Positions 1-38,586 of a DNA stretch of 38,586 nt are shown one piece after another. The stretch is taken from assembly GCA_964476305.1 (NCBI GenBank), contig CAYZAI010000002.1, positions 1 through 38,586 of the forward strand, in the 5' to 3' direction. Within the stretch, counting starts at the first letter, position 1; each line of letters opens with the position of its first letter. This stretch comes from an uncultured Myxococcales bacterium. GTDB lineage: Bacteria; Myxococcota_A; Polyangia; JAAYKL01. The notes under the pieces were generated by a model. The model ran no database searches, had not been told where the DNA came from, and saw nothing but the letters and a program-made list of their open reading frames with translations. The position numbers and the translations under genes were made by a program.

Positions 1-2
1 TC

Positions 3-593
3 CTCGCCGCGGCGGACCCGGGGGTCGGCGCCATTGTCATGAGCGTCAGCCACGACGGCCAGGAGGTGGCCGCGGACCGGATTTCCGGCGCGCGGCCGAT
101 CGCCCAGTGGTGCGCGCCGACGCGGACCAGGGTCCAGGTCAAGCTGCTCGTCACGGGCGGGTCGGGGGGGCTGGCGCTCGGCGTCTTCGGCGCGAAGGCC
201 GCGGCGTTCGCGACCCCCGAGAAGGTCGGCGGCTCCGAGTCGGATTTCATCGCCAACCGCCTGCGCCAGATCCACGCGCAGTACGGCAAGGGTCGCGCCG
301 CGGTGACGGGGGTGATGCGCGGCAACCTCGGCACGGCCGCGGAGCAGGTCTTCGACATCCGGCTGACCGCGGGCCACTGCTACACCGCGATCGCGGTGGG
401 CAGCCCGTCGATCAAGGACATCGACATCGCGATCCTCGATCGCTCGGGGCGCGAGATCCACAAGGACGGCACCAGCGCCGGCTTCTCGGTGCTGGACACT
501 TCGCCGTGTCCCAGCTTCACCGGGAAGCACACGCTGAAGATCCGCGTCTCTCGCGGCCTCGGCCAGTTCGGCGCCCAGGTCTTCTCGGACTGA
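3..593 (+). CDS. hypothetical protein, probably a C-terminal fragment (frame is open to the left window edge)
   Basis: Frame 3 has no stop from nt 3 to TGA at 591-593. GC3-rich codon usage. First ATG is at 39, but the frame continues upstream. I recognise no family motifs. Confidence 0.5.
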   Translation, partial: LAAADPGVGAIVMSVSHDGQEVAADRISGARPIAQWCAPTRTRVQVKLLVTGGSGGLALGVFGAKAAAFATPEKVGGSESDFIANRLRQIHAQYGKGRAAVTGVMRGNLGTAAEQVFDIRLTAGHCYTAIAVGSPSIKDIDIAILDRSGREIHKDGTSAGFSVLDTSPCPSFTGKHTLKIRVSRGLGQFGAQVFSD

Positions 594-696
594 CCGGCGC
601 CCGGCTCCTATTTTCTCTCGCCCTTTGGTCGATCTTCTTTTCCGTTGCCCTCCGGCTGTCAGTGGTAACATCGGCCAGACGAAAGGGGTGACAACC

Positions 697-2451
<1,755 letters not shown>

Positions 2452-2522
2452 GTGAAAATCGTGGCTCACCATTCGCGACGGCTGTGGCGCGAGGCGTGAA
2501 GCCAGGTGACCGCGCGGCGGGC

Positions 2523-4814
2523 TCAGCCCGCGCGGCGCTGGATCGATTCGATGGTGCAGGTCGTGTCGGACATCACCTCGGCGGCGTTGGCCTCGTCGGT
2601 GTCGATGTGCATCTCGAGCGTCCAGCCCGGGTGCACCCGCACCAGCACGTCGCCGAAGATCAGCGAGCGCTCGCCGGCCAGTTGCACCCGCACGAGATCC
2701 CTGTCGCGGATGCCGTAGGTCAGCGCGTGCTCGGGCGCCATGTGTATGTGGCGCAGGGCGCAGATCACGCCCTGGTCGAGCCGCACCTCGCCGGCGGTGC
2801 CGCGAAGCGTGAGGCCCGGGCTGCCGTCCAGATCGCCGGAGGCGCGGATCGGCGCGTCGATCCCCAGCTTGAACTCCTCGGTCCGCGAGATCTCGACCTG
2901 GGTCTCTGGGCGCACCGGGCCCAGCACCCGGACCCGATCCACCCGCCCCTTGGGCCCGACCAGGTCCACGGTCTCCTCGGCGGCGAACTGGCCCTTCTGC
3001 CTCAGCTCGTTGCGGGGAGTGAGGGTGCGCCCCGGGCCGAAGAGCGCCTCGACGTGCGCCTGGGAGAGGTGCACGTGGTGCGCCGAGACCGCCACCGGGA
3101 TCGGCCTGTCGCGCCGGGCGCGCAGCACGTCGGTCACGCCCGAGCGCTTCAGGGCGAGGCGGGTCTCCGCGGCGATGGCGCCCTCCTCGTCCGTGGGCAC
3201 GACCAGCACCGCCACCTTCGAGCCGTCGGTCGAGATGCAAAGCGGCTCCGCGCCCCGGGGACGCTCCCGGTTCCTGGCGGGATCGAGCTCCACGCCCAGG
3301 AACCCGAGCCCCTGGCAGATGCGCGAGCGGATGCCGGAGGCGTTCTCGCCGATGCCGCCGGTGAACACGATGGCGTCGAGGCCACCCATGGCCGCGGCGT
3401 AGGCACCGAGATACTTGCGCACCCGGTAGCAGAAGACCTGGATCGCCAGGAGCGCCCCGGGGTGGCCCGCATCGGCCGCCGACTCGAGCTCCCGCATGTC
3501 ACTGGAGAGGCCGGACAGGCCGAGCAGGCCCGAGCGCCTGTTGAGCAGTTCGTCCATCTCGCCATGGCCCATGCCGCCGCCGAGCAGGTGCAGCAGCAGG
3601 CCCGGGTCGATATCTCCGCAGCGGGTGCCCATGGCCAGCCCCTCCAGGGGTGTCAGGCCCATCGAGGTGTCTACCGAGCGGCCGTGATCGACGGCGGTCA
3701 CGGACGAGCCGTTGCCCAGGTGGCAGGTCACCAGCTCGAGGGAGCCGGCCGGGCGGCCCAGGAATCGGCAGGCCGTCTCGGCGACGTACTTGTGGCTGGT
3801 TCCATGGAAACCGAAGCGCCGCAGCATCCGCTGGTCCGCGAAGTCCCGGGGCAGAGCATACCGCCAGGCGTGTTCGGGCATCGTCATGTGGAACGCCGTG
3901 TCGAACACGCCGACCTGGGGTACCCCCGGCGGCAGGAGGCGGCGGCAGAGCTCGATGCCCAGCAGGTTGATCGGGTTGTGCAGCGGCGCGAGCACCGAGA
4001 CCCGCCGCATCTCCCCGATCACGTCGTCGTCGATCAGCGTGGCCTCGGTGAAGCGTGTGCCTCCGTGCACGGTGCGGTGGCCCACCGCGGCGAGCTGCTC
4101 GAGTCGCTCGACGGCCCCGTGTTCCGGGCTGACCAAGAGGTCGAACACCGCTCGCAGGCCCGCCTCGTGGTCGTCAAACGCCTGGGTCCGCTCCACCTCG
4201 CCGGCGGGCCCCCTGTGGCGGATCCGCGAACCCGGAAGGCCGATCTTCTCGACCAGGCCCCCGGCCCGCCGCTGCTCGCCGACGAACAGCGCGTACTTGA
4301 TCGACGAACTGCCCAGGTTCAGCACGAGCACAGGCTGTTCGGCCGCCCCCCCGTTCCCTTCCTCCGGGAGCACCGTGCGCCGCGCCTCGTCGAGGGCGGC
4401 CCGCTCGCCGGGATCGTTGCCCCTTCGGGCCAGTCGCTCGGCCAGCAGCCGCGCCAGGGACCTCGCCGCCTGGGGCCGTCGGCCGATCTCCGCCGTCAGG
4501 GCGTCGTGGGGCACGTGCACCACGCGGCCGGGGCCGGCCGCGGTGAGCTCGGCGATGGCCGGCTCGCCGGTGAGCAGGCTCATCTCGCCCAGCACCTCCC
4601 CCGGCGCGATCTCCGCCCGCGCCCCGCCAGGGAGGGTCACGACCAGCCGGCCGCTCGCCACCACGCCCAGCGAATCGAGGCGCTCGCCGACGCGAACCAC
4701 CACCTGGCCCGTGCTGTAGTCCGTCACGCGCGCCGCGGACGCCAGGCGGTCGATAGCCTCGTCGTCGAAGTCGGCCAGCGCCTTCACCTCGCGCAGCAGT
4801 GCCTTGACGTTCAT
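2523..4814 (-). CDS. ackA: tri-domain fusion: cyclic-nucleotide-binding-like domain + acetate kinase + PduL-type phosphate acyltransferase
   Basis: ATG at 4814 with GGAGG 8 nt upstream. Residues 1-125 are CNB-like (GEVLGEMSLLTGEPAIAELTA). Residues 161-560 carry acetate kinase motifs VLNLGSSSIKYALF, HRTVHGG, APLHNP, FDTAFH, FHGTSH, CHLGNGSS, FTGGIGEN and PTDEE. Residues 575-763 carry the duplicated PduL motif SAHHVHLS and ALRHIHMA. The listed 1261-aa ORF extends further upstream as an antisense shadow of the next gene. Confidence 0.85.
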   Translation of the reverse strand: MNVKALLREVKALADFDDEAIDRLASAARVTDYSTGQVVVRVGERLDSLGVVASGRLVVTLPGGARAEIAPGEVLGEMSLLTGEPAIAELTAAGPGRVVHVPHDALTAEIGRRPQAARSLARLLAERLARRGNDPGERAALDEARRTVLPEEGNGGAAEQPVLVLNLGSSSIKYALFVGEQRRAGGLVEKIGLPGSRIRHRGPAGEVERTQAFDDHEAGLRAVFDLLVSPEHGAVERLEQLAAVGHRTVHGGTRFTEATLIDDDVIGEMRRVSVLAPLHNPINLLGIELCRRLLPPGVPQVGVFDTAFHMTMPEHAWRYALPRDFADQRMLRRFGFHGTSHKYVAETACRFLGRPAGSLELVTCHLGNGSSVTAVDHGRSVDTSMGLTPLEGLAMGTRCGDIDPGLLLHLLGGGMGHGEMDELLNRRSGLLGLSGLSSDMRELESAADAGHPGALLAIQVFCYRVRKYLGAYAAAMGGLDAIVFTGGIGENASGIRSRICQGLGFLGVELDPARNRERPRGAEPLCISTDGSKVAVLVVPTDEEGAIAAETRLALKRSGVTDVLRARRDRPIPVAVSAHHVHLSQAHVEALFGPGRTLTPRNELRQKGQFAAEETVDLVGPKGRVDRVRVLGPVRPETQVEISRTEEFKLGIDAPIRASGDLDGSPGLTLRGTAGEVRLDQGVICALRHIHMAPEHALTYGIRDRDLVRVQLAGERSLIFGDVLVRVHPGWTLEMHIDTDEANAAEVMSDTTCTIESIQRRAG

Positions 4815-4902
4815 GCAGAAGACCTCCGGTTTCGCTTCTCCGGACCGATCTTTTTCACCTTCCCGCGGCCGGATGCAAGCCGGGAATGGCGGCCGCGTTC
4901 CC

Positions 4903-4931
4903 TTGCGCGAGTGGGACAACTCGTCTAGTAT
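4903..4931 (+). promoter_or_regulatory. sigma70-like promoter TTGCGC-N17-TAGTAT; the -10 ends 9 nt before ATG 4941, a possible leaderless transcript
   Basis: Hexamers read directly. There is no purine-rich SD between the -10 and the ATG (tccccggtcgATG). Confidence 0.35.
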
Positions 4932-4940
4932 CCCCGGTCG

Positions 4941-6314
4941 ATGAACGCCCCACCCAAGCTGCTCACGGCCCTTCTCGGCCTCGCGGTCGCCGGGTGCCTG
5001 CCCGACACCGGCGGCATCGATCCGCCGCTCGACCGGCTGATCTTCCCGGTGGGCCTCGCCATCACCGCGGACGACAGCCGCCTGCTGGCCGTCAATTCCA
5101 ACTTCGATCTCGAATACAATTCCGGGACGCTGACCGCCCTCGACATCAGCGACCTCGCCTCGGCCCTCACCGCCGACACGGCCGAGGTCAGTCCGGACGG
5201 CCGTTTCGTCTTCATCGATGACGGCGCGCTGATCATCGAGAGCGAGACGATCCGGGTCGGGGCCTTCGCCAGTGACCTCGGCCTTTCGCCCCGGGGCGAT
5301 CGGGCGATGATCCCGGTGCGCGGCGAGCGCGCGATCCTGCTGGTCGACGTGGGCGATCCCGCGACCGGTGACTTCCTGGACTGCGGCGAGGGTGACGACC
5401 GGCGCTGCGACGGTGCCCACCGGGTCGAGAGCAACGACCGCTTCACGCTGCCCATAGAGCCCTACGAGGTTGCCGCCCTCGATTACGTCGAGCCGTCGTC
5501 CGGCGAGCTCACCACGCTCGGCTTCGCCTCCCACCTGGCCGGGGGCGAGGTCTCGCTGTTCGTGGTGCAGGACGGCGCCGCCGGCAGCCAGAACGACGGC
5601 GAGCTGATCGGTGTGCTCAGCGGCGTGGTCCGCGAGGCCAGCGGCATCGCGGTCAACCCCGTGAGCAAGGAGATCTACGTCGCCGGGCGGTCCGAGGACG
5701 CCCGCGTGGCGGTGCTGTCGGTCCACACGGATTCGACCAACGGACAGTACTCCCACGAGCCCTTCTTCAGGAAGGTCAGCCACATCGATATCGGCGCCGA
5801 GATGTACGCCGGGACGAATGCCAGGGGCCTCGCCGTCACCGACGACGGATCCTACGCCTACCTGGCGACCCGAACGCCGGCGGCGCTCCTGGAGCTGGAC
5901 GCCGAGGCCCACGAGCTGACCGACATGACCACGGTCTGCACGGATCCCTCGATCGTCGAGCTGTTCCGGAGCGACGGAGACACGGCTGATCCGGCGGACG
6001 ACGTCACCTACGCCTTCGTGCTCTGCTTCCTGACCGGGCAGGTATTCATCGTCGATACCGAGGCGCTGATCGTCCGCGCCGTGCGCTCGGTGGGAAGCAG
6101 CCCCCACGCAATCGCGTTCGATCGCACGCGCAGACGCGCCTTCGTCTCCAATTTCCGCGAATCGACAATCAGCGTGATCGAGATCGAGCCTCCGCTGTTC
6201 GACCTGCTGCGCTACCGGCCCGGACCGGGGGAGTGGCTGTACGACGAGGACGATCCCGAGCAGAGCTACATCGTCAAGCTCGGCAAGCCGCGCTTGCCCA
6301 AGGGGCACACCTGA
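4941..6314 (+). CDS. lipoprotein with YVTN/YncE-like beta-propeller repeats
   Basis: Signal peptide plus lipobox LAVAGC. Repeated blade-like segments: LAITADDSRLLAVNSN, GIAVNPVSKEIYVAG, GLAVTDDGSYAYLAT and PHAIAFDRTRRRAFVSNFRESTISVIEI. Confidence 0.75.
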   Translation: MNAPPKLLTALLGLAVAGCLPDTGGIDPPLDRLIFPVGLAITADDSRLLAVNSNFDLEYNSGTLTALDISDLASALTADTAEVSPDGRFVFIDDGALIIESETIRVGAFASDLGLSPRGDRAMIPVRGERAILLVDVGDPATGDFLDCGEGDDRRCDGAHRVESNDRFTLPIEPYEVAALDYVEPSSGELTTLGFASHLAGGEVSLFVVQDGAAGSQNDGELIGVLSGVVREASGIAVNPVSKEIYVAGRSEDARVAVLSVHTDSTNGQYSHEPFFRKVSHIDIGAEMYAGTNARGLAVTDDGSYAYLATRTPAALLELDAEAHELTDMTTVCTDPSIVELFRSDGDTADPADDVTYAFVLCFLTGQVFIVDTEALIVRAVRSVGSSPHAIAFDRTRRRAFVSNFRESTISVIEIEPPLFDLLRYRPGPGEWLYDEDDPEQSYIVKLGKPRLPKGHT

Positions 6315-6316
6315 AG

Positions 6317-8566
6317 ATGCGCGCCTCCGTCCCGAAGCTCGTGCTCGTCGCGTGCCTGTCCGGCGCCGCCTGCGAGAGCAACCCGCCCGAGGCTGCCATC
6401 GCGCAGTTCGACCGGCCCCAGGATGCGGCGCTGGTCTGCTTGAACCAGGTCGAGGTGGACGGCGGGACCGAGTCGGAGCTGCTGCCGCTGGCCTGCTGTG
6501 CGGCCTCCTCGACCGGCGCGCCGGGCTACTGCTCCGGCCCGATCCCGGAGGCCGTGCTGTTGGCGTTCGTCACGCAGACCACCTCCGGCGAGGTGGCCGT
6601 GGTCGATCTCGACACGCTCGAGATTGTCGATCAGGACGAGCAGATCCCGTACAACAGCTTCGTGCCCGTCGGCGGGCAGCCGGCCGACGTGGCCGCGGCA
6701 TGGGACGGCCGCCGGGTCTACACCGCGAACCTCGAGACCGAGGATCTCTCGGTCATCGATGTGGCCTCCTGCTTCGGTCCGACCCTCGATCCCGCCGCCT
6801 CGATTCCGTTGGGCGCGCCCGCGGCGAGGTTGGTGGTGGCCCGGGCGCCCGAGATCCGGGACCGCTACGCCTTCGTGACCCTGCCCACGGTCGGGCAACT
6901 GGCCGTGGTCGCGCTCGATCCGGTGGACTGCCCCCCGCCAGAGGAGGGCCAGGACACAGCGGGATGCCTCCTCGGCACGTTGCGGCTGGATGCGGCCACC
7001 GGCCTCGAGCACGCTGTCGCGGACGACTCGCCGCAGGGGATCGCGCCGTTCGCAATCGTCGCCTCCGACCAGACCCCGTCCATCTACGTCGGGGGCTTCG
7101 AGGGTCACTACCTGGTCGAGCTCGACAGCGAGGTCCTGGTGCAGGAGGCCCTCGGCCTCGAGGCACCGGGACCCCTCGGCGGGAGCGCGCTGGTTCGGCG
7201 GATCGAGTTGGAGGAGTTCACGACCTGGGCGCTGGCTCTCGAGCCGGGCCTGGAGCGCTGGATCTACGCCGTCGAGAACGAGGTCGGCGGCGTGCTCGTC
7301 GTCGATCTGGTTGCGGGCGAACCGCTGCCGATCAACGCGGGCGACCCCCTCGCCGAGCACGCCTACAGCATCGGCCTGCCAGGTCGCGCTCGGTCCGTGG
7401 CGCTGCTCAGGGTCTCCGAGGACGGGGAGCCCGAGCCGCTCACGTTCAAGGGCACCTTCGGCGTCATCTCGACGACCAAGGCGTCGATCTTCGTGGTGGA
7501 CGCGGACGACGAGAACGCCGACCCTGCCGCGCCGCACACGCTTCGCGCCGGCGTGGACTTCTTCGACGAGGATCTCGATTACACGCCGCGGCTGGTGGAC
7601 GACCCCGTGCTCGTGGCAGATGGCACGGCCCTCTCGAGCGCCCTGGCGGAAGAGCACGCCTACTTCGCGCAGGAGGAGGACGCCGGGCTGCCGGACTGCG
7701 GCGGGGAAGACGTGGAGTTCCAGCCCGAGGGCAGCAGCGGAATCCGCTTCGCCTGCGACTACCGGCGGTCCACCAACGAGAATTGGACCATGACGTGGGA
7801 GGGGCCTGTGGGCATCAGCGGCGCGGGCGTCGTCCAGTACGAGGTCTCCGACTTCGGGGACGGGTACATGGTAGTGGCGGACGAGTCCAAGAACTTCTGC
7901 TCCCGCGGCCTGCTCGGCCGGGACCAGGGGACGACCTACGACGGCCTCGCCGAGCTGGAGGGCTACGAAGGCGACCTGCTGGTCATCACGTCGGATCCGG
8001 CCCCCCTCGGGGGTGCGGACTGCTCGGAATACGAGGACGTGGAGCTCGTGTACCAGGTCACGGAGGTCCTTGCGGCAGACACCCTGCGGCTGGAGCGGCT
8101 GAAGGGGTCGACTCCCTGGCCGGAGCAGGCGTGCTGGGGCCAGGCCTTCACCTATGAGATCCGCGCTCACGGGCAGTGGGTCCTGGCGGGCTCGTCCTCG
8201 GGGAAACTCACCCACGGCTCGACCGACATCCAGGGCCAATGCGTGCCCTACTCACAGGATCCCGACGAAGAAGATGTGCTGCGCTTCAGGCGGAGCCGTG
8301 TCTTCGACGGGTTCGACTTCTACAATCCGTATTTCGCGTTCCGCATCGAAGAGGGCGAGCTCGGCAAGGAAGGGTTGGACAGCCTGGCGTTCGAGTGGGA
8401 GACAGAAGGCGGCTTCGTTCCCCTCGGCAAGGTTCTCGGTAGCGACATCACGGACATCGAGCCGACCCCGGACTCGGCCCTGGTGTTGATCGATCGCGCG
8501 GGGCAGGGGCTGATCCTATTCGACCTGCTCGGAGATTTCGAGGCCATCGGCGCTCCCGTCAACTGA
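6317..8566 (+). CDS. large lipoprotein: N-terminal beta-propeller-like repeats plus an uncharacterised C-terminal region
   Basis: ATG 6317 lies 2 nt after the stop of the previous gene, suggesting an operon. Signal peptide and lipobox LVACLSGAAC. Blade-like segments GEVAVVDLDTLEIVD and RRVYTANLETEDLSVIDV. The ORF start listed at 6233 overlaps the upstream gene and lacks a signal peptide. Confidence 0.75.
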   Translation: MRASVPKLVLVACLSGAACESNPPEAAIAQFDRPQDAALVCLNQVEVDGGTESELLPLACCAASSTGAPGYCSGPIPEAVLLAFVTQTTSGEVAVVDLDTLEIVDQDEQIPYNSFVPVGGQPADVAAAWDGRRVYTANLETEDLSVIDVASCFGPTLDPAASIPLGAPAARLVVARAPEIRDRYAFVTLPTVGQLAVVALDPVDCPPPEEGQDTAGCLLGTLRLDAATGLEHAVADDSPQGIAPFAIVASDQTPSIYVGGFEGHYLVELDSEVLVQEALGLEAPGPLGGSALVRRIELEEFTTWALALEPGLERWIYAVENEVGGVLVVDLVAGEPLPINAGDPLAEHAYSIGLPGRARSVALLRVSEDGEPEPLTFKGTFGVISTTKASIFVVDADDENADPAAPHTLRAGVDFFDEDLDYTPRLVDDPVLVADGTALSSALAEEHAYFAQEEDAGLPDCGGEDVEFQPEGSSGIRFACDYRRSTNENWTMTWEGPVGISGAGVVQYEVSDFGDGYMVVADESKNFCSRGLLGRDQGTTYDGLAELEGYEGDLLVITSDPAPLGGADCSEYEDVELVYQVTEVLAADTLRLERLKGSTPWPEQACWGQAFTYEIRAHGQWVLAGSSSGKLTHGSTDIQGQCVPYSQDPDEEDVLRFRRSRVFDGFDFYNPYFAFRIEEGELGKEGLDSLAFEWETEGGFVPLGKVLGSDITDIEPTPDSALVLIDRAGQGLILFDLLGDFEAIGAPVN

Positions 8567-9353
8567 CGCGCGTGTCCGGTCTGGCCGCGAGAGCTGCCGA
8601 GAAAGAGCCGTCCAGGATTCTCGCCAGGGTGGGCGTATCCGCGCCGGTCTCGTCCCCGAGGACGAGCGGCGGCTCCATCACCAGGTGGTCCCGGGTTCCC
8701 GAGCGGGCGGAGACCAGCACGAGTTCGGCGGGCACGCCCTCCCGCGGCAGGACAGGCAGCAGGATATCGGCGGCGAGGCCCTCGGCATGCAGGCGCGACA
8801 GCAGGGACCCGAGCCGGCGCGCCGGGAACACGGCGCAGAGCCGGCCGACTCGCGGTCGGAGCAGGAGGCCCGCCGCGTGGATCCATCCGGCCAGGTCGAT
8901 GGCGACCTCGTGACAGGCGACCCGCCGCTGTTCGTCCGCGGGCAGGCGTCCCTGGTCGGCGGGCCAGAACGGCGGGTTGACGGCGACAAGCTCGCAGGAG
9001 CGGCGAAGTCCTCTGTCCTCCTGCGCTGCCGCCATGTCGCCGACGAGGACCCTGTAGCGATCCGCGAGCCCGTTGCGAGCGGCGTTGTTCGCCGCCAACT
9101 CGGCCAGGTCCGGCTGGATCTCGACTCCCACCAACCGCTCGGCGGCACCCGCGGCCAGAAGCCCCAGGCCCACCACGCCGCAGCCCGCTCCGAGATCGGC
9201 GGCGAGCCTGGCATCACCGAAACGCGCGGCGAACCACACGAGCAGTGGCGCATCCACGGAAAAGCGGTAGCCTTTTCGCGGCTGCCAAAGGCGGATCCGG
9301 CCGCCGAACAGAGCATCGTCGGAGAGCTCGCGGTCCATCGGCAATGGAATCAC
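8559..9353 (-). CDS. class I SAM-dependent methyltransferase, TrmN6/YfiC-like (tRNA m6A-type N-methyltransferase family)
   Basis: Motif I is DLGAGCGVVGL. The NPPF motif typical of N6-adenine/N-methyltransferases is present. N-terminal RIRLWQPRKGYRFSVDA resembles the YfiC family. GTG at 9353 or ATG at 9338 are both possible starts. The 3' end overlaps the convergent 6317-8566 gene by 8 nt. Confidence 0.7.
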   Translation of the reverse strand: MIPLPMDRELSDDALFGGRIRLWQPRKGYRFSVDAPLLVWFAARFGDARLAADLGAGCGVVGLGLLAAGAAERLVGVEIQPDLAELAANNAARNGLADRYRVLVGDMAAAQEDRGLRRSCELVAVNPPFWPADQGRLPADEQRRVACHEVAIDLAGWIHAAGLLLRPRVGRLCAVFPARRLGSLLSRLHAEGLAADILLPVLPREGVPAELVLVSARSGTRDHLVMEPPLVLGDETGADTPTLARILDGSFSAALAARPDTRVS

Positions 9354-9444
9354 GGCCGACGCTCCCGGGAACCGGACGATTCGGGTTGCATCAGGACCGA
9401 TCCTGATGCGTCATACCAGTGGGGAGCCGAGAGGAGCATCATCG

Positions 9445-9873
9445 ATGGGACATTGCAACAGAATCGCAGCCGCTGCAATCGGTGTGCTGGTAGTCGCGGG
9501 GGCGATCCTTTCTGCCGGGATATCGCCGGCCAAGACCGCCAAGTCCGGGTCGTTCTATCAGGTCGACATCTCCACCACGACCAGCGGTGACTCGGTGGTG
9601 GCCACGATCAGGGTCACGGGCAAGGGCGGCTACGGCTGCAACACGCTCTATCCCTGGAAGTTGACCGTGACCCCGGGATCCGGGGTCGAGATGGACAAGA
9701 CGGTCTACCACAAGGGCGACGCCACTCAGTTCGCCAAGGAGGCGGTGGTCTTCCAGGTGCGCTACACGGCCCTGGCCGGTGCGGACAAGGTCACGGCCAA
9801 GCTGAAGTTCAGCTTCTGCAATGACAAGCAGTGCCAGATGGAGCAGGTCGATCTCTCCTGGCCGGCGCGGTAG
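9445..9873 (+). CDS. small secreted protein, possibly with a DsbD-N-terminal-like (thiol:disulfide interchange) fold
   Basis: GAGGAG SD lies 8 nt before ATG 9445. Signal peptide AAAAIGVLVVAGAILSA. The C-terminal KLKFSFCNDKQCQMEQV resembles the Cys-x-x-x-x-Cys end of DsbD-alpha-like domains. The family call is tentative. Confidence 0.55.
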   Translation: MGHCNRIAAAAIGVLVVAGAILSAGISPAKTAKSGSFYQVDISTTTSGDSVVATIRVTGKGGYGCNTLYPWKLTVTPGSGVEMDKTVYHKGDATQFAKEAVVFQVRYTALAGADKVTAKLKFSFCNDKQCQMEQVDLSWPAR

Positions 9874-9877
9874 GATC

Positions 9878-11992
9878 TCAGCCCTTCTTGAAAATATCGA
9901 AGAGCCCGGACGGCTCGTCGGAGCGTTGTCGCATCCTCATGATGCGCAACTGGCGGGCCGCATCGATGTGCCTCGGGTCGATCTCCAGGGTCTTCTCGTA
10001 GAACACCTCGGCGCGTTTCGTGTCCTTCTCGCGCTGGAAGTAGTTGGCCAGCAGGTAGGTGAAGATCGGCTCGTTCTCGTGCTCCTTGTGCAGCCCCCGC
10101 AACTCCTGTTCGAAGGAGACCCGCTCGGCGCCGGGGTTGGCCAGGTATGCTGCCCATGCCCGATAGGCGAGGAATCGCAAGTCGGGCTTCAGATCGTGGG
10201 CACGGCAGAAATGCGCGGCCGCCCCGCGGAAGTCACCTTCCCTGAGCAGGGCCTGCCCTTCCTGGGCCAGCCGCTCGGCTTCGGGGCCGGGTTCGCTGTC
10301 GCCTCGATTGTCGTCGCCGCGAGGCGGGTGGTAGGACGGGACGCTCGTCCCGGGCTCACCCTCGAGCTTGGCGAGATAGCGGCGCCGGGCCTCGGGATCG
10401 GCCAGGGTCTGATAGGCCGCGTGCACCCGCAGGTACAGCTCCTCCAGCTTCTCGTGGACCAGCCCCGCGTCGATGCCCACCAGCGTGTCGGGGTGGTAGC
10501 GCTGCTGCCGGACCTGGAAGGCCGCGGCGATCTCAGAATGGGAAGCCTCCTGCGACACGCCGAGCAGCGTGAAGTAGTCCGCCGTGCGCAGTTTCAGGTA
10601 CTCGGCCATCAGGTGCATCGCGGGCTCCTCCATCCGCGGCGGCGCCGGCGGCTCCGAGGTGAGCTCTCCGGCGATGAGCCCGGCGATGTCGGTCGTCTGC
10701 TCGACATCACTCTGCCTGGCGGTCGAGTCGTCTGCGAAGCCGATGACCTCCATCACGGACAGGGCGAAGATCGTCGGCGGCACCAACTCCGGTTGTGGCA
10801 CGGCCGCGACGATCTCGGCAGGAGCAAGGCCCTTGCGCACGAGCTGCAGGATGCGGATTTCACTGGTCGTGAGAGCGAGTTGCCGATCGTCATAGGGCGA
10901 TTCCCCCAGGACGGCGCAGCGCATTCTCGTACCGAGGTCGACATGCCGCCCAACCTGCGCGGCGGACCAGTGGTGCTGGCAGCCCGAGAGAATGATGCGC
11001 CCCGGCGGCATCCGGGCGATGATCACGTCGTCCTTCCAGCTGTCCCCGTCGATCACCTGGTAGCGGCCGCTGTACCAGCCGAAGGCGCCGATGACCTTGT
11101 CCATCAGGTGGTTTTCGAGCTCACGGAAGAGATCGTGGGGTCCGAGCAGGCCGAGCTTGAGCAGCACCTCGCCGAAGCGCCGACCGGTGTGCGTCATCTC
11201 GGTGATGGCCCGGGCGTTCTGCTCCTGGCCGATGATCCCCCGGCGCACGAGGTGGGCGCCGAGGGTCTCCTCGGGAATCGACGACTCCGCGTAGACCGGG
11301 ATGCCCCCGACGAAGAAGATCGACCGGTCCAGCCCATCGGCCGCGAGGTTCAGCCGGCAAGTGCGCTGCTCGGAAAAGACGGCGTGGAGCAGGTGCGGGA
11401 GCGGCACGTCCTCGATGGCGCCGCGAGCCGGCAGCTGGCCTCGAGGTCCACCCATGGAGAGGGAGGGGGCGGCGGTGTCCGGGGAATCGGGAACGCGGGC
11501 AACTGCGGAAGCAGCGGTTCGTGGGGCCCCCCCCGGCGGCGCGGGTCCGGTCCGGCCGGTTGCCTGACGCATCACCGGTCGCCGGGGCTGAATACCGGAC
11601 GCGTGCCGGCCGGCATCCTCGACGATGGACCTTACCTGCTCGAGCAACGCGCGCAGCTGGAAGGGCTTCTGTATGAACCCCGAGACCTGGAGCTGCGACG
11701 TCTCCGCCTGGAGATCCCTTGTCTGCAGCACGGCGCTCATCATCACGACCGGGATCCGCTGCCCTTCGGGGCTGGCTCGCAGGCGCTTGAGAAACTCGAT
11801 GCCGTCGAGCTTCGGCAGCAGGACGTCGAGCAGGATCAGATCGGGTTTTTCGGCGGCCCGCTCGAGGCCGGACAAGCCGTCAGCGGCTTGCAGGATCTCG
11901 ATCCCGTGGGAGCCGAGATATGTCGTGACGACCCGCCTGAGATCATCGTTGTCCTCGACGACGAGCACCCTGGGCTGCTGGCTGGCTTGCAT
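9878..11992 (-). CDS. response-regulator receiver + PATAN/DUF4388 + DnaJ (J) domain + TPR protein
   Basis: Receiver: VLVVEDN, DLILLDVLLP, VMMSAV and FIQKPF. DUF4388-like: LPHLLHAVFSEQRTCRLNL...FFVGGIPVYAES. J domain: DYFTLLGVSQEASHSEIAAAFQVRQQRYHPD, with HPD present. The C-terminus has TPR-like helices. ATG 11992 is preferred over the TTG at 12040. Confidence 0.8.
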   Translation of the reverse strand: MQASQQPRVLVVEDNDDLRRVVTTYLGSHGIEILQAADGLSGLERAAEKPDLILLDVLLPKLDGIEFLKRLRASPEGQRIPVVMMSAVLQTRDLQAETSQLQVSGFIQKPFQLRALLEQVRSIVEDAGRHASGIQPRRPVMRQATGRTGPAPPGGAPRTAASAVARVPDSPDTAAPSLSMGGPRGQLPARGAIEDVPLPHLLHAVFSEQRTCRLNLAADGLDRSIFFVGGIPVYAESSIPEETLGAHLVRRGIIGQEQNARAITEMTHTGRRFGEVLLKLGLLGPHDLFRELENHLMDKVIGAFGWYSGRYQVIDGDSWKDDVIIARMPPGRIILSGCQHHWSAAQVGRHVDLGTRMRCAVLGESPYDDRQLALTTSEIRILQLVRKGLAPAEIVAAVPQPELVPPTIFALSVMEVIGFADDSTARQSDVEQTTDIAGLIAGELTSEPPAPPRMEEPAMHLMAEYLKLRTADYFTLLGVSQEASHSEIAAAFQVRQQRYHPDTLVGIDAGLVHEKLEELYLRVHAAYQTLADPEARRRYLAKLEGEPGTSVPSYHPPRGDDNRGDSEPGPEAERLAQEGQALLREGDFRGAAAHFCRAHDLKPDLRFLAYRAWAAYLANPGAERVSFEQELRGLHKEHENEPIFTYLLANYFQREKDTKRAEVFYEKTLEIDPRHIDAARQLRIMRMRQRSDEPSGLFDIFKKG

Positions 11993-12039
11993 CTGAGCGC
12001 ACCAGTCAACTACTATCGCGCGAGGAGGTGAAGGGATCA

Positions 12040-12681
12040 ATGGATATCAAAAAGACGATTATTGTCACGATGGTTGCAGGACTTCTCCTCGGCTGCGGGC
12101 CGACCTGCCCGGAAGTCAAGGCCGGGCTCGACGCCACCGCCGCGGTGACCGGAGACGTCACCCGGGTCAACGAACTTGTCGCTCGGCGCAAAGCCGTGAT
12201 GGCCGAGGCGGAGCAGGGGGGGGTGGGGACCTTCGAGATGCAGCGTCTCAAGTTCTCGGTGACGGCCTATGAAATGGCCATCGCGACCGAGGCCCGGGTC
12301 ATCAAGGCTTCGCCGCGGTTCGAGGGCGCGGCCTCCTACGACGAGGCCGCCCCGCGGATCAACGAGTTCCGGTGCTACGTCGACAAGGTACTCGCCCGAG
12401 ACGGAAACCTCGTCTCAGACGGGGTCGGAGAGTCCCTGCGGGCCTACAAGGCCGAGATCGACGGTCTGCTGGATCGCGACGGCGCGCTGAGTTCGGCCGA
12501 GATCAGGGCCTACTTCGAGGAGGGCATCGCGGCGCCCCCGCCTCTGGAGAAGGAGGCGGAAGTCTCCGAAGGCGAGGGGGCGGATGTCGACGGGGCGGCC
12601 GGGGAGGACGAGGAGACCGGGGACGACGAGAGCGAGGAGAACGGCGGCTACTACCGGGATCCGGATGACGAGGAAACCTGA
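12040..12681 (+). CDS. lipoprotein with a helical body and a polyacidic C-terminal tail
   Basis: GAGGAGG SD lies 11 nt before ATG 12040. Lipobox LLLGC-G. The C-terminus is EGEGADVDGAAGEDEETGDDESEENGGYYRDPDDEET. GTG 12028 is an alternative start. Confidence 0.7.
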   Translation: MDIKKTIIVTMVAGLLLGCGPTCPEVKAGLDATAAVTGDVTRVNELVARRKAVMAEAEQGGVGTFEMQRLKFSVTAYEMAIATEARVIKASPRFEGAASYDEAAPRINEFRCYVDKVLARDGNLVSDGVGESLRAYKAEIDGLLDRDGALSSAEIRAYFEEGIAAPPPLEKEAEVSEGEGADVDGAAGEDEETGDDESEENGGYYRDPDDEET

Positions 12682-12692
12682 GGAGGGTCGGG

Positions 12693-13664
12693 TCAGTCGG
12701 TGATCTTGGGATCGAACGGGAAGTGGAAGATGAAGCCGAGGGCGATGCTCTGGTTGGCTGTCCAGCTCATGTCCTGGTCATCGATGTTGCCATCCGGGTA
12801 GTCGCCTTCCTTGCCCTTCGACGTGGCCTGCCACTCGAGGGCTCCGGTGTCGCCCTCGCCGAGCTCCCACTGGGTGCCGGCTTGGCCGGCCTCGTCGGTG
12901 CCGCCGGCGTTCCACTTGAAGGGGGCGACGCGGTATTCGATGTTCACGCCGAACCACTCGTTGAAGTAGGCCATGAAGCCCACGCCGGCAGTGAACGTGC
13001 CGCCGATGCGGGTGCCCCGCTTCGGCGCCCACGAGTCGGGGTCGTCCCAGTTGCCGCACGGCTCGTCCGCGCCCTCGGCGGTGGAGCACATCTCCCGCTG
13101 CTCGAAGTGGACGATGCCGCCGCCGAGGAAGATGTAGCCGTCGATGGCCACGAAGAGCTTCTCGAAAAGCGCCAGCTTGCCGCGCAGCGGGATCAGCGAG
13201 ATCTGGGCGAGGTACATCCCCTTGAGCAGCGATACCTGGTCCTCGAAATTCTGGGCGCCCGTGTAGCTCGGCCAGTTCGACTCGGAGGGAGTGGTCGAGT
13301 TGCCGCCGATGTCCTGGGATTCGGAGATGTGCTTGGTCAGCGTCGTCGGGGCGTTGACGCCGTAGTAGCCGACGATGCCAACGCCGAGCCAGTCGAAGAT
13401 GTTGAACTCGAGGCGGGCGCCGAGGAGGAAGTTGTGCATGTAGTCGTTGAGGAGCGTGTACCCGAACTGCGGCCCGACGGAGAACCGCATCTCCCGGTAC
13501 TGGACGAGCTTGCGCACGGCTGGCGCGCCGGCCAGCGGCCCTTCGAGAAGGATTTCCTGCGCCGAGGCGGTCCTGGTTCCACAGAAAGCCACCGCGGCGA
13601 TGATGAGCGCCAGCGTGAAACGCTTCATGGTTTCGAGCCCCTTTCGTGTGTCGCGCTTGGACAT
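12693..13664 (-). CDS. outer-membrane beta-barrel domain protein (Myxococcota-type OMP family)
   Basis: Signal peptide MKRFTLALIIAAVAFCGTRTASAQE. Alternating-polarity strands; the C-terminus is IALGFIFHFPFDPKITD. It is a paralogue of the next gene (shared LRGKLALFEK/IYGKFAMFKN and GGGIVHF/GGGGFIF segments). The start is ATG 13664 (GAGG 8 nt upstream) or ATG 13628. Confidence 0.75.
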   Translation of the reverse strand: MSKRDTRKGLETMKRFTLALIIAAVAFCGTRTASAQEILLEGPLAGAPAVRKLVQYREMRFSVGPQFGYTLLNDYMHNFLLGARLEFNIFDWLGVGIVGYYGVNAPTTLTKHISESQDIGGNSTTPSESNWPSYTGAQNFEDQVSLLKGMYLAQISLIPLRGKLALFEKLFVAIDGYIFLGGGIVHFEQREMCSTAEGADEPCGNWDDPDSWAPKRGTRIGGTFTAGVGFMAYFNEWFGVNIEYRVAPFKWNAGGTDEAGQAGTQWELGEGDTGALEWQATSKGKEGDYPDGNIDDQDMSWTANQSIALGFIFHFPFDPKITD

Positions 13665-13680
13665 CGTCTTCCCCTCTCGC

Positions 13681-14634
13681 CTACTTCGGCAACTTGTACT
13701 CGAACACCAGGGGCACGAACACGCTGACGCCGATGTGGAGCATCACGTTGTTCGTGAGCTTGAAGTCGTCGTCCAGCCAGTTGTCCTTGTTCGAACGGTC
13801 TTCCGGGTCGGAGAAAGTCTCGAGGCTCTCGAGTTCCTCGGGGAAGATGTAGTCCCGAAGCTCGACGTAGATCGCGAGGAATCGGGTCAGGAAGAGCCGG
13901 CCGCCGATGCCGACGTTGAAGCAGAACTTCATCTCGTAGTCGAACTCTCGATAATCGGGGTCGATCACGGGGATCGGCCGCGTGAAGATGAAACCGCCGC
14001 CGCCGAGGACCCACACGTCCCAATGGAGGATCCAGTTCTTGAACATCGCGAACTTGCCGTAGATCGGGACGTAGGTGAAGTTCAGCTGGGCGCCGAGCAT
14101 GTACTCGTTGATCGGTACCGTCTGGTGCGTGGCCCGGCTGACCGAGTAGTTGAGGTCAGTGGTGGCATCGAGCCAGCGGTACCAGTTGAAGCTGATGCCG
14201 GCCGCGAGAACCTCGGTGATGTAGTACGCTCCGGCCAGGCTGACTGCCTGGTGCTGCACGTAGGGGTCGTTCATCGAAAAGCCGAACGAGGGCTGGATGT
14301 CGACGCGGCCCGCGCGCAGGGCGTAGACCTGCTGCACGGCCCAGATCGGGTGGCGCTCCTCGCCGGTGCCCGCCTCCTGGGGTGGGGCCTCCGCCGCGGG
14401 CTCGCCCAAGGCCGCCGCCACATCGGCATCCCCGACATCCCCGGTTTCCTCGGCGAACAGGTCGTCGCCGGACTCGGCGCCCGCGTCTGGCTCCTCCTCG
14501 ACCGGTGCGGCCTCCTCGACCTCATCCTCGGAAAAGGACATGCTGCCGTCGTCCTCTTCCTGGGCCAACGCCGCGGACGGCAGGACAATCAGGCCCGCCA
14601 ACAACACCGCCAGCTCGACTCGTGCTTTTTTCAT
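13681..14634 (-). CDS. outer-membrane beta-barrel domain protein with an acidic N-terminal extension (paralogue of 12693-13664)
   Basis: GAGGGG SD precedes ATG 14634. Signal peptide LAVLLAGLIVLPSAALAQE. About 70 aa of D/E-rich sequence come next, then barrel-like strands ending in VFVPLVFEYKLPK. Confidence 0.75.
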   Translation of the reverse strand: MKKARVELAVLLAGLIVLPSAALAQEEDDGSMSFSEDEVEEAAPVEEEPDAGAESGDDLFAEETGDVGDADVAAALGEPAAEAPPQEAGTGEERHPIWAVQQVYALRAGRVDIQPSFGFSMNDPYVQHQAVSLAGAYYITEVLAAGISFNWYRWLDATTDLNYSVSRATHQTVPINEYMLGAQLNFTYVPIYGKFAMFKNWILHWDVWVLGGGGFIFTRPIPVIDPDYREFDYEMKFCFNVGIGGRLFLTRFLAIYVELRDYIFPEELESLETFSDPEDRSNKDNWLDDDFKLTNNVMLHIGVSVFVPLVFEYKLPK

Positions 14635-14732
14635 CGCTAGTACCCCTCGCGATCGCTTCGTGGCGCTCCCTGTTGTTGCACGTAACTACCTAAAATAATT
14701 AAACTTTTCGGCATGACCGCTATTGGTGGAAC

Positions 14733-14762
14733 ACTATAACACGAAGCCTGTTTCGTTATCAA
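14733..14762 (-). promoter_or_regulatory. near-consensus sigma70-like promoter TTGATA-N18-TATAGT (minus strand) in an AT-rich island upstream of the OMP gene pair
   Basis: Read on the reverse complement of 14733-14762. It lies between the ftsY stop (14780) and the OMP start (14634). Confidence 0.35.
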
Positions 14763-14779
14763 TAAATATTGTTCAAGGC

Positions 14780-16036
14780 CTAGTCGCGATAGAACAGCGC
14801 CTCCACGAAGTCCTTGACCTCGAAATCGCGAAGGTCGTCCTTTGCCTCGCCGATGCCGATGAAGCGCACCGGGATGCCGTGTTCGTGGCAGATGCCGATC
14901 AGTACGCCGCCCTTGGCCGTGCCGTCGAGCTTGGTGATGGTGATACCGTCGATGCCGAGGGCCGAACCGAACTCGGCGACCTGCTGCAGGGCGTTCTGGC
15001 CCGTGGTGGCGTCGAGCACCAGCAGCACCTGGTTCGGCGCGCCCTCGCGGGCTTTTCCCATCACTCGATGCACCTTCTTCAGCTCCTCCATCAGAGGCGC
15101 CTGCGTGTGCAGCCGGCCCGCGGTGTCGGCGATGACCACGTCAGCGCCGGTCTCCTCGGCCTTCTTGATGGCGTCGAAAACGACCGAGGACGGATCGGCG
15201 CCCTCCTTGGCGGGCTTGACGACCTCGCAGCCGGCTCGCCGGCCCCAGATCTCGAGTTGGTTGACCGCCGCCGCCCGGAAGGTGTCCGCCGCGGCGAGGA
15301 CGACCTTGAGCCCCTGCTCTCCGAACTGGGAGGCGAGCTTGCCGATGGTCGTCGTCTTGCCGACTCCGTTCACGCCCACGACCATGATGCAGTACGGCTT
15401 GGCCGATTTCGGGTCCCAGGGTTTGCCCTCCACTGCCAGGGCGATACCGATCTCCTGTTCGAGGAGCTTCCACACGGCATCGGGGTCCGCGAGCTCGTTC
15501 TTGTCCAAGGCGGCACGCAGGAGGCCGACCAGCCATTCGGTGGTCTTGGCGCCGACATCCGCCGTGATCAAGGCCTCTTCGATCTGATCGAGAAGCGCCG
15601 GATCGATATCCTTCTTTTCCTTGAACAGGGTGCTGATCTTCGCGATGAATCCCCCGCGAGTCGGAGCGAGGCCCTGACGCAGCTTCTGCAGCTTGCGCTC
15701 GCGCTTGGCCGCCAGGAGCCTCTCCTGGGCTTCGATCTCGGCCGTGTCGCGGCGCATTTCCGGGGGAGGGGGGGGAGGTTCCGGTTCCGGCTCGGGCTTT
15801 GCTTCGGCGGCGGGTGTTTCTGCGGCAGCGCCCGCCGGCCCGGTCGAATCCGGCTCCCCCGCGGCAGCTGTCGTGGCGGATTCCTCGGACGGTGCGGGGG
15901 CGCCCTGTGGAGGCCCAGCCCGTTCCTCGCCCGGGGCCGGGAGACCCTCCGGTCCCTTCTTGCGACGCGCAACGGCGATGATGATGACAATCACGACCAC
16001 GGCGGCGACGATGCCGACGATGACTGGTGTGCTCAT
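14780..16036 (-). CDS. ftsY: signal recognition particle receptor FtsY
   Basis: NG-domain GTPase motifs VGVNGVGKTTTIGKLA, DTAGR and TKLDGTAKGG. N-terminal TM segment IVGIVAAVVVIVIIIAV, then a Pro/Ala/Glu-rich linker. GGAGG lies upstream of ATG 16036. Confidence 0.95.
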   Translation of the reverse strand: MSTPVIVGIVAAVVVIVIIIAVARRKKGPEGLPAPGEERAGPPQGAPAPSEESATTAAAGEPDSTGPAGAAAETPAAEAKPEPEPEPPPPPPEMRRDTAEIEAQERLLAAKRERKLQKLRQGLAPTRGGFIAKISTLFKEKKDIDPALLDQIEEALITADVGAKTTEWLVGLLRAALDKNELADPDAVWKLLEQEIGIALAVEGKPWDPKSAKPYCIMVVGVNGVGKTTTIGKLASQFGEQGLKVVLAAADTFRAAAVNQLEIWGRRAGCEVVKPAKEGADPSSVVFDAIKKAEETGADVVIADTAGRLHTQAPLMEELKKVHRVMGKAREGAPNQVLLVLDATTGQNALQQVAEFGSALGIDGITITKLDGTAKGGVLIGICHEHGIPVRFIGIGEAKDDLRDFEVKDFVEALFYRD

Positions 16037-16189
16037 TTCCGGGCCTCCAGGTACCAAGGCGTGGAAGACATTATTCTTTTCGGTTTCATCCACACGCGGA
16101 TGTGGCGCCATTACGCCCGCTCTCGAACCAAAAGTCAACCCCATCCGGCCCGGTGGGAAGGCCGCGCGGACGGGAAGCGCCCGGAAGCG

Positions 16190-16218
16190 TGGACTTCATC
16201 GGTCGCAGCCGCTAGAAT
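16190..16218 (+). promoter_or_regulatory. sigma70-like promoter TGGACT-N17-TAGAAT upstream of the HEAT-repeat gene
   Basis: Hexamers read directly. About 75 nt upstream of ATG 16294. Confidence 0.3.
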
Positions 16219-16293
16219 GCCTTTTTGCAGCGTGCCCTTGATGATTCGGGTGGCGTGTTCGTCGAAGACAGGACGGCTGGAGCAATCGGAATC

Positions 16294-17145
16294 ATGATGG
16301 ACCCCTCCACGATGCGCAACGGAACGGTGACGGCCGTCGTGATCGCCGCCATCCTCGCGGTCTGCGGAGCCGCTGGCGCGGATGCCCGGACCGAGCAACT
16401 TGTGGATATGCTGGAAAACGGAGGAAACTACCGCGTCCGGGTCCAGGCCGCCACCACACTCGGAAAAATCCGTGCACAGGAAGGGGTCCCCGCCCTGGTC
16501 CGGGCCCTCGGGGACGAGAACGAACTCGTCGTGATCTCCGCCGCGGCGGCGTTGCAGCAGATCGGCAACCCCGGGGTGATCGCCGAGCTCGAGGCGGCCT
16601 CGGCCCGTTCGTCGTCCGGGGCCGTGCGATCGCAGATCGCGGCCGCGGCCAGGACCCTGCGGGCGCTGACGCCGGAAGGCGACACGACGCTCGCACAGTC
16701 GGAGCCCCCGAGCCTGCTGATCCGCGTCGACGCCATGGGCAACTCCTCCGGAGTGGCTCGCGACGACCTCCCGACCATGATGCAGGAGGCCGTGGTCGCC
16801 CGCCTGCACCGTGAGCCCGGCGTCGTCCTCCAGGATCCCGGCATGAAGCCGGCGGCGGTGAGGAAGAAGCTCGCCGCCGACAAGCTCAAGGGGTTCATCC
16901 TCTCGGGCTCGATCATCCGCCTGGAGCGGGTCGGTGACAAGCTGGTCGTGAGAATCAGCCTCAACGTTTTCACGAATCCGGATTACAATCTGCTGCTGAT
17001 GCCCTCCGCCGAGGGGGCGATTCCGCTGCCCGGCGGTGACCTGACCCGCGAGGCGGAGATCGCGGCCCAGGACAGGGCAGTGAAGACCGTGGCCGAGGCG
17101 CTGCTGGAGAGTGTCGTGAGGAAGCTGCGCGGCCCGGACGTCTGA
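16294..17145 (+). CDS. exported HEAT-repeat (PBS-lyase type) protein with an uncharacterised C-terminal domain
   Basis: Signal peptide VTAVVIAAILAVCGAAGADA. HEAT repeats: RVRVQAATTLGKIRAQEGVPALVRALGDENELVVISAAAALQQIGNPG. Confidence 0.7.
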   Translation: MMDPSTMRNGTVTAVVIAAILAVCGAAGADARTEQLVDMLENGGNYRVRVQAATTLGKIRAQEGVPALVRALGDENELVVISAAAALQQIGNPGVIAELEAASARSSSGAVRSQIAAAARTLRALTPEGDTTLAQSEPPSLLIRVDAMGNSSGVARDDLPTMMQEAVVARLHREPGVVLQDPGMKPAAVRKKLAADKLKGFILSGSIIRLERVGDKLVVRISLNVFTNPDYNLLLMPSAEGAIPLPGGDLTREAEIAAQDRAVKTVAEALLESVVRKLRGPDV

Positions 17146-17198
17146 GAACCGAAGCGTCGGCTCGCGCGGCGACCCGGGCAGAGACCGGAGGCCCTGAC

Positions 17199-17816
17199 AT
17201 GAACGACATCGAGCACGGCGCCCCCGCGGCGCCGGCCAAGCGGCGGGTGAAGAACTACCTCATCGACAAGGGGTTCCAGCTGAGCTGGGTGTTCCGCGTC
17301 GTGGTGGCGACCACGATCATCGTCTCGGTGATGGGCTGGTTCCTGTACGGCACGGTGGCCGACGCCACGGACCAGTTGCTCGGCGACAAGCTGGCGGACG
17401 TCGATCTCACCGAGGCGGCGGTCCAGGCCTTCATCGATCAGGCCGGCCGGGACAAGGTCGCGACCCTGGTGATGCTCGTCGGCGGGCTGTTCCTGCTGGT
17501 GGTGCTGCTCAGCCTCGTCACCATCGTCGTGACCCACAAGACCGCCGGCCCGGTCTACAAGATGAAGAAGCTGCTCGCCGCGATCGACGGGGACCACCTC
17601 CAGCTCTGGGGCCGGTTGCGCAAGGGCGACGAGCTGCAGGACGCCTTCCGTGAGATCGACGAGATGTTGCGTCGCCTGAGGGAGTCCAGGCAGGCCGACA
17701 TCGAGGAGGTCGAGGCCGCGCTCGCCGGGATCGTCGCGGCGGGAGGAGCCCGGGAAGCGGAAGAGCGGCTGAAAGGGCTGGCCGAGCGTTTCCGCGCCAG
17801 CGTACGGATGGACTGA
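17199..17816 (+). CDS. two-TM membrane protein with a HAMP-like segment and no output domain
   Basis: GGAGG SD. TM1 is VFRVVVATTIIVSVMGWFLYG and TM2 is LVMLVGGLFLLVVLLSLVTIVV. THKTAGPVYKMKKLL...RLRKGDELQDAFREIDEMLRRL follows and is HAMP-like. Confidence 0.65.
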   Translation: MNDIEHGAPAAPAKRRVKNYLIDKGFQLSWVFRVVVATTIIVSVMGWFLYGTVADATDQLLGDKLADVDLTEAAVQAFIDQAGRDKVATLVMLVGGLFLLVVLLSLVTIVVTHKTAGPVYKMKKLLAAIDGDHLQLWGRLRKGDELQDAFREIDEMLRRLRESRQADIEEVEAALAGIVAAGGAREAEERLKGLAERFRASVRMD

Positions 17817-17821
17817 CAGCC

Positions 17822-19216
17822 TCAGAAGATCTTGCCCGGGTTCATGAGCCCCGTGGGGTCGAAGACTCTTTTCAATTCGCGCAACAGGGCGATGTTGTCC
17901 GGGCCCAGCTCCCGCGGCAGCCAGGCGCGCTTGGCCAGGCCCACACCGTGCTCGCCCGTGATGGTGCCCTGGAGCGAGAGCACGAGGGCGAACAGGTCGT
18001 CGAGGGCCGGGCCCGGGTCGAAACCGCCGTCTTCCCACAGCAGGTTGACGTGGTAGTTGCCGTCCCCCGCGTGGCCGTAGGAGGCGATGGTGATCCCGAG
18101 GCGCTCGCCGATGACCCGCAGGCCCTCCAGCAGCTCGGCGGCTCGGGATCGTGGCACACACACGTCCTCGGCGATCTTGAAGCCATGCGCCTGCTTGATG
18201 GCGTCGGACAGGCCGCGTCGGGCCGCCCACAGACGGTCGCGTTCGCCACCGTGGCGCGCCATCAGCACCTCCACCGCGCCCGCGGCCTCGGCCGCGTCGG
18301 CGAGGCGCAGGGACTCGGTCTCGACGAGCTCGGGCGAAGCGCCGTCCACCTCGGCCAGGACCAGGGCGCCGGTGTCCTCGGGCACCGCGCCCGCGCCGGA
18401 GCGGCGAAGGGTCTCGACCAGGACGCCGTCCATGAACTCCATCACCCGGGGCACGAGCCCGGCCGCGACGATCCTGCCGACGGCGCGGCCAGCGGCCACC
18501 TCGTCGGCGAAGCGGATGAGCAGCGTGGCCAGGGCCGGGGGCTTGCGCAGGAGGCGCAGGGTGAGCTCCGTGAACACGCCCAGGGTGCCCTCGCTGCCCA
18601 CCAGCAGGGCGGTGACGTCGTAGCCGGCCACGCCCTTGACCGTGCGCCGCCCGGTGCGCAAGGTGGCGCCGCCCATCAGCGCGGTCTCGAGGCCGAGCAC
18701 GTACTCGCGGGTCACGCCGTACTTGAACGCCCGTGGGCCGCCGGCGTTGTGCGCCGCGTTGCCTCCCAGGGTGCAGGTCTCGAGGCTGTTGGGATCGGGC
18801 GGGTAGAACAGGCCCTCGTCCTCAACGGCCTGCTGGAAGGCGCCGGTGATGCAGCCGGGCTCGGCCACGGCGAGCAGGTCGTCGCGGTTGATTTCGACGA
18901 TGCGGTCGAGCCGTGTGAGGTCGAGCACCACACCGCCGCGAGCCGGGATCGCGCCGCCGGACTTGCCCGTTCCGCCGCCCCGGGCCGTGACCGGTACGCC
19001 GTGGGCCGCGCAGAGCTCCAGTGCGGCGATCACGTCGTCGCGGTCGTGGGCGCGGACCGCCAGGTCGGGCAGGGCCGGCGCGCAGCACGATTCGTCGTGG
19101 CCGAGGCTCTCGAGCAGGTCGGGGTCATCGACCACCTTGTGCTCGCCGATGCGGCGGGCCAGGGGCCCGGCCACCTTCAGCGTCTTGTCGCGCGGGATGC
19201 GATCGCCCTCGCCCAT
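17822..19216 (-). CDS. glcD: FAD-linked oxidase, GlcD/D-lactate dehydrogenase family
   Basis: PCMH-type FAD-binding motifs RGGGTGKSGG and LGGNAAHNAGG. C-terminal GEHGVGLAKR motif and a NPGKIF end. Confidence 0.9.
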   Translation of the reverse strand: MGEGDRIPRDKTLKVAGPLARRIGEHKVVDDPDLLESLGHDESCCAPALPDLAVRAHDRDDVIAALELCAAHGVPVTARGGGTGKSGGAIPARGGVVLDLTRLDRIVEINRDDLLAVAEPGCITGAFQQAVEDEGLFYPPDPNSLETCTLGGNAAHNAGGPRAFKYGVTREYVLGLETALMGGATLRTGRRTVKGVAGYDVTALLVGSEGTLGVFTELTLRLLRKPPALATLLIRFADEVAAGRAVGRIVAAGLVPRVMEFMDGVLVETLRRSGAGAVPEDTGALVLAEVDGASPELVETESLRLADAAEAAGAVEVLMARHGGERDRLWAARRGLSDAIKQAHGFKIAEDVCVPRSRAAELLEGLRVIGERLGITIASYGHAGDGNYHVNLLWEDGGFDPGPALDDLFALVLSLQGTITGEHGVGLAKRAWLPRELGPDNIALLRELKRVFDPTGLMNPGKIF

Positions 19217-19281
19217 GAGGCCGGGTTAGCAGTTCGCCGGATGGCGGGCAAGGGGCCGCCCTTGGGGGGGCCACCGCGGGA

Positions 19282-19884
19282 TCAGCCGGGAGCGGCGAGA
19301 TCCAGGGACGCGACGACCGCCTCGAACAGCTTTTCGTAGGACCGGCGCTCAAGGAAGCGCGCCCCGCACTGGAACACGATCGCCTCGTCGCCGTGGAGCA
19401 CCAGGTAGTTGACGAGCAGCCATTCGCCGCCTTGCTTCCGCCGGGCGTGAAAGGAGACGTGGAACACCCGGTTCGCCCCGAGCGCGAGGAAGCCCCGATC
19501 CAGCTCCTCCATCGATCCGCCCCAGTGGGAGATCATGTCGTCGCGGAAGCTCCGCGCGTAGCGGTCCGCCCGGTCCTCGAACGACCCGGCGGCTCGTGCC
19601 TGGACCCGGATCTGCAGCCCGGCGGTCTTGCCCCGCGAGATGTCGGCGCGGATCATGTGGCTCGTGCCCGAGTGATCGGCCAGCGTCCAGTCGGAGGGGT
19701 AGGAGAGGCGGTAGCCGTGCCGCGAGTCGGCGAACACCGCGTCGAGCCCCTCGACGGTATCGATCCCCGGCTCGATCGCCTCGACCCGCTCCGGCGCTTC
19801 CGTCCGCTCCCGCCCGCAGGCGAGGGCCAGCAGGGTCGCCGCCAGGGCGGCCGTCGCGTTCGGAAAAGCACGCCCTCGTCGCAT
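19282..19884 (-). CDS. lipoprotein, PsbP/DcrB-like fold suspected
   Basis: ATG 19884. Lipobox LLALAC-G. The YRLSYPSDWTL segment is typical of PsbP-like domains. The longer listed ORF (to 20229) is a Pro/Ser/Ala-rich extension with no signal peptide. Confidence 0.65.
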   Translation of the reverse strand: MRRGRAFPNATAALAATLLALACGRERTEAPERVEAIEPGIDTVEGLDAVFADSRHGYRLSYPSDWTLADHSGTSHMIRADISRGKTAGLQIRVQARAAGSFEDRADRYARSFRDDMISHWGGSMEELDRGFLALGANRVFHVSFHARRKQGGEWLLVNYLVLHGDEAIVFQCGARFLERRSYEKLFEAVVASLDLAAPG

Positions 19885-19932
19885 GGCGTCGGAGGTAGCA
19901 CACGGCTCGTGCCCGGACAACCGCTCGCGGAT

Positions 19933-19961
19933 GGAACCGACGGCGGGTTTCGGGATATACT
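19933..19961 (+). promoter_or_regulatory. possible promoter with -10 TATACT ending 8 nt before ATG 19970 (leaderless candidate)
   Basis: TATACT at 19956-19961. Weak -35 GGAACC. There is no SD before the ATG (ggccgcccATG). Confidence 0.25.
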
Positions 19962-19969
19962 GGCCGCCC

Positions 19970-20695
19970 ATGGGACCAAGCGCCACGGCGGTTGCCACGA
20001 TGCTCGCGGGCCTGCTCGCGGCCGGCCTCGTGTTCGGCCAGGAGGACGACGCGGACGCCGGTGTTCCCGACGACGGGCCCCCGGCGGCGACGCCGGTCGA
20101 GGGCCGCGACCTGGCCCAGGAGGCTGCAGCCCTCGAGCTCGCGGGCTTCCGCAACCTGGCCGTGGTGCACATCACCTCGGAGCCGCCCGGAGCCGAGGTC
20201 GCCCTGGGCGCGGAGAACCGCTGCTTCACACCCTGCCGCCTGACGCTTCCTCCGGGTCAGTACCACCTCGTCTTCGAGCACCCGGACCGCGACCCTGTGG
20301 AAGTCGTGGCCGACGTCGCCACCCACGAGTCGGTGCGCGTGCACGGCGTGCTCGGCAGCCGGACCCCCCCCGAGATCATCGTCCCGCTCTACTTCGTCGG
20401 AGCGATCTTCTCGGCCGGCGGGATCTCCTCCCTGATCCTCAACCGGGACGACGGGCCGCGGTCCCTCGAGGAGAGCGAAGGCGACGCGGACTCGAGGCGT
20501 TTTCATCGCAACCTGGGCGCGGTGTCGGTGGCGGTGGGCGTGCCCCTTCTGGTGCTGGCGACCTACCTGCTGGCGGCCGGTCGCCCGGGCTCCGTGTCCG
20601 TCTCCGCCGGGCCGGCCGGCCCCGGGCTCGGGATCGTGCCCGCGGTGGACGAGGATGGTGACGTCGTCGGCGCCGGGCTCGGCGCATCGTTCTGA
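19970..20695 (+). CDS. PEGA domain-containing membrane protein
   Basis: Signal peptide AVATMLAGLLAAGLVFG. PEGA motif VVHITSEPPGAEVAL...CRLTLPPGQYHLVFE. C-terminal TM segments. Confidence 0.7.
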   Translation: MGPSATAVATMLAGLLAAGLVFGQEDDADAGVPDDGPPAATPVEGRDLAQEAAALELAGFRNLAVVHITSEPPGAEVALGAENRCFTPCRLTLPPGQYHLVFEHPDRDPVEVVADVATHESVRVHGVLGSRTPPEIIVPLYFVGAIFSAGGISSLILNRDDGPRSLEESEGDADSRRFHRNLGAVSVAVGVPLLVLATYLLAAGRPGSVSVSAGPAGPGLGIVPAVDEDGDVVGAGLGASF

Positions 20696-20731
20696 CATCG
20701 GCCCCGGGGGAGCGAGGAGGATCGGACGGCC

Positions 20732-21844
20732 ATGAGCGGGAGCGAAGCGGAAGGGCGCGGCATCCTGGTGATCAACCCGGGCGGGACGTCCACCAAGATC
20801 GCCCTCTTCGACGGCGACCGCGAGCTGTTCTCGCTGGACGTGCGCCACGATCCCGCGGCCCTCGCCGCTTGTGGCCGGGTGATCGACCAGCTCGATTTCC
20901 GGCTCGGCACGGTCCGTGACGCGCTGGCCGGGCGTGGGGCTTCCGTGACCGGGCTGGCCGCGGTGGCGGGTCGGGGAGGGGCCCTGGCGCCCGTGCCGAG
21001 TGGGACGTTCCTCGTGGACGGGGCGATGCTCGAAGCGATCCGCGCGGGCCGCGTCCTGGTCGAACACCCGAGCCTGCTCGGGGCGCCGATGGCGGACCGA
21101 GTCGCCCGGGAGGCTGGCTGCCCGGCGTTCGTCGTGGACCCGGTCTGCGTCGACGAGCTCCTGCCCGAGGCCCGGCTGAGCGGCCTGCCCGCGCTGCCGC
21201 GCCGGGCCTTGTCGCACGCGCTCAGCGTCAAGGCCGCGGCCCGCGAGGTGGCGGGACGGATGGGGCGCCCGCTCGAGGAGCTGGACCTGATCGTGCTGCA
21301 CCTGGGCTCGGGCTTCACCGTGGCCGCCCAGCGCCGCGGGAGGCAGGTCGACCACAACGACGCCACGGCCTGCGGCCCCATGGCACCCACCCGTGCCGGC
21401 GAGCTGCCGAGCCTGGACTTCGCCAGGCTGTGCTTCTCGGGGCAGATCACCTTCGAGCAGGTCGAGCGGATGCTGGTGGGCGAGGGCGGCTGGCGCGCCC
21501 ACCTCGGCACGGACGACGTGCGCGAGATCTACCGCCGCGTCGATGCCGGGGACACCGCCGCGAGGCTCGTGCTCGACGCCACGCTGCACCAGCTCGCCAA
21601 GGAAGTGGGCGGGCTTCTGGCCGTTCTCTCGGGCCGGGTGGACGCCATCGTCATCACCGGAGGCGTGGCGCGTTCCGAGCGCTTCGTGGCCGAGCTGGAA
21701 GCGCGCCTGGCCTGGATCGGCGCGCCGCTCCACGTGCTGCCCGGCGAGAACGAGATGGCGGCCCTGGCCCGGGGCGCGAGGCGAGTCCTCGACGGCGAGA
21801 TCGAGGCGCTGTCCGTGGGCCCGTTCCTCGAGGCGGGAGGTTGA
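20732..21844 (+). CDS. buk: butyrate kinase
   Basis: ASKHA-fold motifs ILVINPGGTSTKIALF, HLGSGFTV and ITGGVARS, plus a PGENEMAALA C-terminus. GAGGAGG SD. Confidence 0.9.
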   Translation: MSGSEAEGRGILVINPGGTSTKIALFDGDRELFSLDVRHDPAALAACGRVIDQLDFRLGTVRDALAGRGASVTGLAAVAGRGGALAPVPSGTFLVDGAMLEAIRAGRVLVEHPSLLGAPMADRVAREAGCPAFVVDPVCVDELLPEARLSGLPALPRRALSHALSVKAAAREVAGRMGRPLEELDLIVLHLGSGFTVAAQRRGRQVDHNDATACGPMAPTRAGELPSLDFARLCFSGQITFEQVERMLVGEGGWRAHLGTDDVREIYRRVDAGDTAARLVLDATLHQLAKEVGGLLAVLSGRVDAIVITGGVARSERFVAELEARLAWIGAPLHVLPGENEMAALARGARRVLDGEIEALSVGPFLEAGG

Positions 21845-21848
21845 GGCG

Positions 21849-22388
21849 ATGCGAGACGCGACAAAGGTGCGGATCATCCTCGCCTTCCTGCTCCTCGCCA
21901 TGTGCCACCACGTGGGCCCGACCGACGGCGCGGGCGCGCCGGACGGGGGGTCCGACGCCGACAGCGACATCGACGCCGATGTGGACGACGACGTCGACGG
22001 CGACGCGGACGGCGACGGCGATGCGGACGGGGACGGCGACGGGGACGGGGATGCCGACGGGGACACCGACGACCCTCCGCCCTGCCCGATGGACAGCGGC
22101 TGGCCCTGCCCCTGCGGCATGGGGACGCTGGTGTGCCAGGACGGGTCCCTCTGCGCCGAGCTTTCCGAACCCGTCATGGGCCGCTTCTGCGCCGCTCCCT
22201 GCTCCGGCGAGGGAGGGGAGTGCCCGCCCACGGACTACGAGGCCGAGGGTCAGTGCCTGCTGTCGGATGGCCTGGAATCCTTCTATTGCATCTTGGTCTG
22301 CGAGGACGAGGACGAGTGTCCGCCGGACCAGCTCTGCGTGGAGGTCGGGGGGGTCCTGGTCTGCCTGCCCGAGTGGACCTGGGACTGA
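21849..22388 (+). CDS. small secreted protein: polyacidic (Asp-Gly/Ala/Val)n tract followed by a Cys-rich domain
   Basis: ATG 21849 lies 4 nt after the buk stop, with GGGAGG upstream. Signal peptide VRIILAFLLLAMC. D-rich tract, then about 14 Cys (PPCPMDSGWPCPCG...CEDEDECPPDQLC). Confidence 0.7.
   Translation: MRDATKVRIILAFLLLAMCHHVGPTDGAGAPDGGSDADSDIDADVDDDVDGDADGDGDADGDGDGDGDADGDTDDPPPCPMDSGWPCPCGMGTLVCQDGSLCAELSEPVMGRFCAAPCSGEGGECPPTDYEAEGQCLLSDGLESFYCILVCEDEDECPPDQLCVEVGGVLVCLPEWTWD
21954..22071. repeat. imperfect GAC-GNN repeat encoding the Asp-rich tract
   Basis: Direct reading: gacggcgacgcggacggcgacggcgatgcggacggggacggcgacggggacggggat... Confidence 0.8.
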
Positions 22389-22457
22389 CCGATGACATCA
22401 CGGCCGAGTTCAACGCCTGCGATGACGTAACGATGACCTACTAGCGGTTTCACCTCC

Positions 22458-22485
22458 TTGCTTCCCGACAATTCCGATCCATAAT
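22458..22485 (+). promoter_or_regulatory. sigma70-like promoter TTGCTT-N16-CATAAT upstream of the cytochrome operon
   Basis: Hexamers read directly. A 6-bp stem-loop (22490-22509) and a GGAGGA SD (22515-22520) follow. Confidence 0.3.
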
Positions 22486-22527
22486 AGCCGGTGCAACTTG
22501 AACTGCACCTTTTCGGAGGAACCCGAC

Positions 22528-23700
22528 ATGACTCATCGACAGCGGCGCCCCGGCGTCGCGGTGGCGGTCCTGCTCGGCGCGGCCCTGCTGGCGCCGATCT
22601 TCGGCGGCGTTCTGGCGGACGACGCGGGCGTCGACGAGGATTGGTCTGCCTTGAAGGACGGCCGGGAGGTCTTCGAGGCGGCCTGCGCCACCTGTCACGG
22701 CGGCCGTGGCACGGGCACCGACCGGGCGATCCGGGGCTTCGCCGTCAAACCGCCGGACTTCACCGACTGCGAGTTCACGTCGCGGGAGATGACGGTGGAC
22801 TGGGTCGGCATCGCCACCCTGGGCGGGCCGGTCAAGGCCTTCGACCCGCTGATGCCGGCCTTCGGCAAGGTGCTCTCCCGGGAGCAGATCGAGGCCGCGG
22901 TGGGTCACGTCAAGGCCTTCTGCCCTGAGAAGCGCTGGCCCCCCGGCGAGTTCAACCTGCCCAAGGCGCTGAACACGGGCAAGGCCTTCCCCGAGAACGA
23001 GGTGGCCTGGGAGATCACGTCGACGGTGGAGGAGCCCGTGGCGATCCACGGCAAGTTCGTCGTCGCGCGGCGGGTGGGCGCGCGGCACCAGCTCGAGGTG
23101 GCCATCCCGGGCGGCGCCCAGCAGCTCGATCACACGTCGCCCGACGGAGAGGCAGGGTACCGCTGGGGAGAGGGCGTCGGGGACATCGCCCTGGCCTGGA
23201 AGGGCGTGCTCTGGCACCACCTGCCCGCGGGCACCATCGGCAGCATGGCCCTGGACGTGTTCCTGCCCACGGGCGACGTGGCGGACGGCTTCGGCAAGGG
23301 GATCTTCTCCTTCGAGCCGGCCCTGCTGATCGGACAGATCATCCCTGGAGTGGGGTTCGTCCAGCTCCAGGGCGGGGCCGAGCTCTCGACGGATCCCGGC
23401 GTGGCCGGGCACGCCCTGTTCTGGCGCGGCGCCGTGGGGCGCACCTTCCGCCAGAACGGGGGCTTCGGCCGCTCGTGGTCGCCGATGGTGGAGATCCTAG
23501 GCGCCACCGAGATCGACGACGGCGTGTCCCCGGACTGGGACATCGTGCCCCAGCTCCAGGTGGCCCTCAGCACGCGCCAGCACGTGCGGCTGGGCCTCGG
23601 GGCGCTGCTGCCCCTGACCCGCTTCGAGGACCGCCAGATCGAGGTGCAGGCCTACCTCATCTGGGACTGGTACGACGGCGGCTTCGGGGAAGGATGGTGA
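22528..23700 (+). CDS. monohaem class I cytochrome c domain fused to a predicted ~12-strand outer-membrane beta-barrel
   Basis: GGAGGA SD lies 7 nt before ATG 22528. Signal peptide VAVAVLLGAALLAPIFGGVLA. One CATCH motif plus a PLMPAFG Met-ligand-like segment. About 270 aa of alternating amphipathic strands follow, ending in an aromatic C-terminus (GFGEGW). Confidence 0.75.
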   Translation: MTHRQRRPGVAVAVLLGAALLAPIFGGVLADDAGVDEDWSALKDGREVFEAACATCHGGRGTGTDRAIRGFAVKPPDFTDCEFTSREMTVDWVGIATLGGPVKAFDPLMPAFGKVLSREQIEAAVGHVKAFCPEKRWPPGEFNLPKALNTGKAFPENEVAWEITSTVEEPVAIHGKFVVARRVGARHQLEVAIPGGAQQLDHTSPDGEAGYRWGEGVGDIALAWKGVLWHHLPAGTIGSMALDVFLPTGDVADGFGKGIFSFEPALLIGQIIPGVGFVQLQGGAELSTDPGVAGHALFWRGAVGRTFRQNGGFGRSWSPMVEILGATEIDDGVSPDWDIVPQLQVALSTRQHVRLGLGALLPLTRFEDRQIEVQAYLIWDWYDGGFGEGW

Positions 23701-23704
23701 TGCC

Positions 23705-25396
23705 ATGAACGGACTCACGCCCCGCTTCATCGCAATCCCGGGCGCGGTCCTGGGCGCGGTCCTGTTCGCGGCCCTGGCCCCGGCCGGGGACCCCGGACCC
23801 GACCCGGAAGAGCTGTTCGAGACCTCGCACTCGTGCATCGCCTGCCACGGCGGGATGACCACCGCGGGCGGGCAGGACGGCTCCATCGGCACCCGGTGGC
23901 GTTCGACGGTCATGGCCAATGCGGCCAGGGATCCCTACTGGCAGGCCTCGGTGCGGCGCGAGGTCGGCGATCACCCGGCGGCGGCCTCGGCCATCGAGGA
24001 CAAGTGCAGCACGTGTCACATGCCCATGGCCCGGTTCGCGAGGCGCGAGCGGGGCGGCACGGGCGAGATCCTGTCGCTGGTCCAGGCCGGCCCCGTGGAC
24101 ACCGGCACCCGCATCGGCGCCCTGGCCGAGGACGGGGTCTCGTGCGCGGTCTGCCACCAGATCGAGCCCGGCAACTTCGGCCGCCAGGAGAGCTTCGGCG
24201 GCGGCTTCACCGTGGACACGAGCCGGCCCCGAGGCGAGCGCCAGGTCCACGGCCCCTTCGACATCGGCGACGGCACGGCCCACGTGATGAGCTCGGCCAC
24301 GGGCTTCCTGCCGCAGCAAGGAGACCACGTGAGGCGATCCGAGCTGTGCGGCATCTGCCACACGCTGTATACCCACGCCCTCGATGCGGACGGCAACGAG
24401 CTCGCCGAGCTGGCGGAGCAGGCGCCCTACCTCGAGTGGCTGCACAGCGACTACGCCGAGGCCCAGTCGTGCCAGGACTGCCACATGCGGGCGGTGGGCG
24501 AGCCGGTGCCCCTGTCCAGCGTGCTCGGCAAGCCGAGGGAGGGCGTGGTAGAGCACGTCTTCCGCGGCGGGAACTTCCTGCTCGTCCGGCTGTTGGGCGC
24601 GCACCGCCACCGCCTCGGGGTCGAGGCTCTGCCCGGGGAGCTGGCCGCGAGCGAGCGCGCGACCCTCGAGCACCTGCAGTCCTCCGCGGCGGGCGTCGCC
24701 GTCGATGCCGGGGCCGCGATCGTCGCGGACGGTCGCCTGGTGTTTCCCGTGGCGGTCGAGAACACGGCCGGGCACAAGCTGCCCACGGCCTACCCCTCGC
24801 GCCGGGCCTGGCTCCACGTGGTCGTGCGCGACGCGAACGGCTCCCTGGTGTTCGAGTCCGGCGCCCTGCGCGAGGACGGCTCCATCGCGGGAAACGACAA
24901 CGACGAGGACGCCGCGCGCTTCGAGCCGCATCACGCGGAGATCTCGGATCCGGGCGAGGTGCAGATCTACGAGTCGATCATGGGCACGCCGGAGGGCGCG
25001 GTGACCACCGGGCTGCTGAAGGCCGCGGTCTACCTCAAGGACAACCGGGTCCTCCCGTTCGGCTTCGACAAGGCCACCGCGGATCGGGACGTCGCCGTGG
25101 CCGGCGCCGCCCTCGAGGACGACGACTTCACCGGGGGCAGTGACCGGGTGCTCTACAAGGTGCCCGTGGACGGCACGGCGGGCCCGTTCTCGGTGACCGC
25201 CGAGCTTCACTACCAGCCCATCGGCCACCGCTGGGCGACGAACCTCGCGGACGCGAAGGGCGACGAGCCGCGCCGGTTCGTGGCCATGTACCGCGCCTTC
25301 CCGGGGAAGGACACCGCCGTCCTCTTCGCCTCGGCCACCGCGACCATCGCCGCTCCGGCGCCACCGCCCGAGCCCGTTCCGGAAACCGGACAGTAG
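23705..25396 (+). CDS. secreted pentahaem c-type cytochrome with a large non-haem C-terminal domain
   Basis: Starts 4 nt after the previous stop. Has a signal peptide. Five CXXCH motifs: CIACH, CSTCH, CAVCH, CGICH and CQDCH. The C-terminal ~300 aa lack haem motifs. Confidence 0.85.
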   Translation: MNGLTPRFIAIPGAVLGAVLFAALAPAGDPGPDPEELFETSHSCIACHGGMTTAGGQDGSIGTRWRSTVMANAARDPYWQASVRREVGDHPAAASAIEDKCSTCHMPMARFARRERGGTGEILSLVQAGPVDTGTRIGALAEDGVSCAVCHQIEPGNFGRQESFGGGFTVDTSRPRGERQVHGPFDIGDGTAHVMSSATGFLPQQGDHVRRSELCGICHTLYTHALDADGNELAELAEQAPYLEWLHSDYAEAQSCQDCHMRAVGEPVPLSSVLGKPREGVVEHVFRGGNFLLVRLLGAHRHRLGVEALPGELAASERATLEHLQSSAAGVAVDAGAAIVADGRLVFPVAVENTAGHKLPTAYPSRRAWLHVVVRDANGSLVFESGALREDGSIAGNDNDEDAARFEPHHAEISDPGEVQIYESIMGTPEGAVTTGLLKAAVYLKDNRVLPFGFDKATADRDVAVAGAALEDDDFTGGSDRVLYKVPVDGTAGPFSVTAELHYQPIGHRWATNLADAKGDEPRRFVAMYRAFPGKDTAVLFASATATIAAPAPPPEPVPETGQ

Positions 25397-25434
25397 CCGT
25401 CCTTCGGCTGCCGGGGGGCTGGCACAAAGACCTT

Positions 25435-25447
25435 TTATGGTCCATAA
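25435..25447. promoter_or_regulatory. perfect 6-1-6 palindrome TTATGG-T-CCATAA, candidate antitoxin operator overlapping a CATAAT -10-like hexamer
   Basis: Read directly, 33 nt upstream of the antitoxin ATG. Type II TA operons are typically autoregulated at such palindromes. Confidence 0.4.
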
Positions 25448-25479
25448 TCGGTCCTATCTGCGCTGCGGGGAGGAAGAAG

Positions 25480-25755
25480 ATGCGCTTTTCGTCCCAGGTC
25501 AGGTCGGTGAGCTACCTCAAGGCCAACGCCGCCGACGTGCTGCTCGATCTCGCCGCGCGGCGCGAGCCGCTGGTCATCACCCAGAACGGGGAGGCCCGGG
25601 CCGTGCTGCAGGACGTCGCCTCCTACGAGGAGACGCAGGAGCTGCTGGCGCTGCTCCGGCTCCTGGCGCTGGGAGCCCGCGACATCGAGGCCGGCGCGGT
25701 CCGGCCCGTGGCCGACGTCGTGCGCCGGCTGCGCGCCCGGGGGACCGACGCCTGA
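25480..25755 (+). CDS. type II antitoxin, Phd/YefM family
   Basis: GGGGAGGAAG SD. N-terminal VSYLKANAADVLLDLAARREPLVITQNGEARAVLQDVASYEE matches the Phd/YefM pattern. Its stop overlaps the toxin start (ATGA-type coupling, tgATG). Confidence 0.85.
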   Translation: MRFSSQVRSVSYLKANAADVLLDLAARREPLVITQNGEARAVLQDVASYEETQELLALLRLLALGARDIEAGAVRPVADVVRRLRARGTDA

Positions 25756-26081
25756 TGCGCCACGCGGTGCTGCTCACGGCGGGCGCCGAGCGCGATCTGG
25801 AAGCGATCTACGACTACATCGCCGAGGCCGAGTCGAAGCGGAGCGCGGATCACGTGCTGGATCGGCTGCTGAAGGTCGCGGACAGCCTCTCGCGCTTCCC
25901 GGAGCGCGGAGCCGTGCCGCGGGAGCTTCGCGCGCTGGGAATCGGGGAGTACCGGCAGGTCTTCTTCAAGCCCTACCGGGTGGTCTACCGCATCGTCGGG
26001 CGGGACGTGGTGATCGTGCTGATCGCGGACGGCCGGCGGGAGATGCTGTCGCTGCTCGAGCGCCGCCTCCTCGCCCCGTGA
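25755..26081 (+). CDS. parE: type II toxin, ParE/RelE family
   Basis: 108 aa. LTAGAERDLEAIYDYIAE, FPERGAVPREL and YRVVYRIVGRDVVIVLIADGRR are typical of ParE/RelE (PF05016-like). Confidence 0.85.
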   Translation: MRHAVLLTAGAERDLEAIYDYIAEAESKRSADHVLDRLLKVADSLSRFPERGAVPRELRALGIGEYRQVFFKPYRVVYRIVGRDVVIVLIADGRREMLSLLERRLLAP

Positions 26082-26138
26082 ATCCCCGCGCGACGGAGCC
26101 GCAGCACCGCCGCTTCGGGTTCCCCGGACGGAGGTATC

Positions 26139-26147
26139 TGGTATAAC
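26139..26147 (+). promoter_or_regulatory. extended -10 element TGGTATAAC ending 7 nt before the mutS ATG (leaderless candidate)
   Basis: Read directly. No SD lies between it and ATG 26155 (gccctccATG). Confidence 0.3.
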
Positions 26148-26154
26148 GCCCTCC

Positions 26155-28799
<2,645 letters not shown>

Positions 28800-28803
<4 letters not shown>

Positions 28804-29510
28804 CTACCGGGATCGGCAAGATGGCGCTCGCGGCCTGCTTCGTCGCTGCCGCGGCCTGCGGCGGGGGTGCCCGGCCGATCACGGTCAGGCGGCCGGTGGA
28901 GCCGTTCCATTCGCTCGAGGTCGCGGGACCGATGAGGGTCTCGATCGAGAGCGGCGAGGCGGACGTACGGATTTCCGGGGACCCCGAGGCCGCGCGGGGC
29001 GCCGGCGTCGAGGTTCGCGAGGGCGTGCTCGTTTTCGAGTCGCACGGGGACGGAGCCGCGACCGTCGAGGCGCGGGTGCGGGCCCCGGATCTGCGCCGGC
29101 TCGTCGTCTCGGGCGCGGCGGACGTGGACGTCGATCTCGGCGGGACCGCGCGGGAGCGGCTGGAGATCGTCGTGGCCGGGGCCGGCGCGGTGACAATCCG
29201 CGGGGTGGACGCCGGGCTCCTCGGCGTGGATGTCGCGGGGGCGGCGGACCTGACGGCGACGGGCCGGGCCGGGCGCCTCGAGGTCGTGTGCGCCGGCGCG
29301 GGGAACCTCGACCTCGGGAAGCTGTGCGCCGAGACGGCGGACGTCGCGCTCGGCGGGGCGGGGCAGGCCACGGTCGTCGCTGCCGTGCGCATCGACGCGC
29401 GCATCGACGGGGCCGGCCTGCTGCGCTACTTTGCCCCCCACGAGCTGCCCGAGCCGGAAGGCGGCGGGAAGGTCAGGCGCCTTCCCGAAGCGGGTTCCTG
29501 CGGGCGATGA
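28800..29510 (+). CDS. lipoprotein with a DUF2807-like (GIN/putative adhesin head, beta-helix) domain
   Basis: The ATG overlaps the mutS stop (ATGA), and GGAGG lies upstream. Lipobox AAAAC-GGG. Repeated GAADVDV / GAGAVTI / GAADLTA / GAGNLDL rungs. Confidence 0.7.
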
Positions 29511-29526
29511 CGGGCTGAGGGCGGGG

Positions 29527-29886
29527 TCACTCCGCCGGAACCGTCAGCCACACCTCGGCCGAGAGATCATTGCCGTGCTTGAGCTGGATCACGAGGTCGT
29601 CGCCGGGATTGGCCTCGACCTCCACGGTGAACGAACCGTCGTCGTTGGTGGCCTGCATCACGCCCTGGCCCCAGTCCTCGTTGTAGACCAGGGCCACGTC
29701 CCGATCCGTGTAGCCCTCGCCGCACCCCACCTCGCACAGCCCGGTCTCGTCCGGGGGGCTCACCGCGCAGAACTCCGGCGGCGGGACCGGCACCGTGGGC
29801 GTGCTGTTGCACGCGACGAGCCCGAAGCACAGGAGCGCCGTGAGCGCGGCACCAACCAGGGCCAGAATCGCGGTCCTTCGCGTCAT
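29527..29886 (-). CDS. small lipoprotein (119 aa), unknown function
   Basis: GAGGAGG SD precedes ATG 29886. Signal peptide and lipobox GLVAC-N. The longer listed ORF (to 30744) is antisense to gyrA. Confidence 0.65.
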   Translation of the reverse strand: MTRRTAILALVGAALTALLCFGLVACNSTPTVPVPPPEFCAVSPPDETGLCEVGCGEGYTDRDVALVYNEDWGQGVMQATNDDGSFTVEVEANPGDDLVIQLKHGNDLSAEVWLTVPAE

Positions 29887-29935
29887 CGTGTCCTCCTCAC
29901 CCGCTCTGTGTGTATCAAGTTCCGTGCCGGACCTG

Positions 29936-29964
29936 AAAAAACCCGTTCGGAGCCCGGAGAACGG
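29936..29964 (-). terminator. intrinsic-terminator-like hairpin on the minus strand (CCGTTC / GAACGG stem, 10-nt loop, T6 tract)
   Basis: Plus strand reads aaaaaa-c-CCGTTC-ggagcccgga-GAACGG, so on the minus strand the hairpin is followed by a G and six T. It lies about 50 nt upstream of the 29886 start, and no minus-strand CDS ends before it. Confidence 0.35.
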
Positions 29965-29972
29965 TGGTTCGG

Positions 29973-30026
29973 GCCGGAATCCGGCTGTTTTCCTGGCCGC
30001 GAGATGACAACGGAGTTGTCGGTTTT
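29973..30026 (+). terminator. two short plus-strand hairpins with T-tracts (GCCGG-aat-CCGGC-tgtttt and GACAAC-gga-GTTGTC-ggtttt)
   Basis: Read directly. The stems are only 5-6 bp. They lie between the antisense of the small lipoprotein gene and the gyrA promoter region. Confidence 0.25.
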
Positions 30027-30107
30027 GTAAACTCGATTGACACCAGTCGGGACGGACCGACAGGCCCGGAAACGAGGCGGGTTTCCCCGGGAAAACCGAG
30101 GTGTCTG

Positions 30108-30135
30108 TTGACTTCACGGCACGGATCGGTATCGT
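30108..30135 (+). promoter_or_regulatory. sigma70-like promoter TTGACT-N16-TATCGT upstream of gyrA
   Basis: Hexamers read directly. About 40 nt upstream of ATG 30175. Confidence 0.3.
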
Positions 30136-30174
30136 TGTTCGTCCTTCGCCTGGAAGGTTTCCGAACGGGAAAGA

Positions 30175-32709
<2,535 letters not shown>

Positions 32710-32742
32710 GCGCGGCGAAGGTGCGCGGAAAGGAACGCCTGA

Positions 32743-33567
32743 GTGTTCGGCTGGGTGGACAGGCTGGGAGGCACCGGCGTGGGTCTGGTGCGTTACCTGT
32801 TCTACCTGCTGGGTCTGTTCTACTTCTCGATCAAGGTCGTCTGGACCGACCGGCGACTGGGCCAGCGCGACTTCCTGCGGCAGGTGCTGCTGCAGATCTA
32901 CTACACCGGGGTCCAGGCCGCCGGGCCGGTCATCACACTGGCCCTAGCCGTGGGCGCGTTCGCCATCGTCGAGGGCGTCGGCGGCATCGGTTCGCTCTCG
33001 GGCGCCGACACCCTGGGCCGGATGGTGACGGTGGTCGTGCTCCGCGAGGTCTCGCCGCTGCTCACCGGCGGCGTTGTGATCGTGCGGTCGGTGACCGCCA
33101 TCGCCGCCGAGCTGGGCACGATGCGGGTCCAGCGCGAGATTGAGGCCCTCGAGGCCATGGGCATCTCGCCTATTCGCCAGCTGGTCACCCCGCGGATCTT
33201 CGGCGGGCTCCTGTCGCTGTTCGGGCTCAACGTGCTGTTCAACGCGGTGGCCCTCGGCGGCGGCTTCCTGCTGGCGCGGCTGCTGATCTCGATCCCGGCG
33301 GACGTGTTCTTCCGCTCGGTGCTGATGGCCATCGCACCGGCCGACGTCGTGGCCTTCGCGGTCAAGACCGTGGTGGGCGGGATCGGCATCTTCCTCATCG
33401 CCTGCTACCACGGCTTCTCGGTGGAGCGCTCGTCCACCGAGGTGCCGGTGGCCGTGTCCCGGGCCTCGCTGAACGCGTTGATCTTCCTGGTGCTCCTCCA
33501 CGCCATCGTCTCGCTGACGGTGTTGCTCTCGTCTGGCGCCGCCGGCCTGCTCGGAGGCGTGCTGTGA
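32743..33567 (+). CDS. mlaE: MlaE-family ABC transporter permease
   Basis: GTG 32743 follows AAGGAA. Multi-TM protein with the conserved VTAIAAELGTMRVQREIEALEAMGISPIRQLVTPR segment. Confidence 0.85.
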   Translation: MFGWVDRLGGTGVGLVRYLFYLLGLFYFSIKVVWTDRRLGQRDFLRQVLLQIYYTGVQAAGPVITLALAVGAFAIVEGVGGIGSLSGADTLGRMVTVVVLREVSPLLTGGVVIVRSVTAIAAELGTMRVQREIEALEAMGISPIRQLVTPRIFGGLLSLFGLNVLFNAVALGGGFLLARLLISIPADVFFRSVLMAIAPADVVAFAVKTVVGGIGIFLIACYHGFSVERSSTEVPVAVSRASLNALIFLVLLHAIVSLTVLLSSGAAGLLGGVL

Positions 33568-34292
33568 ACCCCGGGCGGCCCGAGCCGGTGCTGCGGCTCA
33601 CCGACGGCCTGCACTTCCGGGCCGGGCCGTTCACCTGGGGCGTGGAGCCCCTGCGCGTGGAGGCCGGGCGGTGGGTGGCCCTGGTTCCGGGCCGCGAGGA
33701 GCCCGTGGTGGACCCGGCGGGGATGCTGGCGCGGATCCTCGCCACCCTGAGCGAGCCGGAGCGCGGCTGCGTGGAGCTCCTGGGGCAGGACGTCTACCGC
33801 CTGGAGTACCTGCCCAAGCAGAGCCTGCGGGCGCGGATTGGCTTCGTCCAAGGTTACGGCGGGCTGCTCTCGAACCGAACCCTGCGCGAGAACATCGCCC
33901 TGCCCCTGTCCGTGCACGGCGGCCTCGACCACGACGAGGAGGAGGCGCGGATCGAGGATACGGTGAGGCGCTTCGCCCTCGGCGCGGTGGCCGGGGTGCG
34001 CCCCCACGAGGTGGACGGCGCCACTCGCTGGCGGGCCTGCGTCGCCCGGGCGCTGGTGCTCTCGCCGGGCTGGCTGGTGCTCGAGGGCATCGGTGACTGG
34101 GAGATGGACCGGGGCCGCGGCGTGGCCTGGACCAACATCGACGACTACCGCCGGCGCGGCGACTCGGCCGCGGCGATCTGCCTCTCTCGCCAAAACCCGG
34201 AGTTTGAGGCATGGTTCCGGGAGCAGGGCGGCCAGGTCGTGCGTTACGAACGCGTGCCCGGGGGGGCTGGGCCAAGGAGCGGGATCGCGTGA
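33564..34292 (+). CDS. MlaF-like ABC ATPase homologue with degenerate catalytic motifs (pseudo-ATPase)
   Basis: GTG overlaps the mlaE stop (GTGA). The ABC fold is recognisable: IGFVQGYGGLLSNRTLRENIALPL is the Q-loop region. Walker A is replaced by VPGREEPVVDPAG, the signature by VDGATRWR, Walker B by LVLEGI and the H-loop by CLSRQ. Confidence 0.7.
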   Translation: MNPGRPEPVLRLTDGLHFRAGPFTWGVEPLRVEAGRWVALVPGREEPVVDPAGMLARILATLSEPERGCVELLGQDVYRLEYLPKQSLRARIGFVQGYGGLLSNRTLRENIALPLSVHGGLDHDEEEARIEDTVRRFALGAVAGVRPHEVDGATRWRACVARALVLSPGWLVLEGIGDWEMDRGRGVAWTNIDDYRRRGDSAAAICLSRQNPEFEAWFREQGGQVVRYERVPGGAGPRSGIA

Positions 34293-35401
34293 AGATCTAC
34301 CTCAGCTACCGCGAGCGGTTCGCCGGCATCTTCCTGCTGCTGTCGGCGCTGGCCGTGGTGCTGTTCCTGGTGGGCACGGCCGTCGAGAACCGCTGGTTCG
34401 AGGCCCGGGTGACCTTCCACACCCATGTCGTGCGCGGCGAGGGGTTGCGCCAGGGCTCGCCAGTGCTCCTGTCGGGCATCGACGTCGGCGAGATCGGCGA
34501 GCTCCAGATCCTCGACGACAACCGCATCGATGTCGAGATCGTCGTGCTCGAGAAACACGCCCACCGGCTGCGACAGGGCAGCAAGGCCGAGGTGCGGCGG
34601 CTGATCGGCATCGGCGAGAAGCGCATCAACCTGGTCTCGGCCGGCGCGGAGGGTCCGATACTCCCGGCGGGGGCGCTGCTGCCCGCGGACGAGCCCATCG
34701 ATCTTCTCGACGCGGTCTCGTCCATCGACCTCGGGCAGTACATCAGGACCATGGATCGCGCGGTGGCCGCGATGGAGGTGCTGCTCGGCAAGCTGGAGGA
34801 GGAGAAACGGCTCGAGCGGATGGTCGAGGCCTTCGACCAGATGGGGCCGACGATGTCGCGGCTGAACGAGCTGCTCGGCGAGATCAACGAGCCGCTGGCC
34901 GCGATGATGCAGGATCCCAGCATGCGGCGCACGTTCCAGGGGGCGGACAAGGTGTTCAACGACCCGGCCACGCGGGCCTCCCTGCGCCGCCTGTCCGGCG
35001 CCCTCGAGCCCGAGCGCGTCGGAAAGCTGATGCGGCGCACCGACAGCCTGCTGGCGCGCTTCGACGCCCTGCTGGCCGAGGATGGGCACCTGACCGGGAC
35101 CCTGGCCGGCGCCGACCGGCTGATGAACGACGGGCGGATGGACAGGATGCTGACGGCGATGGAGAAGCTCACCGACGCCGAGAAGCTCGAGAAGCTGGTG
35201 GACAATCTCGGGCTGCTCGCCGAGCAGATGGCGAAGATCGGCCCGGAGATCCCCCAGATGACCCGCGAGATGACGACCACCATGCGCGAGGCCGTGGTGG
35301 TGCTCAAGGCCCTGCAGAAGACCTGGCTGCTCAAGGACGAGTCCAAGGACGCGCGCAAGGAGATCGAGAAGGCCACCCCGGTCGCGCCGGCGGAGCGGTG
35401 A
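34289..35401 (+). CDS. mlaD: MlaD/MCE-family protein with a long C-terminal helical extension
   Basis: GTG overlaps the previous stop, and AAGGAG lies 9 nt upstream. N-terminal TM segment [18 protein letters not shown] domain [17 protein letters not shown]. About 230 aa of helix-prone sequence follow. Confidence 0.8.
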
Positions 35402-37779
35402 TGGCCAGGCGTCGATCCCGCGGGGGCGTCGCGCGGGCGCTCCGGCGCACGCTGCTCGTGCTGCTGTGCTTCGGCATGGGTGGCGCGGCCGGCCTCGCCG
35501 CCGTGTTCTACGCCTTCTCACGCGACCTCCCGGCCATCGGTCCGCTGCTCGAGGGCTACGACCCGCCCCAGACCACCCGCATCCTCGCCGCGGACGGCAC
35601 GGTGCTCGGCGAGCTGTACGAGGAGCGCCGCACGGTGGTGCCGCTCGAGCGCATCCCCCGTTGGATGGTCGATGCCGTGATCGCGGCCGAGGACTCCGGG
35701 TTCCGGCAGCACCAGGGTCTCGACTACCCGGCGATGGTCCGTGCGATGTTCGCCAACGTGACCGAGGGGCGGCTGGCCCAGGGAGCCTCCACCATCACCC
35801 AGCAGGTGGCCCGCACCTTCTTCCTCAGCCGCGAGAAGACCTTCTCACGCAAGATCCGCGAGATCCTGCTCACCAAGCGGATCGAGGAGCGCCTGACCAA
35901 GGACGAGATCCTGTTCCTCTACCTGAACCAGATCAACTTCGGCCACGCGCGCTACGGCGTGCAGGAGGCGGCGCGGTTCTACTTCGGCAGGGACGTCGGC
36001 GATCTGCGTCTGCACGAGGCCGCGCTGCTGGCGGGCATCCCCAAGGGTCCCGCCGTGTACGAGCCCATCGGCCACGCCGAGGCCGCGAGGCAGCGCCGTA
36101 CGTACGTGATCGGCAGCATGGAGCGCCAGGGTATGATCGGTGCCGCCGAGGCCGAGCTGGCCCGCGCCGCGCCCCTCGGGGTCATCCCCGCCCGCGGCCC
36201 GGACCGCGAGCTCGCTCCGGAGGCGGTTTCCCGAGTCCTGCACGAGCTGGCGCCGGCCGTGGACGCCGCCACCCTGCGCCACGGCGGCTGGGTGATCGAG
36301 ACCGCGATCGATCCGGCGCTCCAGCGGGCGGCTCGCGAGGCGGTGCGAAGCGGCCTCGCCGCCATCGACGGCCGCAACGGCAGGGTGGCGCCGTTCCGGA
36401 AGGGCAAGGGGCGGCTCGCCGGCGAGCCCTGTCCCGAGGGCCGGCAGCCGTCGTTCGGCCGGGTCTACTCGGCCGAGGTCACCGGCCGCGACGGAGAAGG
36501 GCGGCTCCTGCTCCGGCTCTGCGGCCGGCCGGCGTGGATCGATCTCGGGCGCGCCGGGCGCTACAACCCCCGCGGGCTCTCCGCCTCCGGCTTCGCCGAG
36601 ACCGGTCGCCGGCTGCGGGTCTCGCTGGCGCAGGGCCCCGCGGGCGGGCCTTACGAGGCGCAGCTCGAGGAGGGACCCCAGGCTGCCCTGGCCGCGGTGG
36701 ACCCGGCCACCGGGCGCATCGTCGCCCTCGTCGGCGGCGACGACGTCAGGCCCGGCGGGTTCGACCGCGCCTCCGACGCGAGGCGCCAACCCGGCTCGGC
36801 ATTCAAGCCCTTCGTCTACCTCGAGGCGCTCCGCAGTCGCCGCTACACCCCGGTCACCTTGCTCGACGACGCGCCCGAGGTGGACGGCGAGTGGCAGCCG
36901 AAGAACTCGGGCAGCGAGGGCTTCGCCGGCGCGGTGACCCTGCGGCAGGCCCTGGCCCGCTCCCTCAACCTGCCGGCCGTGAAGCTGGTGCGCGACGTGG
37001 GGCCGGATCGCGTCGCACAGCTGGCCCGGGCCATGGGCATCGAGAGCGAGCTGGATCCGGTCCCGGCCCTCGCGCTGGGCGCCTCGGCGGTCTCGCCGCT
37101 GGAGATGGCCTCGGCCTTTGCGACACTGGCCGCGGGGGGGATGCGGCACCCGGCCAGGGTCGTGACACGAGTCGTGGATCCCCGCGGAGGCGAGATGCGA
37201 ATGATGGGCCAGGTGCCGACGCGGGTGGTGGCCGAGGAGGAGGCCCACCTGCTGACCACGCTGCTCGTCTCGGTGGTCACGTCCGGGACCGGGCAGGGCG
37301 CGGCGAAGCTGGGCCGGCCCGCGGCGGGCAAGACCGGCACGTCCAACGAGATGCGCGACGCCTGGTTCGTCGGCTACACGACGGACCTCGCGGCCGCGGC
37401 CTGGGTCGGCTACAGCGACTACAAGCCGCTGGGGCGCAGGGAGTTCGGTGGCCGCGCGGCCCTGCCGATCTGGCTGGGCTTCATGAAGAAGGCCCACGCC
37501 GGGAAGCCCGTGCGCGACTTCGAGCGGCCGCCGGGCATCGTCACCGCGCGCATCGATCCGGCGAGCGGCCTGCTGGCGTACGAAGGCCAGGAGGACGCCC
37601 TCGAGGAGATCTTCATCGAGGGGACCGAGCCCGCCGAGGCCGCCCTGCCTCCGGATCTCGTCTCGCTGGACGCGTTCGCCATCGAACAGGCGTTCGGCGC
37701 CGCCGCCGCGGCTGCTCCGGACGCCGGAGCGGACGATCCTCCATCGCCGGCAGTGGACGAGGGCGGCGGGATCGAGTAG
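35401..37779 (+). CDS. mrcA: class A penicillin-binding protein (PBP1A-type transglycosylase/transpeptidase)
   Basis: ATG overlaps the mlaD stop (TGATG). GT51 motifs [21 protein letters not shown] and RKIREILL. Transpeptidase motifs SAFKPFVY (SxxK), RSLN (SxN) and KTGTS (KTG). Confidence 0.92.
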
Positions 37780-37808
37780 TCCACGGGCGAGGAACAGGAG
37801 GGCGGATC

Positions 37809-38586
37809 TTGGGCAAGTTCATCGAGGAATGGAAGAAGAGCCACGCCGCGGGCGAGCTGCGGGAGACGGACGAGGGCACCGAGGTGGTGCTGATGGGCTG
37901 GGTCGACGCGGTGCGCGATCACGGCAAGGCGATCTTCGTCGACCTGCGCGACCGCTCGGGGCTGGTCCAGGTCGTCTTCGACACTGCGGATCTCGGCGCC
38001 GTGGACCTCGACGTGGCCCGGGGCCTGCGCCAGGAGTACGTGGTCGCCCTTCGCGGCCGGGTGCGCCGCCGCGCGGGCAAGCCCAACCCCAACCTCGAAA
38101 GCGGCGCGATCGAGGTCGTCGCCACCGACCTCGAGCTGTTCTCGCGCTCGGCGCCGATGCCCTTCCCCGTGGCAGAGGAGGTGGATGCCAGCGAGGCCAC
38201 GCGCCTCAAGCACCGTTTCCTCGACCTGCGGCGGCCGCCGCTTCAGCGGGCGCTGCTGCTGCGGTCGCGGGCGGCCCGGCTCGTGCGCGACCACTTCCTG
38301 GATGAGGGCTTCGTCGAGGTCGAGACGCCGATGCTCACGAAATCGACGCCGGAGGGGGCGCGCGACTACCTGGTGCCCTCCCGGGTCAGCCCGGGCGAGT
38401 TCTACGCGCTGCCCCAGTCCCCGCAGCTGTTCAAGCAGCTCCTGCAGGTGGCGGGCTTCGAGCGCTACTTCCAGGTGGCGCGCTGCTTCCGCGACGAGGA
38501 CCTGCGCGCCGACCGCCAGCCCGAGTTCACGCAGATCGACGTCGAGATGAGCTTCGTCGCGCCGGACGACGTGATGGACGTCTGCG
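37809..38586 (+). CDS. aspS: aspartate--tRNA ligase, N-terminal part (continues past the right window edge)
   Basis: Not in the ORF track because no stop falls inside the window. TTG 37809 lies 8 nt after GGAGG. Translation gives [58 protein letters not shown] and [23 protein letters not shown] (class II motif 2). Confidence 0.9.

Follow-up and report, generated by a model that had tools for sequence, protein, structure and literature searches.

The gene at positions 2523..4814 of the window (the whole 38,586-nucleotide stretch of DNA analysed here) is located on the minus strand, with its ATG start codon at 4814-4812 and its stop codon at 2525-2523. It encodes 763 aa plus stop, and the translation runs without stops in a single frame through a CNB-like domain, an acetate kinase (AckA), and a PduL phosphotransacylase. 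A Shine-Dalgarno motif, GGAGG, can be read from the sequence at 4823..4827 (minus strand), 8 nt 5' of the ATG, and the start codon occupies the same aligned position as in homologues. An earlier note on this DNA had placed the gene correctly without giving its strand. The single polypeptide that it described, in which a CNB fold is combined with complete AckA and PduL domains, is borne out by Pfam and NCBIfam matches and by homologues, and the motifs it named (SAHHVHLS, ALRHIHMA, and GEMSLLTGEPAIAE) are all found in the translation. The gene stands alone, flanked by one convergent and one divergent gene. No neighbour genes are shared between this window and three distant homologues, which leaves the surroundings without a clue to function or ligand. 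In sum, 2523..4814 is a real gene that stands on its own and encodes an enzyme of three domains.

The acetate kinase domain comprises residues 161-552 (3159..4334, minus strand). Its membership in AckA is supported by PF00871 with 459 bits (cut-off 22; profile positions 2-391 of 392), the Pfam Acetate_kinase match spanning residues 162-548 (E 1e-137), and by the NCBIfam model ackA, TIGR00016, with 447 bits (cut-off 293). The domain shares 48-49% identity with the AckA enzymes of Methanosarcina thermophila (1g99/1tuy) and Thermotoga maritima (2iir), and every catalytic and acetate-pocket residue is kept relative to 1g99 and 2iir. Specifically, N166, R247, H279, D305, H337, N368, R398, and E543 match N7, R91, H123, D148, H180, N211, R241, and E384, the catalytic residues of the M. 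thermophila enzyme, while V249, L278, F336, and P389 match V93, L122, F179, and P232, its acetate pocket. The AF2 model adopts the AckA fold, with a Foldseek match to 1g99 at TMt 0.91 (E 2e-45). In contrast to this domain, the two reference enzymes are free-standing proteins, each some 400 aa in length, and are paired with a separate Pta.

A connector of residues 553-571 (3102..3158, minus strand) follows, across which the C-terminal AckA helix, residues 543-566, runs on to the start of PduL (H543-566, then E572 in the AF2 model). The PduL phosphotransacylase domain with both repeats occupies residues 572-760 (2535..3101, minus strand). PF06130 scores 250 bits over profile positions 1-175 of 176, the Pfam PTAC/PduL match covers residues 573-747 (E 1e-74), and the NCBIfam PduL model scores 255 bits. 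Alignment with the PduL of R. palustris (5cuo) gives 50% identity, a TMt of 0.95, and an rmsd of 1.3 Å. The metal ligands H580, H582, E641, H689, H691, and H736 are invariant across 30 homologues and form the two-repeat His/Glu dimetal site that is also present in the R. palustris and Salmonella enzymes. Unlike these microcompartment proteins, the domain has no encapsulation peptide; its N-terminus is fused to AckA, and a search of the 96.5% complete genome returned no PF00936 shell match. Owing to this fusion, it is considered functionally closer to the non-compartment PduL1 and PduL2 of Moorella thermoacetica, an organism in which PduL takes the place of Pta outside microcompartments (PMC10823632). 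The catalytic assignments of the AckA and PduL domains, based on intact active sites and confidently modelled folds, are near-certain.

All of the best 120 database matches contain AckA and PduL, and the CNB domain is additionally present in each of the 118 that are full-length, defined as at least 700 aa; the other two are shorter fragments. The family thus has at least 118 full-length homologues, with 49-88% identity and from several phyla, which the database names only "acetate kinase". Hosts include Myxococcota, Planctomycetota, Gemmatimonadota, Verrucomicrobiota, Syntrophaceae, and Margulisbacteria MAGs. A contig search for related loci returned at least three tri-domain loci among the matches listed, most of which were plain AckA genes. 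AckA-PduL fusions that lack the sensor occur in 84 of 301 sampled genomes of the same phylum. The statement of the earlier note that AckA and phosphotransacylase are normally separate proteins is therefore overstated, and such fusions had already been noted in one passage of Erbilgin et al. 2016 (PLoS Biol 14:e1002399, PMC4784909). It was proposed there that PduL in Ack-PduL multidomain proteins replaces Pta and channels acetyl-phosphate. Those proteins resemble the present one in having AckA followed by a two-repeat PduL in one polypeptide, with no encapsulation peptide; they differ in that an N-terminal CNB domain is not mentioned and no member was assayed, whereas the present pair follows a conserved CNB domain that lacks the Arg. 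In the literature searched for the tri-domain layout or for a CNB-regulated acetate kinase, this one-sentence note on Ack-PduL fusions was the only item found, and no biochemical data on any tri-domain member were found.

In a tree of the AckA region, the backbone is unresolved, and some two-domain and CNB-AckA proteins fall within the tri-domain set. The two-domain type common in myxobacteria is placed apart from the tri-domain proteins, again at poor resolution. A single origin of the CNB fusion followed by losses is neither shown nor excluded by this tree. The tri-domain design is common in uncultured bacteria, and the AckA-PduL fusion itself was already known. As to annotation, tri-domain proteins should not bear the plain name "acetate kinase".

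The CNB-fold sensor domain comprises residues 1-131 (4422..4814, minus strand). It consists of N-terminal helices, an 8-stranded beta roll with the cassette helix at 77-82, and the helices alpha-B (103-112) and alpha-C (114-131). The Pfam model cNMP_binding, PF00027, matches residues 32-109 with 50.1 bits (cut-off 27.5), and PDB sequence matches reach E 2e-9. The domain is modelled by AF2 with a pLDDT of about 90, compared with 85.5 for the whole protein, and Foldseek aligns it to the CNB domains of PKA-R, Mtb CRP, HCN, and MlotiK1 with TMq values of 0.65-0.75. It is joined to AckA by a linker of residues 132-160 (4335..4421, minus strand), the least conserved segment, which has a helix at 135-147 and a disordered part at 149-158 (AF2 pLDDT <50). 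In more distant subfamilies the linker carries a conserved DPYG[LF] motif, which neither this protein nor its clade has.

The most distinctive feature of the sensor is a degenerate phosphate-binding cassette at residues 72-92 (GEVLGEMSLLTGEPAIAELTA; 4539..4601, minus strand), with Ala86 for Arg, Ile87 for Ser/Thr, and Glu89 for Thr. Pairwise alignment to solved CRP-family structures sets P-A-I-A-E opposite P-R-S-A-D or P-R-T-S-S, confirming the replacement of Arg and Ser/Thr by Ala and Ile that had been read from the sequence alone. The cassette Arg, equivalent to R209 of PKA and R82 of CRP, is found at position 86 in none of the 118 homologues (T in 53, A in 45, S in 4), and it is also missing from divergent 50%-cluster representatives. 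This strengthens the earlier suggestion that the ligand is probably not a cyclic nucleotide. Position 89 is D, E, or N in 108/118. Neither the Ser/Thr/Ala expected next to the Arg nor the Thr/Ser expected next to the conserved Ala is present here, and the outgroup CNB domains carry S/T and T at these two sites. The Gly-Glu pair that contacts the ribose 2'-OH is retained, with G76 in 113 and E77 in 116 of the 118 sequences. Moreover, the cassette is the best-conserved segment of the domain, with an entropy of 1.18 bits vs 2.3-2.4 in the rest. Among the 118 homologues, alpha-B and alpha-C (103-131) show no conserved aromatic that could serve as a capping residue, and the ligand accordingly does not have to be a purine. 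A Tyr does occur in the DPY linker motif, which is confined to the distant subfamilies.

The nearest CNB domains outside the family belong to bacterial MscS-like channels and NTE/patatin proteins. They share the near-identical framework FGEMSLLTGEP-x-x-A and read GEMSLLTGEPRSATV, in which R-S-A-T is kept. The outgroup has R at the Arg position in 40/46 and T after the Ala in 38/46 sequences, whereas the AckA-PduL family never has the Arg. The same genome encodes 17 CNB domains, of which nine besides the present one keep the cassette Arg. As both the closest outgroup domains and these nine have retained it, the loss in the tri-domain family is specific and ancient. The sensor is a true CNB fold descended from the ordinary bacterial GEMSLLTGEPRSATV type, with Arg changed to Ala/Thr and the next Thr to Asp/Glu/Asn family-wide. 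A CNB-only database search revealed no other architecture in which the family signature is complete. Cassettes without the Arg were otherwise seen in isolated cases, namely a sigma-54 activator and NTE proteins. A compensating Arg in alpha-C was also considered. R127 is found in 115/118 homologues, yet also in 46/46 outgroup CNB domains that keep the cassette Arg, and this candidate was rejected.

A precedent for a CNB domain with a changed ligand is trypanosomatid PKAR, which binds purine nucleosides and not cAMP (Bachmaier 2019, PMC6440977; Ober 2024, PMC10959531; 6flo, 6h4g). One of its structures, 6h4g, is a structural match of the present domain. Both are true CNB folds that keep Gly-Glu and have lost the cassette Arg, which is T318/N442 in PKAR and Thr/Ala here. 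The precedent indicates that loss of the Arg can mean a changed ligand class rather than lost function. The main determinant of nucleoside binding in TbPKAR is E311/E435, at the position of PKA Ala202 (PMC10959531), whereas the corresponding position 79 is S in 87/118, A in 29/118, and never E in the tri-domain family. Furthermore, no conserved capping Tyr is apparent in the family, and its output is a bacterial enzyme, not a kinase holoenzyme. Membership in the trypanosome-type nucleoside pocket was rejected, given that the key Glu is absent in 118 homologues, and PKAR serves as a precedent only.

A second comparison is offered by mycobacterial Pat (Rv0998/MSMEG_5458; 4ava, 4orf), a match in sequence and structure in which an N-terminal CNB domain is likewise joined to an enzyme of acetate/acetyl-CoA metabolism. 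Pat is a cAMP-gated protein acetyltransferase that controls acetyl-CoA synthetase. It differs from the present protein in its canonical cassette Arg (R95), its cAMP binding, and its GNAT acetyltransferase output in place of AckA-PduL.

In the proposed mechanism, the PduL domain would convert acetyl-CoA and Pi to acetyl-phosphate and CoA, and the AckA domain would convert acetyl-phosphate and ADP to acetate and ATP, the pair being reversible. Fusion would keep the making and use of acetyl-phosphate stoichiometric and close together. The CNB domain is most likely an orphan small-molecule sensor without canonical use of cAMP or cGMP, which may tune how active the AckA dimer is, or how it assembles, via the long alpha-C helix and the flexible linker. 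Both channelling and allosteric gating may operate in the tri-domain protein. Since the cassette is Arg-less yet best conserved, an orphan ligand-binding sensor is the most likely reading of the domain. Taken jointly, a genuine three-domain AckA-PduL enzyme with an orphan, non-canonical CNB sensor is the best explanation and is held to be somewhat better than evenly probable. More tentatively, the conserved Arg-less cassette could represent a new CNB ligand class, in which a non-cyclic metabolite directly gates the acetyl-CoA/acetate node and its substrate-level phosphorylation. Examples of possible ligands are nucleosides or nucleotides, CoA derivatives, and signals related to acyl-phosphates. 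If true, this would make the protein the first AckA-phosphotransacylase machine under allosteric control by a sensor, and would give bacteria a counterpart to the "orphan CNB" discovered in trypanosomes.

In many bacteria, acetyl-phosphate, the overflow of acetate, and the yield of ATP are set by the Pta-AckA node, whose control is usually attributed to transcription and mass action. A widespread family with AckA-PduL fused to its own sensor would demonstrate that this node is directly controlled at the post-translational level. The tri-domain CNB domain is also a clear-cut example from nature of a cassette that is conserved yet lacks the Arg for the cyclic phosphate. With it, the question of other CNB ligands can be put to the test on a bacterial enzyme that is soluble and easily read out.

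Alternatively, the CNB-like domain might bind no ligand and act as a dimerisation, scaffolding, or autoinhibitory module, its cassette being conserved for structural or intramolecular contacts. CNB-homology domains without ligand are found in KCNH channels. The family-wide loss of the Arg and the apparent lack of a conserved purine-capping aromatic in alpha-B/alpha-C would suit such a role, but conservation within the domain is highest in the cassette, and this extends to the Gly-Glu pair, a ribose contact in canonical domains. Intrinsic filling of the pocket is conceivable with the DPYG[LF] motif of the distant subfamilies, though not in this protein or its clade, where the motif is absent. 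The long alpha-C helix of the AF2 model recalls dimeric CRP-family proteins; however, two-domain AckA-PduL relatives manage without a CNB domain, which is therefore not needed for assembly of the catalytic core. A ligand-free module is regarded as rather unlikely.

Less likely still is that cAMP, cGMP, or another cyclic (di)nucleotide is sensed non-canonically, so that a second messenger would control substrate-level phosphorylation. The genome encodes two class III cyclase-like proteins, from which it follows that cNMP signalling exists in the cell, and the 17 CNB domains, the retained Gly-Glu, and the overall fold are in line with this possibility. On the other hand, the Arg that neutralises the cyclic phosphate is missing in 118/118 sequences, and when this residue is mutated in PKA, CRP, and HCN, the affinity for cNMP drops by orders of magnitude. 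The neighbouring Thr has given way to an acidic or amide residue in 108/118, and the closest outgroup and nine same-genome CNB domains have kept the Arg. The incompatibility of TbPKAR with cyclic nucleotides was nevertheless described as "not absolute" at high concentration (PMC10959531).

The genome, a 96.5% complete MAG, contains one AckA and one PduL, both in the gene at 2523..4814, and no canonical Pta or AcsA was found above cut-off. For this reason, the tri-domain enzyme is probably the main acetyl-CoA/acetate/ATP node. Five matches to 2-oxoacid:ferredoxin oxidoreductase are also present.

The gene at 20732-21844 encodes a true butyrate kinase (TIGR02707, 392 bits), and its neighbours are a gene for a PEGA-domain protein and an ORF that matches no family. 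The earlier observation that no phosphotransbutyrylase adjoins it holds, and PduL enzymes accept C2-C3 acyl-CoAs (PMC4784909), which would allow the PduL domain to be a general acyl-CoA phosphotransacylase that also feeds butyryl-phosphate to this kinase. Such a role is not required, as the genome encodes two Ptb-like proteins (contigs C29 and C219) as well as a Pta-like-Buk fusion of 734 aa (C375). The AckA pocket residues are moreover those of the acetate-specific M. thermophila enzyme, and the link to AckA within one protein points to a route reserved for C2. A general role of PduL is highly doubtful.

That separate genes were joined by an assembly or frameshift artefact has a negligible probability: high GC, which gives long spurious open frames, is the sole caution, while at least 118 full-length homologues from independent assemblies carry CNB, AckA, and PduL in the same unbroken frame at a similar length of 755-802 aa, the domains abut without gaps, and the AckA-PduL connector is a confident helix in the AF2 model, so that such an error is excluded. 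The plus-strand frame across 2523-4814 is likewise open and represents a GC-rich shadow ORF.

The gene for the CNB-AckA-PduL fusion lies on the minus strand, running from position 4814 down to 2523 with an ATG start, 763 codons and a TGA stop. By sequence reading, a GGAGG is placed 8 nt upstream of the ATG on the same strand. The earlier note gave the coordinates 2523-4814, which are exact, and only the minus strand has to be added. Pfam assigns cNMP_binding to residues 32-109 (50.1 bits, threshold 27.5), Acetate_kinase, nearly at full length, to residues 162-548 (E 1e-137), and PTAC/PduL, at full length, to residues 573-747 (E 1e-74). NCBIfam agrees, with 447 bits for ackA and 255 bits for PduL. 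The three-part fusion described in that note is thus borne out in a single frame, and all the motifs it cited were found; its observation is confirmed, while its interpretation is partly supported. A long frame is likewise open over the same bases on the plus strand (2448-4928), and a 1261-codon minus-strand frame (2523-6308) prolongs that of the fusion gene upstream. Both are GC-rich shadow ORFs, typical of DNA with a GC content of about 69%, and ORF length alone is therefore an unreliable guide in this window.

The AckA domain shares 48-49% identity with the enzymes of M. thermophila and T. maritima and retains all catalytic residues as well as the four acetate-pocket residues. The PduL domain is 50% identical to R. 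palustris PduL, and its six His/Glu metal ligands are invariant across 30 homologues. The AlphaFold2 model of the full protein (pLDDT 85.5, pTM 0.74) superposes on the AckA structure 1g99 with a TMt of 0.91 and on the PduL structure 5cuo with a TMt of 0.95 (rmsd 1.3 Å). In this model, the final AckA helix (543-566) passes almost straight into the first PduL strand, and a helix followed by a disordered stretch (149-158) tethers the CNB domain to AckA. From sequence and model, catalysis of both the acetate kinase and the phosphotransacylase reactions by the fusion protein is predicted with near-certainty. In several divergent tri-domain representatives, the N-terminal phosphate-binding motif of AckA (N-x-G-S-S-S-x-K) is degenerate and reads, e.g., ILAITCRQDDVRY or VLALRARRDWLRY. 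The carriers are the 50%-cluster representatives P0174, P0175, P0178, P0179, P0180, P0187, P0197, and P0204, and some of these branches may be pseudo-kinases or have a changed function.

A search of 5.8 billion protein clusters yielded AckA and PduL in all of the 120 best matches, and CNB in the same chain in all 118 full-length ones. An assembly or frameshift artefact joining separate genes is ruled out by these single-chain homologues. They comprise about 755-802 aa, range from 88% down to 49% identity among the best 120, and bear no other source name than "acetate kinase" or "acetate/propionate family kinase". Among the origins given for this set are Polyangia, Myxococcota, "Deltaproteobacteria", Longimicrobiales, and Planctomycetota MAGs; Syntrophaceae, Margulisiibacteriota, and Chthoniobacterales are further hosts among the matches listed in species-representative genomes. 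At 50% clustering, the full-length tri-domain proteins fall into about 13 clusters, with fragments in addition.

In a sample of 301 genomes from the same phylum, a two-domain AckA-PduL protein occurs in 84 and the tri-domain form in five, including the own genome, with plain AckA in most other matching genomes. The AckA-PduL fusion is the local norm and no oddity. The two-domain form is the commonest acetate kinase in this sample and is found in all 26 sampled genomes of one family. Ack-PduL multidomain proteins have been noted before, and channelling was suggested (Erbilgin et al. 2016, PMC4784909); a literature search for the CNB-bearing form found no paper. The gene adds a member to a catalogued, uncharacterised variant of the Ack-PduL fusion. 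An AckA-region tree with an unresolved backbone sets plain AckAs and most two-domain proteins apart from the tri-domain set, within which two two-domain and two CNB-AckA proteins nest, which probably reflects later loss of domains or truncation of gene calls. P0196 (571 aa) and P0201 (570 aa), which nest among the tri-domain proteins, combine an Arg-less CNB with AckA and end directly after it; either PduL was lost or the gene calls are truncated.

The sensor domain aligns with solved CRP-family proteins (E 2e-9), and a structural search with a model of the domain alone (pLDDT 86) retrieves the CNB domains of PKA-R, Mtb CRP, HCN, MlotiK1, and SLC9C1 (TMq 0.65-0.75). Alignments and predicted structure both indicate a real CNB fold. 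Pairwise, P-A-I-A-E of the sensor aligns with P-R-S-A-D and P-R-T-S-S of solved CRP-family proteins, which upholds the claimed replacement of the cassette Arg and Ser/Thr. Among the 118 full-length homologues, the Arg position is occupied by Thr (53), Ala (45), or Leu, Ser and others, and never by Arg; following the conserved Ala, 108 of them carry D/E/N in place of T/S. Representatives at 35-46% identity likewise have no cassette Arg. The outgroup, consisting of MscS-like channels and NTE/patatin proteins as the nearest CNBs outside the family, carries FGEMSLLTGEPRSATV, so that the positions at which the tri-domain family departs from its ancestors are precisely those that contact the cNMP phosphate. 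The cassette is the best-conserved part of the sensor (mean column entropy 1.18 bits versus 2.3-2.4 elsewhere), which argues for a functional pocket and against decay.

Regulation of AckA-PduL by a putative non-cNMP ligand is the best-supported reading, albeit unproven. The structural matches include the cAMP-independent Trypanosoma PKA regulatory subunit 6h4g, in which Arg loss accompanies a switch to purine nucleosides, with Glu at the PKA Ala202 position as the main determinant of binding (PMC10959531). In the tri-domain family, 116 of 118 proteins have Ser/Ala here and none has Glu, so the trypanosome binding mode is not supported. The trypanosome protein serves only as a precedent for other ligands in "orphan" CNB domains. 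An Arg of helix alpha-C, invariant in the family, was rejected as a compensating residue because it is equally conserved in outgroup CNBs. The neighbourhoods of three distant homologues have nothing in common and give no clue to the ligand.

The own genome (4.66-Mb MAG, 96.5% complete, 505 contigs), for which the source given for the nearest homologue suggests Polyangia, encodes one AckA and one PduL, both within the fusion gene, and neither Pta nor AcsA was found over curated cut-offs. The fusion is therefore probably its main route between acetyl-CoA and acetate. Several 2-oxoacid:ferredoxin oxidoreductase matches are present, and no microcompartment shell gene was found in this MAG. PduL replacing Pta outside microcompartments has a precedent in Moorella (PMC10823632), and PduL in place of Pta has been proposed for phytoplasmas.

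The butyrate kinase at 20732-21844 (+) is genuine (TIGR02707, 392 bits). It is preceded by a PEGA-domain protein (19883-20695, +), with an FAD-linked oxidase nearby (17822-19216, -), and no acyl-CoA enzyme adjoins it. The suggestion that the PduL domain also serves this kinase is unnecessary, as Ptb-like proteins are encoded on contigs C29 and C219 and a 734-aa Pta-like-Buk fusion on C375 (L005:1441-3645, +). The latter joins an N-terminal PTA_PTB (Pta-like) domain to a C-terminal butyrate kinase, a second fusion with the same two-step logic, non-homologous to AckA-PduL. Its layout defines a conserved family; at least 120 clusters in the database have it, at 40-87% identity, and all are named only "butyrate kinase".

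The own genome has two class III cyclase-like genes and 17 CNB domains, of which nine retain the Arg. The cassette Arg is missing from the second domain of two tandem-CNB proteins (PATATV; C76 and C146, loci L095 and L102) and from a large protein on C11 (PTSARV; L104). The Arg-less variants GEPASADV and GEPASATV occur sporadically in CNB domains with other outputs; P0146 is a sigma-54 activator with an Arg-less CNB, and P0151, P0155, and P0156 are NTE/patatin proteins with the same feature. Judged by sequence, orphan CNB domains also exist outside the AckA-PduL family. More distant tri-domain subfamilies conserve D-P-Y-G-[LF]-x-L directly before AckA, aligned to residues ~145-155 of the window protein. 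This linker motif, absent in the window protein's own clade, may serve in docking or as an intrinsic ligand.

Follow-up and report, generated by a model that had tools for sequence, protein, structure and literature searches.

A conserved gene pair for a cytochrome c–outer-membrane barrel fusion and a pentahaem cytochrome, a possible redox cassette of the cell envelope

What does a monohaem cytochrome covalently fused to a small outer-membrane barrel do next to a pentahaem cytochrome? The question is raised by two adjacent genes, hereafter A and B, in a 38,586-nucleotide stretch of DNA from an uncultured Myxococcales bacterium (the window). A sequence-only reading had proposed that A passes electrons to or from the pentahaem B, which is a reasonable inference from gene linkage. 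The analysis reported here led us to a proposal that, taken as a whole, we give even chances: A and B may together constitute a self-contained redox cassette of the cell envelope, encoded by just two genes, in which an outer-membrane-tethered relay cytochrome (A) serves a catalytic pentahaem protein (B).

Domain organisation of protein A

Gene A starts with an ATG codon and comprises the following features.

22515..22519, plus strand: Shine-Dalgarno-like GGAGG, 8 nt 5' of the ATG (sequence)
22528..23700, plus strand: gene A, cytochrome c::12-strand outer-membrane barrel fusion, 390 aa including stop (ORF list; AF2)
22528..22617, plus strand: signal peptide, aa 1-30, MTHRQRRPG, a hydrophobic stretch, then VLA/DD (sequence; the cleavage site is our reading)
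22645..22923, plus strand: class I monohaem cytochrome c domain, aa 40-132 (Pfam, invariant alignment columns, AF2 helices)
22924..22998, plus strand: linker, aa 133-157, PEKRWPPGEFNLPKALNTGKAFPENE (conservation; pLDDT about 86-95)
22999..23697, plus strand: 12-stranded beta-barrel, aa 158-390, divergent COG4313/Phenol_MetA_deg type, ending in DGGFGEGW (AF2, Foldseek, PF13557)

The signal peptide, the single CXXCH (C53ATCH57), the PLMPAFG segment at residue 107 and the aromatic C-terminus previously read from this ORF were all confirmed in the sequence, M109-P110 being the axial Met segment. Residues 41-127 matched Cytochrome_CBB3 (PF13442, 35.5 bits, cut-off 27) and Cytochrom_C (PF00034, 26.5 bits, cut-off 21.3), and the AF2 model (pLDDT 88.7, pTM 0.81) has a helical domain at residues 45-129; the assignment of a class I cytochrome c to the N-terminus, both Pfam matches exceeding their cut-offs, was thus borne out. 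In the family alignment Cys81 of this domain is invariant and Cys132 near-invariant, and the two possibly form a disulfide. Conservation within the family is lowest in the signal peptide (majority-residue fraction 0.27), the N-terminus being of the Sec type, with a lipobox in none of the 45 family members.

C-terminal to the helical domain, the model contains 13 strand elements at residues 158-379, and all 12 strand segments that had been named from the sequence overlap predicted strands. The top Foldseek matches in the PDB were exclusively 12-stranded barrels: FapF (5o68, E 1.6e-9), a COG4313 channel (4rl8, E 5e-6), NanC and KdgM. The C-terminal ~250 residues therefore correspond to the small outer-membrane barrel that had been anticipated. 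Its suggested kinship with MetA-pathway or transporter-type barrels also holds for the family, as PF13557 was matched by 25 of the 45 members (best E 1.4e-9), the window protein itself staying below threshold (E 0.16).

More than 611 full-length homologues of A were found. The most conserved segment is the linker: its majority-residue fraction is 0.73, whereas the cytochrome domain has 0.64 and the barrel 0.59. By these values linker and barrel are unusually conserved for an outer-membrane protein. In addition, this barrel clade occurs almost only in cytochrome-fused form: a phmmer search with the barrel as query reached almost only fusions. Both observations suggest that the barrel is more than an anchor. 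As the N-terminus of COG4313 channels is inserted in the lumen (PMC4493636), the linker of A probably folds into the barrel lumen in the same way, a position assigned by analogy.

Protein B, a pentahaem cytochrome with an Ig-like domain

The ORF noticed 4 nt downstream, with a signal peptide, proved to be as described. It encodes a protein of 563 aa, stop included, with more than 7899 homologues.

23705..25396, plus strand: gene B, Sec-exported pentahaem cytochrome of the c552/ExtKL (PHC) fold, putatively translationally coupled to A (ORF list, junction sequence, AF2, Foldseek)
23804..24685, plus strand: haem-binding helical cap, aa 34-327 (AF2, invariant columns, sequence)
24686..25348, plus strand: Ig-like beta-sandwich domain, aa 328-548 (AF2, pLDDT above 90 over most of the domain; invariant columns)
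24770..24805, plus strand: candidate active-site loop, G356-HKLPTAYPSR-R367 (motif count, alignment)

The N-terminus of B is of the Sec type and has no lipobox. Of the earlier description of B as secreted, Sec export stands; nothing points to passage beyond the periplasm. The five CXXCH motifs lie at residues 44, 101, 147, 215 and 256 and contain all the cysteines of the protein. The AF2 model (pLDDT 85.3, pTM 0.86) consists of a helical cap and a beta-sandwich, in agreement with the pentahaem partner and haem-free C-terminal domain expected from the sequence. Exactly four non-motif histidines are invariant for the five haems: His208 and His284 in the cap, His357 and His409 in the sandwich. 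The latter domain also carries a conserved insertion with the elements GNDNDxD, FEPH, VQIYE, TTGLL and KDNRxLPxGF. The segment AGHKLPTAYPSRRAWLHV begins at residue 355, and 39 of 40 family B members carry GHKLP[TS]AYPSRR, with core residues that do not vary in the alignment.

The sole significant Foldseek match in the PDB was 5ze8 (E 1.9e-14, TM 0.72 on target). Because this only significant structural relative is a pentahaem c552, we place B in the ExtKL/MccSep pentahaem superfamily. Profile-to-PDB alignments recovered 5ze8 (E 8e-4) and, weakly and over a short motif, MccSep 9wt8 (E 0.048); an H-x2-P-x3-P register is common to the three proteins, and Tyr363 of B aligns with the catalytic Sec325 of MccSep in the weak 9wt8 alignment. 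Against the NCBIfam model for MccSep/ExtKL, NF040886, B scored 29.9 for a cut-off of 250.

Several observations make B look like an enzyme: (i) identity across phyla exceeds 50%, with long invariant motifs, (ii) the four-His/five-haem pattern is that of MccSep, in which four haems are bis-His and one is catalytic (bioRxiv 10.1101/2025.11.18.688581), and (iii) the PHC family has independently been rated potentially catalytic (PMC11976967). B could nevertheless be merely an electron carrier or store, as T. tepidum c552, its closest relative of solved structure, would suggest.

Linkage and distribution of the pair

The TGA of A ends at 23700 and the ATG of B starts at 23705, leaving four bases between them, and a ribosome-binding site lies inside the 3' end of gene A. 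B is directly downstream on the same strand at 70 of 80 A-centred genomic loci; conversely, an A-like gene is found 2-4 nt upstream at all six B-centred loci. The two genes are thus strongly co-conserved, a point on which the earlier reading had staked its case. The pair is present in at least 578 species genomes from many diderm phyla, including those of the heterotrophs Halomonas and Kineobactrum, and is embedded in unrelated housekeeping contexts in different genomes. No third gene is conserved near A-B, any other gene being common to at most 16 of the 80 loci. With hundreds to thousands of full-length homologues for both proteins and a gene order kept across phyla, the architecture is not a product of chance, and the pair lies outside any characterised family.

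At nine loci A occurs without B, and A can therefore work without it. In the Gemmatimonadota loci of this kind the next gene encodes a membrane-anchored cupredoxin-like protein, which replaces B, so that the cytochrome of A adjoins different periplasmic redox proteins, which favours a relay role for it.

A proposed relay, its alternatives and known systems

In the proposed mechanism, A would be held in the outer membrane by its 12-stranded COG4313/FapF-type barrel, and the 25-residue linker would keep the His/Met class I cytochrome domain in the periplasm, at the barrel mouth. B would be a soluble periplasmic protein with the 'mushroom' build of c552 and MccSep/ExtKL, in which a helical cap with five haems sits on an Ig-like stem. 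Docking to A, it would act as the catalytic partner: four haems may serve as bis-His wires and one, haem 2 by analogy, as a reaction centre, the invariant loop GHKLPTAYPSRR forming its lining and Tyr363 taking the place of the MccSep selenocysteine. As B does not have the catalytic residues of MccSep (a non-motif Cys and Sec), its chemistry must differ. The tethered cytochrome of A would be the dedicated one-electron relay between B and general periplasmic electron carriers, and the barrel may admit, or release into the outer membrane, a small substrate or product of B. Drawing on related systems, our leading guesses for this substrate are a compound of hydrophobic or sulfur type and, alternatively, a small N/S oxyanion; as COG4313 channels let hardly any hydrophilic solutes through (PMC4493636), oxyanions would not obviously pass.

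The barrel of A could instead be a mere anchor. Closed, it would concentrate a c-type donor below the outer membrane, and B would be a detoxifying reductase or peroxidase (e.g., for H2O2, NO, nitrite or hydroxylamine) with a substrate supplied by general porins. We consider this possible, if rather unlikely. Periplasmic peroxidases and N-oxide reductases usually receive their electrons from class I His/Met cytochromes, and housekeeping surroundings such as those of A-B are frequent for stress genes. Multihaem reductases of the NrfA type have an active site of Tyr, His and Arg plus Ca2+, which the invariant Tyr/Lys/Arg/His loop and the GNDNDxD motif of B recall. COG4313 barrels are also largely occluded by their N-terminal segment (PMC4493636). 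However, a mere anchor leaves unexplained both the conservation of linker and barrel and the near-exclusive cytochrome fusion of the barrel clade, tethering by a lipid or in the inner membrane would cost less, and no conserved oxidative or nitrosative stress regulator is found near A at the 80 loci.

A metal oxidase resembling Cyc2 appears improbable. Fe(II), another soluble metal ion or a redox shuttle would enter the barrel and be oxidised at the haem of A, with B as a periplasmic carrier or capacitor toward the respiratory chain, as Cyc1 follows Cyc2. A shares the overall logic of Cyc2, the next gene of the operon encodes a multihaem cytochrome, and, according to record titles, iron- or sulfide-rich sediments and springs are the source of some loci; yet the hosts include ordinary heterotrophs and the conservation of B is atypical of a simple carrier. 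The COG4313 channel type is, moreover, poorly permeable to ions (PMC4493636), and the full globular cytochrome domain of A (~95 residues) is far too large to fit inside a 12-strand barrel, with its lumen of ~10-12 Å, so that the haem would sit on the periplasmic side. Membership of A in Cyc2 itself was rejected: the Cyc2 motif PXFAR[QK][TY] occurs in 0 of 45 family A members, and its 12-strand barrel matches FapF/COG4313 rather than the 16-strand OprO/P type.

It is very improbable that A is an autotransporter or FapF-type exporter that displays its own cytochrome on the cell surface or exports and assembles B as an extracellular cytochrome filament for electron transfer outside the cell: the amyloid exporter FapF is the best structural match of the barrel, COG4313 barrels are akin to autotransporter beta-domains (PMC4493636), autotransporters likewise place an N-terminal domain and a linker ahead of a 12-strand barrel, and the c552 fold has been tied to archaeal cytochrome nanowires (PMC11976967), but c-type cytochromes acquire haem and fold in the periplasm and the folded domain exceeds the lumen, B carries a bulky Ig-like domain and has a periplasmic tetramer, MccSep, as relative, the 80 A loci have no secretion genes in common, fap-like or other, and the alternative partner in Gemmatimonadota, with its N-terminal hydrophobic anchor-like segment, points to the periplasm. 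Extracellular electron transfer, another suggestion of the sequence-only reading, is likewise unsupported, since one haem lying outside a barrel of 12 strands cannot bridge the membrane; B is without a lipobox and no secretion system is adjacent.

How does a tethered relay serving a catalytic pentahaem protein compare with described systems? A monohaem cytochrome fused to a barrel had been held to fall outside known models, wrongly: Cyc2 of Acidithiobacillus and Mariprofundus is such a fusion (PMC8406198). Like A, it has a signal peptide, an N-terminal domain with one CXXCH and a covalently attached barrel, and is encoded beside periplasmic cytochromes. Unlike A, it joins an OprO/P-like porin of 16 strands to a cytochrome segment that is very short and bears the diagnostic PXFAR[QK][TY] motif, and its oxidation of Fe(II) has been demonstrated (PMC8406198), whereas A combines 12 strands of the COG4313/FapF type with a complete class I domain resembling cbb3 subunit III. 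The relationship is one of analogy, not homology. The COG4313/Phenol_MetA_deg channels (Pput2725, TcpY, SphA; PDB 4RL8) and FapF are 12-stranded like A and have an N-terminal segment before strand 1; however, canonical COG4313 channels have no cytochrome and are implicated in the uptake of hydrophobic molecules (PMC4493636), FapF exports amyloid subunits, and A represents a divergent clade with about 130 extra N-terminal residues.

On the side of B, c552 of Thermochromatium tepidum (5ZE8), a soluble low-potential cytochrome with a suggested tie to sulfur metabolism (PMC11976967), shares the five-haem domain, the Ig-like domain and the H-x2-P-x3-P loop, but it is smaller (about 385 residues resolved versus 563), only 15% identical, devoid of the GNDND...KDNR insertion and has Ala at the Tyr363 position. 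MccSep/ExtKL of Geobacter (PDB 9WT8; NF040886), a polysulfide reductase, has the same five c-haem helical cap and Ig-like stem, with a stem loop reaching catalytic haem 2, and the role of its U325 has been described; it is periplasmic, and its authors call the outer-membrane route of its substrate unknown (bioRxiv 10.1101/2025.11.18.688581). In contrast to B, with Tyr at the Sec325 position and no non-motif Cys, it has a Cys239-ligated haem. ExtKL clusters with the porin gene extI, which puts a pentahaem protein of this fold near an outer-membrane barrel (PMC11976967), although ExtI is a large separate porin and not a 12-strand cytochrome-fused barrel.

Similarly, PtdA, a pentahaem cytochrome noted as having this fold, adjoins the porin PtdB in ptdABCDEFG, which like A-B is widespread in environmental bacteria (bioRxiv 10.1101/2023.11.21.568154). 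There, however, the two genes stand in the opposite order, PtdB is reported to be an ordinary porin, and five further conserved genes (for a flavoprotein, a tetrahaem, an Fe-S, a ferric-reductase-like and a decahaem protein) have no counterpart around A-B; B was compared with PtdA by description only. Finally, MtrCAB, PioAB and Pcc resemble A-B in joining an outer-membrane barrel and c-type cytochromes in one operon, but build 20- to 26-strand porins round a membrane-spanning multihaem wire (PMC8406198), whereas A-B has 12 strands and one attached haem outside the lumen.

Organization and distribution of the cassette

Gene A, which encodes the cytochrome-barrel fusion, and gene B, which encodes the pentahaem cytochrome, are co-directional and lie in a window of ~70% G+C, in which one neighbouring gene was assigned through synteny with L084, the locus of an 86%-identical relative:

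22528-23700, + strand, gene A, 390 aa, GGAGG 8 nt 5' of the ATG
23705-25396, + strand, gene B, 563 aa
20732-21844, acetate-kinase-family gene, assigned through synteny with L084

The TGA stop codon of A ends at position 23700 and the ATG of B is at position 23705, leaving the 4 bases between the two genes that the sequence-only reading had reported; a purine-rich stretch lies within the 3' end of A, and judged by its sequence the junction has the layout of translational coupling. Both proteins start with a Sec-type signal peptide and have no lipobox. The residue-level details of that reading were all recovered: in A, CATCH at 53, PLMPAFG at 107 and a C-terminal Trp; in B, five CXXCH motifs at 44, 101, 147, 215 and 256, and AGHKLPTAYPSRRAWLHV at 355. 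The scan for promoters and terminators around the operon was uninformative: the sole sigma-70-like site (25419-25448) lies between B and the downstream toxin-antitoxin pair, and two terminator-like hairpins within B were regarded as chance. An exact-sequence look-up of protein A returned no identical entry on record, and its homologue in the syntenic L084 locus stood in for it.

We then considered how far the pairing extends. When one genome was scanned for each GTDB species, at least 578 relatives of A were obtained, from which 80 loci were kept. B is located directly 3' of A on the same strand in 70 of these (tblastn alignment gaps of -6 to 288 nt); nine of the other ten lack B, and in one the contig ends too early to judge. 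Sampling from the B side gave the same picture: a Cytochrome_CBB3 protein of 370-392 aa is encoded 2-4 nt upstream in 6/6 B homologues, which were picked for their long contigs and include those of Kineobactrum sediminis, Halomonas sp. ZH2S and a Gemmatimonadota metagenome-assembled genome (MAG). The partnership of fusion and pentahaem genes is thus supported from both sides. In an all-against-all clustering of six-frame ORFs, no third gene beyond A, B and their antisense shadows was common to more than 16 of the 80 loci, and the flanks of the cassette are unrelated from genome to genome. As no third gene is widely common, an extended operon on the Mtr, Ext or ptd pattern was rejected (ptdABCDEFG being the cluster in which the pentahaem PtdA lies beside the porin PtdB; bioRxiv 10.1101/2023.11.21.568154).

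By the labels of the records, the cassette occurs in Myxococcota, Acidobacteriota (including Vicinamibacterales, Bryobacterales and Aminicenantes), Gemmatimonadota, Desulfobacterota, Planctomycetota, Rhodothermales/Balneolaceae (Bacteroidota-related), Chitinispirillaceae and Gammaproteobacteria. It is also present in MAGs labelled as monoderms, namely 'Eubacteriales' (L007, L008, L010, L017, L026, L027, L041), 'Bifidobacteriaceae' (L069, L073) and 'Acidimicrobiia' (L051), which probably reflects a wrong label or a mis-binned contig. B falls into thousands of protein clusters, and the public annotation of A and B is merely 'cytochrome c', 'transporter' or 'hypothetical protein'.

Several neighbours deserve mention in their own right. 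Directly 5' of A, a gene at ~21860-22388 (+) encodes a small exported protein in which a long acidic D/G repeat (DADGDGDADGDGDGDGDADGD) precedes a Cys-rich C-terminal half. Pfam gave no match for it; L084 has a hypothetical gene at this position, but there is no conservation across the 80 loci. Directly 3' of B lie a Phd/YefM-type antitoxin ORF, 25480-25755 (+), and an overlapping ParE-type toxin ORF, ~25752-26081 (+), both named from the Pfam labels of the same, syntenic pair in L084 rather than of the window ORFs. Toxin-antitoxin genes are also found near the cassette in Kineobactrum (L081), and their proximity is probably a coincidence. The window flanks further hold MutS, GyrA and FtsY, which are housekeeping or unrelated neighbours, as well as small proteins for which no family matched. 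Farther away, a 1261-aa ORF at 2523-6308 (-) starts with ~500 residues without match, after which come domains for cyclic-nucleotide binding (530-607), acetate kinase (660-1046, complete) and PTAC phosphate acyltransferase (1071-1245); it represents either a regulated Pta-Ack fusion of an unusual kind or an ORF that was called too long. A 720-aa protein, 9878-12040 (-), shows an uncommon arrangement of response-regulator receiver, DUF4388, DnaJ J-domain and TPR repeats. Finally, one Gemmatimonadota MAG (L086:7701-9458, - strand) has, after the cassette and in the opposite orientation, genes for a small cytochrome c and for a Ferric_reduct/NAD_binding_1 membrane protein, an arrangement that occurs once and echoes the ferric-reductase-like PtdF of the ptd cluster.

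Architecture of protein A

Residues 41-127 of A match PF13442 Cytochrome_CBB3 (35.5 bits, cut-off 27) and PF00034 Cytochrom_C (26.5 bits, cut-off 21.3), and both families are matched by all 45 aligned members of the A family. No NCBIfam family scored above its cut-off for A or for B, and a single-sequence PDB search with A returned generic cytochrome c matches only. C53, C56, H57 and M109-P110 are invariant in the 45 sequences, and M109 would be the axial haem ligand. Cys81 is also invariant and Cys132 near-invariant, and the two possibly form a disulfide. Many charged residues of the barrel are invariant as well, and the invariant positions include R182, Q188, E190, D219, K225, R300 and R350-Q351-H352.

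An AF2 model built on the 45 homologues (pLDDT 88.7, pTM 0.81) places the cytochrome part in helices 45-129 and contains 13 strand elements between residues 158 and 379. As the elements 209-217 and 221-231 look like one kinked strand, we count A as 12-stranded. All 12 strand segments picked by eye in the sequence-only reading overlap a strand element of the model, and the chain ends on an aromatic residue, W390. The top Foldseek matches in the PDB are 12-stranded barrels: FapF (E 1.6e-9), the COG4313 channel Pput2725 (4rl8, E 5e-6), NanC and KdgM. At the sequence level, PF13557 Phenol_MetA_deg matches the window protein below threshold (residues 215-271, 12.5 bits against a cut-off of 22, E 0.16); when members were scanned singly, however, 25 of the 45 homologues matched it at E <= 1e-3, the best at 1.4e-9. 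The barrel of A therefore appears to be a divergent member of that family, which, with the fold matches to 4rl8 and FapF, supports the MetA-pathway/transporter-type barrel that had been suggested.

The segment that joins the two domains, residues 133-157, is the most conserved part of the protein, with a majority-residue fraction of 0.73 against 0.64 for the cytochrome and 0.59 for the barrel, and these 25 residues are modelled with confidence. The solved COG4313 channel has ~14 residues ahead of strand 1 that enter the lumen from the periplasmic side and nearly close it; its authors favour hydrophobic molecules as its cargo, with a possible lateral route into the membrane (PMC4493636). In sequence, the linker of A is placed like this lumen-inserted segment and, by analogy, it may also be placed like it in space, inside the lumen.

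When the barrel of A alone was used as query, almost only cytochrome-fused proteins were retrieved, both from a word-indexed database and with phmmer run exhaustively against 1.84 billion representatives (500 matches at E <= 1e-3). No clear unfused, barrel-only sister group of A appeared among these matches. The four short matches that were inspected by sequence are gene calls with missing ends that keep cytochrome remnants.

Fold and candidate active site of protein B

The five CXXCH motifs are present in 40 of 40 B members, and B has no cysteine outside them. Its AF2 model (pLDDT 85.3, pTM 0.86) comprises a helical haem-binding cap (34-327) and a beta-sandwich (~328-548), and has one significant fold match in the PDB, the Thermochromatium tepidum pentahaem cytochrome c552 (5ze8; Foldseek E 1.9e-14, TM 0.72 on target). 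Sequence libraries gave weak multihaem matches, and a single-sequence PDB search found 5ze8 marginally (E 0.04), so that the relationship was established only by the fold search. Run against the PDB, a profile built from 40 B homologues matched 5ze8 at E 8e-4 and, weakly (E 0.048), 9wt8, the Geobacter polysulfide reductase MccSep/ExtKL, the matching region being the loop that opens the beta-sandwich. The corresponding NCBIfam model, NF040886, scored 29.9 bits against B, under its cut-off of 250.

This loop holds the candidate active site. B, c552 and MccSep have the register H-x2-P-x3-P in common, and the residue preceding the second proline is an invariant tyrosine (Tyr363) in B, an alanine in c552 and the catalytic selenocysteine U325 in MccSep. 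The motif GHKLP[TS]AYPSRR was counted in 39 of 40 B members. In MccSep, haems 1, 3, 4 and 5 are bis-His, whereas haem 2 is the active site, is ligated by Cys239 and is reached by U325 from the Ig-like domain (bioRxiv 10.1101/2025.11.18.688581). Both the Sec/Cys at the U325 position and the haem-2 ligand Cys239 are absent from B, C239 aligning with a variable column of the family; as B has no non-motif cysteine, it cannot have the chemistry of MccSep in common. There are exactly four invariant non-motif histidines in B (H208, H284, H357 and H409), the number that would be needed for four bis-His haems and one special haem. B is more than 50% identical across phyla and has further long invariant motifs (GNDNDxD, FEPH, VQIYE, TTGLL and KDNRxLPxGF), features that suggest an enzyme rather than a carrier. 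The family called 'PHC', in which c552, ExtKL and Gsu2801 have been grouped, is itself classed as potentially catalytic (PMC11976967). We also considered B as an outer-membrane lipoprotein, which was rejected as a general feature: a lipobox-like string occurs in 4 of 40 members and not in the window protein.

Proposed role and comparison with known systems

We hold the architecture of the two proteins and the pairing of their genes to be close to certain. When the strand number of an outer-membrane barrel is even, both of its ends face the periplasm. Because of this, because a folded holo-cytochrome of ~95 residues is too big for a lumen of 10-12 A, and because its partners are periplasmic, the haem domain of A would sit where its barrel opens to the periplasm. 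One haem at this place cannot conduct electrons through the membrane, which excludes an MtrAB-like wire. The tethered cytochrome would exchange electrons with B, and the barrel would admit a substrate or release a product, or act as an anchor only.

Five Gemmatimonadota loci without B carry another gene in its place, downstream of A, with a product of ~230-270 aa:

L035:11051-11890, + strand, candidate partner gene
L042:11072-11887, + strand, candidate partner gene
L046:9582-10697, + strand, candidate partner gene
L047:10929-11885, + strand, candidate partner gene
L059 about 11100-11898, + strand, candidate partner gene

The product has an N-terminal hydrophobic anchor, a ...LHNV...CDIHGWM... 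motif whose ligand pattern is type-1-copper-like, and, at its C-terminus, a CarboxypepD_reg domain that scores under the Pfam cut-off. Its alignment with a Cu nitrite reductase (9cck) is weak (E 0.026), lies in the cupredoxin domain and takes in the His/Cys/His/Met copper ligands. It may be another redox partner for the tethered cytochrome. The occurrence of the A cytochrome beside two kinds of periplasmic redox protein fits the role of a periplasmic electron relay.

A His/Met class I cytochrome domain is normally of high potential, and T. tepidum c552, the closest solved relative of B, is a low-potential cytochrome. By analogy, such a combination would suit a B that oxidises a reductant, with electrons passing outward to the cytochrome c pool; it would equally suit the reduction of a high-potential oxidant. 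We favour a working channel, given the conservation of linker and barrel, the almost exclusively fused barrel clade, and the precedents of MccSep/ExtKL and PtdA: MccSep acts in the periplasm, where the outer-membrane route of its substrate is an open point, and the ExtKL and PtdA gene clusters also encode porins. We give roughly even odds to catalysis by B, and likewise to transport through the barrel, and the whole model of barrel-tethered relay, catalytic B and working channel stands, in our estimate, an equal chance of being right or wrong.

Three alternatives were weighed. The barrel could be an anchor only and B a detoxifying reductase, a reading that we consider rather unlikely; it leaves the conservation of the barrel unexplained. 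A Cyc2-like metal oxidase is improbable. Its general design fits, A having a signal peptide, a single CXXCH (45/45 members) and, with 390 aa, the length of at least 365 aa of Cyc2, the known Fe(II)-oxidising monohaem cytochrome-porin fusion; the defining features, however, fail. The Cyc2 motif PXFAR[Q/K][T/Y] just upstream of CXXCH (PMC8406198) is found in none of the 45 members, and the Cyc2 porin is 16-stranded and OprO/OprP-like, whereas A has ~12 strands and FapF, COG4313, NanC and KdgM as top folds. Export of the cytochrome or of B in the manner of an autotransporter or of FapF, which the fold matches of A suggest, conflicts with haem attachment and folding in the periplasm and is most improbable.

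Returning to the relay model with a working channel, the cassette could, as a tentative and still doubtful extension, be a new redox enzyme system that is coupled to the outer membrane and widespread among bacteria of soils and sediments. In it, a channel of the COG4313 type would pass a hydrophobic or sulfur-type substrate (elemental sulfur, polysulfide, or a quinone or phenolic shuttle) directly to B, B would be a new pentahaem enzyme with a tyrosine-based haem active site, and the channel-fused cytochrome would wire this enzyme to the respiratory chain. If B is an enzyme, the cassette could mark an unrecognised step of sulfur, nitrogen or organic redox cycling in soils and sediments. It is abundant (at least 578 species-level genomes) and structurally distinctive, yet only generically annotated. 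Its function is directly testable, since cultured, aerobic and easily grown hosts carry it (Kineobactrum sediminis, Halomonas sp. ZH2S and Lentisalinibacter sediminis).

The sequence-only reading had placed a monohaem cytochrome fused to a barrel outside the known models, a claim that falls with the precedent of Cyc2. If our reading is true, A represents a second, independently evolved fusion besides Cyc2, such fusions having arisen at least twice on different barrel scaffolds. In MtrAB, PioAB and Pcc systems, a porin of at least 20 strands sheathes a multihaem cytochrome, whereas the barrel of A is 12-stranded, and no large porin gene is conserved near the cassette in the 80 loci. FapF sits in a fapA-F operon with amyloid subunits, whereas only B is conserved beside A. 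Literature on PF13557/COG4313 with cytochromes, or on further cytochrome-porin fusions, led to canonical COG4313 channels, FapF and Cyc2 only, and no description was found of a class I cytochrome fused to a COG4313-type 12-strand barrel together with a large Tyr-loop PHC protein.

B itself has the PHC architecture, in which an alpha-helical domain carries the five CXXCH and an Ig-like beta-sandwich comes after it, and the coupling of a c552-fold pentahaem protein to an outer-membrane barrel is already noted for Ext and Ptd. By gene description, the likeness to ptd is that a pentahaem-plus-beta-sandwich gene adjoins an outer-membrane barrel gene; however, the order of A and B is opposite to that of ptdA and ptdB, and ptdC-G (flavoprotein, tetrahaem, Fe-S, ferric-reductase-like and decahaem) have no counterpart common to more than 16 of the 80 A loci. 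The A-B pair is the third case of a c552/ExtKL-fold pentahaem protein genetically coupled to an outer-membrane barrel. If the model is true, A is a candidate for the outer-membrane substrate route of PHC-type enzymes such as MccSep, and the pattern suggests a general solution for substrates that cross the outer membrane to a periplasmic multihaem enzyme.
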